Source: an uncultured Clostridia bacterium
GTDB lineage: Bacteria > Bacillota > Clostridia > TANB77 > CAG-508
DNA length: 64,000 nucleotides
Direction: 5' to 3'
Assembly: GCA_946415375.1 (NCBI GenBank)
Contig: CAMKSF010000005.1
Span: forward strand, 621 to 64,620
In this document: piece by piece, positions 1-64,000 of the stretch
Layout: every line of letters starts with the position of its first letter
How positions within the stretch are numbered: the first letter of the stretch is position 1
Position numbers and translations under genes: made by a program
Notes under the pieces: generated by a model
Told to the model about the DNA's origin: nothing
The model's database searches: none
The model's input: the letters and a program-made list of their open reading frames with translations, nothing else

Positions 1-485
1 TCTATGCTTGTTAAACTACTGCATTCAGCAAATGCTCTACTTCCTATACTTGTTACACTGCTTGGTATTGTTATACTTGTTAAACTACTACATCCATAAA
101 ATGCAGAAGTTCCTATACTTGTTACACCTTTTTCTATTATTACTTTTTCAATTATTTTCTCATATTTACTATTATGCCAATTCTCATTTGAGCCAGATAC
201 CCAATCTTTCATCTCTCCATTACCAGAAATAATAATAGTTCTATCCTCTAAAGTCCATTTGGCAATTACACTTCCATCTCCATTTTTTGAGATATCCCAT
301 GTTTCTTCTTCCTTTATCTCATAATCAGTTCCTATCTCTTCTGTTTGTTCACCTGTTGATTCTCCTGATGAGCCTGTACCTCCTGATTCAGTTCCATCTG
401 CCGCATAAGAAATAATTGGTGAATTTAATGTAATTAGCATACTAATCAAAATGATTATTGCAGTTAGTTTTTTTAGTAGTTTCAT
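1..485 (-). CDS. N-terminal part of a secreted leucine-rich-repeat (BspA-type) surface protein; the gene runs off the window start
   Basis: The minus-strand ATG at 483-485 is preceded by an AAAGGGGAAAAG ribosome-binding site. The translation [31 protein letters not shown] is a signal peptide, followed by repeated ...[25 protein letters not shown] leucine-rich-repeat units. There is no stop codon before position 1. Confidence 0.6.
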
Positions 486-852
486 ATCTTTTCCCCTTTC
501 GTGTTTTTTCTTATATTTATATCTAATTTAATTATATCAACTTATTTTTCCATTTCAATATCTTTTTTTAGTCATTATTAAAAGCCCCACCGATTACTTT
601 ACGGAAGGACTTTTCGCAGATTTATTAAAATTATATTACATTTTCAAGTCTTTTTTATTACTTTTATATATTTTTTCTTATTAATGTAAAGTTCTATAAT
701 TTAGTTTAAGCTAAAATTGTATTTTCCCTATGTACTGTTTACTTTATCTTTTTAATGAATTAAAAAGGTGCCTAAAAAGTTATAAATCTATATATGGTTT
801 TTATTATTATTCACGTTTTTCATACCTACTTTTATACTATTTTTCACTTTTT

Positions 853-1845
853 TTATATTTTATGTTTCAAAATATATCCAATTTGTATTATACCTAAATA
901 TCCAAACACTGGAAATAATAATTTTACCAAATTTGAAAAACCAAAATTTGAAATCAGCACTCCACTTATACACATTATTGCCACAATTTGTGGATAATTA
1001 TTTTTGTTTTTTGCAATATTTTTTAAAAAACTGATTCCAATTGATATTGCAGTTGAAAATATAGACAGTAAAATCACAATTCCATATATCCATAAAAAAT
1101 TAGGAAATTTTGTATCTATTACATATACAGCCGGCATCTCCAAGTTATCAAAACTTATATTAACATTTGTTAACCATAAAAAAATACTAATTGCTAGAAA
1201 AAATACAATAAATCCACTTGCAATTGCAATCAACTTTATTTGTTTTTTATTCTTAATATACTTTTTTAAGCCAACTAAAACTGGGATAACTAAAATCATG
1301 TTATAACTGCAATAAACAATCGCCTGTATAATCCAGCTGTAATTGTTTTTTAAACTAATTTTATTAATATCTATATTTTTGATGTTCATAAAACTTATAA
1401 TTAATATAATGCATATCAAAATAGGAACAACAATAGAATTTACTTTTTTTACTCCTTCTATGTCTTTTATTAAAACAAAAAAACAAATTATTGCCAAAAT
1501 AAATGTCCCTATTATACTATTTATTTGAAATCTCTGTTCAAAATATGCCCCAAAGCCTGAAAGCATAATATAAAACGTTATTAATAAAAAAGCATTTATA
1601 ACTATATTGGAAATCTTTATAATTATTTTTGATTTAAAAATTTTACTTAAAAATTCTTCATATGTAGTTATTTTGTTTTTATAGATAATTAAAAATGTTT
1701 TATATGTTATTATTCCAATTAGTACACTACACAGTACTAATCCCATTATTCCATTCAGTCCATATCTATAAAAAAACAAATATATTTCCTGACCAGATGC
1801 AAATCCTGCACCTATTAATGTTCCTATTATTGAAAAAAGTATCAT
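853..1845 (-). CDS. YkvI-family polytopic membrane protein (putative transporter)
   Basis: 330 aa with multiple transmembrane helices and the N-terminal GAGFASGQEI motif typical of YkvI-like proteins. An AGGAGAA ribosome-binding site precedes the start. Confidence 0.55.
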   Translation of the reverse strand: MILFSIIGTLIGAGFASGQEIYLFFYRYGLNGIMGLVLCSVLIGIITYKTFLIIYKNKITTYEEFLSKIFKSKIIIKISNIVINAFLLITFYIMLSGFGAYFEQRFQINSIIGTFILAIICFFVLIKDIEGVKKVNSIVVPILICIILIISFMNIKNIDINKISLKNNYSWIIQAIVYCSYNMILVIPVLVGLKKYIKNKKQIKLIAIASGFIVFFLAISIFLWLTNVNISFDNLEMPAVYVIDTKFPNFLWIYGIVILLSIFSTAISIGISFLKNIAKNKNNYPQIVAIMCISGVLISNFGFSNLVKLLFPVFGYLGIIQIGYILKHKI

Positions 1846-1986
1846 AGTATTCTCCTATTTTATTATTCTAATATTATTTTACTATTCTGCAACTATTCTT
1901 TTTTATAATTCAAATTAATAAAATCTCCTTTTTTAATACTTTTATACTCTTGTTTTAATTTTCTTATTAAATTATATTGATTTTAC

Positions 1987-2015
1987 TTGACTTTATGTAT
2001 TTTTTATGTTATTAT
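1987..2015 (+). promoter_or_regulatory. sigma-70-like promoter (TTGACT, 17-nt spacer, TATTAT) upstream of tRNA-Arg
   Basis: The hexamers and their spacing were read directly from the sequence. The tRNA starts about 17 nt downstream. Confidence 0.35.
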
Positions 2016-2032
2016 ATATCTGTTATTGATTT

Positions 2033-2109
<77 letters not shown>

Positions 2110-2147
2110 AACATAACTTATACAGACCCTTAGTGGTATGAGAATAA

Positions 2148-2177
2148 AAATATCAGTTTTAAACTGATATTTTTTTA
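2148..2177 (+). terminator. rho-independent terminator after tRNA-Arg
   Basis: Perfect inverted repeat aaatatcagttt/aaactgatattt followed by a run of seven T residues. Confidence 0.6.
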
Positions 2178-2271
2178 TTATATATAAAAACTACCACCAT
2201 TTGAAATGTTCTAATGCACAAAATCGACATAAAACCATTGGAATAGTATAATAACATATAGGAGTTATAAC

Positions 2272-3037
2272 ATGAGTGATAATACTTTAACAGATGCAGA
2301 AAAAATTAGAGAGTATTTTAGAAACTTTTTAGATATATATGTTTTAGCCGCTAATAAATCTAAATTACCTGTCAATAAAGAACGATTACAATCAATTATA
2401 GATAACGCAGAATTTATGACCTTTGAAAGTTCTAATACAACAGGTACTTTTTCTGTAAATAGGAGTTTAATACAAGTTATTATAAATAACTTTTTAAAAA
2501 AATGGAGTTGATAGAAATAACTTCTTATTATTACATGAGTATGCATATTTAGATAGTGGTGTTAATGAAGATTTATTTGCAAACCAAAATGCGCTTTTAC
2601 AACGATTAAATTAGAAAGCTATGAAATCACAAGAAAAAAATGCAACAGGAATTAATGCTTATTATGTAATAATGCCCTTAGATGAAGTTTTAGCACAATG
2701 GACTTGTGAAGAATTAAACGATGCTTTAAACGGTAAAAAAAAAGAGAATACACGAAATTCCAAGCGGTCCATTAGATTCTAATGTAAAATTTTGATCTAT
2801 AAAGATATTAGAGAGTTTGCTACAGTTGTTCTAGCATCAGATAAAGGTATCTTTGATTCAATTCAAGGAAAAGACTTTGAAAAACTATGTCAAATAGGTA
2901 TTATATGTAAAGCTATATATAAAGAAAATGGTTTTTCTAATGCTACTGTTTCAAAAGAGGATGTAGAACAGGCATATTCTAGTATATACCAAGAATCTGA
3001 TTTTGGTGAAAACAGTGGTGGAAATGAACGTATGTAA
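2272..3037 (+). pseudogene. decayed gene broken into at least four short ORFs in different frames, immediately downstream of tRNA-Arg
   Basis: Successive ORFs of 79, about 38, about 52 and 81 aa occupy shifting frames with short gaps. The frame breaks coincide with A-runs (ttaaaaaaatgg; ggtaaaaaaaaag). Each piece has plausible protein-like composition and no ribosome-binding site of its own. Confidence 0.4.
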
Positions 3038-3054
3038 GTTTTGTTTTTCGAGCC

Positions 3055-3083
3055 ATTTTTGACACATTATGTAAAATATGATA
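3055..3083 (+). promoter_or_regulatory. consensus sigma-70 promoter (TTGACA, 17-nt spacer, TATAAT) driving the small higher-GC ORF
   Basis: Exact consensus hexamers with a 17-nt spacer. About 95 nt of leader follow, containing the inverted repeat tctgctg-acattgc-cagcaga just before the ribosome-binding site. Confidence 0.6.
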
Positions 3084-3179
3084 TAATTATAGTATAAAAC
3101 TCGCTGGTATATCGAGAAAACAATTATACCACTTTTAGTCTGCTGACATTGCCAGCAGATAAAAGGAAAAGGAGACGAG

Positions 3180-3404
3180 ATGACGACATATACTTATTCG
3201 TACACCGGCACCCCAGATGAGATTATCAACATAAATTTCGTAGGTGATCTCGACATTGATGTGACTTTTAAAGGTCACGGTTTGTTTCGCGTAAATCGAA
3301 TTTTTAGCCAGTCAGCTTTTTCAGCTTTGGCTAAAATGCAAGCGGGACAAAAAGTTCTGTTGGCACAAGATAAGAATCGAGTTATGTGGGTCAAACCGGT
3401 GTAA
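3180..3404 (+). CDS. hypothetical 74-aa protein on a locally higher-GC (about 42%) segment; likely horizontally acquired
   Basis: A strong AAAGGAGA ribosome-binding site precedes the ATG. The ORF sits between a consensus promoter and a GC-rich terminator. Its composition differs sharply from the flanking DNA, which is about 25% GC. Confidence 0.5.
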   Translation: MTTYTYSYTGTPDEIININFVGDLDIDVTFKGHGLFRVNRIFSQSAFSALAKMQAGQKVLLAQDKNRVMWVKPV

Positions 3405-3416
3405 CTCATCCTTTTA

Positions 3417-3450
3417 GGAGAAGCCGTTTTCGGCTTCTCCTTTTCCTTTT
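3417..3450 (+). terminator. rho-independent terminator
   Basis: ggagaagccg-tttt-cggcttctcc is a perfect 10-bp GC-rich stem, followed by a T-rich tract. Confidence 0.8.
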
Positions 3451-3723
3451 ATAATTATAGAACTTGTTCTAACACTTAAGTTATATTATGCAATTTAAAT
3501 TTTAAGATAGTAGTTTTAATTAACAACTATCTTTTTACTCTTCAATCAACTCTACAATATAGTCTTTCCAGTTTCTTATTGTCCAATATTTTATTATTTT
3601 TTTCATCTTATCATTTTTTGCTCTCTTCTTTCTGTAGGTATAAAGTGAATATTACATTTCTTTATGTATTGTTGAATAGTTTTTTTCTATCAGTCTATAC
3701 TAAAATCATAAGGATGTGATAAA

Positions 3724-5238
3724 ATGAATTCATTATGGATTTCCAAAGTAAAAAAATCTATAACAGAAAAGCAAATTGATGATAACTATTCTTCTGATGT
3801 TTGCATCATTGGTGCAGGAGTCACAGGATTAACTACTGCATATTATTTGGTCAAAAGTGGATTAAAAGTGATTATTATTGATAAATCAGGTATCGGTGAA
3901 AAAGCATCTGGTCATACAACAGCAAAAATTACTTTACAGCATGGTTTAATATATGATTATTTGATAAATACTTATGGTTATAATTTCGCTATAAACTATT
4001 TTAGGGCAAATAAAAAAGCTATATCAAATATAAAAGAAATAATAGATACTGAAAACATTGACTGTGATTTTGAGTTTAAAAATAATTATATTTACACAAC
4101 ATCCCAAAGCGAAATCACCAAAATTCAAAATGAGATAGCTGCAATTAATAACCTTTCAAATTCAGACTATGCAAGTTTTCTATCTGATGTTGATTTGCCT
4201 TTTAAAGTAGAAGGTACAATAAAAACCAAAAATCAAGCACAATTTAATCCAGTAAAGTATATGTACGGACTTGCAAACTCTATTTTAAATAGTGGTGGAC
4301 AAATATTGACAAATTCTCCTGTCTTTGACGTACAACAAAATGATACTGGATATATAACTTATTCGGGCGATTATGCAATAAAATCAAAATATTTAGTTAT
4401 TGCCTCCCATTACCCTTTCATTAATTTTCCTGGTTTTTATTTTTCAAAAATGTATCAATCAACTTCTTATGCAATTGCAATTGAAACAAATAAAAAAATA
4501 CCTGATGGAATGTATATAACTACATGTGATCCTATTTTATCTTTTCGTACAGCTAAGCATAATGAAAAAGATTTACTCATTTTATCTGGAGGAGATCATA
4601 AAACTGGTTATTCACCTGAAAGTGAGCTCTTTTATGGTTATAACTATTTAGAGCAAGAAGCAAAAAAATATTATCCTGATTGTAAAATATTATATAAATG
4701 GGATACTCGTGATTGCATAACTCTTGATAAAGTTCCATATATTGGTGAGTTTTCAAAGTTTATGCCGAATGCATATGTTGCAACTGGTTTTAACAAATGG
4801 GGAATGACCTCATCTAATATAGCTGCTAATATTATAAAAGATAAAATCTTAGGTCAAAAAAATATATTTGCAGACACTTTTGATTCTAGTAGATTTAAGC
4901 CTATAAAAAATAGAAGCGAACTAAAAAATATGGCCAGTCAAGTTTTTAAGTCATTTGTAAGCAATAGACTAAAAATCCCTGAAAAAGATTTGTCCTCTAT
5001 AAAAAATTATAATGGCGGTATTATCCACTTTAACGGAACTGATATTGGCATATATAAAGATAAAAATGGTAAGATTTATGCAGTTAACCCAACTTGTACC
5101 CATCTTGGTTGTTTGCTTACTTGGAATAATGTTGACAAAACATGGGATTGTCCTTGTCATGGATCAAGATTTGATTATAAAGGTAAAAACTTATACGATC
5201 CTGCTTTTAGAGATTTGGATACTTATGGAATAAACTGA
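3724..5238 (+). CDS. FAD-dependent oxidoreductase with a C-terminal Rieske [2Fe-2S] domain (YhfW-like)
   Basis: The N-terminal dinucleotide-binding motif is CIIGAGVTGLTTAYYL. The C-terminal Rieske motifs are CTHLGC ... CPCHGS. Confidence 0.8.
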   Translation: MNSLWISKVKKSITEKQIDDNYSSDVCIIGAGVTGLTTAYYLVKSGLKVIIIDKSGIGEKASGHTTAKITLQHGLIYDYLINTYGYNFAINYFRANKKAISNIKEIIDTENIDCDFEFKNNYIYTTSQSEITKIQNEIAAINNLSNSDYASFLSDVDLPFKVEGTIKTKNQAQFNPVKYMYGLANSILNSGGQILTNSPVFDVQQNDTGYITYSGDYAIKSKYLVIASHYPFINFPGFYFSKMYQSTSYAIAIETNKKIPDGMYITTCDPILSFRTAKHNEKDLLILSGGDHKTGYSPESELFYGYNYLEQEAKKYYPDCKILYKWDTRDCITLDKVPYIGEFSKFMPNAYVATGFNKWGMTSSNIAANIIKDKILGQKNIFADTFDSSRFKPIKNRSELKNMASQVFKSFVSNRLKIPEKDLSSIKNYNGGIIHFNGTDIGIYKDKNGKIYAVNPTCTHLGCLLTWNNVDKTWDCPCHGSRFDYKGKNLYDPAFRDLDTYGIN

Positions 5239-5311
5239 TATCTTTTTAATTAAATACTATTGACAAAAATTCTATTCTGTATTACAACGTATTACAAAGG
5301 AGGTTGATTTT

Positions 5312-5530
5312 ATGACAATTTCTGTAAGGCTAAGCGAAGAAGATACAAACATTATAAAAGCATATGCAGCTATGAATAATATTTCTTTATCGGATTTAAT
5401 AAGAAATGCTATAATGGAAAAAATTGAAAATGAATATGATTTAGAATGTTATGAAAAAGCTATTAAGAAATATAAAGCCAACCCAAAAACTTATTCTATG
5501 GGAGAAGTAAAAAAGGAGTTGGGACTATAA
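5312..5530 (+). CDS. RelB/DinJ-family (ribbon-helix-helix) type II antitoxin
   Basis: 72 aa. An AGGAGG ribosome-binding site precedes the start. The N-terminal SVRLSEEDTNIIKAYAAMNNISLSDLIR is typical of these antitoxins. Its stop codon overlaps the start of the downstream toxin gene. Confidence 0.7.
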   Translation: MTISVRLSEEDTNIIKAYAAMNNISLSDLIRNAIMEKIENEYDLECYEKAIKKYKANPKTYSMGEVKKELGL

Positions 5531-5800
5531 TTGAAATACAAAGTAGTTTTTTCAGAAAATGCATTAAAGCAATTAAAAAAATTAGATAAATATATTTCTG
5601 TATTAATAATTGGATGGATTGATAAAAATCTTGAAGGTACTAGTAATCCAAGACAACATAGCAAAGCTCTTGTAGCTAATAGAGATGGTCAATGGCGATA
5701 TAGAATAGGTGATTACAGAGCTATATGTGAAATCCAAGATAGTAAAATAACTATTTTGGTATTAGAAATAGGACATCTAAGAAATATTTATACTAACTAA
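5531..5800 (+). CDS. RelE/ParE-family type II toxin
   Basis: 89 aa with a TTG start overlapping the antitoxin stop (taattg). It carries the RelE-like motifs ...LKKLDK... and QWRYRIGDYRAICEI...ILVLEIGHR. Confidence 0.75.
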   Translation: MKYKVVFSENALKQLKKLDKYISVLIIGWIDKNLEGTSNPRQHSKALVANRDGQWRYRIGDYRAICEIQDSKITILVLEIGHLRNIYTN

Positions 5801-5817
5801 TCACTATTTATAAGAAA

Positions 5818-5855
5818 AGAGACAAAGATTATAAAAAATCTCCGTCTCTTTTTTA
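5818..5855. terminator. bidirectional hairpin terminator between the convergent relE and thrS genes
   Basis: The stem agagac...gtctct is followed by TTTTTT on the plus strand. Confidence 0.5.
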
Positions 5856-7613
5856 TTATTTTGCTTTATTTAAAAATTCCTCAACTTTCATTGCTCCAAT
5901 GTCCCCTTCTCCTCTTGAACGTACACCAACTGTATTTGATTCTTGTTCCTTATCTCCAATAATTAACATATATGGAACTTTTGAAAGTTGTGCTTCCCTT
6001 ATTTTATATCCTATTTTTTCACTTCTAGAATCAACTTCAACCCTTAAATTATGTTTTTGTAATTCTTCTTTTATTTTATTTGCATAGTCTAAATGTCTAT
6101 CTGCGATAGGAAGTATTTTAACTTGTTTTGGACATAGCCAGAAAGGTAGATTTCCTTTTGTTTCTTCTATTAAGAAAGAAATAAATCTATCTGAAGTTCC
6201 AAGTATTGCTCTATGGATTACAACTGGTCTATGTGCTTCTCCATCTTCACCTACATACTCTAGTTCAAATCTTTCTGGTAAAGCAAAGTCTAATTGACAT
6301 GTTGGAATCGTTACATCATGTCCAAGTGCTGTCTTAATCTGAATGTCAATTTTTGGCCCATAAAAAGCCGCTTCTCCTTCTGCTTCATAGAACTCTATAT
6401 CCAATTCCTTTAGTATTTCTCTTAACCCACTTTCTGCTGTCTCCCACATTTCATCATTATCTATATATTTTTCTTTATTTGCTTTATCTCTTAAAGAAAG
6501 TCTAAATTTAAAGCTATCTCTTGAAAATCCAAAGTCTTTTATATATACTTCAAAAATCAAATTAATTACTTTTCCAACTTCTTCTTTAATTTGATCTGGT
6601 CTTACAAAAAGATGAGCATCATTTTGACACATTTGGCGAACTCTTTCTAATCCGCAAACAGCACCAGAATTTTCATATCTAAAGTCATGTGCTAATTCTC
6701 CAATTTTTATAGGCAAATCTCTGTATGATCTCATATCACTCTTATATATTAACATATGATGTGGACAATTCATTGGTCGTAATACTAATTCTTCATTATC
6801 CATTTTCATCATTGGGAACATATCTTCTTTATAGTGATCCCAATGTCCACTAGTTTTATATAGATTTACTGTTGCTAAACTTGGTGTATATACGTGCCAA
6901 TATCCTAAAGCTAATTCTTTGTCTTGAATATATCTTTCTAAAACTCTTCTAATCGTTGCTCCATCTGGTAAATACATAGGTAATCCTGCTCCAACTAATG
7001 GATGTGTCATAAATAATTTTAAGTCTTTTCCTATTTTTCTGTGATCTCTTGCTTGTCTTTCTTCAAGAAGTGTCATATATTCATCTAACTCGCTTGCCTT
7101 TGGAAATGAAATAGCATAAATTCTTTGAAGCATTTTGTTTTTTTCACTACCCTTCCAATATGCACCTGAATTATTTAATAGTTTTACCGCTTTTACACAG
7201 CCCGTTGATGGTAAATGTGGTCCTCTACAAAGATCAGTAAATTCCCCTTGTTTATAGAAAGAAATTACTTCTCCTTCTGGTAATTCTTCTATAAGTTCAA
7301 CTTTATATGGTTCATCTTTTTCTTTCATTAATTTTATTGCTTCATCTCTTGGAAGTTCAAATCTCTCTATTGGTAAATCTTCTTTAATAATTTTTTTCAT
7401 TTCTTCTTCAATTTTTTCTTTGTCTTCATCTGTAAATGGTCTTTCGACATCAAAATCATAATAAAACCCTTCATCTATTGCAGGTCCTATTGCAAGTTTT
7501 GCTTTTGGAAATAATCTTTTTACAGCTTGTGCCATTATATGAGAAGTTGTATGCCAATACATACTTTCTTCTACTTCAGCTGTTTTTCCTCCTCCTAATT
7601 TGATTTTAAACAT
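5856..7613 (-). CDS. thrS: threonyl-tRNA synthetase lacking the N-terminal TGS domain
   Basis: 585 aa. Class II ThrRS motifs are present, including HTTSH (the editing-domain HxxxH) and HRAILGTSDRFISFLIEE, with an anticodon-binding tail. The protein starts only about 20 aa before the HxxxH motif. An AAAGGAGG ribosome-binding site sits immediately upstream, only 28 bp after the maf stop codon. Confidence 0.85.
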   Translation of the reverse strand: MFKIKLGGGKTAEVEESMYWHTTSHIMAQAVKRLFPKAKLAIGPAIDEGFYYDFDVERPFTDEDKEKIEEEMKKIIKEDLPIERFELPRDEAIKLMKEKDEPYKVELIEELPEGEVISFYKQGEFTDLCRGPHLPSTGCVKAVKLLNNSGAYWKGSEKNKMLQRIYAISFPKASELDEYMTLLEERQARDHRKIGKDLKLFMTHPLVGAGLPMYLPDGATIRRVLERYIQDKELALGYWHVYTPSLATVNLYKTSGHWDHYKEDMFPMMKMDNEELVLRPMNCPHHMLIYKSDMRSYRDLPIKIGELAHDFRYENSGAVCGLERVRQMCQNDAHLFVRPDQIKEEVGKVINLIFEVYIKDFGFSRDSFKFRLSLRDKANKEKYIDNDEMWETAESGLREILKELDIEFYEAEGEAAFYGPKIDIQIKTALGHDVTIPTCQLDFALPERFELEYVGEDGEAHRPVVIHRAILGTSDRFISFLIEETKGNLPFWLCPKQVKILPIADRHLDYANKIKEELQKHNLRVEVDSRSEKIGYKIREAQLSKVPYMLIIGDKEQESNTVGVRSRGEGDIGAMKVEEFLNKAK

Positions 7614-7641
7614 ATAAATTCCTCCTTTTTATATTATAATT

Positions 7642-8232
7642 TTAAATAATATTTTCATTTTTTAATATATCATATAATTTACTTACTGGTAGACCTACTA
7701 TTGCCATATAGTCCCCTTCTATTTTTTCTACATGTACTCCAAATTCTTCCTGCATTGCATAGGCTCCCGCTTTATCTAATGCCTTTCCTGTATCTACCCA
7801 TTTTTCGATTTCTTCATCAGATATTTCTTTTAAAAATATTTTTGATTTTTCATAAGTTTTATATTCTTTATATTTTCCATTTTTATTAATAATAACAACT
7901 AACCCCGAGATTACCTCGTGGGTTCGATCACCCTCTAAAAGTTCTTTTATCATTTCTATTGCATTTTGCCTATCTTTCGGTTTTCCATATTTTTTTCTAT
8001 TTTTAACAACTAACGTATCTGCTGCAATTATCACTCTTTCACCATTTGTAATATTATTTACAGCTTTTCCTTTTAAATATGCAATTTCTTGAACTTGCTC
8101 TTCTATGGGTAAACTTTCATCTGCAATTTCTTCAACATCTCTTACAATTATTTCAAAATCTTTTGTTATCATTTTTAATAATTCTTTTCTTCTTGGTGAA
8201 CTAGAAGCTAAAATAATTCTCATTCTCCTCAC
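7642..8232 (-). CDS. maf: Maf-family nucleoside triphosphate pyrophosphatase
   Basis: Maf signature motifs are present: ILASSSPRRKELL, AADTLV and GAYAMQE. Confidence 0.85.
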   Translation of the reverse strand: MRRMRIILASSSPRRKELLKMITKDFEIIVRDVEEIADESLPIEEQVQEIAYLKGKAVNNITNGERVIIAADTLVVKNRKKYGKPKDRQNAIEMIKELLEGDRTHEVISGLVVIINKNGKYKEYKTYEKSKIFLKEISDEEIEKWVDTGKALDKAGAYAMQEEFGVHVEKIEGDYMAIVGLPVSKLYDILKNENII

Positions 8233-8480
8233 TTCCCTTCAAAAAAACACTCCTACAGATATTTCTATCTATAGGAGTGCTTATATTACACGGTTCCATC
8301 CATTATTTTACTTAATTATTAGATTATAACGTATCTTGCACGTCTAGTTTATTCGCTAGAAATATAAAGAGGTAGTTTTTCAAATAGTTTTACTTAAACT
8401 AGCTTACAGCCGGTGACTAGTTCTCTCTTAAAGCAATTTCTATTTTACTTTGTCTCTTATTATTTTTATCTTATGCTAAT
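8233..8480 (-). promoter_or_regulatory. candidate T-box leader (Thr-type) with its own promoter and an intrinsic terminator, upstream of maf-thrS
   Basis: On the minus strand a promoter reads TTGACA, 17-nt spacer, TAATAT (plus coordinates 8481-8509). The leader contains AAUAAUGGAUGGAACCGUG, which resembles the T-box consensus AAUUAGGGUGGNACCGCG; its UGGA matches the UCCA 3' end of the tRNA-Thr in this window. The terminator gcactcctataga...tctgtaggagtg plus TTTTTTT lies at 8241-8280, followed by a GGAGAATG start. Confidence 0.45.
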
Positions 8481-8516
8481 ATATTACTACTTTTTTTTGC
8501 TTTTGTCAAATATTTT

Positions 8517-9578
8517 TTATTCTTCTTCACCTTTTAATTTTTCTGCATTATCTGCTGCAATTAGATTATCTATCATTTCGTCTAAATCACCATTTAAGAA
8601 ATTTTCAAATTGATAAACACTCATTCCAATTCTATGATCTGTAATTCTTCCTTGTGGGTAATTATATGTTCTAATCTTTTCACTTCTATCCCCAGAACCA
8701 ACCTGTGATTTTCTTGTGTTTGCAATTTCTGAATCTTGTTTATTTTTTTCTATTTCATAAAGTCTTGACTTTAATAAATTCATCGCATATTCTCTATTTT
8801 GTACCTGTGATCTTTGTGTTTGACATTCTGCAACCATTCCAGTTGGAATATGTATTAATCTTACGGCTGATGAGGTTTTATTAATATGTTGTCCACCTGC
8901 TCCTGATGCTCTAAAAACTTCCATTTTTATATCTGCCGGATTTATATCTATTTCTACGTCTTCAACTACTGGAAGTACTGCAACAGTTGCTGCTGATGTA
9001 TGAATTCTTCCGCTGCTTTCTGTATCTGGAACTCTTTGTACTCTATGAACTCCACTTTCAAATTTTAGTCTGCTATACGCTCCTTTTCCTGTAACCATAA
9101 AAGAAATTTCTTTATATCCACCAAGCTCTGTTTCATTTTCATTTAATATTTCTATCTTCCAGTGTTTTCTTTCTGCATACATAGAATACATTCTAAATAG
9201 TGTTCCTGCAAAAAGTGCTGCTTCTTCTCCTCCTGCTCCACCACGAATTTCACATATAACACTTTTATCATCATTTGGGTCTTTAGGAATTAAAAGAATT
9301 TTTAATTCTTCTTCAATACTTGCTAGTTTCTCCTTTGATGAATAATACTCTTCTTCTGCAAGTTCTTTTAATTCACTGTCATTCATCATTTCTTCGGCTT
9401 CTTTCATATCATTGATTGTTTGCTTATATTCTCTATATTTAGTTACTACATCTTCTATTGAACTATGTTCTTTTACTAGCTTTCTCCATTCATTATTATC
9501 AGCAATAACTGCTGGATCACTTATTTTTGTTGTTAATTCTTCATAACGTTTTTCTACTGACTCTAATTTTTCAAACAT
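8517..9578 (-). CDS. prfA: peptide chain release factor 1
   Basis: GGQ motif in [20 protein letters not shown] and an RF1-type P-D-T tripeptide in [21 protein letters not shown]. Length 353 aa. Confidence 0.9.
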
Positions 9579-9708
9579 TATAATCTCCCTCTCATATAAA
9601 TATACTTATATTATACTATATAATTGCTTAATTTTCAAGGCTTTTTTAGCTATAAAAAAACTACTAGTTCTTCTTTACTAATAGTTTTTTTATTGTAATT
9701 AAAATTTA

Positions 9709-20132: not shown

Positions 20133-21011
20133 CTACTTCTTTATTATTAAATGATGTTCCTTTATTTCAATAGTTCTATCTTCCAAGTTCACCTCAAAAT
20201 AAACCCCATCTGGTATACCATCATCATTAATATTTTCGGTTAAAGAACCCAACACATAATAGTCCTTTCCATCTTCATTTAATTTCTTTGTCCAATGCTG
20301 ATGAGCAGAAAACACTGCCATAACGTTCTTATCTTTTTTTATAATATCTTTTATTATTTTTCTATTTCCTAATAATCCAACTTCTGGTTCAATCTCAAAC
20401 CAGTAATTTCCGGCTTGATTATCTTCAGCTAATCCAAAATGCGTAAATATTAAACAAGGTAATTTGTTTTTATTTAAATCCTCTTTAAACCATTTAATCT
20501 CTTTTTCTGAAATACATTGTGATTTATACAACCCATATATTTCTTCTTTTGAAATATTTTTAAACTTATTTAATATACTATCATCTATATTAACATTTTT
20601 TATTATATCTGTAGACAATATAATAAAATGATATCCTTCTAAATCAAAAGAAAATGTTGCATTTGGATATTCCATAATTGATTCAAGTGTTTCTCTTGAC
20701 TCTATTGTACGTAAATCATGATTCCCAATTACTGAATAAAACGGTGTTTTTATTCTTTTGAGTTTATTCCATATGTATTTGTAATTATTTAAATCTTGAT
20801 CATAATTAAACTGATCTTCGATTAAATCTCCTAAGCAAATACTTATATTAGGTTTAAACTCATTGTTAATTTTATCTATTAAAGTATCAACCAATACATC
20901 TGCATATTGTGTTAATTTTCTTTTTAAAACCCAATCAATTTTTTTCGGTCTTTTGTCTAGATAATGAATGTCAGAGAATAATATTAATTTTAGTTTTGTT
21001 TTATTTTCCAT
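20133..21011 (-). CDS. calcineurin-like metallophosphoesterase
   Basis: The LILFSDIHY and GNHD motifs are present. The six-frame ORF extends further upstream across the tRNA-Ser gene. The real start was taken as MENKTKL at 21009-21011. Confidence 0.65.
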   Translation of the reverse strand: MENKTKLKLILFSDIHYLDKRPKKIDWVLKRKLTQYADVLVDTLIDKINNEFKPNISICLGDLIEDQFNYDQDLNNYKYIWNKLKRIKTPFYSVIGNHDLRTIESRETLESIMEYPNATFSFDLEGYHFIILSTDIIKNVNIDDSILNKFKNISKEEIYGLYKSQCISEKEIKWFKEDLNKNKLPCLIFTHFGLAEDNQAGNYWFEIEPEVGLLGNRKIIKDIIKKDKNVMAVFSAHQHWTKKLNEDGKDYYVLGSLTENINDDGIPDGVYFEVNLEDRTIEIKEHHLIIKK

Positions 21012-21032
21012 ATTTGCACCTTTTTCAAAATT

Positions 21033-21124
21033 TGGCGGAGTGGGCGGGATTCGAACCCGCGGGCCGCTATTCACGGCTAACTGTTTTCGAGACAGCCTCG
21101 TTATGACCACTTCGATACCACTCC
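21033..21124 (-). tRNA. tRNA-Ser (anticodon CGA), class II with a long variable arm, CCA encoded
   Basis: Reverse complement reads GGAGTGG...GCTGT-CTCGAAA-ACAGT...long variable arm...GCGGGTTCGAATCCCGC-CCACTCC-G-CCA. Confidence 0.8.
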
Positions 21125-21214
21125 ATTTAAACAATATTTTAACATCTTTTTCTCTAGTCTTCAATATTTAATATATAAATTTTTAAATTTTTTTACAAAA
21201 AAGATAAAAAAGTG

Positions 21215-21243
21215 TTGACAAATCAAAAAAAATATTGTAGAAT
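21215..21243 (+). promoter_or_regulatory. sigma-70 promoter (TTGACA, 17-nt spacer, TAGAAT) for the tRNA cluster
   Basis: Consensus -35 and near-consensus -10 hexamers about 30 nt upstream of tRNA-Lys. Confidence 0.5.
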
Positions 21244-21274
21244 AGTATTGTTCCGTTTACGAATGGACGTAGAT

Positions 21275-21350
21275 GGGCTATTAGCTCAGGTGGTAGAGCA
21301 CTTGACTTTTAATCAAGTTGTCCCGCGTTCGAGTCGCGGATAGCTCACCA
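21275..21350 (+). tRNA. tRNA-Lys (anticodon TTT)
   Basis: GGGCTATTAGCTCAG...CTTGA-CTTTTAA-TCAAG...TTCGAGT...ATAGCTC-A-CCA. Confidence 0.9.
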
Positions 21351-21381
21351 AATTATTGAATACCCGAAATGGTATTCCAAT

Positions 21382-21456
21382 GGCCCCTTGGTCAAGCGGT
21401 TAAGACATCGCCCTTTCACGGCGGAGACATGGGTTCGATTCCCGTAGGGGTCACCA
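21382..21456 (+). tRNA. tRNA-Glu (anticodon TTC)
   Basis: GGCCCCTTGGTCAAGCGGTTAAGACATCGCCCTTTCACGGCGGAG...GGGTTCGATTCCC...CACCA. This closely matches the canonical Firmicutes tRNA-Glu. Confidence 0.9.
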
Positions 21457-21465
21457 ATTTAATAT

Positions 21466-21777
21466 GCCACTTTAGCTCAGTTGGTAGAGCAACTGACTTG
21501 TGGGATAGATAAACAAAATGTTTATTTTGAACTATCTTGCACCTTTATAGGGAAACCTATAAAGTGGACATCGCTAATTCGGGGAAGACTAAGTTTTATA
21601 TATGTTAATCCCGAGCTAGAAAATTTATTTTCGAGTGTAGAGACTTTATACGATGTGCCTAAGGTTTAATACTATGGCAAAGAGAAAGTCCAGACCGCAA
21701 ACATATTTATTATGGCAATGAAAATTGTAGTGGTATGAATCAGTAGGTCGTCCGTTCAAGTCGGACAAGTGGCTCCA
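21466..21777 (+). tRNA. tRNA-Thr (anticodon TGT) interrupted after anticodon position 36 by a 236-nt insertion; exons 21466-21501 and 21738-21777
   Basis: The 5' exon GCCACTTTAGCTCAGTTGGTAGAGCAACTGACTTGT and 3' exon AATCAGTAGGTCGTCCGTTCAAGTCGGACAAGTGGCTCCA join into a 76-nt cloverleaf. The acceptor stem GCCACTT/AAGTGGC pairs perfectly and the anticodon loop reads CTTGTAA. Confidence 0.7.
21502..21737 (+). ncRNA. putative self-splicing group I intron within tRNA-Thr
   Basis: The upstream exon ends in U and the insertion ends in G, as expected for a group I intron. Internal sequences resemble group I core elements: a TTTATAGG-GAAA-CCTATAAA hairpin with a GNRA tetraloop, GGGGAAGACTAAG (R-like, P7 5' strand) and AAAGAGAAAGTCCAG (S-like, P7 3' strand). 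No homing-endonuclease ORF is present. Confidence 0.6.
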
Positions 21778-21844
21778 TATTGTCAATAGTTTTGAGATGT
21801 CTCTTAATTGTTGGCTTTTTTTTATTGTATAAGGAGGAACTATA

Positions 21845-22564
21845 ATGTCACAAAATGTTGCAATAGTTACAGGTGCATCTCGTGGGATAGGACGAGCAAT
21901 AGCTAAAAGTCTTGCTAATAAAGATTATATTGTAATTGCAAATTATAACAAATCTGAAAAAGAAGCTGTCGAGCTAAAAAATGAATTTAATAATATTGAT
22001 ATATTTAAAGCTGATGTTTCTAAAAGGGATGACGTAAAAAGTCTTGTAGAATATACTCTAAATAAATATGGAAAAATTGATGTGTTAGTTAATAATGCTG
22101 GAATAGATAATGAAAAATTATTTCAAGATATTACAGATGAAGATTGGCAAAATGTTATTAATACAAATCTATATTCTGTGTTTTGTGTGACACAAGAAGT
22201 TGTAAATAATATGATTCATAATAAATCTGGATGTATTATAAATATTTCATCTATTTATGCAATTCAAGGAGGACCATTTGCAGTTGCATACACTGCATCA
22301 AAAGCAGGAATAGATGGAATAACAAAATCACTTGCAAAAGAACTAGGTCCATCAAACATTCGAGTTAATTCAATTGCTCCCGGATGTATAGACACAGATA
22401 TGAACAAATACTTAAGTAAAGAAGATTTAGATAATATAAAAAATGAAACTCCTCTTCAAAAAATAGGTAGGCCAGAAGATATAGCTAAATGCGTAAATTG
22501 GCTTGTAGAAGATGAATTTACAACAGGTCAAGTAATTTCAATAAATGGTGGTTGGAGCATATAA
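21845..22564 (+). CDS. SDR-family oxidoreductase (3-oxoacyl-ACP reductase-like)
   Basis: VAIVTGASRGIGRAIA Rossmann motif, NNAG, and the catalytic Y..SK (AYTASKAG). Confidence 0.85.
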   Translation: MSQNVAIVTGASRGIGRAIAKSLANKDYIVIANYNKSEKEAVELKNEFNNIDIFKADVSKRDDVKSLVEYTLNKYGKIDVLVNNAGIDNEKLFQDITDEDWQNVINTNLYSVFCVTQEVVNNMIHNKSGCIINISSIYAIQGGPFAVAYTASKAGIDGITKSLAKELGPSNIRVNSIAPGCIDTDMNKYLSKEDLDNIKNETPLQKIGRPEDIAKCVNWLVEDEFTTGQVISINGGWSI

Positions 22565-22568
22565 AAAT

Positions 22569-22604
22569 AAGCACTATACTTAAAATAGTATAGTGCTTTT
22601 TTAT
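22569..22604. terminator. bidirectional hairpin terminator between convergent genes
   Basis: aagcactatact-taaaat-agtatagtgctt followed by TTTTTT. Confidence 0.6.
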
Positions 22605-22620
22605 TTTTATATTATTAGTT

Positions 22621-23103
22621 TTATTGATTGTTTTCACTATTTGTTTTTCTTTTATAGTTACCTGATAAAATCTTTGGTAAATATGTAATAATTTTATAAA
22701 CTGCTAATTTTATTTTTTTGCTCCACAAATAAGATCTTCTAAGCTTTCTTACAGATCCGATTGCTGTTGGTTCATCTTCTAATACAACTAATTCTGTTGA
22801 AACCTTTTCTAATGGGAATGAATAGTTTTGTCCTTCATTGTTATCCCATTCTCCATTTTCATTTTTGAATACTAAGTTAAATGATTCTCCTTCACCTAAT
22901 TGTATTTCTGCTTGGAAACCTAACTCTGTTTTTTCCATTTCTAACTCTGTTAAGTTATTCCATTCATTTCCAAAGCCAAAATGTGCATAAACTTTCTCGC
23001 ATCCATCTTGAAAGAATTTTCCTGTGTAAGAGATTCTAACACTACTATTTTCAATTAATTTGTCTGTATTAAAAAATATATTCTTTACTAATTCCATAAC
23101 CAT
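22621..23103 (-). CDS. small protein with a CBM25/26-like (starch-binding-type) module and no signal peptide
   Basis: The pattern VYAHFGFGNEW...FNLVFKNENGEWDNNEGQNYSF resembles carbohydrate-binding beta-sandwich modules. This is a weak assignment. Confidence 0.35.
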   Translation of the reverse strand: MVMELVKNIFFNTDKLIENSSVRISYTGKFFQDGCEKVYAHFGFGNEWNNLTELEMEKTELGFQAEIQLGEGESFNLVFKNENGEWDNNEGQNYSFPLEKVSTELVVLEDEPTAIGSVRKLRRSYLWSKKIKLAVYKIITYLPKILSGNYKRKTNSENNQ

Positions 23104-23295
23104 TTCTCCTTATTTGTCTTTTGCTTTTTACATTATAATATTTTTTTTTACAATATTCAATACTTTTTTCTATTTTTTTCTTTACATTTTCGTTACAAAA
23201 AAATTACAAAATAATTACGAATAATTATACTTCTTTACTTTTTTTTTATTCTATGGTACTATTTGATTAACAACTTATATTTATGAGGTATTTTT

Positions 23296-24834
23296 ATGAA
23301 AAACAAAAGAATTCTACTATTAATTATAATTATTATTTTTTTCATATTTTCTATTATCTTTTCACTTTTAAATTTTGGTAGTACAGAAATAGCCTCTGGA
23401 ATTTCTGTAGGAAATATTAATATATCTAGATTTTCAAAGGAAAGCAGCATACAACTTTTAAATGAGTTAATTTCACAAAGAGATGAAAAAGAATTAACTT
23501 TAGTTTATACAACTGAAAAGGAAAAATATGAAAAAAAGTTAGATTTAACTACATTAGATATTAAATATAATATTGAAGAAAGTATTAATAAAGCATATAG
23601 TATTGGTAAAACTGGAAATATATTTCAATGTAACTTCGAAATTGCGAAAACTTTTATCTTCAAAAAAAATATTGACTTAGATTATTCAATTAATGAAAAA
23701 AAATTTGACTTACTAATTTCTGATATTTCTTCTAATTTACCTGAAAAAATGATTCAGAGCGGATATTATATTGAAGATAAAACTTTAGTAATAACAAAGG
23801 GGGCTTCTGGATTTGTTGTTGATAAAGATACTTTTCTAGAAGATTTGCAAAATTATTTAAACGATCTTTCTTCTAAGAAAACTTCTTTTTCAGTTCCAGT
23901 AAAGGTTGAAAGTCCTAAAAAAATTGATTTAGATAAAATCTATTCGGAAATACATAAAGATGCAAAAAATGCATATTTTAAAGAAAATCCTTTTACAGTA
24001 TTTCCAGAAGTTAGAGGCGTTGACTTTGATTTAAATAAAGCAAAAGAACTTTTAAGTAGAAAAGATGCTACAGAGATATCTATTCCTCTAAAATTTACTG
24101 AACCAAAAGTAAAGCTAAAAAACTTAAAAATTGATGTCTTTCCAAATAAATTATCAACATTTTCTACTAGATTTGACGAAACCAATAAAGACAGAAGTAC
24201 AAATTTAAACATCGCAGCTGCAAAAATTGATGGTACAATTCTTTCACCTGGTGAGGAATTTTCATATAACAAAATAGTAGGAGAACGTTCTATTAAAGCT
24301 GGATATAAAGAGGCAAAAATCTATCAAGGAGGACAAATAATTGATGGTTTAGGAGGAGGTATTTGTCAAATATCTTCTACGTTATATAATGCAGTTATTT
24401 GTGCAAATTTAGATGTAACAGAAAGATATAATCATCAATTTATTACATCATATGTTCAACCTGGTCGTGACGCAACAGTTGCTTATGGTTCAAAAGATTT
24501 TAAATTTAAAAACAATCGAACTTATCCTATAAGAATTGATGTATATATTAGCAATGGTATTGCGAAAGTTGATATTTATGGTATCAAAGAAAAAGATGAA
24601 AAAGAAGTATCTATCGATGTTGAAACAATATCGACAATTCCTTATGAAACAAAATATCAAACAGACGCTAGATTACCTAATGGAACAGAAAAACTAAAAC
24701 AAAGAGGTGCCAATGGACTAATTGTAAAAGCATATAAAGTTATGAAAAAAAATGGTATAACTACATCAAAAGAGTTATTATCAAAAGATACATACAATCC
24801 TCTTGAAAAAATAATTCTAAAGTCTTCTAAATAA
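23296..24834 (+). CDS. VanW-family protein (N-terminal transmembrane anchor plus VanW domain)
   Basis: One N-terminal transmembrane helix. The VanW hallmark GGGICQISSTLYNAV is present. Confidence 0.8.
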   Translation: MKNKRILLLIIIIIFFIFSIIFSLLNFGSTEIASGISVGNINISRFSKESSIQLLNELISQRDEKELTLVYTTEKEKYEKKLDLTTLDIKYNIEESINKAYSIGKTGNIFQCNFEIAKTFIFKKNIDLDYSINEKKFDLLISDISSNLPEKMIQSGYYIEDKTLVITKGASGFVVDKDTFLEDLQNYLNDLSSKKTSFSVPVKVESPKKIDLDKIYSEIHKDAKNAYFKENPFTVFPEVRGVDFDLNKAKELLSRKDATEISIPLKFTEPKVKLKNLKIDVFPNKLSTFSTRFDETNKDRSTNLNIAAAKIDGTILSPGEEFSYNKIVGERSIKAGYKEAKIYQGGQIIDGLGGGICQISSTLYNAVICANLDVTERYNHQFITSYVQPGRDATVAYGSKDFKFKNNRTYPIRIDVYISNGIAKVDIYGIKEKDEKEVSIDVETISTIPYETKYQTDARLPNGTEKLKQRGANGLIVKAYKVMKKNGITTSKELLSKDTYNPLEKIILKSSK

Positions 24835-24840
24835 TACTAT

Positions 24841-24875
24841 ACCTTATTTATCCTTTTGATAAATAAGGTTTTTTA
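24841..24875 (+). terminator. rho-independent terminator after the VanW gene
   Basis: accttatttatc-loop-gataaataaggt is a 12-bp stem followed by TTTTT. Confidence 0.7.
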
Positions 24876-25097
24876 AATTTTTTTATCTCTTCGACAAATT
24901 TCAACACAAAATAAAATATATTTGTAGTATAATATTATGTAAAGGAATTCTTTCAAGGTACAATTTAACCAAGTAAGATATTAGTAATAATTTTTTATTT
25001 CTAAATTACTAATATCTTATTCTTTTTTTAAATAAATCTTTACAAAATGCCGAAAAATGTATATAATAGAAGAAAAAATATAAGGAGGGATATTAAG

Positions 25098-26591
25098 ATG
25101 GCAATGTTTTTAAATGAACCATCAAGAACATTTAATGAATATTTATTAATTCCAAGATTAACAACAAGAGATTGTACACCAGATAAGATTTCTTTAAAAA
25201 CACCTTTAGTAAAACATAAAATAGGTGAAGAACCATCAATGTACTTAAATGTACCTTTTGTTTCTGCTATTATGCAATCTGTTTCAGGAGAAGAAATGGG
25301 AATTGCATTAGCAAGAGAAGGAGGATTAGCATTTATTTTTATGTCTCAATCTATTGAGGATCAAGCTAATATGGTAAGAAATGTTAAGGAAGCAAAATCT
25401 GGATTTGTAAGAAGTAAATGGAATGTAAAACCTGGTGATACTTTAGAAGAAATTTTAAAATTAAAAGAGGAAAGTGATCATTCTACAATACCTGTAACAG
25501 ATGATGGAACTGCATCAGGTAAACTTTTAGGAATAATTACAAGCAAAGATTATAGATTGTCAAGAGATAGTCTTGATAAAAAAGTTGAAGACATTATGAC
25601 CCCAGTTGAAAAACTTATTTATGCAGAAGTTGGATTATCACTTACAGAAGCAAATGATATAATATGGGACAATAAAATTAATTGCTTACCTGTTATTGAG
25701 AAAAATGGTAATCTAAATTCATTGGTTTTTAGAAAAGATTATGAACAACATAAAGAAAATCCATTGTCTTTACAAGATGATGAACAAAGATATATGGTTG
25801 GTGCAGGTGTTAATACAAGAGATTATGAAGAAAGAATTCCTGCATTAGTAGACGCTGGAGCTGACATCTTATGTCTAGATTCATCTGATGGATATTCTGT
25901 ATGGCAAAAAGAAGTTATCGAATGGGTTCACGAAAAATATAATAATAAAGTAAAAATAGGCGCAGGTAATGTTGTAAGCAAAGAAGCCTTTGATTATCTT
26001 GCTGATGCAGGTGCTGATTTTATCAAAATAGGAATTGGAGGAGGTTCAATTTGCATAACACGTGAAACAAAAGGAATTGGACGTGGACAAGCTTCTGCAA
26101 TAATAGATGTAGCAGCAGCTCGTGATGAATATGCAAAAAAGACTGGTATATATATTCCAATATGTTCAGATGGCGGAATAGTTCATGATCATCATATAAC
26201 ACTTGCTTTAGCAATGGGATGTGACTTTGTTATGATGGGAAGATATTTTGCAAGATTTGATGAAAGTCCTACAGCAAAAGTAAAAATAAATAATGAATTC
26301 TTTAAAGAATACTGGGGCGAAGGTTCAAAAAGAGCTAGAAGCTGGCAAAGATATGATTTAGGTTCAAAAGCAGAGAAAATGTCTTTTGTTGAAGGTGTCG
26401 ATTCATATATCCCTTATGCAGGCTCTTTAAAAGAAAATCTAAATGTTACTATAAAGAAAATAAAATCTACAATGTCAAATTGTGGTTCAAAAGATTTAGC
26501 AGAATTTCATGAAAAAGCCATTTTAACACCTGTTTCAAATTTAAGTATTCAAGAAGGTTCTGCTCATGATTTAACAGTAAGAGATGTTTAA
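25098..26591 (+). CDS. guaB: inosine-5'-monophosphate dehydrogenase
   Basis: Catalytic loop [12 protein letters not shown] with the active-site Cys, an inserted CBS pair, and a (beta/alpha)8 barrel layout. The start was taken as ATG 25098 after the AAGGAGGG ribosome-binding site. The six-frame ORF begins earlier at 25047. Confidence 0.9.
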
Positions 26592-26632
26592 AAATAAAAA
26601 AAATTATGTATAATAATACAAGGGAGAAGATT

Positions 26633-27427
26633 ATGGATAAAATTGCTTTAATTGCTGACAGTCATGGAAATTTGACTGCTTTGCAAACAGTTATAAATGA
26701 TATTAAAAAAAGAGGAATTAAGCATATTTATTGTTTAGGAGATATTGCAATAAAAGGTACAAACCCTAATGAAGTAACCGATTTGATAAGAGAAAATTGT
26801 GAGGTTACTGTTAGGGGTAATTGTGATCATTTATTAATATATAATTGTGTTGTTCCATTACAAAAATGGACTTTAAACAAATTATCTGAACAAAATAAAA
26901 ATTTCTTAGCTAATCTTCCTTTTTCTTATGATTTTTATTTAAGCGGTCACTTAGTGAGAATTTTCCATGCTTCTCCTCGTAGCTTAAAACATATTTTTAA
27001 TCCTTTGCATTCTAATGCAGAGAATGACTATAGAAATTTTGAAATAACAGACCCAAAAGATATGTTTGAGAATACTAAATTTTTAGGAAAAACAGAAAAT
27101 GATCCAGTTCCAGATATTATTGGATATGCTCATATCCATTCTCCTAATTTATTTAGATACAAAAATAAATTAATATTCAATACTGGAAGTGTTGGCTTAC
27201 CAATAGAAATTGATAATACAGATTTAGATAGAGATTTATCACACTTTTCAACAATGAGTTCATATGTTATATTAGAAGGAAATCTAAATTCCAAAGAACT
27301 TTCTTCATACTCTATGCAACTAGTAAGACTTCCTTATGATTCAGAAAAAGAAATAGAAAAAATAAAAAATTCAGATATTCCAGATAAAGAAATACTTCTT
27401 AGAAATTATTTATATGCTCAATCTTAA
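26633..27427 (+). CDS. metallophosphoesterase (YfcE/MPP superfamily)
   Basis: IALIADSHGN ... YCLGDI ... GNCD motifs. A GGGAGAAG ribosome-binding site precedes ATG 26633. Confidence 0.65.
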   Translation: MDKIALIADSHGNLTALQTVINDIKKRGIKHIYCLGDIAIKGTNPNEVTDLIRENCEVTVRGNCDHLLIYNCVVPLQKWTLNKLSEQNKNFLANLPFSYDFYLSGHLVRIFHASPRSLKHIFNPLHSNAENDYRNFEITDPKDMFENTKFLGKTENDPVPDIIGYAHIHSPNLFRYKNKLIFNTGSVGLPIEIDNTDLDRDLSHFSTMSSYVILEGNLNSKELSSYSMQLVRLPYDSEKEIEKIKNSDIPDKEILLRNYLYAQS

Positions 27428-27470
27428 AAAATCAAAGATTGACCAATTTAAAAGATAAGAGGATAATAAT

Positions 27471-28715
27471 ATGGATATTAATATTGAAGAAATTCGAGAA
27501 AAACTAACTAAATATAATCAATCTCATTTGCTTGATTTTCTATCTGAAATAACAGATGATAAAAAAGAACAATTGTTGAAACAATTAAGTGATATAGACT
27601 ATGAAAAGATAAACAATTTATACAATAACTTAAAAAATTTCACAATTCCAATAGATGAAATTATAGAACCCCTTGACTATTATATTAAAGATGACTTTAC
27701 AGATTCAGAAAAGAATCAATTAAGTGAAATCGGTGATAAAATATTAATGCAAAATACTTATGCGATAGTCACAATGGCTGGTGGGCAAGGCACAAGACTA
27801 GGTCATAACGGTCCAAAAGGAACTTTTGAACTTAATTTATATCCTGAAAAAAAATCATTGTTTGAAATCCTAGCAATAAAAATTCAGGAGGCTAATGAAA
27901 AATATAGCATTAATATTCCTTGGTATATAATGACAAGTGAAGAAAATAACTATGAAACTATTTCATTTTTTAATGAAAAAAATTATTTTGGTTTGAATAA
28001 AGATAATGTTTTCTTCTTCACTCAAAATAAATTACCACTTGTTTCTTTTAATGGTGATATGCTTTTAGCCGAACCATATAGAGTTCATGAGGTCTCTAAT
28101 GGAAACGGGGATATTTTTGAATCACTTTTAAAAAATGGATTAATAGAAAACATGAAAAATCGAGGAATTAAATGGATTTTCATTTCTGGAATAGATAATA
28201 TATTAGCAGATATTTCTGATCCTTTGTTCTTAGGTTTAACAATAAATAACAATACACAAATTGGTTCAAAAACTATCTTTAAACAAAACGCATATTCACA
28301 GGATTGGGTTTTTTGCAAAAAGAATAATAAGCCATCTATGCTTGGATATGAAAGAATAACTGAAGAAATAACAAATGCAAAAAAAGATGATAAATATCTA
28401 TATCGAGAAATTAACATTCTATGTCATATCTTTTCAATTGATGCATTAGAAAAATGTGCTCATGTTGAATTACCATATCATATGGCAGCTAAAAAGAATA
28501 TTTATATCAATGATGAAGGAATGAAGATATTTCCTAATAAACCAAATTCGTATAAGTTTGAAAAATTTATTTTTGATTCTTTTAAATTTTTTGATAATAT
28601 TACATTACTTAGGGTAAATCCAGAGGAGGAATTTGCACCAATAAAAAATCCTGAAGGCGTATATAGCCCTATGACCGCAACAAAACTATATATTAAGCAA
28701 CAAAATAATGAATAA
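27471..28715 (+). CDS. eukaryotic-type UDP-sugar pyrophosphorylase (UDPGP/UAP1 family; UDP-N-acetylhexosamine pyrophosphorylase-like)
   Basis: The family signature MAGGQGTRLGHNGPKGTF and the overall length of 414 aa fit this family. Confidence 0.7.
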   Translation: MDINIEEIREKLTKYNQSHLLDFLSEITDDKKEQLLKQLSDIDYEKINNLYNNLKNFTIPIDEIIEPLDYYIKDDFTDSEKNQLSEIGDKILMQNTYAIVTMAGGQGTRLGHNGPKGTFELNLYPEKKSLFEILAIKIQEANEKYSINIPWYIMTSEENNYETISFFNEKNYFGLNKDNVFFFTQNKLPLVSFNGDMLLAEPYRVHEVSNGNGDIFESLLKNGLIENMKNRGIKWIFISGIDNILADISDPLFLGLTINNNTQIGSKTIFKQNAYSQDWVFCKKNNKPSMLGYERITEEITNAKKDDKYLYREINILCHIFSIDALEKCAHVELPYHMAAKKNIYINDEGMKIFPNKPNSYKFEKFIFDSFKFFDNITLLRVNPEEEFAPIKNPEGVYSPMTATKLYIKQQNNE

Positions 28716-28722
28716 AATAAAA

Positions 28723-28756
28723 AAGACATTGTAAATTAAATTACAATGTCTTTTTT
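28723..28756 (+). terminator. terminator hairpin after the UDPGP gene, abutting the tRNA-Lys 3' end
   Basis: aagacattgtaa-attaaa-ttacaatgtctt followed by TTTT. Confidence 0.6.
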
Positions 28757-28831
28757 GGTGCGCCATAGAGGAGTCGAACCTCCGACCATTTGATTAAGAG
28801 TCAACTGCTCTACCAACTGAGCTAATGGCGC
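28756..28831 (-). tRNA. tRNA-Lys (anticodon CTT)
   Basis: Reverse complement reads GCGCCATTAGCTCAGTTGGTAGAGCAGTTGACTCTTAATCAAATGGTCGGAGGTTCGACTCCTCTATGGCGCACCA. Confidence 0.8.
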
Positions 28832-28910
28832 ATATATGACGTATTATAATAACAATAACTATTATAATACGTCAAATACATTTTGTCAATACCTATTTTT
28901 CTTTAAAATG

Positions 28911-41081: not shown

Positions 41082-42200
41082 TTATTCATTTTTTAATCTT
41101 ATTGGTAAAATCATATATACATAATCGTTGTTATCTACTGATTTTACTAAACATGGAGAAATATTACTTCCAAATTCTATAAATATTTCTTCTTCATCAA
41201 TTGCTTTTAAACAATCTAAGAAATATTTTGGATTAAATCCTGCTTCTAAATATTTTCCTTCTGTAGAAATAAATACTTCTTCTTTTGCATCACCTGTCTG
41301 ATTTGTACAAGATATAATCATTTTTCCAATGTCAACTGTAACTTTTACTGGATACTTTTTCTCTTTTTCTATACTTGATGAAGATATTAAACTTATTCTT
41401 TCAAAGCTATTTTGTAAATCATTTCTATTAACTCTTACTCTTGTTTGCCAATTGCTTGGTATAACTGAATTATAGTTTAAGAATTCTCCATCTAGTATTC
41501 TAGTAACTATTTTACAATTCTCCATTTCAAAAAGTGCTTGATTTTTTGCAACTCCTATTTTTACATTTTCAAAAGAATCTGATAAAATTTTTATAACCTC
41601 GTTTAACGTCTTTGCTGGAATTACAGCTTTAAAATCATTCACTGCAACTGGTAAATTTATTTTTCTTAAAGCTAATCTAAATCCATCAATTGCAACTATA
41701 TTTAATTTATTATCTTTTATTTCAAATAAACATCCTGAAAAAATTGGTCTATTTTCATCTGAACTTACTGCAAATATTGTTTTTCTAATCATATTTTTTA
41801 GAGCTCCTTGCTCTAAATCAATAGAATTTTCTACTTCTATTTTTGGTAATTCTGGAAATTCATCTGGATTTTTTGTTGCTAATTTATATAATGCTCCTTC
41901 ACATTCTATTATTAATAAATTATTTTCATTTACACTTATATTGATTTCTGAATCTGGTAACTTTCTTATAATTTCTGAAAACATAGTTGCATTAACTACT
42001 GTACTTCCATGTTCTATAATATCACACTTCATTGTGTATTCTATTCCTATTTCTAAATCATATGTAGTTAATTTAATTTCTCCTTCATTTGTTTGAATAA
42101 GTATTCCTTCTAGTATTGGCATTGTTGTTTTAGATGCAACACCTTTAACTACGGAATTTAAAGCTTTAATAATTGTATCTTTGTAACAAACAAATTTCAT
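41082..42200 (-). CDS. dnaN: DNA polymerase III beta sliding clamp
   Basis: 372 aa starting at MKFVCYKDTIIKAL with an AAAGGA ribosome-binding site. The longer six-frame ORF reads back through the oriC DUE. Three-domain clamp architecture. Confidence 0.9.
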   Translation of the reverse strand: MKFVCYKDTIIKALNSVVKGVASKTTMPILEGILIQTNEGEIKLTTYDLEIGIEYTMKCDIIEHGSTVVNATMFSEIIRKLPDSEINISVNENNLLIIECEGALYKLATKNPDEFPELPKIEVENSIDLEQGALKNMIRKTIFAVSSDENRPIFSGCLFEIKDNKLNIVAIDGFRLALRKINLPVAVNDFKAVIPAKTLNEVIKILSDSFENVKIGVAKNQALFEMENCKIVTRILDGEFLNYNSVIPSNWQTRVRVNRNDLQNSFERISLISSSSIEKEKKYPVKVTVDIGKMIISCTNQTGDAKEEVFISTEGKYLEAGFNPKYFLDCLKAIDEEEIFIEFGSNISPCLVKSVDNNDYVYMILPIRLKNE

Positions 42201-42240
42201 TTTAATCATCCTTTCATTTTTTTGCGTTACGCTTTTATTT

Positions 42241-42453
42241 ATATAAATAATAATAAAATATATATAGTAGTAGTAGTAGTATGTCGTGTGAATTATGTGG
42301 AAAACTATGTTGATAACCTGAGCCGTAATGTTTTTGGTTGTGTAAAAATCTGTGGAAAAGTGTATATGGTTTTCCACACTTTTCACATTTTGAAGTGGAA
42401 AGTTAGTTATAAACATGTTATAAACAGCTTTTCCACAAAGTATGTGTGGATAA
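42241..42453. promoter_or_regulatory. oriC part II: AT-rich unwinding region plus a cluster of at least five DnaA boxes between dnaA and dnaN
   Basis: AT-rich tract 42241-42290 containing (TAG)5. Boxes: tgtggaaaa at 42296 and 42351, ttttccaca at 42370 and 42429, and the perfect tgtggataa at 42445. Confidence 0.7.
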
Positions 42454-42555
42454 CCAATTAAGCCTTTCCGTAAGAAGAATTTGAAATGGATTTTTCAAAC
42501 GAAAATTTTTACAAACATTTTTTTTTATAATTTTTTATTTATTTTTATATTTCAA

Positions 42556-43923
42556 TTATTCGTTATTTAATATAATGTTTTTCACACTATCCACAATTAA
42601 TTTTGTGTTTGAATTCTCTTTTACTTCTTTATCTATTTTTTTGTATGCGTGCATTACTGTTGAGTGGTCTTTATTACCAAAGTCTATACCTATTTGTGGA
42701 AAAGTCATGTTAGCAACTTCTCTACATAGATACATTGCAATTTGTCTTGGTCTTGCAATATCATTTGATCTTTTTGTTCCAGGTAATTCTTTTTTGTCAA
42801 CATTGAAATATTTAGCAACTACATCTTGTATAAAATCTGATGAAATTACCTTTTCTTTTTTTGATATAAACTCATTGATTACATTTTCAGCTAGTTCAAT
42901 AGTAATTGGTATATGTGTAAGAGATGCCCTTGCAACTATTTTATTAAATACGCCTTCAAGTTCCCTAATATTTGAATCAATTTTTGCTGCTATATCTGCT
43001 ATAATTTCATTATCTATAATAATTCCTTCATCTTGAGCTTTTTTTCTTAGTATTGCTACTCTTGTTTCATAATCAGGGTTAGAAATATCAGCAAGTAATC
43101 CCCATTCGAATCTTGATTTTAGTCTTTCTTCTAAAAATTGAATATCTTTTGGTTGTTTATCACTTGAGATTATAATTTGTTTTCCGTTTTCATATAAAGT
43201 ATTAAATGTATGGAAAAATTCTTCTTGAACTCTTTCTTTTTTTGCAATAAATTGAATGTCATCTATTATTAAAACATCTGCATTTCTGTATTTATTTCTA
43301 AAAGGATCATTTTTTAAATCTTTTATAGAAATGATTAATTGGTTAGTAAATTTTTCAGATGTAACATATACTACATTCATATTTCTATTGTTTTTTAATA
43401 TCCTATTTCCTATGGCTTGCATTAAGTGAGTTTTTCCTAAACCAACTCCTCCATATATAAATAAAGGATTATATGTCTTTGCAGGGTTATCTGCTACTGC
43501 TAGTGCTGCTGCATGTGCTAAGTTGTTATTATTTCCTACAACAAAAGTGTCAAAGGTATATTTAGGATTTAAAGAGTATTTTGAATAATCGACCTCTTCA
43601 TCTTTATCAGTTTCTATGTTTTTACTTGATATAACTTCTGGATTTTTAGGAGTATTCTGAGAAGGTGTTTGTAAAGCATGAATAGAAAATTCCATATCTC
43701 TATTAGTTACATACTTTAAGGCGCTTAATATTAAACGGGAATATCTAGATTCAGTATTTTCTTTTTCATAAGTGTATTCACATTGAAAGGTTAAATGATT
43801 TCCTTCTAGGGATTCAAATTTTAAATAAGATATAAATGCATCATAAATTATAGGGGAAATTTCTTTTTGTAAAGCTTCATGCATTTTATTAACTATTTCT
43901 TGACCATTCATCTGCTGATCCAT
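42556..43923 (-). CDS. dnaA: chromosomal replication initiator protein DnaA
   Basis: AAA+ Walker A in PLFIYGGVGLGKTHL. C-terminal DNA-binding signature QIGIDFGNKDHSTVMHAYKKI. Confidence 0.95.
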   Translation of the reverse strand: MDQQMNGQEIVNKMHEALQKEISPIIYDAFISYLKFESLEGNHLTFQCEYTYEKENTESRYSRLILSALKYVTNRDMEFSIHALQTPSQNTPKNPEVISSKNIETDKDEEVDYSKYSLNPKYTFDTFVVGNNNNLAHAAALAVADNPAKTYNPLFIYGGVGLGKTHLMQAIGNRILKNNRNMNVVYVTSEKFTNQLIISIKDLKNDPFRNKYRNADVLIIDDIQFIAKKERVQEEFFHTFNTLYENGKQIIISSDKQPKDIQFLEERLKSRFEWGLLADISNPDYETRVAILRKKAQDEGIIIDNEIIADIAAKIDSNIRELEGVFNKIVARASLTHIPITIELAENVINEFISKKEKVISSDFIQDVVAKYFNVDKKELPGTKRSNDIARPRQIAMYLCREVANMTFPQIGIDFGNKDHSTVMHAYKKIDKEVKENSNTKLIVDSVKNIILNNE

Positions 43924-44019
43924 CTGTTACCTCCAATCCTTGCAAAAATCAAAATTTTTTATATAGTCAAAATGTAACTGATTATGTAACATTTTGGGTA
44001 ATATCAATAATAAAAAAAG

Positions 44020-44199
44020 TTATCCACAAAGTTATCCACATATGTTGATAACTTTATGACGAAAATTTAAAAACATACAGATAATCGAAACAAAGTTCGC
44101 ACGCTACGATTATCGGAATTAATACATTTTCGAAACTTTACATGAATTATTTTTTTTGAATAAAATAAGTGGAAAATCTATCAACAATTTGTGGATAAG
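44020..44199. promoter_or_regulatory. oriC part I: DnaA-box cluster upstream of dnaA (autoregulation region)
   Basis: Tandem perfect ttatccaca at 44020-44028 and 44032-44040, and inverted tgtggataa at 44191-44199. Confidence 0.65.
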
Positions 44200-44376
44200 T
44201 TGTTGATAACAACATTAAAATTTACAAAATTTTCAAATTTTCATTAAAAAAAATAATTGTTAAAAAAGTTATACAACATTTTTTGAGAAAATGCAACATT
44301 AAATTAAAAAATTCTATAAAAAATACCCAAAAACTGTATTTCCTTAGGAAAAAATTTAAAAATAATTGAAAAAGCA

Positions 44377-44405
44377 TTGACTTTTTATTAAAAAGAATAT
44401 ATAAT
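44377..44405 (+). promoter_or_regulatory. sigma-70 promoter (TTGACT, 17-nt spacer, TATAAT) for rpmH-rnpA
   Basis: Hexamers and spacing read directly. The rpmH ATG lies 43 nt downstream. Confidence 0.5.
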
Positions 44406-44447
44406 AGATACACTTGCGTAAAAATATATTTAGGAGGTGTTTTAGGT

Positions 44448-44582
44448 ATGAAAATGACATATCAACCTAAAAATAGACAAACAAAAAAAGAACATGGTTT
44501 TTTGAAAAGAATGTCAACAAAGTCTGGAAGAAATGTTTTAAAAGCTAGACGTGCAAAAGGTAGAAAGAAAATCTGTGTATAA
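44448..44582 (+). CDS. rpmH: 50S ribosomal protein L34
   Basis: 44-aa [47 protein letters not shown] with an AGGAGGTG ribosome-binding site. It falls below the six-frame track's length cutoff. Confidence 0.85.
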
Positions 44583-44611
44583 ACACATAGAAATTTAAAG
44601 GATTTTGTTAA

Positions 44612-44962
44612 ATGAAAAAAACAAAAATGTTAAAAAAAAACTATGAGTTTAGTAATGTTTTTTCAAAAGGATCTTACTATTCTGGTGATGTAATAGAAGC
44701 TTTTATATTTAATAACAGAAGTAATAATAACTTTCTTGGTTTAGCAATTAGTTCTAAAGCAGGTCATGCATTTCAAAGAAATAGAATTAAAAGACTGCTT
44801 AGAGAAAGCTATTGGTTATATGAAAATCAAATTATTTCTGGAATTAGTATAGTTTTTCTATTAAAAAAACAAGTAGATATTTCAAGTGTTAAGTTTGATA
44901 TTGTAAAAAAAGATATGAAAAGAATACTTGAAAAAGGTAAGATTCTTAAAGAAAATATTTAA
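44612..44962 (+). CDS. rnpA: ribonuclease P protein component
   Basis: Basic 116-aa protein with FQRNRIKRLLRESY (the RNR motif), in the conserved position after rpmH. Confidence 0.85.
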   Translation: MKKTKMLKKNYEFSNVFSKGSYYSGDVIEAFIFNNRSNNNFLGLAISSKAGHAFQRNRIKRLLRESYWLYENQIISGISIVFLLKKQVDISSVKFDIVKKDMKRILEKGKILKENI

Positions 44963-44991
44963 ATTAATATTATAGTTATAAAGTGATTAAA

Positions 44992-45210
44992 ATGAAAAAA
45001 TTATTAATTAAATTAATTGAATGGTATCAAAGAAATATATCTGCATGGCTTGATTACAAAAATATAAAGTGTAAATATTACCCAACTTGTTCAGAATATA
45101 CAAAACAAGCAATTGAAAAATATGGCGTTTTTAAAGGAATAGGATTGGGTATAGCTAGAATTATAAGATGTAATCCTTTTTCAAAAGGTGGATATGACCC
45201 ATTAAAATAA
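44992..45210 (+). CDS. yidD: membrane protein insertion efficiency factor YidD
   Basis: [17 protein letters not shown]...[15 protein letters not shown] motif, in the conserved position before yidC. Confidence 0.8.
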
Positions 45211-45226
45211 ATTTGGAGGGTAAAGA

Positions 45227-46153
45227 ATGTTAGCTTTTTTTGCAAATTTATTTGGATATGTTTTAAAACTATTATATGATATTGTTGGGAATTATGGATG
45301 GGCAATTATTCTATTTTCTGTAATTGTAAAAGTGATAATGATTCCTATATCTATTAAACAACAGAGAACAATGAAAAAAAATGAAAAAATCCAAGCTGAA
45401 TTAAAACAAATCCAATTCAAATACAAAAATGAACCAGAAAAGCTTAATCAAGAAATGATGGCTTTATATAAAAGGGAAGGTATGAATCCTTTTTCTGGAT
45501 GTTTAAGTTCAATAATTCAAATTTTACTTCTTTTTTCTGTGTTCTTACTTGTCAGACAACCTCTAACATACATGGTAAAAATGGATAAAGATGTTATCAG
45601 TAATATGGAGAAAATTGTAAATGAACAAAATTCTAATACTAAAGGTGCTTATGAAGAAATTGCGGTAATTCAATATATTAAAGGGTTAGATTTTGAAAAA
45701 AATGAAATTAAAGAAGATGAAAATAAGGATAAAGAATTTAACATAAAAGAATATGCAAAACAAGCCAATCTAAATATGGAATTTTTCGGAATTGATTTAA
45801 CACAAGTTCCATCAAAAAATCCAACAGATATAAAAACACTTATTATACCGGTACTTTATGTAATTTCTTCTTTTATATCAATAAGGTTTTCTATGTCTAC
45901 AACAAAGAAGAAAGAAAAAGAAGAAAAGAAGCTTATCACAGATGGAACAGACAAAGAAGATGAAAAATATAATCCGACAGAAGATATGAATAAAACTATG
46001 GTTTGGATGATGCCAATAATGTCTGTTACAATAGCAATAATTGCACCATTAGGTTTAGCTTTATATTGGTTAATGAACAATATATTAATGATAGTTGAAA
46101 GATTAGTAATAAATAAAATATTGAATAAAGAGGAGGCAGAGGAAAATGCCTAA
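45227..46153 (+). CDS. yidC: YidC/SpoIIIJ/OxaA membrane protein insertase
   Basis: 308 aa with five transmembrane segments and a basic C-terminal tail, in the conserved position. Confidence 0.85.
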   Translation: MLAFFANLFGYVLKLLYDIVGNYGWAIILFSVIVKVIMIPISIKQQRTMKKNEKIQAELKQIQFKYKNEPEKLNQEMMALYKREGMNPFSGCLSSIIQILLLFSVFLLVRQPLTYMVKMDKDVISNMEKIVNEQNSNTKGAYEEIAVIQYIKGLDFEKNEIKEDENKDKEFNIKEYAKQANLNMEFFGIDLTQVPSKNPTDIKTLIIPVLYVISSFISIRFSMSTTKKKEKEEKKLITDGTDKEDEKYNPTEDMNKTMVWMMPIMSVTIAIIAPLGLALYWLMNNILMIVERLVINKILNKEEAEENA

Positions 46154-46850
46154 TAGTATAATTGCAGAAGGAAAAACAACAAATGAGGCTATAGAAAATG
46201 GATTAAAGGTGTTAAAGGTTAATAAAAATCAAGTTGATATTAAAGTACTTGATAGTGATGATAAAAGAAGCTTTTTTAGTATTTTAGCACCAAGAGTTGT
46301 TAAAGTAGAATTAACAGTAAAAGAAGATGGGGTTAAAGAAAATAATAGTCATGAAAAAGATAATAAGCCTAAGGAAATAAGAACATATACAGCTGATGAA
46401 TTAAATAAAGCTGAGTCTAATGTAGATGTATTCCTTAAAGAATTTTTAAACAAAATAGGAAATGATATAAATTATTCTATCAAAAAAGATGAAACAGCGA
46501 TTTTTGTTACAATAAATGGACATGAAGCTGGATATTTAATTGGATATAGAGGAGAAACTTTATATTCTTTACAAAACATATTAATAGCTGTTGCAAGTAA
46601 AGGGTTAGAGTCTAGAGTTAGAGTTATATTAGATATTGAAGAATACAAGAGTAAAAGAGAAAAAACATTAGAAGATTTAGCTGAAAGAATGGAAAAAAGA
46701 GTAATTAGAACTGGAAAGTCTGTAACATTAGAGCCTATGAAAGCATATGAAAGAAAAATAATACATTCAAAATTACAAAGTTCTAATAAAGTAACAACAC
46801 ATAGTATTGGTGAAGAGCCAAGAAGAAGATTAGTAATTAGTTTAAAATAG
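46146..46850 (+). CDS. khpB: Jag/KhpB RNA-binding protein (KH and R3H domains)
   Basis: C-terminal R3H motif IIHSKLQ...THSIGEEPRRRLVI. It sits between yidC and mnmE. Confidence 0.8.
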   Translation: MPNSIIAEGKTTNEAIENGLKVLKVNKNQVDIKVLDSDDKRSFFSILAPRVVKVELTVKEDGVKENNSHEKDNKPKEIRTYTADELNKAESNVDVFLKEFLNKIGNDINYSIKKDETAIFVTINGHEAGYLIGYRGETLYSLQNILIAVASKGLESRVRVILDIEEYKSKREKTLEDLAERMEKRVIRTGKSVTLEPMKAYERKIIHSKLQSSNKVTTHSIGEEPRRRLVISLK

Positions 46851-46945
46851 ATAATTAATTAAATAATAATAAATCTGAAGTCAAAGTGAAGATTTAGTCT
46901 GTATATATAAGATTATTCTCGCTTTGACTTTTTTTGGAGGTAAAA

Positions 46946-48316
46946 ATGAGTACAATAGTTTCTATTTCTACGGCACCAGGGATTGGTGGAATAGGAATAA
47001 TAAGGATGAGTGGAGAAAATACATTTAAAATTCTAGATAAAATATTTAAACAAAAAAGTCCAAAAAACATTAATCAAATACCAGGATATACAATAAAATA
47101 TGGACACATTATTGATGATGAGAAAATTATTGATGAAGTATTGGTTTCATATTTTAAAGCACCAAAAAGCTATACAACAGAGGATATGTGTGAAATTAAT
47201 TCGCATGGTGGAACAGTAGTTATGCGTAAAATAATGGATTTATGCTTAAAAAATGGTGCAGAGATTGCAGAACCAGGTGAATTTACAAAAAGAGCATTTT
47301 TAGGTGGGAGAATAGATTTATCTCAAGCAGAATCTATAATTGATATTATAAATGCTAAATCAGATAGAGAAGCAAAAGAGGGAATAAAGCAATTAGAGGG
47401 ATTTTTATCTGAAAGAATAAATGAAATAAAAAACAAATTACTTGAAATAATGACAAATATTGAGGTTTCAATTGATTATCCAGAATATGATACACCTGAG
47501 GTTACAAATAACGAAATTTTAGAAACAATAAAAAGTTCTAAAGAGAAATTAGTAGAATTAAAGAAGTCATTTGATAATGGGAAAATGATAAAACAAGGGA
47601 TAAAAACAGTAATAATAGGTAAACCAAATGCAGGAAAATCGTCACTTTTAAATGCTATATTAAAAGAAGATAGAGCCATTGTTACAGAAATAGAAGGTAC
47701 TACAAGGGATACTATTGAAGAATTTGTAACAATAAATGGTATACCACTTAATTTAATTGATACAGCAGGTATAAGAGAAGCAAAAGATGAGGTTGAAATG
47801 ATTGGAATTGAAAAATCAAAAAAATTAGCAGAAGATGCAGATTTAATTATAGCGATTTTTGATTCAAGCAAAGATTTTTCAAAAGAAGATTTAGAAATTT
47901 TAGAAATAGCAAAAAATAAAAAGACAATTATTATTTTAAATAAAATAGATTTGGAACAAAAAATAACATCTGAGAATCCAAAATTAGAAATTTTTAATAA
48001 AAATATAATAAACATGTCGACAAAAAATAAAATTGGTTTAGAATCGCTTTTCGAAAAAATTACAGATATGTTTAATTTAGATGAAATAAATTTAGATAAT
48101 GATATAGTAATTACAAATGAAAGACATAAAAATTTAATTTCAAAGGCAATAGATAATTTAGATAAAGCAGAAAGTATTCTTAAAAATGGTATGCCAATTG
48201 ATATTATAGCAATAAGTTTAAAAGATACGTTATCTAATTTAGGAGCTATTACAGGAGAAGAAGCAGGCGAAGAAATAATAAATGAAATATTTAAAAGGTT
48301 CTGTTTAGGAAAATAA
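46946..48316 (+). CDS. mnmE: tRNA modification GTPase MnmE
   Basis: G-domain motifs GKPNAGKSSL, DTAG and NKID. C-terminal CLGK tetrapeptide. ATG 46946 follows a GGAGG ribosome-binding site. Confidence 0.9.
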   Translation: MSTIVSISTAPGIGGIGIIRMSGENTFKILDKIFKQKSPKNINQIPGYTIKYGHIIDDEKIIDEVLVSYFKAPKSYTTEDMCEINSHGGTVVMRKIMDLCLKNGAEIAEPGEFTKRAFLGGRIDLSQAESIIDIINAKSDREAKEGIKQLEGFLSERINEIKNKLLEIMTNIEVSIDYPEYDTPEVTNNEILETIKSSKEKLVELKKSFDNGKMIKQGIKTVIIGKPNAGKSSLLNAILKEDRAIVTEIEGTTRDTIEEFVTINGIPLNLIDTAGIREAKDEVEMIGIEKSKKLAEDADLIIAIFDSSKDFSKEDLEILEIAKNKKTIIILNKIDLEQKITSENPKLEIFNKNIINMSTKNKIGLESLFEKITDMFNLDEINLDNDIVITNERHKNLISKAIDNLDKAESILKNGMPIDIIAISLKDTLSNLGAITGEEAGEEIINEIFKRFCLGK

Positions 48317-48352
48317 ATGGTAAACAGATTATGTTAAAAAGGAGATAAAAAA

Positions 48353-50221
48353 ATGAGTTATTTTGCAGGAGAATATGATGTAGCAGTAATTGGAGCTGGA
48401 CATGCTGGATGTGAAGCTGCACTAGCAAGTGCAAGACTTGGAATGAAAACACTTTTATTTTCAATTAGCTTAGAAGCTGTTGCAAATATGCCATGTAATC
48501 CACATATTGGAGGAAGTTCAAAAGGTCATTTAGTAAGAGAAATAGACTGCCTTGGTGGAGAGATGGGAAAAAATATAGATAAAACTATGATACAAATAAA
48601 GATGCTTAATACTTCAAAAGGGCCTGCTGTGCACTCTTTAAGAGCACAGGCAGACAGAAAAAGATATCAAATGGAGATGAAGCATACAATAGAAAAACAA
48701 GAAAACTTAGAATTAAAACAAGCAGAAATTACAAAAATAAATGTTAAAGACGGATGCATTGAATCAATAGAAACATCAGTAGGAGCGATATATAAAGTAA
48801 AATCTGTAATTGTATCTACTGGTACATATTTAAAAGGAAAAATATTTATAGGGGAGTTTTCACAAGAAAGTGGACCTGATGGTGTTTTTGCTGCGAATAA
48901 ATTATCTGAATGTTTAAAAGAACTAGGTGTTAAAATTGTAAGGTTTAAGACAGGAACACCAGCAAGAATTAATAGGAAAAGTATTGATTTTTCAAAAATG
49001 GAAGTGCAAAAAGGCGATGATAATATTGTTCCATTTTCTTTAGATGATGAAGTAAAAGAATTTGAACAACAAGATTGCTATTTAACTTATACTAATGAAG
49101 AAACACATAGAATTATAAAAGAAAATTTACATCGTTCGCCTTTATATGCTGGAGTTATAGAAGGAACAGGACCTAGATATTGTCCATCTATTGAAGATAA
49201 AGTTGTAAGATTTGCTGATAAAAAAAGACATCAAATTTTTATTGAACCAATAGGACTTGATACTGATGAAATGTATGCACAAGGAATGAGTTCATCACTT
49301 CCAGAAGATGTTCAAATTGCTATGTATAGAACGATTCCAGGACTTGAACATGCAGAATTTACAAGACCAGCGTATGCCATTGAATATGACTGTATAGATC
49401 CATCGGAATTAAAACTTTCTTTAGAATACAAAAAGATAAGTGGACTATTTTTTGCAGGACAAACAAATGGAAGCTCAGGTTACGAGGAAGCTGCTTGTCA
49501 AGGTCTAATTGCAGGTATAAATAGTGCTTTAAAAATAAAAGGAAGAGAGCCACTTGTTTTAGATAGAACACAAGGATATATTGGTGTTTTAATTGATGAC
49601 TTAGTTACAAAAGGAACTAATGAACCATATAGAATGATGACATCTAGAGCAGAATACAGGCTTCTTTTAAGACAGGACAATGCAGACTTAAGATTAACAG
49701 AAATAGGACATGATGTAGGACTTATATCAGATGAAAGATATGAAAGATTTTTAGTAAAAAAAGCAAATATAGAAAAGGAAATTAAAAGACTAAAAAATAC
49801 TGTTGTAAGACCAACGGAAAAAGTTAATAAATTTTTAGAAGAACATGGAACAACTCCATTAAATAATGGATATAAAATGGCTGAGCTTCTAAAAAGAACA
49901 GAACTCACATATGACATTCTAAAAGAAATTGATGAAAATAGGCCTGAGCTTTCTATTGCTGAAAAAGAAGAAGTTGAAATTCAAATAAAATATGAAGGCT
50001 ATATAAAAATGGAAGAAGAACAGGTTGAAAAGTTTAAAAAATTAGAAAATAAAAAGCTTTCAGAAGATATTGACTATTCAGAGATAAAAGGCCTAAGAAT
50101 AGAAGCTATGCAAAAACTTAATAAAATAAAGCCTACATCAATAGGACAAGCTTCAAGAATTTCAGGTGTTAGTCCAGCAGATATAAATGTATTATTAATA
50201 TATTTACAAATTAAACGATAA
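48353..50221 (+). CDS. mnmG: tRNA uridine 5-carboxymethylaminomethyl modification enzyme MnmG
   Basis: FAD-binding motif [16 protein letters not shown]. Length 622 aa. Follows mnmE as in the conserved arrangement. Confidence 0.95.
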
Positions 50222-50274
50222 GAATATTATACACATATAGATGATAATATGTGAATAATGGAAGGAAGAAAAAG

Positions 50275-51000
50275 ATGAATAATGATTTTTATAATAAAAT
50301 GATTGAACTATCTAAAAAAATAGATATTAATTTAACTGAAACACAAACAAAAAAGTTTTTTGAATATATGCAACTTCTTTTAGAATGGAATGAAAAAATA
50401 AATTTAACAGCTATTACAGAAGTGGATGATATTATTTTAAAACATTTCATTGATTCATTAACAATTATAAAATATATTAAGGGAAATGATAAAATAATAG
50501 ATGTAGGAACAGGTGCTGGTTTTCCAGGAATTCCAATTGGAATAATGAATAGTAATATAGACATTACTTTATTAGATTCTTTAAATAAAAGAATTAATTT
50601 TTTAAATGAAGTTTGCAATAAATTAGAATTAAAAAATATAAAAACTATTCATGGAAGAGCAGAAGACTTTGGACAAAACAAAGATACTAGAGAAAAATTT
50701 GATATTGTAATTTCACGTGCTGTTGCCAATATGACTACTCTTGTAGAATATCTTTTGCCTTTCATAAAAGTTGGAGGATGTGCTATATGTATGAAAGGGC
50801 CAGGAATTGAAGAAGAGTTAAGTAAGGCTGAATTTGCAATTAAGGAACTTGGAGGCAAGGTGAAAAAAGTTGAAAATTTTGTTTTACCGAATTCTGATAT
50901 AGAAAGAAATATAGTTATAATAAAAAAAATTAGTGATACTCCAAATAAATATCCAAGAAAAGCAGGAACTCCATCTCAGGCGCCAATGTTTCACAGATAA
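50275..51000 (+). CDS. rsmG: 16S rRNA (guanine527-N7)-methyltransferase RsmG
   Basis: S-adenosylmethionine-binding motif DVGTGAGFPGIP. It follows mnmG. ATG 50275 was chosen after a GGAAGGAAG ribosome-binding site. Confidence 0.9.
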   Translation: MNNDFYNKMIELSKKIDINLTETQTKKFFEYMQLLLEWNEKINLTAITEVDDIILKHFIDSLTIIKYIKGNDKIIDVGTGAGFPGIPIGIMNSNIDITLLDSLNKRINFLNEVCNKLELKNIKTIHGRAEDFGQNKDTREKFDIVISRAVANMTTLVEYLLPFIKVGGCAICMKGPGIEEELSKAEFAIKELGGKVKKVENFVLPNSDIERNIVIIKKISDTPNKYPRKAGTPSQAPMFHR

Positions 51001-51038
51001 AAAATCTTTAAAACACTTAGAACCAATAGTTAATTAGA

Positions 51039-51080
51039 GAATGTTTCACAGCAGTTAAGTGTGAAACATTCTTTTTGTTT
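51039..51080 (+). terminator. rsmG terminator built from a parS-half-site-like inverted repeat
   Basis: gaatgtttcac-agcagttaagt-gtgaaacattc followed by TTTTTGTTT. The arms equal the parS half-sites TGTTTCAC and GTGAAACA separated by 11 nt. Confidence 0.6.
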
Positions 51081-51291
51081 GAAAATAGAAGCTGATAACA
51101 AAAATATTATCAAATGGATTTTCGACAAAATTCGACAAATTTTTTTGTGTAATAATTTCACTTTGAGTGGGGGTTATTTTTTATAAAATATTTTATAAAA
51201 TTATTGACATATTTTTAATATTTGTATATTATAATATATGTAATTTTTAATAATAAAATGGACAAGTATAAGTAGAAACGGAGGGAACATT

Positions 51292-52065
51292 TTGGGAAAA
51301 ATAATATCAATTGCAAATCAAAAAGGTGGAGTTGGAAAGACAACGACGACAGTTAATTTAAGTGCTATTTTAGCCAAAAAAGGTAAAAGAATTTTATTAA
51401 TAGATGCAGATCCTCAAGGAAATGCTACAAGTGGAATAGGAATGGAAAAAGATACTGAATTTTCTACATATGATTTATTAGTTTCTGATCAACCTACAGT
51501 TGACATAATAAAAAAGACGGAAATTAAAAATTTATATATATGCCCATCAAATTTGAATCTTGCAGGCGCAGAAGTTCAACTTGTTTCAATGATGTCAAGA
51601 GAACAGAGATTAAAAGAAAAGCTTACAGAAATAAAAGATAAATTTGATTTTATATTTATAGACTGTCCACCATCTTTGGGTCTAATCACGTTAAATGCTT
51701 TTACAGCATCTGATAGTGTAATGATACCAGTACAATGTGAGTATTATGCATTAGAAGGATTAGGACAACTTATAAACACGGTTGAGCTTGTAAAAAAACA
51801 TTTAAATAAAGATTTATATATAGAAGGTGCATTACTTACTATGTATGATATTAGAACAAATTTATCAAATCAAGTTGTAAAAGAAGTAAAAAGGTATTTT
51901 AACAATAGAGTATATAAAACAGTTATTCCAAGAAATGTCAGAGTAAGTGAGGCACCAAGCTATGGATTGCCAATTACAATATATGATCCACACTCAAAAG
52001 GAGCTAGGAGTTATGAAAAATTAGGAAGAGAATTTTTAAAATTAAATTCAGAAGAAGATAATTAG
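51292..52065 (+). CDS. soj: chromosome partitioning ATPase ParA/Soj
   Basis: Deviant Walker A KGGVGKTTT. TTG start after a GGAGGG ribosome-binding site. 257 aa. Confidence 0.9.
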   Translation: MGKIISIANQKGGVGKTTTTVNLSAILAKKGKRILLIDADPQGNATSGIGMEKDTEFSTYDLLVSDQPTVDIIKKTEIKNLYICPSNLNLAGAEVQLVSMMSREQRLKEKLTEIKDKFDFIFIDCPPSLGLITLNAFTASDSVMIPVQCEYYALEGLGQLINTVELVKKHLNKDLYIEGALLTMYDIRTNLSNQVVKEVKRYFNNRVYKTVIPRNVRVSEAPSYGLPITIYDPHSKGARSYEKLGREFLKLNSEEDN

Positions 52066-52079
52066 AAGGAGGAAAAGAT

Positions 52080-52925
52080 ATGGTTAAGAAAACAGGATTA
52101 GGAAAAGGATTAGATGCGTTATTTTCAATGCCAGTTGCTGAAGAGGAAAAACAACGTGTAGGAGATGATTTAAGAAATTTAAAAATTATTGATATAGAAC
52201 CTAATAAAGAACAAGCAAGAAAAATATTTGATCAAGAATCTTTGCAAGAACTTGCAGATTCAATAAAAATGTATGGAGTAATTCAACCAATTATAGTAAC
52301 AGAAAAAGAAGGGTATTTTTCAATTGTTGCTGGAGAAAGAAGATGGAGAGCTGCTAAAATAGCTGGGCTAACAGAAATACCTGCAATAGTAAGAGATGGA
52401 GATGAAAAGAAAAATAAGGAAATATCTTTAATAGAAAATATACAAAGAGAGGATTTAAACCCTGTTGATAAAGCCCTTGGAATTAAATCATTAATAGATG
52501 AATATCATCTTAAACAAGAAGAAATTGCCAAGATTTTAGGAAAATCAAGAAGTGGAATTGCAAATTCTATAAGAATACTTAATTTATCTCCAAGAGTATT
52601 AGAATTAGCAAAAGAGGGTAAACTTACAGAAGGACATTGTAGACAACTTTTAATGGAAACAGATCCTGTTAAACAGTATAGTTTAGCAATGAGAATAATA
52701 AATAATAATCAAACTGTAAGACAAATAGAAGCAAAATTACAAAGAAAAAAGAATGTTCAAGAATTTGATCCGAAATATGAAGTAATATATAGAGATATAG
52801 AAGATAAATTCACAGGATTTTTTGGAACAAAAGTTAAAGTTGATGCAGGAAAAAGAAGAGGGAAAATAGTTATAGAATATAGAACAAATGATGATTTAGA
52901 AAGAATACTGGGATTAATTAAATAA
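52080..52925 (+). CDS. spo0J: chromosome partitioning protein ParB/Spo0J
   Basis: N-terminal GLGKGLDALF, ParB box GERRWRAAKIAGL, and a helix-turn-helix. Confidence 0.9.
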   Translation: MVKKTGLGKGLDALFSMPVAEEEKQRVGDDLRNLKIIDIEPNKEQARKIFDQESLQELADSIKMYGVIQPIIVTEKEGYFSIVAGERRWRAAKIAGLTEIPAIVRDGDEKKNKEISLIENIQREDLNPVDKALGIKSLIDEYHLKQEEIAKILGKSRSGIANSIRILNLSPRVLELAKEGKLTEGHCRQLLMETDPVKQYSLAMRIINNNQTVRQIEAKLQRKKNVQEFDPKYEVIYRDIEDKFTGFFGTKVKVDAGKRRGKIVIEYRTNDDLERILGLIK

Positions 52926-52945
52926 AGACTTTATAGGAGGAGACT

Positions 52946-53428
52946 ATGTTAGATTTTTTTTATAATAATATTAGTATAATCATTATTTTTGTTATAAATA
53001 TTATTCTATTTATAGCTGTAATAATAAGTAATGCTCGAATCAATAGAATAAATAAAAATAATAAGCTTTTTATGGAAAAACTAGGAGACGGAAAAAATAT
53101 TAAAGAGGATTTAGAGAATTATATAGAAAGAATTGTTTCTTTAGAGGAAGCCATTAGTGAAACACATTCATATTGTAATCAATTAGATACTAGAATTGAC
53201 AAATGCATACAGAAAACGGGAATTGTAAGGTATAATGCATATAATGATGCAGGGAATGATTTAAGTTTTGCTGTTGCTTTATTAGATGAAAAAAATAATG
53301 GAATTGTATTTAATGGGATTTATTCAAGAGAAATGTCGAATATATATGCAAAACCAGTAATAGAAGGAGAATGCAAATATAACATAACAAAAGAAGAAAA
53401 AGAAGCTATAGATAAGGCAATGAAATAA
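52946..53428 (+). CDS. DUF4446-like membrane-anchored protein commonly found after parB
   Basis: N-terminal transmembrane helix followed by a coiled-coil and a C-terminal globular domain. It occupies the conserved position downstream of parB. Confidence 0.45.
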   Translation: MLDFFYNNISIIIIFVINIILFIAVIISNARINRINKNNKLFMEKLGDGKNIKEDLENYIERIVSLEEAISETHSYCNQLDTRIDKCIQKTGIVRYNAYNDAGNDLSFAVALLDEKNNGIVFNGIYSREMSNIYAKPVIEGECKYNITKEEKEAIDKAMK

Positions 53429-53536
53429 TAATACAGTTATAAAAGAGCGAAAAATAAAAATATAGAAAGAAATTATAAAAAATCTATTGACAAAATGCTA
53501 TTTTTTGTGGTAAGATAAAAATTGTCAATGCCACAC

Positions 53537-53628
<92 letters not shown>

Positions 53629-53661
53629 ACATTATATGAGTATTGTTAAACAATGCTCTTT

Positions 53662-53751
53662 TTTTAAAAATGGAGTAGTACCCAAGTGGTGAAGGGGGCA
53701 GTTTGCTAAACTGCTAGGTCCAGAAATGGGCGCGGAGGTTCGATCCCTCTC
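53662..53751 (+). tRNA. tRNA-Ser (anticodon GCT), class II
   Basis: GGAGTAG...GCAGT-TTGCTAA-ACTGC...long variable arm...GAGGTTCGATCCCTC...CTACTCC-G-CCA. Confidence 0.85.
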
Positions 53752-53841
53752 TACTCCGCCAAATAAGATATAAGATATTGACTTATATCTTTTTTTGTTA
53801 TATAAAAGAATAGGAAATATTTTTGTATAAAGGAAGAGAGA

Positions 53842-55356
53842 ATGTATATAAAAAAATACAAAATTGAGATAATTTTATTCGTTGTAAATTCTATATATAT
53901 GATTTTAGAACTTATTGCATCTAGACTATTATCGCCATATTTTGGAAGCAGTAATATTGTATGGACGAGCATCATAGGAATAATATTATTAAGCACTAGT
54001 ATAGGAAATTATGTTGGAGGGATTATTGCAGATAAAGCAAAAAATAATAATTCAGTATTAAAGAATAATATTAGAATTATTTTAATAATTACAGGAATTC
54101 TAATATATATAATACCGATATTTCAACAAATTGTAATAGAAACATTAACTGTTTGGATTGAAAGCATAAAGATTGGAGCAATTGTAACAACAACTATTTT
54201 CTTCTTTTTGCCTTCAATGTTTATCGGAATTCTTTCTCCAATAATAATAAAATTAAAAATGAACGATTTAGAAAATGTTGGAACTACGTCAGGCAGGATA
54301 TATGCACTTGCCACATTAGGAAGTATTGTAGGAACTTTTTTAGGAGGTTTTTTACTTATTCCTAATTTTGGAAGTAATGAAATTTTATTTGTATTATCAA
54401 GTATTCAATTTTTACTTTTGCTTTTTATTGAAGATGAAGAAAAACAAAATAAAAAATTAATGATAGGATTAATTATTATCGTAGCTGTCATAATAAATAT
54501 AATTAGTTTTATAGTATTCTATAATTCTAATAAACAGAATGAAAGAAAAGTAAAGAATGGAGAAATAGGAGTAGTTGTGAATTATGATACACAGTATGGA
54601 AGTGTTAGAATTTATAATACCGAAACAACAGAGGGCATAGTTAGACAACTTAGCATTGATAAAGGAAATGAGTCTGCTACTTATATAGATAAAGATAAAT
54701 ATAACGAGCTAGTTTATGAGTATACGAAATATTATGATTTAATGTTTAATTCCTCTAGAAATATTGATAATGTTCTTATGATAGGAGGAGCAGGATATTC
54801 ATATCCTAAATATTTCTTAGGCAAATATAAAAGCAAAAAGATAGATGTTGTAGAAATTGATGAAAAAGTCACAGAAATTGCCAATGATTTTTTTTATTTA
54901 GATAAACTAAAATTAGAAGATAAGTATAGATTTAAAAATGTAAATCAAGATGGAAGAATATATTTGAACAAAAATAAAAAGAAATATGATGCGATATTAA
55001 ATGATTCGTTCTCTGGAGAAATTCCAGCAAAGACATTAACGACAAAGGAAGCGGTAGAGAAGATATACAATTCGTTAAATAAAAACGGAATTTATTTAAC
55101 TAATATTATTTCCTCTTTAAAAGGTGAAAATTCTAAATTTATTCAATCAGAGTTAAAAACTCTAAAAGGAGTTTTTAAAAATGTATATGTAGTTCCATGT
55201 AATTTTAAAGACAATTATGATAAGATACAAAATAACATGGTAATAGCGACTGATGAGAATCTAAAAATTCAAGGTGATGTAAATATTAATTATGAAGAAG
55301 GAATGATTTTGACAGATAATTATAATCCAATTGAAATACTGATACCAAAGAGATAA
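53842..55356 (+). CDS. fused MFS-type membrane domain and spermidine-synthase-like (polyamine aminopropyltransferase fold) protein
   Basis: The N-terminal half of about 220 aa has at least six transmembrane helices. The C-terminal half has LMIGGAGYSYP and VDVVEIDEKV motifs typical of a SpeE-like methyltransferase fold. Confidence 0.65.
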   Translation: MYIKKYKIEIILFVVNSIYMILELIASRLLSPYFGSSNIVWTSIIGIILLSTSIGNYVGGIIADKAKNNNSVLKNNIRIILIITGILIYIIPIFQQIVIETLTVWIESIKIGAIVTTTIFFFLPSMFIGILSPIIIKLKMNDLENVGTTSGRIYALATLGSIVGTFLGGFLLIPNFGSNEILFVLSSIQFLLLLFIEDEEKQNKKLMIGLIIIVAVIINIISFIVFYNSNKQNERKVKNGEIGVVVNYDTQYGSVRIYNTETTEGIVRQLSIDKGNESATYIDKDKYNELVYEYTKYYDLMFNSSRNIDNVLMIGGAGYSYPKYFLGKYKSKKIDVVEIDEKVTEIANDFFYLDKLKLEDKYRFKNVNQDGRIYLNKNKKKYDAILNDSFSGEIPAKTLTTKEAVEKIYNSLNKNGIYLTNIISSLKGENSKFIQSELKTLKGVFKNVYVVPCNFKDNYDKIQNNMVIATDENLKIQGDVNINYEEGMILTDNYNPIEILIPKR

Positions 55357-55388
55357 TTATGAAAAAAATAGATTTTTTTTGTAAAAAC

Positions 55389-55417
55389 TTGCAAGATTTT
55401 GGAAAATAGTGTATAAT
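55389..55417 (+). promoter_or_regulatory. sigma-70 promoter (TTGCAA, 17-nt spacer, TATAAT) ahead of the type IV secretion gene cluster
   Basis: Hexamers read directly. The first pilin-like gene starts 27 nt downstream. Confidence 0.5.
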
Positions 55418-55443
55418 TATATTAGAATTGTGGTGAGTTAATT

Positions 55444-55809
55444 ATGAAGAAAATAATGAAAATAATAATAATTTTAATTATATTATTTATAACAACTATG
55501 TATTTAAGCAATGTATTTGCTGCTGGGTCAATAAATACAGGAGCTTATGATCCATCTGGGTTAAGAAATTCAGCAGGAGAACAAGTACTAATTCAACGAG
55601 CAAAAATTATTACAGGTGTAATTAAGGGACTAGGTATTATTGTTGCGGTATTAACAATGATGGTATATGGGGTTAAGTTGATGGTTTCAAGTGTTGAAGA
55701 AAAGGCGGATTTAAAAAAAGCACTCCCAGGTTATCTATTAGGTGCGGTTATGGTATTTGCAATTACAGTAATACCAGCATTAATATATGAAAATGTTAAA
55801 GGATTATAG
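55444..55809 (+). CDS. VirB2/TrbC-like (Maff2-type) small membrane protein, paralogue 1
   Basis: Signal peptide plus two transmembrane helices. Shares the motif G(V/I)K(L/Y)M(V/M)SSVEEKA(D/E).KK..(P) with its two neighbours. Confidence 0.5.
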   Translation: MKKIMKIIIILIILFITTMYLSNVFAAGSINTGAYDPSGLRNSAGEQVLIQRAKIITGVIKGLGIIVAVLTMMVYGVKLMVSSVEEKADLKKALPGYLLGAVMVFAITVIPALIYENVKGL

Positions 55810-55832
55810 AATATAGAAAGAAGGCGAAAATT

Positions 55833-56213
55833 ATGAAATTAAAAAAAGTATTATATATTATCATTATTACTTTTCTTCTTTTGATAATTTTTATGCCAAC
55901 ATTTTCAAGAGCACAAGACATTGGAGAGATAGTTACTAAAGGAGACGAGTTCGTAAAAAGAGGAAACATCTTACTTGATGAATCAGAACTTAAAGTAACA
56001 ATGAGCTTTATGTTTAATTCATTATTAATTATAGGAATTATATTAAGTGTTTTTGTTGGAGGATATCTTGGAATTAAATATATGGTTTCAAGTGTTGAAG
56101 AAAAAGCAGAAATAAAGAAAACAATGATGCCTTTCATTGCTGGCTGTGCAGTAATATTTGGAGCTTATTCAATATGGAGAATAGTAGTTGCTCTTTTTGA
56201 TAGTATTACTTAA
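55833..56213 (+). CDS. VirB2/TrbC-like (Maff2-type) small membrane protein, paralogue 2
   Basis: Same architecture as paralogue 1. Motif GIKYMVSSVEEKAEIKKTMMPF. Confidence 0.5.
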   Translation: MKLKKVLYIIIITFLLLIIFMPTFSRAQDIGEIVTKGDEFVKRGNILLDESELKVTMSFMFNSLLIIGIILSVFVGGYLGIKYMVSSVEEKAEIKKTMMPFIAGCAVIFGAYSIWRIVVALFDSIT

Positions 56214-56284
56214 AAAGATATTAACTTTCTAATATTTTTTATTAGAGTTTATATATAAATAAAATAATAAAGGAGGATAAAGTT

Positions 56285-56641
56285 ATGAGCAAGAAAACAT
56301 TAAGAATCATAACAATAGTTTCTACAGTTTTAGCTGTTTTAACAATGTGTACATTATCATTTGCTGCTAATTCACCAATAGATTTAAAACCAAGTGCAAC
56401 TGGTACAGAAGGTGTTGATAAAGTTGGACAAAGAGTAATGGGTATACTTCAAGCTGTTGGAATAATAGCTGCAGTTGTAATATTAATGGTTTTAGGTATT
56501 AAATACATGATGGGTAGTGCAGAAGAAAAAGCTGAATACAAGAAAACTATGATACCATATGTAATTGGTGCAGTATTATTATTTGGAGCTACAACAATAG
56601 CAAATGCAGTATATCAATTTGCTAATGGACTAAATAGCTAA
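56285..56641 (+). CDS. VirB2/TrbC-like (Maff2-type) small membrane protein, paralogue 3
   Basis: Same architecture. Motif GIKYMMGSAEEKAEYKKTMIPY. A terminator follows. Confidence 0.5.
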   Translation: MSKKTLRIITIVSTVLAVLTMCTLSFAANSPIDLKPSATGTEGVDKVGQRVMGILQAVGIIAAVVILMVLGIKYMMGSAEEKAEYKKTMIPYVIGAVLLFGATTIANAVYQFANGLNS

Positions 56642-56657
56642 TAAAAAAAATAGAGAG

Positions 56658-56689
56658 AAGGATGGAATCTTAATGATTTCATCCTTTTT
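56658..56689 (+). terminator. terminator or attenuator after the pilin-like gene trio
   Basis: aaggatggaatc-ttaat-gatttcatcctt followed by TTTTT. Confidence 0.55.
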
Positions 56690-56825
56690 ATATGTCAGAA
56701 ATTTTACAAATATGTTACAATTATATATTTTTTTATCTTTTTTTTTACAAAGTGTTCCATTTGTTGATTTTTTTTGATATAATATATGTAGTAAAAATAG
56801 GTTTTTTAATGCGAAGGAGGAAGAA

Positions 56826-57179
56826 ATGGGAGGACCATATAATATACCAAGAAGTTATAAAGGAGAAGGTAAAATTTTATACGTTTTTTCTATGAAAGCT
56901 TTTCTATATACAATAGGAGGAGCAATGATAGGAACTTTATTATATTTTTTATTTAGAATGATTGGACTAGGCACTGTTGGACTGGTTATTATTGTATTAT
57001 TAGCTGCAATGGGATTTGCAATTGGAACTTTTAAAATACCGGAGAACACAAAAATGGAATTTACTAAAAGAGTTGGTGGAGAAGCAATAGATGCTATTAT
57101 TATAAGGTGGTTTAAATTCAAACAAAATAAAAACAGAATATATGTGTATAAAGAGGAGGATTCAAAAGATGACAAATAA
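56826..57179 (+). CDS. TcpE/PrgI-family (VirB3-like) two-helix membrane protein
   Basis: 117 aa with two adjacent transmembrane helices (LYTIGGAMIGTLLYFLF and VGLVIIVLLAAMGFAIG). An AGGAGGAAG ribosome-binding site precedes it. It lies immediately upstream of the VirB4-like gene. Confidence 0.5.
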   Translation: MGGPYNIPRSYKGEGKILYVFSMKAFLYTIGGAMIGTLLYFLFRMIGLGTVGLVIIVLLAAMGFAIGTFKIPENTKMEFTKRVGGEAIDAIIIRWFKFKQNKNRIYVYKEEDSKDDK

Positions 57180-58395
57180 TCAAATAGCAAATATGTTAAT
57201 GATGTTTTTAGTAATAATGGTAGTATTATTGTTTGTTCTAATTGTGATATATCTTATTATAAGAATAAAATCAAAACAGAAAGAAAAACCTGCCACTAAT
57301 AATGAACAAACATCAAATAAATCTAAAATTCAACAGATGTATAATGTTCAATCTATATTTAATTTTATGGAATTTGAAAAGATAGAAGACAATATGATTA
57401 TACAAAAAAAAGGAAAGAAATTTGCTATGGTAGTAAAATGTCAGGGTGTTAACTTTGACTTAATGTCTAATGTAGAAAAAAGTAGCGTAGAACAAGGTTT
57501 TACAGAATATTTAAATACATTAAGAAAGCCTATACAAATTTATATACAAACAAGAACGGTTGATTTAACAGGAAGTCTTAGTACATATAAGCAAAAGGTT
57601 AGAGAATTAGGGGATAATTTGTCACGAAAGGAATTTGAATATAATCAAAAGGTACGTAGTGGAAATTATGATGTAAGTAAGCTTGAAGGAGAAAAATTCG
57701 AAATAACTAAAGCGAGAAATTTATATGAATATGGAACAGATATAGTTAATAATACAGAAAGAATGAGCTTAAATAAAAATATTCTAACAAAACAATATTA
57801 TATAGTTCTATCACATTATCCAGAAGAAGCTAACAATGATGTATATGCAGATGAAGAAATAAATAATATTGCTTTCTCAGAGTTATACACAAGAGCGCAA
57901 TCGACAATTAGTTTACTTTCTGTATGTGGTATAAATAGCAAAATATTGGATTCTTATGAATTAGCAGATTTATTATATTCTGCATATAACAGAGACGAAG
58001 CAGAAGTATATGATTTAAAGAGGGCTATAAATGCTGGATATGATAGCTTATATACAACGGCACAAGATGTTATAGACAAGAGAATCAAAGAACTAGATAA
58101 ACAAATTGAAGAAGAAGCTATAAGAAAAGCAAGCTCAATTGTTGATGAAGTAAGGCAAGAAAAAGAGAATGAAAAAAAATTAAAACAAAAGGAAAAAAAT
58201 ATAGATGATTTTATAGACCAAATGGTAGAAATGGTTTTAGAAGAAAATAGAAGTGTTTTAGGTGATGATATAACAGATGCTGCAAAAGAAAAAGTTAAAA
58301 AGAAAAAGACAAGCAAAAAAAGTCAAACAAAGGAGGTAAAAGATAATGAGCAAGAAAGAACAGAAGGAAATGGAAGAACAAGAAAATCAAAATAA
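57169..58395 (+). CDS. membrane-anchored conjugation protein (possible VirB8/TcpC-like) with a lysine-rich C-terminal tail
   Basis: One N-terminal transmembrane helix. Start MTNNQ follows a GAGGAGGA ribosome-binding site. Its 3' end overlaps the VirB4 gene. A truncated homologue lies in the island at 35116-35667. Confidence 0.4.
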   Translation: MTNNQIANMLMMFLVIMVVLLFVLIVIYLIIRIKSKQKEKPATNNEQTSNKSKIQQMYNVQSIFNFMEFEKIEDNMIIQKKGKKFAMVVKCQGVNFDLMSNVEKSSVEQGFTEYLNTLRKPIQIYIQTRTVDLTGSLSTYKQKVRELGDNLSRKEFEYNQKVRSGNYDVSKLEGEKFEITKARNLYEYGTDIVNNTERMSLNKNILTKQYYIVLSHYPEEANNDVYADEEINNIAFSELYTRAQSTISLLSVCGINSKILDSYELADLLYSAYNRDEAEVYDLKRAINAGYDSLYTTAQDVIDKRIKELDKQIEEEAIRKASSIVDEVRQEKENEKKLKQKEKNIDDFIDQMVEMVLEENRSVLGDDITDAAKEKVKKKKTSKKSQTKEVKDNEQERTEGNGRTRKSK

Positions 58396-60295
58396 AGAAG
58401 AAGTTAAATTTTTGAAGAGAAAAACTTTAAAAGAAATAATTGCTCCATCTGGAATAGATGCATCAAATATAGATCATTTAGAAATTATTTCAAATACAAA
58501 AAGATATGCTAGAAGTTTTTTCATATCATCTCTTCCTCGTATGGCAACATTTCCTGAACTTTTTAGAGATTTATATATGTTTGGGGATATAAATACATCA
58601 ATATATATAAATCCTGTTAAAGAAGAAAAATCACAAAATGAATTAAACAAAGCAATAAATGAAATAGAGACAGAAAGAATTGTTGCAGCAGACAGAGGAA
58701 ATATTAACAGAGAAAGTACACTTGCTCAAAAAAGATTTGAAGCAGAAGAATTAAGGGATCAAATAGCGGCAGGATTTAATAAACTATTTGAAGCATCTAT
58801 AATTTCAACATTATTTGCATACAGTCTAGAAGACTTAGACAGATATTCAAAAATGCTTGCTTCTGAAATGTCTAAAGGACTTGTAGGAATAAAAACAGCA
58901 TGGGGAATACAAGAAGAAGCATTTCAAAGTAATTTACCTTTAAGTAATGATAAAGTAAAAAAAATACATACATTTGATAGAAATTCTATGGGAACAGTAT
59001 TTCCTTTTACAACATCAGAAGTTGGACATCCATCAGGAGTTCCAATAGGCTTTAACAAACAAACAGGGACACCAGTATTATTTGATAATTTTCATAGCTC
59101 TTTAACAAATTATAATATGGTTATTTTTGCTAAGTCTGGTGCTGGAAAATCAGTTACAATGAAAACATTAATCTCAAGGTCATCTGTACTTATGGGAATA
59201 GAGAGTTTAGCTCTAGATGCAGAAGGAGAGTATACAATAGTTGCAGAATCTCTTGGTGGAATAAATATAGTAATTAGTCCAACATCTAAGACAGTAATAA
59301 ATATATTCGATGTTGAAACAGAAAATGTAAAAGATGAAATTACTGGAAAAGAGAGAACGGTTGTAAATATAGAAAATAAAGTTGAAGACGTAACTCAAGC
59401 TCTAGTTACTATGGCAAGAGGTAGTACAAAGAGTGATGAGGTTAATGAGCTTACAAAACAAATTATTGCAGAAATTATTTATGAAGAATATTCAGAATTA
59501 GGAATTAACAGTAACCCTAATAGTTTATATATTCAAGATAGTCACAACTATATGGGAGGCAATGAGTTATACAAGAAAAAGAAGCCTATGCCAACTATAG
59601 GAAGCTGGTATAAAAGGCTATTAAGAAAAGCAGAAGAGAATACAAATCAGAATTATGAATATCATTATAGCTATTTATTAAAGGTTATGAAACAATACAT
59701 AAGAGAATATGATGGACAAATGGCATATTTTGATGGACAATCTACATATGATTTGCTAGAGGATTCACCATTTATTAATATTGATATTTCACAATTGGAG
59801 GAAAGGTTTGCAAGACCACTTGCTCAACAAATACTTCTTTCTTGGATTTGGGAGAAATATGTTAAGAAAAATAGTGAAGATAGAAAAAAGGCTAAGCAAA
59901 AGAGAGTTTTAGTAGATGAGGCATGGATGTTGTTGCCATACCCTGAAGCTGTAGATTTCTTGAATAAGATGGCAAGACGTGCTAGAAAAAGAAATGTTTC
60001 ACTTGCTATTATTTCTCAAAGATTTCAAGATTTCTATGAGAAACCTGAAGCACAAGCTGTTCTTACATCCTCAGATACAAAGTTGTTTTTAGCACAGGAT
60101 AAATCAGAAATTCAATATTTAAAAGAAGTATTCAAACTTTCAGAAGGAGAAGCAGGTTTTTTAGTTACATGCCAAAGAGGAGAGGGACTTCTTAAAGTAG
60201 GTGCTGAAACATGTATTTTGAAAATTATGCCAACGAAAAAAGAATTCGAGTTTGTTGAGACAAACTTAAATAAAATCGCAAAAGAACAGAGATAA
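58346..60295 (+). CDS. VirB4/TcpF/TraE-like conjugative transfer ATPase
   Basis: 649 aa. Walker A FAKSGAGKS, Walker B VLVDEAW, and the family's C-terminal CQRGEGLLKVG segment. Confidence 0.85.
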   Translation: MSKKEQKEMEEQENQNKEEVKFLKRKTLKEIIAPSGIDASNIDHLEIISNTKRYARSFFISSLPRMATFPELFRDLYMFGDINTSIYINPVKEEKSQNELNKAINEIETERIVAADRGNINRESTLAQKRFEAEELRDQIAAGFNKLFEASIISTLFAYSLEDLDRYSKMLASEMSKGLVGIKTAWGIQEEAFQSNLPLSNDKVKKIHTFDRNSMGTVFPFTTSEVGHPSGVPIGFNKQTGTPVLFDNFHSSLTNYNMVIFAKSGAGKSVTMKTLISRSSVLMGIESLALDAEGEYTIVAESLGGINIVISPTSKTVINIFDVETENVKDEITGKERTVVNIENKVEDVTQALVTMARGSTKSDEVNELTKQIIAEIIYEEYSELGINSNPNSLYIQDSHNYMGGNELYKKKKPMPTIGSWYKRLLRKAEENTNQNYEYHYSYLLKVMKQYIREYDGQMAYFDGQSTYDLLEDSPFINIDISQLEERFARPLAQQILLSWIWEKYVKKNSEDRKKAKQKRVLVDEAWMLLPYPEAVDFLNKMARRARKRNVSLAIISQRFQDFYEKPEAQAVLTSSDTKLFLAQDKSEIQYLKEVFKLSEGEAGFLVTCQRGEGLLKVGAETCILKIMPTKKEFEFVETNLNKIAKEQR

Positions 60296-60312
60296 TTTTA
60301 GGAGGGTAGAAA

Positions 60313-64000: not shown

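Follow-up and report, generated by a model that had tools for sequence, protein, structure and literature searches.

A tRNA-Thr(UGU) gene of uncultured Clostridia is very likely interrupted by a compact, Azoarcus-like group I intron

When the two halves of a tRNA gene lie 236 nucleotides apart, is the gene broken, or does it remain functional because the intervening RNA is spliced out? This question is raised by a tRNA-Thr(UGU) gene located on the forward strand of an uncultured Clostridia bacterium, within a 64-kb stretch of DNA with a G+C content of 27% (hereafter called the window). An initial annotation of this DNA proposed that a group I intron splits the anticodon loop between nucleotides 36 and 37. 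We consider it very likely that the locus is a functional tRNA-Thr(UGU) gene whose U36 and A37 are separated by an ORF-less group I intron of 236 nt, belonging to the compact IC3-like (Azoarcus-like) type of bacterial tRNA introns, and that this intron very probably removes itself by self-splicing. Both statements are drawn from comparative sequence analysis and structure prediction.

The gene escapes standard searches. With default settings, ARAGORN finds seven other tRNAs in the 64-kb window and nothing at 21466-21777, and a search of the whole window with Rfam at its gathering thresholds returns only the same seven, such that the split gene is missed by the tRNA model. Run in intron mode, ARAGORN reports a tRNA-Thr(tgt) with a 236-nt intron at 36-37, written as "cttgt-Intron-aatca". 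The labels given in this mode are often wrong: it returns 'Tyr(gta)' for two viral loci and 'Ile(tat)' for the Rhodobacteraceae loci described below, as well as a 'tRNA-Stop(tta)' that is a fusion of tRNA-Lys and tRNA-Glu. Mislabelled loci were therefore re-read by eye, using the rule that the exon ends in U (position -1) and the intron in G.

Joining the two exons in silico yields, by ARAGORN, a perfect 76-nt cloverleaf with anticodon UGU, an encoded CCA and the predicted mature anticodon loop CUUGUAA. The complementary acceptor halves GCCACTT and AAGTGGC do flank the insertion, a U precedes it, a G is its last base, and the hairpin described as GAAA-capped is present at 21544-21563 (TTTATAGG-GAAA-CCTATAAA). 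Neither the default nor the intron mode of ARAGORN gives another tRNA-Thr within the window, in agreement with the claim that this is the only one. In 25 long ORFs, ACA, the codon cognate to UGU, accounts for 437 of 667 Thr codons, and therefore tRNA-Thr(UGU) should be heavily used.

The split gene is probably transcribed together with tRNA-Lys and tRNA-Glu as a single RNA, and the order Lys-Glu-Thr also occurs at related loci. A candidate promoter upstream of the cluster would start this transcript, and a terminator-like hairpin, kept in two related contigs (L238 and L173), would close the operon. The coordinates of these elements and of the intron helices are collected in Table 1.

Table 1. 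Features of the split tRNA-Thr(UGU) gene, its predicted intron structure and its operon, in window coordinates, followed by two viral loci in the coordinates of their own contigs.
Feature	Position	Strand	Description
Promoter-like site	21215-21243	+	TTGACA-17-nt spacer-TAGAAT; consensus scan, 11/12 matches; upstream of the Lys/Glu/Thr cluster
tRNA-Lys(UUU)	21275-21350	+	ARAGORN, Rfam
tRNA-Glu(UUC)	21382-21456	+	ARAGORN, Rfam; directly upstream of tRNA-Thr, co-oriented
tRNA-Thr(UGU) gene	21466-21777	+	Split by a 236-nt insertion at anticodon-loop 36/37
Exon 1	21466-21501	+	GCCACTTTAGCTCAGTTGGTAGAGCAACTGACTTGT; 36-nt 5′ half, ends ...ACTGACTTGT; acceptor 5′ strand, D arm, anticodon-stem 5′ strand, loop CU-UGU, last base U36 (-1 U)
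Intron	21502-21737	+	236 nt, GGGATAG...GGTATG; no ORF, compact IC3-like
P1	21499-21508 / 21532-21541	+	Exon U34 G35 U36 with guide G-C-A; encloses P1a; 3 pairs with compensatory changes
P1a	21509-21525	+	Variable extra hairpin inside the P1 loop; 6 pairs with compensatory changes
P2	21543-21564	+	Hairpin, GAAA loop L2 at 21552-21555; 5/9 pairs compensatory; GAAA invariant
P3	21568-21573 / 21651-21656	+	ACAUCG / CGAUGU; one pair U-A to C-G in 9 sequences, rest invariant
P4	21579-21584 / 21609-21614	+	Invariant; A-rich J4/5 and J5/4
P5	21587-21606	+	Receptor-like ACUAAG...UAUGU; A-U to G-C in 11 sequences
P6/P6a	21615-21636	+	5 pairs with compensatory changes
J6/7 and P7 5′ strand	21637-21648	+	GUAGAGACUUUA, R element; fits Rfam/Williams consensus GUAGAGACU; invariant in the family
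P8	21657-21678	+	Canonical 11-nt GAAA-tetraloop receptor CCUAAG 21658-21663 / UAUGG 21673-21677 (pattern search); covarying closing pairs, one from G-C to A-U (11 sequences), one from C-G to U-A (2 sequences)
J8/7 and P7 3′ strand, then AG	21679-21693	+	J8/7 AAAGAG; P7 3′ strand AAAGUCC, S element; aligns to Rfam consensus AAGAUAUAGUC
P9	21694-21698 / 21730-21734	+	Base of three-way junction; invariant
P9a	21703-21713	+	Variable hairpin, covaries
P9b	21715-21728	+	GAAA loop 21720-21723; invariant
Terminal (omega) G	21737	+	Last base of the closing AUG; 3′ intron boundary independently set by intron-less L238
Exon 2	21738-21777	+	AATCAGTAGGTCGTCCGTTCAAGTCGGACAAGTGGCTCCA; 40-nt 3′ half, AATCAGTAGG...AAGTGGCTCCA; A37, A38, anticodon-stem 3′ strand, variable loop, T arm, acceptor 3′ strand, discriminator U, encoded CCA
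Terminator-like hairpin and T8	21782-21815, 21816-21823	+	RNAfold -13.6 kcal/mol
tRNA-Thr(UGU) of L084 (IMG/VR viral contig)	2148-2809	-	584-nt intron at 36/37
tRNA-Thr(UGU) of L045 (IMG/VR viral contig)	3674-4332	-	581-nt intron at 36/37

The ends of the insertion are defined by a related gene that lacks it. The closest intron-less contig among the matches listed, L238, encodes an SDR protein 81.6% identical to that of the window and carries the same Ser, Lys and Glu tRNAs together with an uninterrupted tRNA-Thr(UGU), in which 236 nt are precisely missing between ...CTTGT and AATCAG.... Exon 1 aligns base for base with this uninterrupted gene, and the L238 sequence resumes exactly at A37. The intron boundaries are thus exact, and they cannot be shifted because the bases flanking the insertion differ from the intron ends. 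Together with the ARAGORN intron call, this alignment confirms the proposed placement of the insertion between nucleotides 36 and 37. The alignment sets the 3′ boundary independently; the invariance of the terminal G within the intron family is imposed by our search pattern. The same two segments are continuous in L262, again at the syntenic locus, and the intron-less sequence reads CAACTGAYTTGTAATCAGTAGGT. The spliced tRNA-Thr is nearly identical to the uninterrupted tRNA-Thr of relatives, with one T-loop difference and another within the D loop.

The inserted sequence has the characteristics of a group I intron. In a local Rfam scan of 21400-21850, the model RF00028 (Intron_gpI) matches 21513-21712 with 42.9 bits and an E-value of 9.8e-10. 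This score is lower than the gathering score of 50, but the match is significant, with an E-value of about 1e-7 when scaled to the whole window. At the gathering threshold, or in a search using whole-window E-values (in which the locus is filtered out), RF00028 gives no match at the split tRNA-Thr. The Rfam scan suggested by the initial annotation therefore supports a group I intron by its local E-value, though not by Rfam's own cut-off. Bacterial sequences constitute none of the 12 Rfam group I seeds, according to a preprint on bacterial tRNA introns (Williams, 2020; bioRxiv 10.1101/2020.01.27.920355). The local scan of the locus returned no other significant family.

Folding by hand, which had likewise been suggested, gives a full P1-P9 core in which all pairs are canonical. 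At the 5′ splice site, U36 (U21501) forms a wobble pair with G21539, and U·G is found at this position in 30 of 30 distinct sequences. P7 pairs G21640 and 21642-21647 with 21685-21691, leaving A21641 bulged, and its 5′ strand at 21637-21648 presumably forms the guanosine-binding site. The segment comprising J8/7 and the P7 3′ strand is invariant, an outcome partly fixed by the search pattern. Of the two core elements named earlier, the S element (AAAGUCCAG, 21685-21693) is indeed the P7 3′ strand, whereas the sequence taken for R (AGACUAAG, 21587-21594) is the receptor-like 5′ strand of P5. As had also been stated for a homing endonuclease, there is no ORF with a domain in 21502-21737.

The periphery of the fold is small. 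P2 is the sole element between P1 and P3, P5 is a simple hairpin with a loop of 7 nt in the window intron, J7/3 measures 3-4 nt, and P2.1, P5abc and P7.1/P7.2 are absent from the hand fold. The motif ACUAAG...UAUGU in P5 was read by eye, after P5 of Azoarcus, as resembling a tetraloop receptor. Both GAAA loops and both receptors are invariant across the alignment, and we expect that L2 docks into P8 and L9b into P5. As modeled, the architecture reproduces the compact IC3 layout known from the Azoarcus tRNA-Ile intron, down to the two tetraloop-receptor pairs.

The pattern of sequence variation agrees with this structure. When the hand-drawn pairs are scored on an alignment of 32 homologous pre-tRNAs from different species, 97.8% of cells are paired compared with 36-39% in controls with slid partners, and 31 pairs have changed on both sides compared with 6-8 in the controls. 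Neither the observed pairing nor the observed covariation was attained by any of 500 shuffles. Compensatory changes occur in P1, P1a, P2, P3, P5, P6a, P8 and P9a, and also in the acceptor and T stems of the tRNA. P4, P7, P9 and P9b never vary in this alignment and are therefore uninformative on pairing; their invariance is partly forced by the search pattern. RNAalifold was blind to the hand fold and is unable to represent the P3/P7 pseudoknot. Its consensus structure contains the cloverleaf, P1 including the U·G, P2, P4, P5, P8, P9 and P9b. The program also offers an alternative helix, UGGAC/GUCCA, that competes with P7. We did not adopt this helix, since it never varies and is incompatible with the P7 common to all group I introns. 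The RF00028 match, the hand-folded core, the covariation, the RNAalifold result and the precise intron-less allele all bear out the group I assignment.

Related introns were sought in one genome per GTDB species with a pattern that combined the P7 3′ strand with the 3′ end of the intron and the first part of exon 2. This pattern replaced an earlier one for a generic IC3 core, which proved unspecific, with at least 120 matches in viral contigs. The species-genome scan yields 54 loci. At least 31 Clostridia species genomes have a complete tRNA-Thr(UGU) split at 36/37 by introns of 216-245 nt, and at five more Clostridia loci the copy is cut off by the end of a contig. The 31 hosts are gut and rumen MAGs labelled as uncultured Clostridia, Clostridium or Lachnospiraceae. 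Their split genes occupy the same locus as that of the window, with tRNAs in the order Lys-Glu-Thr followed by SDR, CBM and VanW genes. The three loci closest to the window (L170, L165 and L173) are 96-97% identical to it over the pre-tRNA region and 74-85% over the flanking genes. Across the at least 31 species, the nucleotide identity of the flanking genes falls to 65-85%, with the exons intact and the intron core invariant. When metagenomes were scanned for the gene in its spliced form, at least 120 contigs matched, and more than 80 of those listed have the same SDR, CBM or VanW neighbors.

The same site is also occupied outside the Clostridia. A GC-rich homologue of about 250 nt splits tRNA-Thr(UGU) at 36/37 in at least 17 genomes of Rhodobacteraceae and in a Maricaulaceae locus that is truncated. 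Two IMG/VR viral contigs, L084 and L045, carry introns that interrupt the same tRNA at 36/37 and whose core is homologous to that of the window intron (E 5e-27 for L084). These viral introns differ in having a short P1 without P1a and, in the P5 loop, an ORF for a 138-aa HNH endonuclease, in place of the 7-nt loop of the ORF-less window intron. L045 also contains a gene for a tail protein and a large tRNA array.

How did the intron come to reside in this gene? One scenario is a recent horizontal arrival, in which a phage tRNA-Thr(UGU) with an HNH-bearing intron homed into the host gene, the ORF was deleted, and repeated gains produced the patchy distribution. The two viral loci speak for this scenario, L084 being the best viral match to the window intron, and so does the occupation of the same site in another phylum, in the Rhodobacteraceae. 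Moreover, intron-plus and intron-minus loci are interleaved on a neighbor-joining tree of the SDR neighbor, and the closest syntenic contig among the matches listed, L238, has no intron. However, this patchiness comes from a single-gene tree of 239 aa and is weak evidence. Among 26 intron-plus loci, the distances between introns correlate with those between the SDR genes (Mantel r 0.72, a value reached in 0 of 5000 permutations), which fits co-divergence rather than recent spread. Intron variants also travel with exon variants, as in the case of the GCCGCTG acceptor type, which occurs together with P3 in its ACACCG form. Furthermore, the window intron retains no remnant of an ORF, its P5 loop being as short as noted above, and blastn against isolated phages in GenBank matches the exons only and finds no similar intron. 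We regard a recent arrival as unlikely, if by some distance the best of the alternatives. Instead, we read the data as indicating an old intron that this Clostridia lineage would have inherited mostly vertically with several precise losses, some of which could be gains.

A broader idea is that 36/37 is a live homing site common to phage and host tRNA genes, where HNH-armed phage introns seed unrelated phyla, after which the ORF is lost and the ribozyme persists. We hold this idea tentatively and would not bet on it. If it were true, phage tRNA genes would be a vector for bacterial tRNA introns, both in gut Clostridia and in marine Rhodobacteraceae, contrary to a 2014 review in which all phage introns then known resided in protein-coding genes (PMC3984707).

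Far less probable than a recent arrival is that the locus represents a disrupted pseudo-tRNA, in which a decayed intron no longer splices and ACA and ACG are decoded by another gene copy elsewhere in the genome. A view limited to 64 kb of the genome leaves room for such a copy, and an RF00028 score below the gathering value could be taken as a sign of decay. Decay, however, should not leave the exons intact and the core invariant in 31 or more species despite the divergence of their flanking genes, nor should it keep helices paired through compensatory changes or preserve without exception the U·G, the last G of the intron, the two GAAA loops and the two receptors. In addition, ACA is the dominant Thr codon. 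We therefore judge a pseudo-tRNA to be very improbable. The chance that the insertion is some other element, namely a group II intron, a BHB intron, an IS or MITE, or a sign of a split or permuted tRNA, is almost negligible, as these are effectively refuted by the Rfam scan without another significant family, the covariation and the L238 alignment, by the lack of any transposase or reverse transcriptase ORF, by an insertion site at 36/37 with a 236-nt group I core where a BHB intron would sit at 37/38, and by an absence in L238 that is precise and shows no target duplication. No observation favors any of these elements, which were raised only since default tools give no call at the locus.

The reading of a functional, intron-bearing gene places the locus among introns that are already described. 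Among the seed sequences of Williams (2020) compared by nhmmer, the intron resembles Arg.5Ug (E 7e-13), Thr.3Ug (2e-12), Met.2Ug (2e-9) and the Azoarcus intron (9e-4). The most similar is the Arg.5Ug seed Bbo3, at 72% identity, which has the same P9/P9a/P9b layout and the same 3′ end, ...GUGGUAUG. The Arg.5Ug class, which includes the Agrobacterium-type tRNA-Arg(CCU) intron, likewise has an insertion after nucleotide 36, a U at -1 and a terminal G. The IC3 intron of Azoarcus sp. BH72 tRNA-Ile(CAU), 'Ile2.5Ug', shares the insertion at 36/37, a P1 whose exon part spans 3 bp and that has a U·G wobble, a compact ORF-less core of about 200-240 nt, and GUAGAGACU as J6/7-P7. It also has the L2 GAAA with the 11-nt P8 receptor CCUAAG/UAUGG, and the P5 receptor motif for the L9 GAAA. 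Nevertheless, the Azoarcus intron resides in tRNA-Ile-CAU rather than Thr-UGU and in another phylum, and its sequence similarity to the window intron is marginal (65% identity when globally aligned). Features that set the window intron apart from its Azoarcus counterpart are an additional hairpin within the P1 loop, a P9 region built as a three-way junction (P9, P9a, P9b) where Azoarcus has a simple P9, and an AT-rich sequence (G+C 0.34 across the Rfam match). Another known self-splicing tRNA intron shares the catalytic core and differs in its insertion at 34/35, its tRNA and its lineage.

Even the combination of tRNA and site has a published name. The Williams (2020) seed alignment contains both "Thr.5Ug" and "Thr.3Ug", and the former name already covers a tRNA-Thr split after nucleotide 36. 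Its seed Rba53 differs in that it interrupts a GGU isoacceptor in a GC-rich genome, and the nhmmer comparison reported no match between it and the window intron. The same source counts 5,292 split bacterial tRNA genes in 21 settings, and a second study lists 333 bacterial tRNA introns from the complete genomes of 18 phyla, 81% of them of subgroup IC and most without endonuclease genes (PMC13011429). The Fusobacterium genome paper mentions only IStrons and no tRNA introns (PMC1924603). Considering these counts together with the genomes found here (at least 31 of Clostridia and at least 17 of Rhodobacteraceae), the remark that a low-GC Gram-positive bacterium would be an unusual host for such an intron is outdated. 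The intron is a genuine, well-conserved and ordinary member of a class already catalogued in bacteria, and knowledge of group I introns in general is unchanged.

If the intron operates like other members of this class, splicing could proceed as follows. Transcription of the Lys-Glu-Thr cluster would start at the promoter-like site and end at the hairpin and T8. The intron would then fold into P1-P9, with the L2 GAAA docked in the 11-nt receptor of P8 and the L9b GAAA in the receptor-like motif of P5. The last exon bases, UGU, would pair with the internal guide GCA, such that the U36·G wobble marks the 5′ splice site. From its binding pocket in P7, a free guanosine would attack after U21501. 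Subsequently, G21737 would take the place of this guanosine in the same pocket, and the 3′-OH of U36 would attack the 3′ splice site, ligating the exons to generate the mature loop CUUGUAA. Catalysis would be provided by the intron itself, and the anticodon stem would hold the exons together throughout. Such pairing of exons in an anticodon stem reportedly aids splicing, a finding attributed to Zaug et al. in 1993 (cited in PMC3984707).

The practical consequence concerns annotation. Because default tRNA finders and the Rfam gathering cut-off miss the gene, genomes of this lineage will appear to be without tRNA-Thr(UGU). The apparent loss of the tRNA cognate to ACA, a codon used for about two thirds of the Thr residues encoded by the 25 long ORFs, skews estimates of tRNA complements and of MAG completeness. 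The locus is also a natural series, with intron-plus and intron-minus alleles at one syntenic site and with ORF-less and HNH-bearing forms in two phyla and in viral contigs, that can be used for studying how tRNA introns are gained, lost and retained over long periods.

One further claim concerned a neighboring T-box said to be tuned to this tRNA. The sole T-box-like match in the window is located at 8270-8465 on the reverse strand, 13 kb from tRNA-Thr, and scores 51.5 bits against a gathering score of 93. It lies upstream of maf-thrS, which encodes a ThrRS of 585 aa. Its specifier loop, read by eye, is ...GAAAAACUAC..., in which ACU, with an A after it, is the most plausible specifier. Although it encodes Thr, ACU is not exactly complementary to UGU and pairs with it only through a U·U wobble. 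The element is thus neither adjacent nor specific for ACA, and the claim fails in both respects; the one feature that fits is the UGGA bulge, which matches the discriminator U present in tRNA-Thr(UGU).

Copies of a tRNA-Thr(UGU) gene with an insertion at position 36/37 were found in at least 17 Rhodobacteraceae genomes when one genome per GTDB species was scanned (loci L122, L126, L137, L139, L142-L144, L151, L153-L155, L157, L162, L169, L171, L172 and L174). Each carries a GC-rich homologous intron of ~250 nt, and among the hosts are Ruegeria, Roseovarius, Tritonibacter mobilis, Paracoccus rhizosphaerae, Sulfitobacter brevis and Roseivivax halodurans. These Rhodobacteraceae split genes are given the wrong label, Ile(tat), by ARAGORN. 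A further copy may be present in a Maricaulaceae MAG (L156), where the match is truncated. In intron mode, the same program also places a 'tRNA-Stop(tta)' directly upstream of tRNA-Thr at scan loci L124, L131-L133, L135, L136, L138, L140, L150, L158, L161, L165 and L167, giving it an 'intron' of 56-103 nt; this call is an artefact formed by fusing the neighbouring tRNA-Lys and tRNA-Glu.

A search of IMG/VR with a generic IC3-core pattern matched at least 120 viral contigs (L001-L120). Among the matches listed, intron-aware ARAGORN yielded ~41 split tRNAs for Leu-UAA and ~20 for Arg-UCU, plus Met, Thr and Asn. According to a 2014 review (PMC3984707), every phage intron known by that time resided in a protein-coding gene, so introns in the tRNA genes of phage contigs may be insufficiently described; some of these UViGs may be host DNA. 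Viral contigs L084 and L045 carry tRNA-Thr(UGU), wrongly labeled Tyr(gta) by ARAGORN, and the P5 loop of each intron holds a 138-aa HNH endonuclease ORF (Pfam HNH, 23 bits; PHROG HNH, E 3.5e-19). Within 10 kb on L045 are 14 tRNAs, one tmRNA and one tail-protein gene.

Locations of features on the viral contigs and in the window
Feature	Location	Strand	Detail
tRNA-Thr(UGU)	L084:2148-2809	-	split at 36/37 by 584-nt group I intron
tRNA-Thr(UGU)	L045:3674-4332	-	split at 36/37 by 581-nt group I intron
ThrRS	window 5856-7613	-	585 aa
maf	window 7642-8232	-	
T-box-like leader	window 8270-8465	-	Rfam 51.5 bits vs gathering score 93
Metallophos ORF	window 20133-21164	-	343 aa, TTG start, mechanical call
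tRNA-Ser(CGA)	window 21033-21124	-	
Inverted repeat	window 21358-21377		GAATACC...GGTATTC, 7 bp
UUUGAAC strand	window 21525-21533		pre-tRNA positions 60-68
UGGAC/GUCCA pairing	window 21565-21569 with 21688-21692		

Within the intron, RNAalifold returns an invariant UGGAC/GUCCA pairing that competes with the 3' strand of P7. This predicted pairing could reflect an alternative fold of the pre-tRNA, or else coincidence. On its 3' side, the P1 internal loop has a UUUGAAC strand that is near-invariant in the family, whereas the neighbouring hairpin, P1a, varies freely. This strand may form a tertiary contact or take part in 5' splice-site selection.

An inverted repeat in the tRNA-Lys/tRNA-Glu spacer, also present in the syntenic metagenome contig L238, may be a processing signal. 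Nearby, the mechanically called Metallophos ORF overruns tRNA-Ser(CGA); the true start of this gene must lie downstream of the tRNA.

The T-box-like leader precedes maf and then ThrRS, in which no match to a TGS domain was detected. Because the leader scores under the Rfam cut-off, standard annotation would overlook it. Its antiterminator bulge is UGGA, and its specifier is likely ACU.
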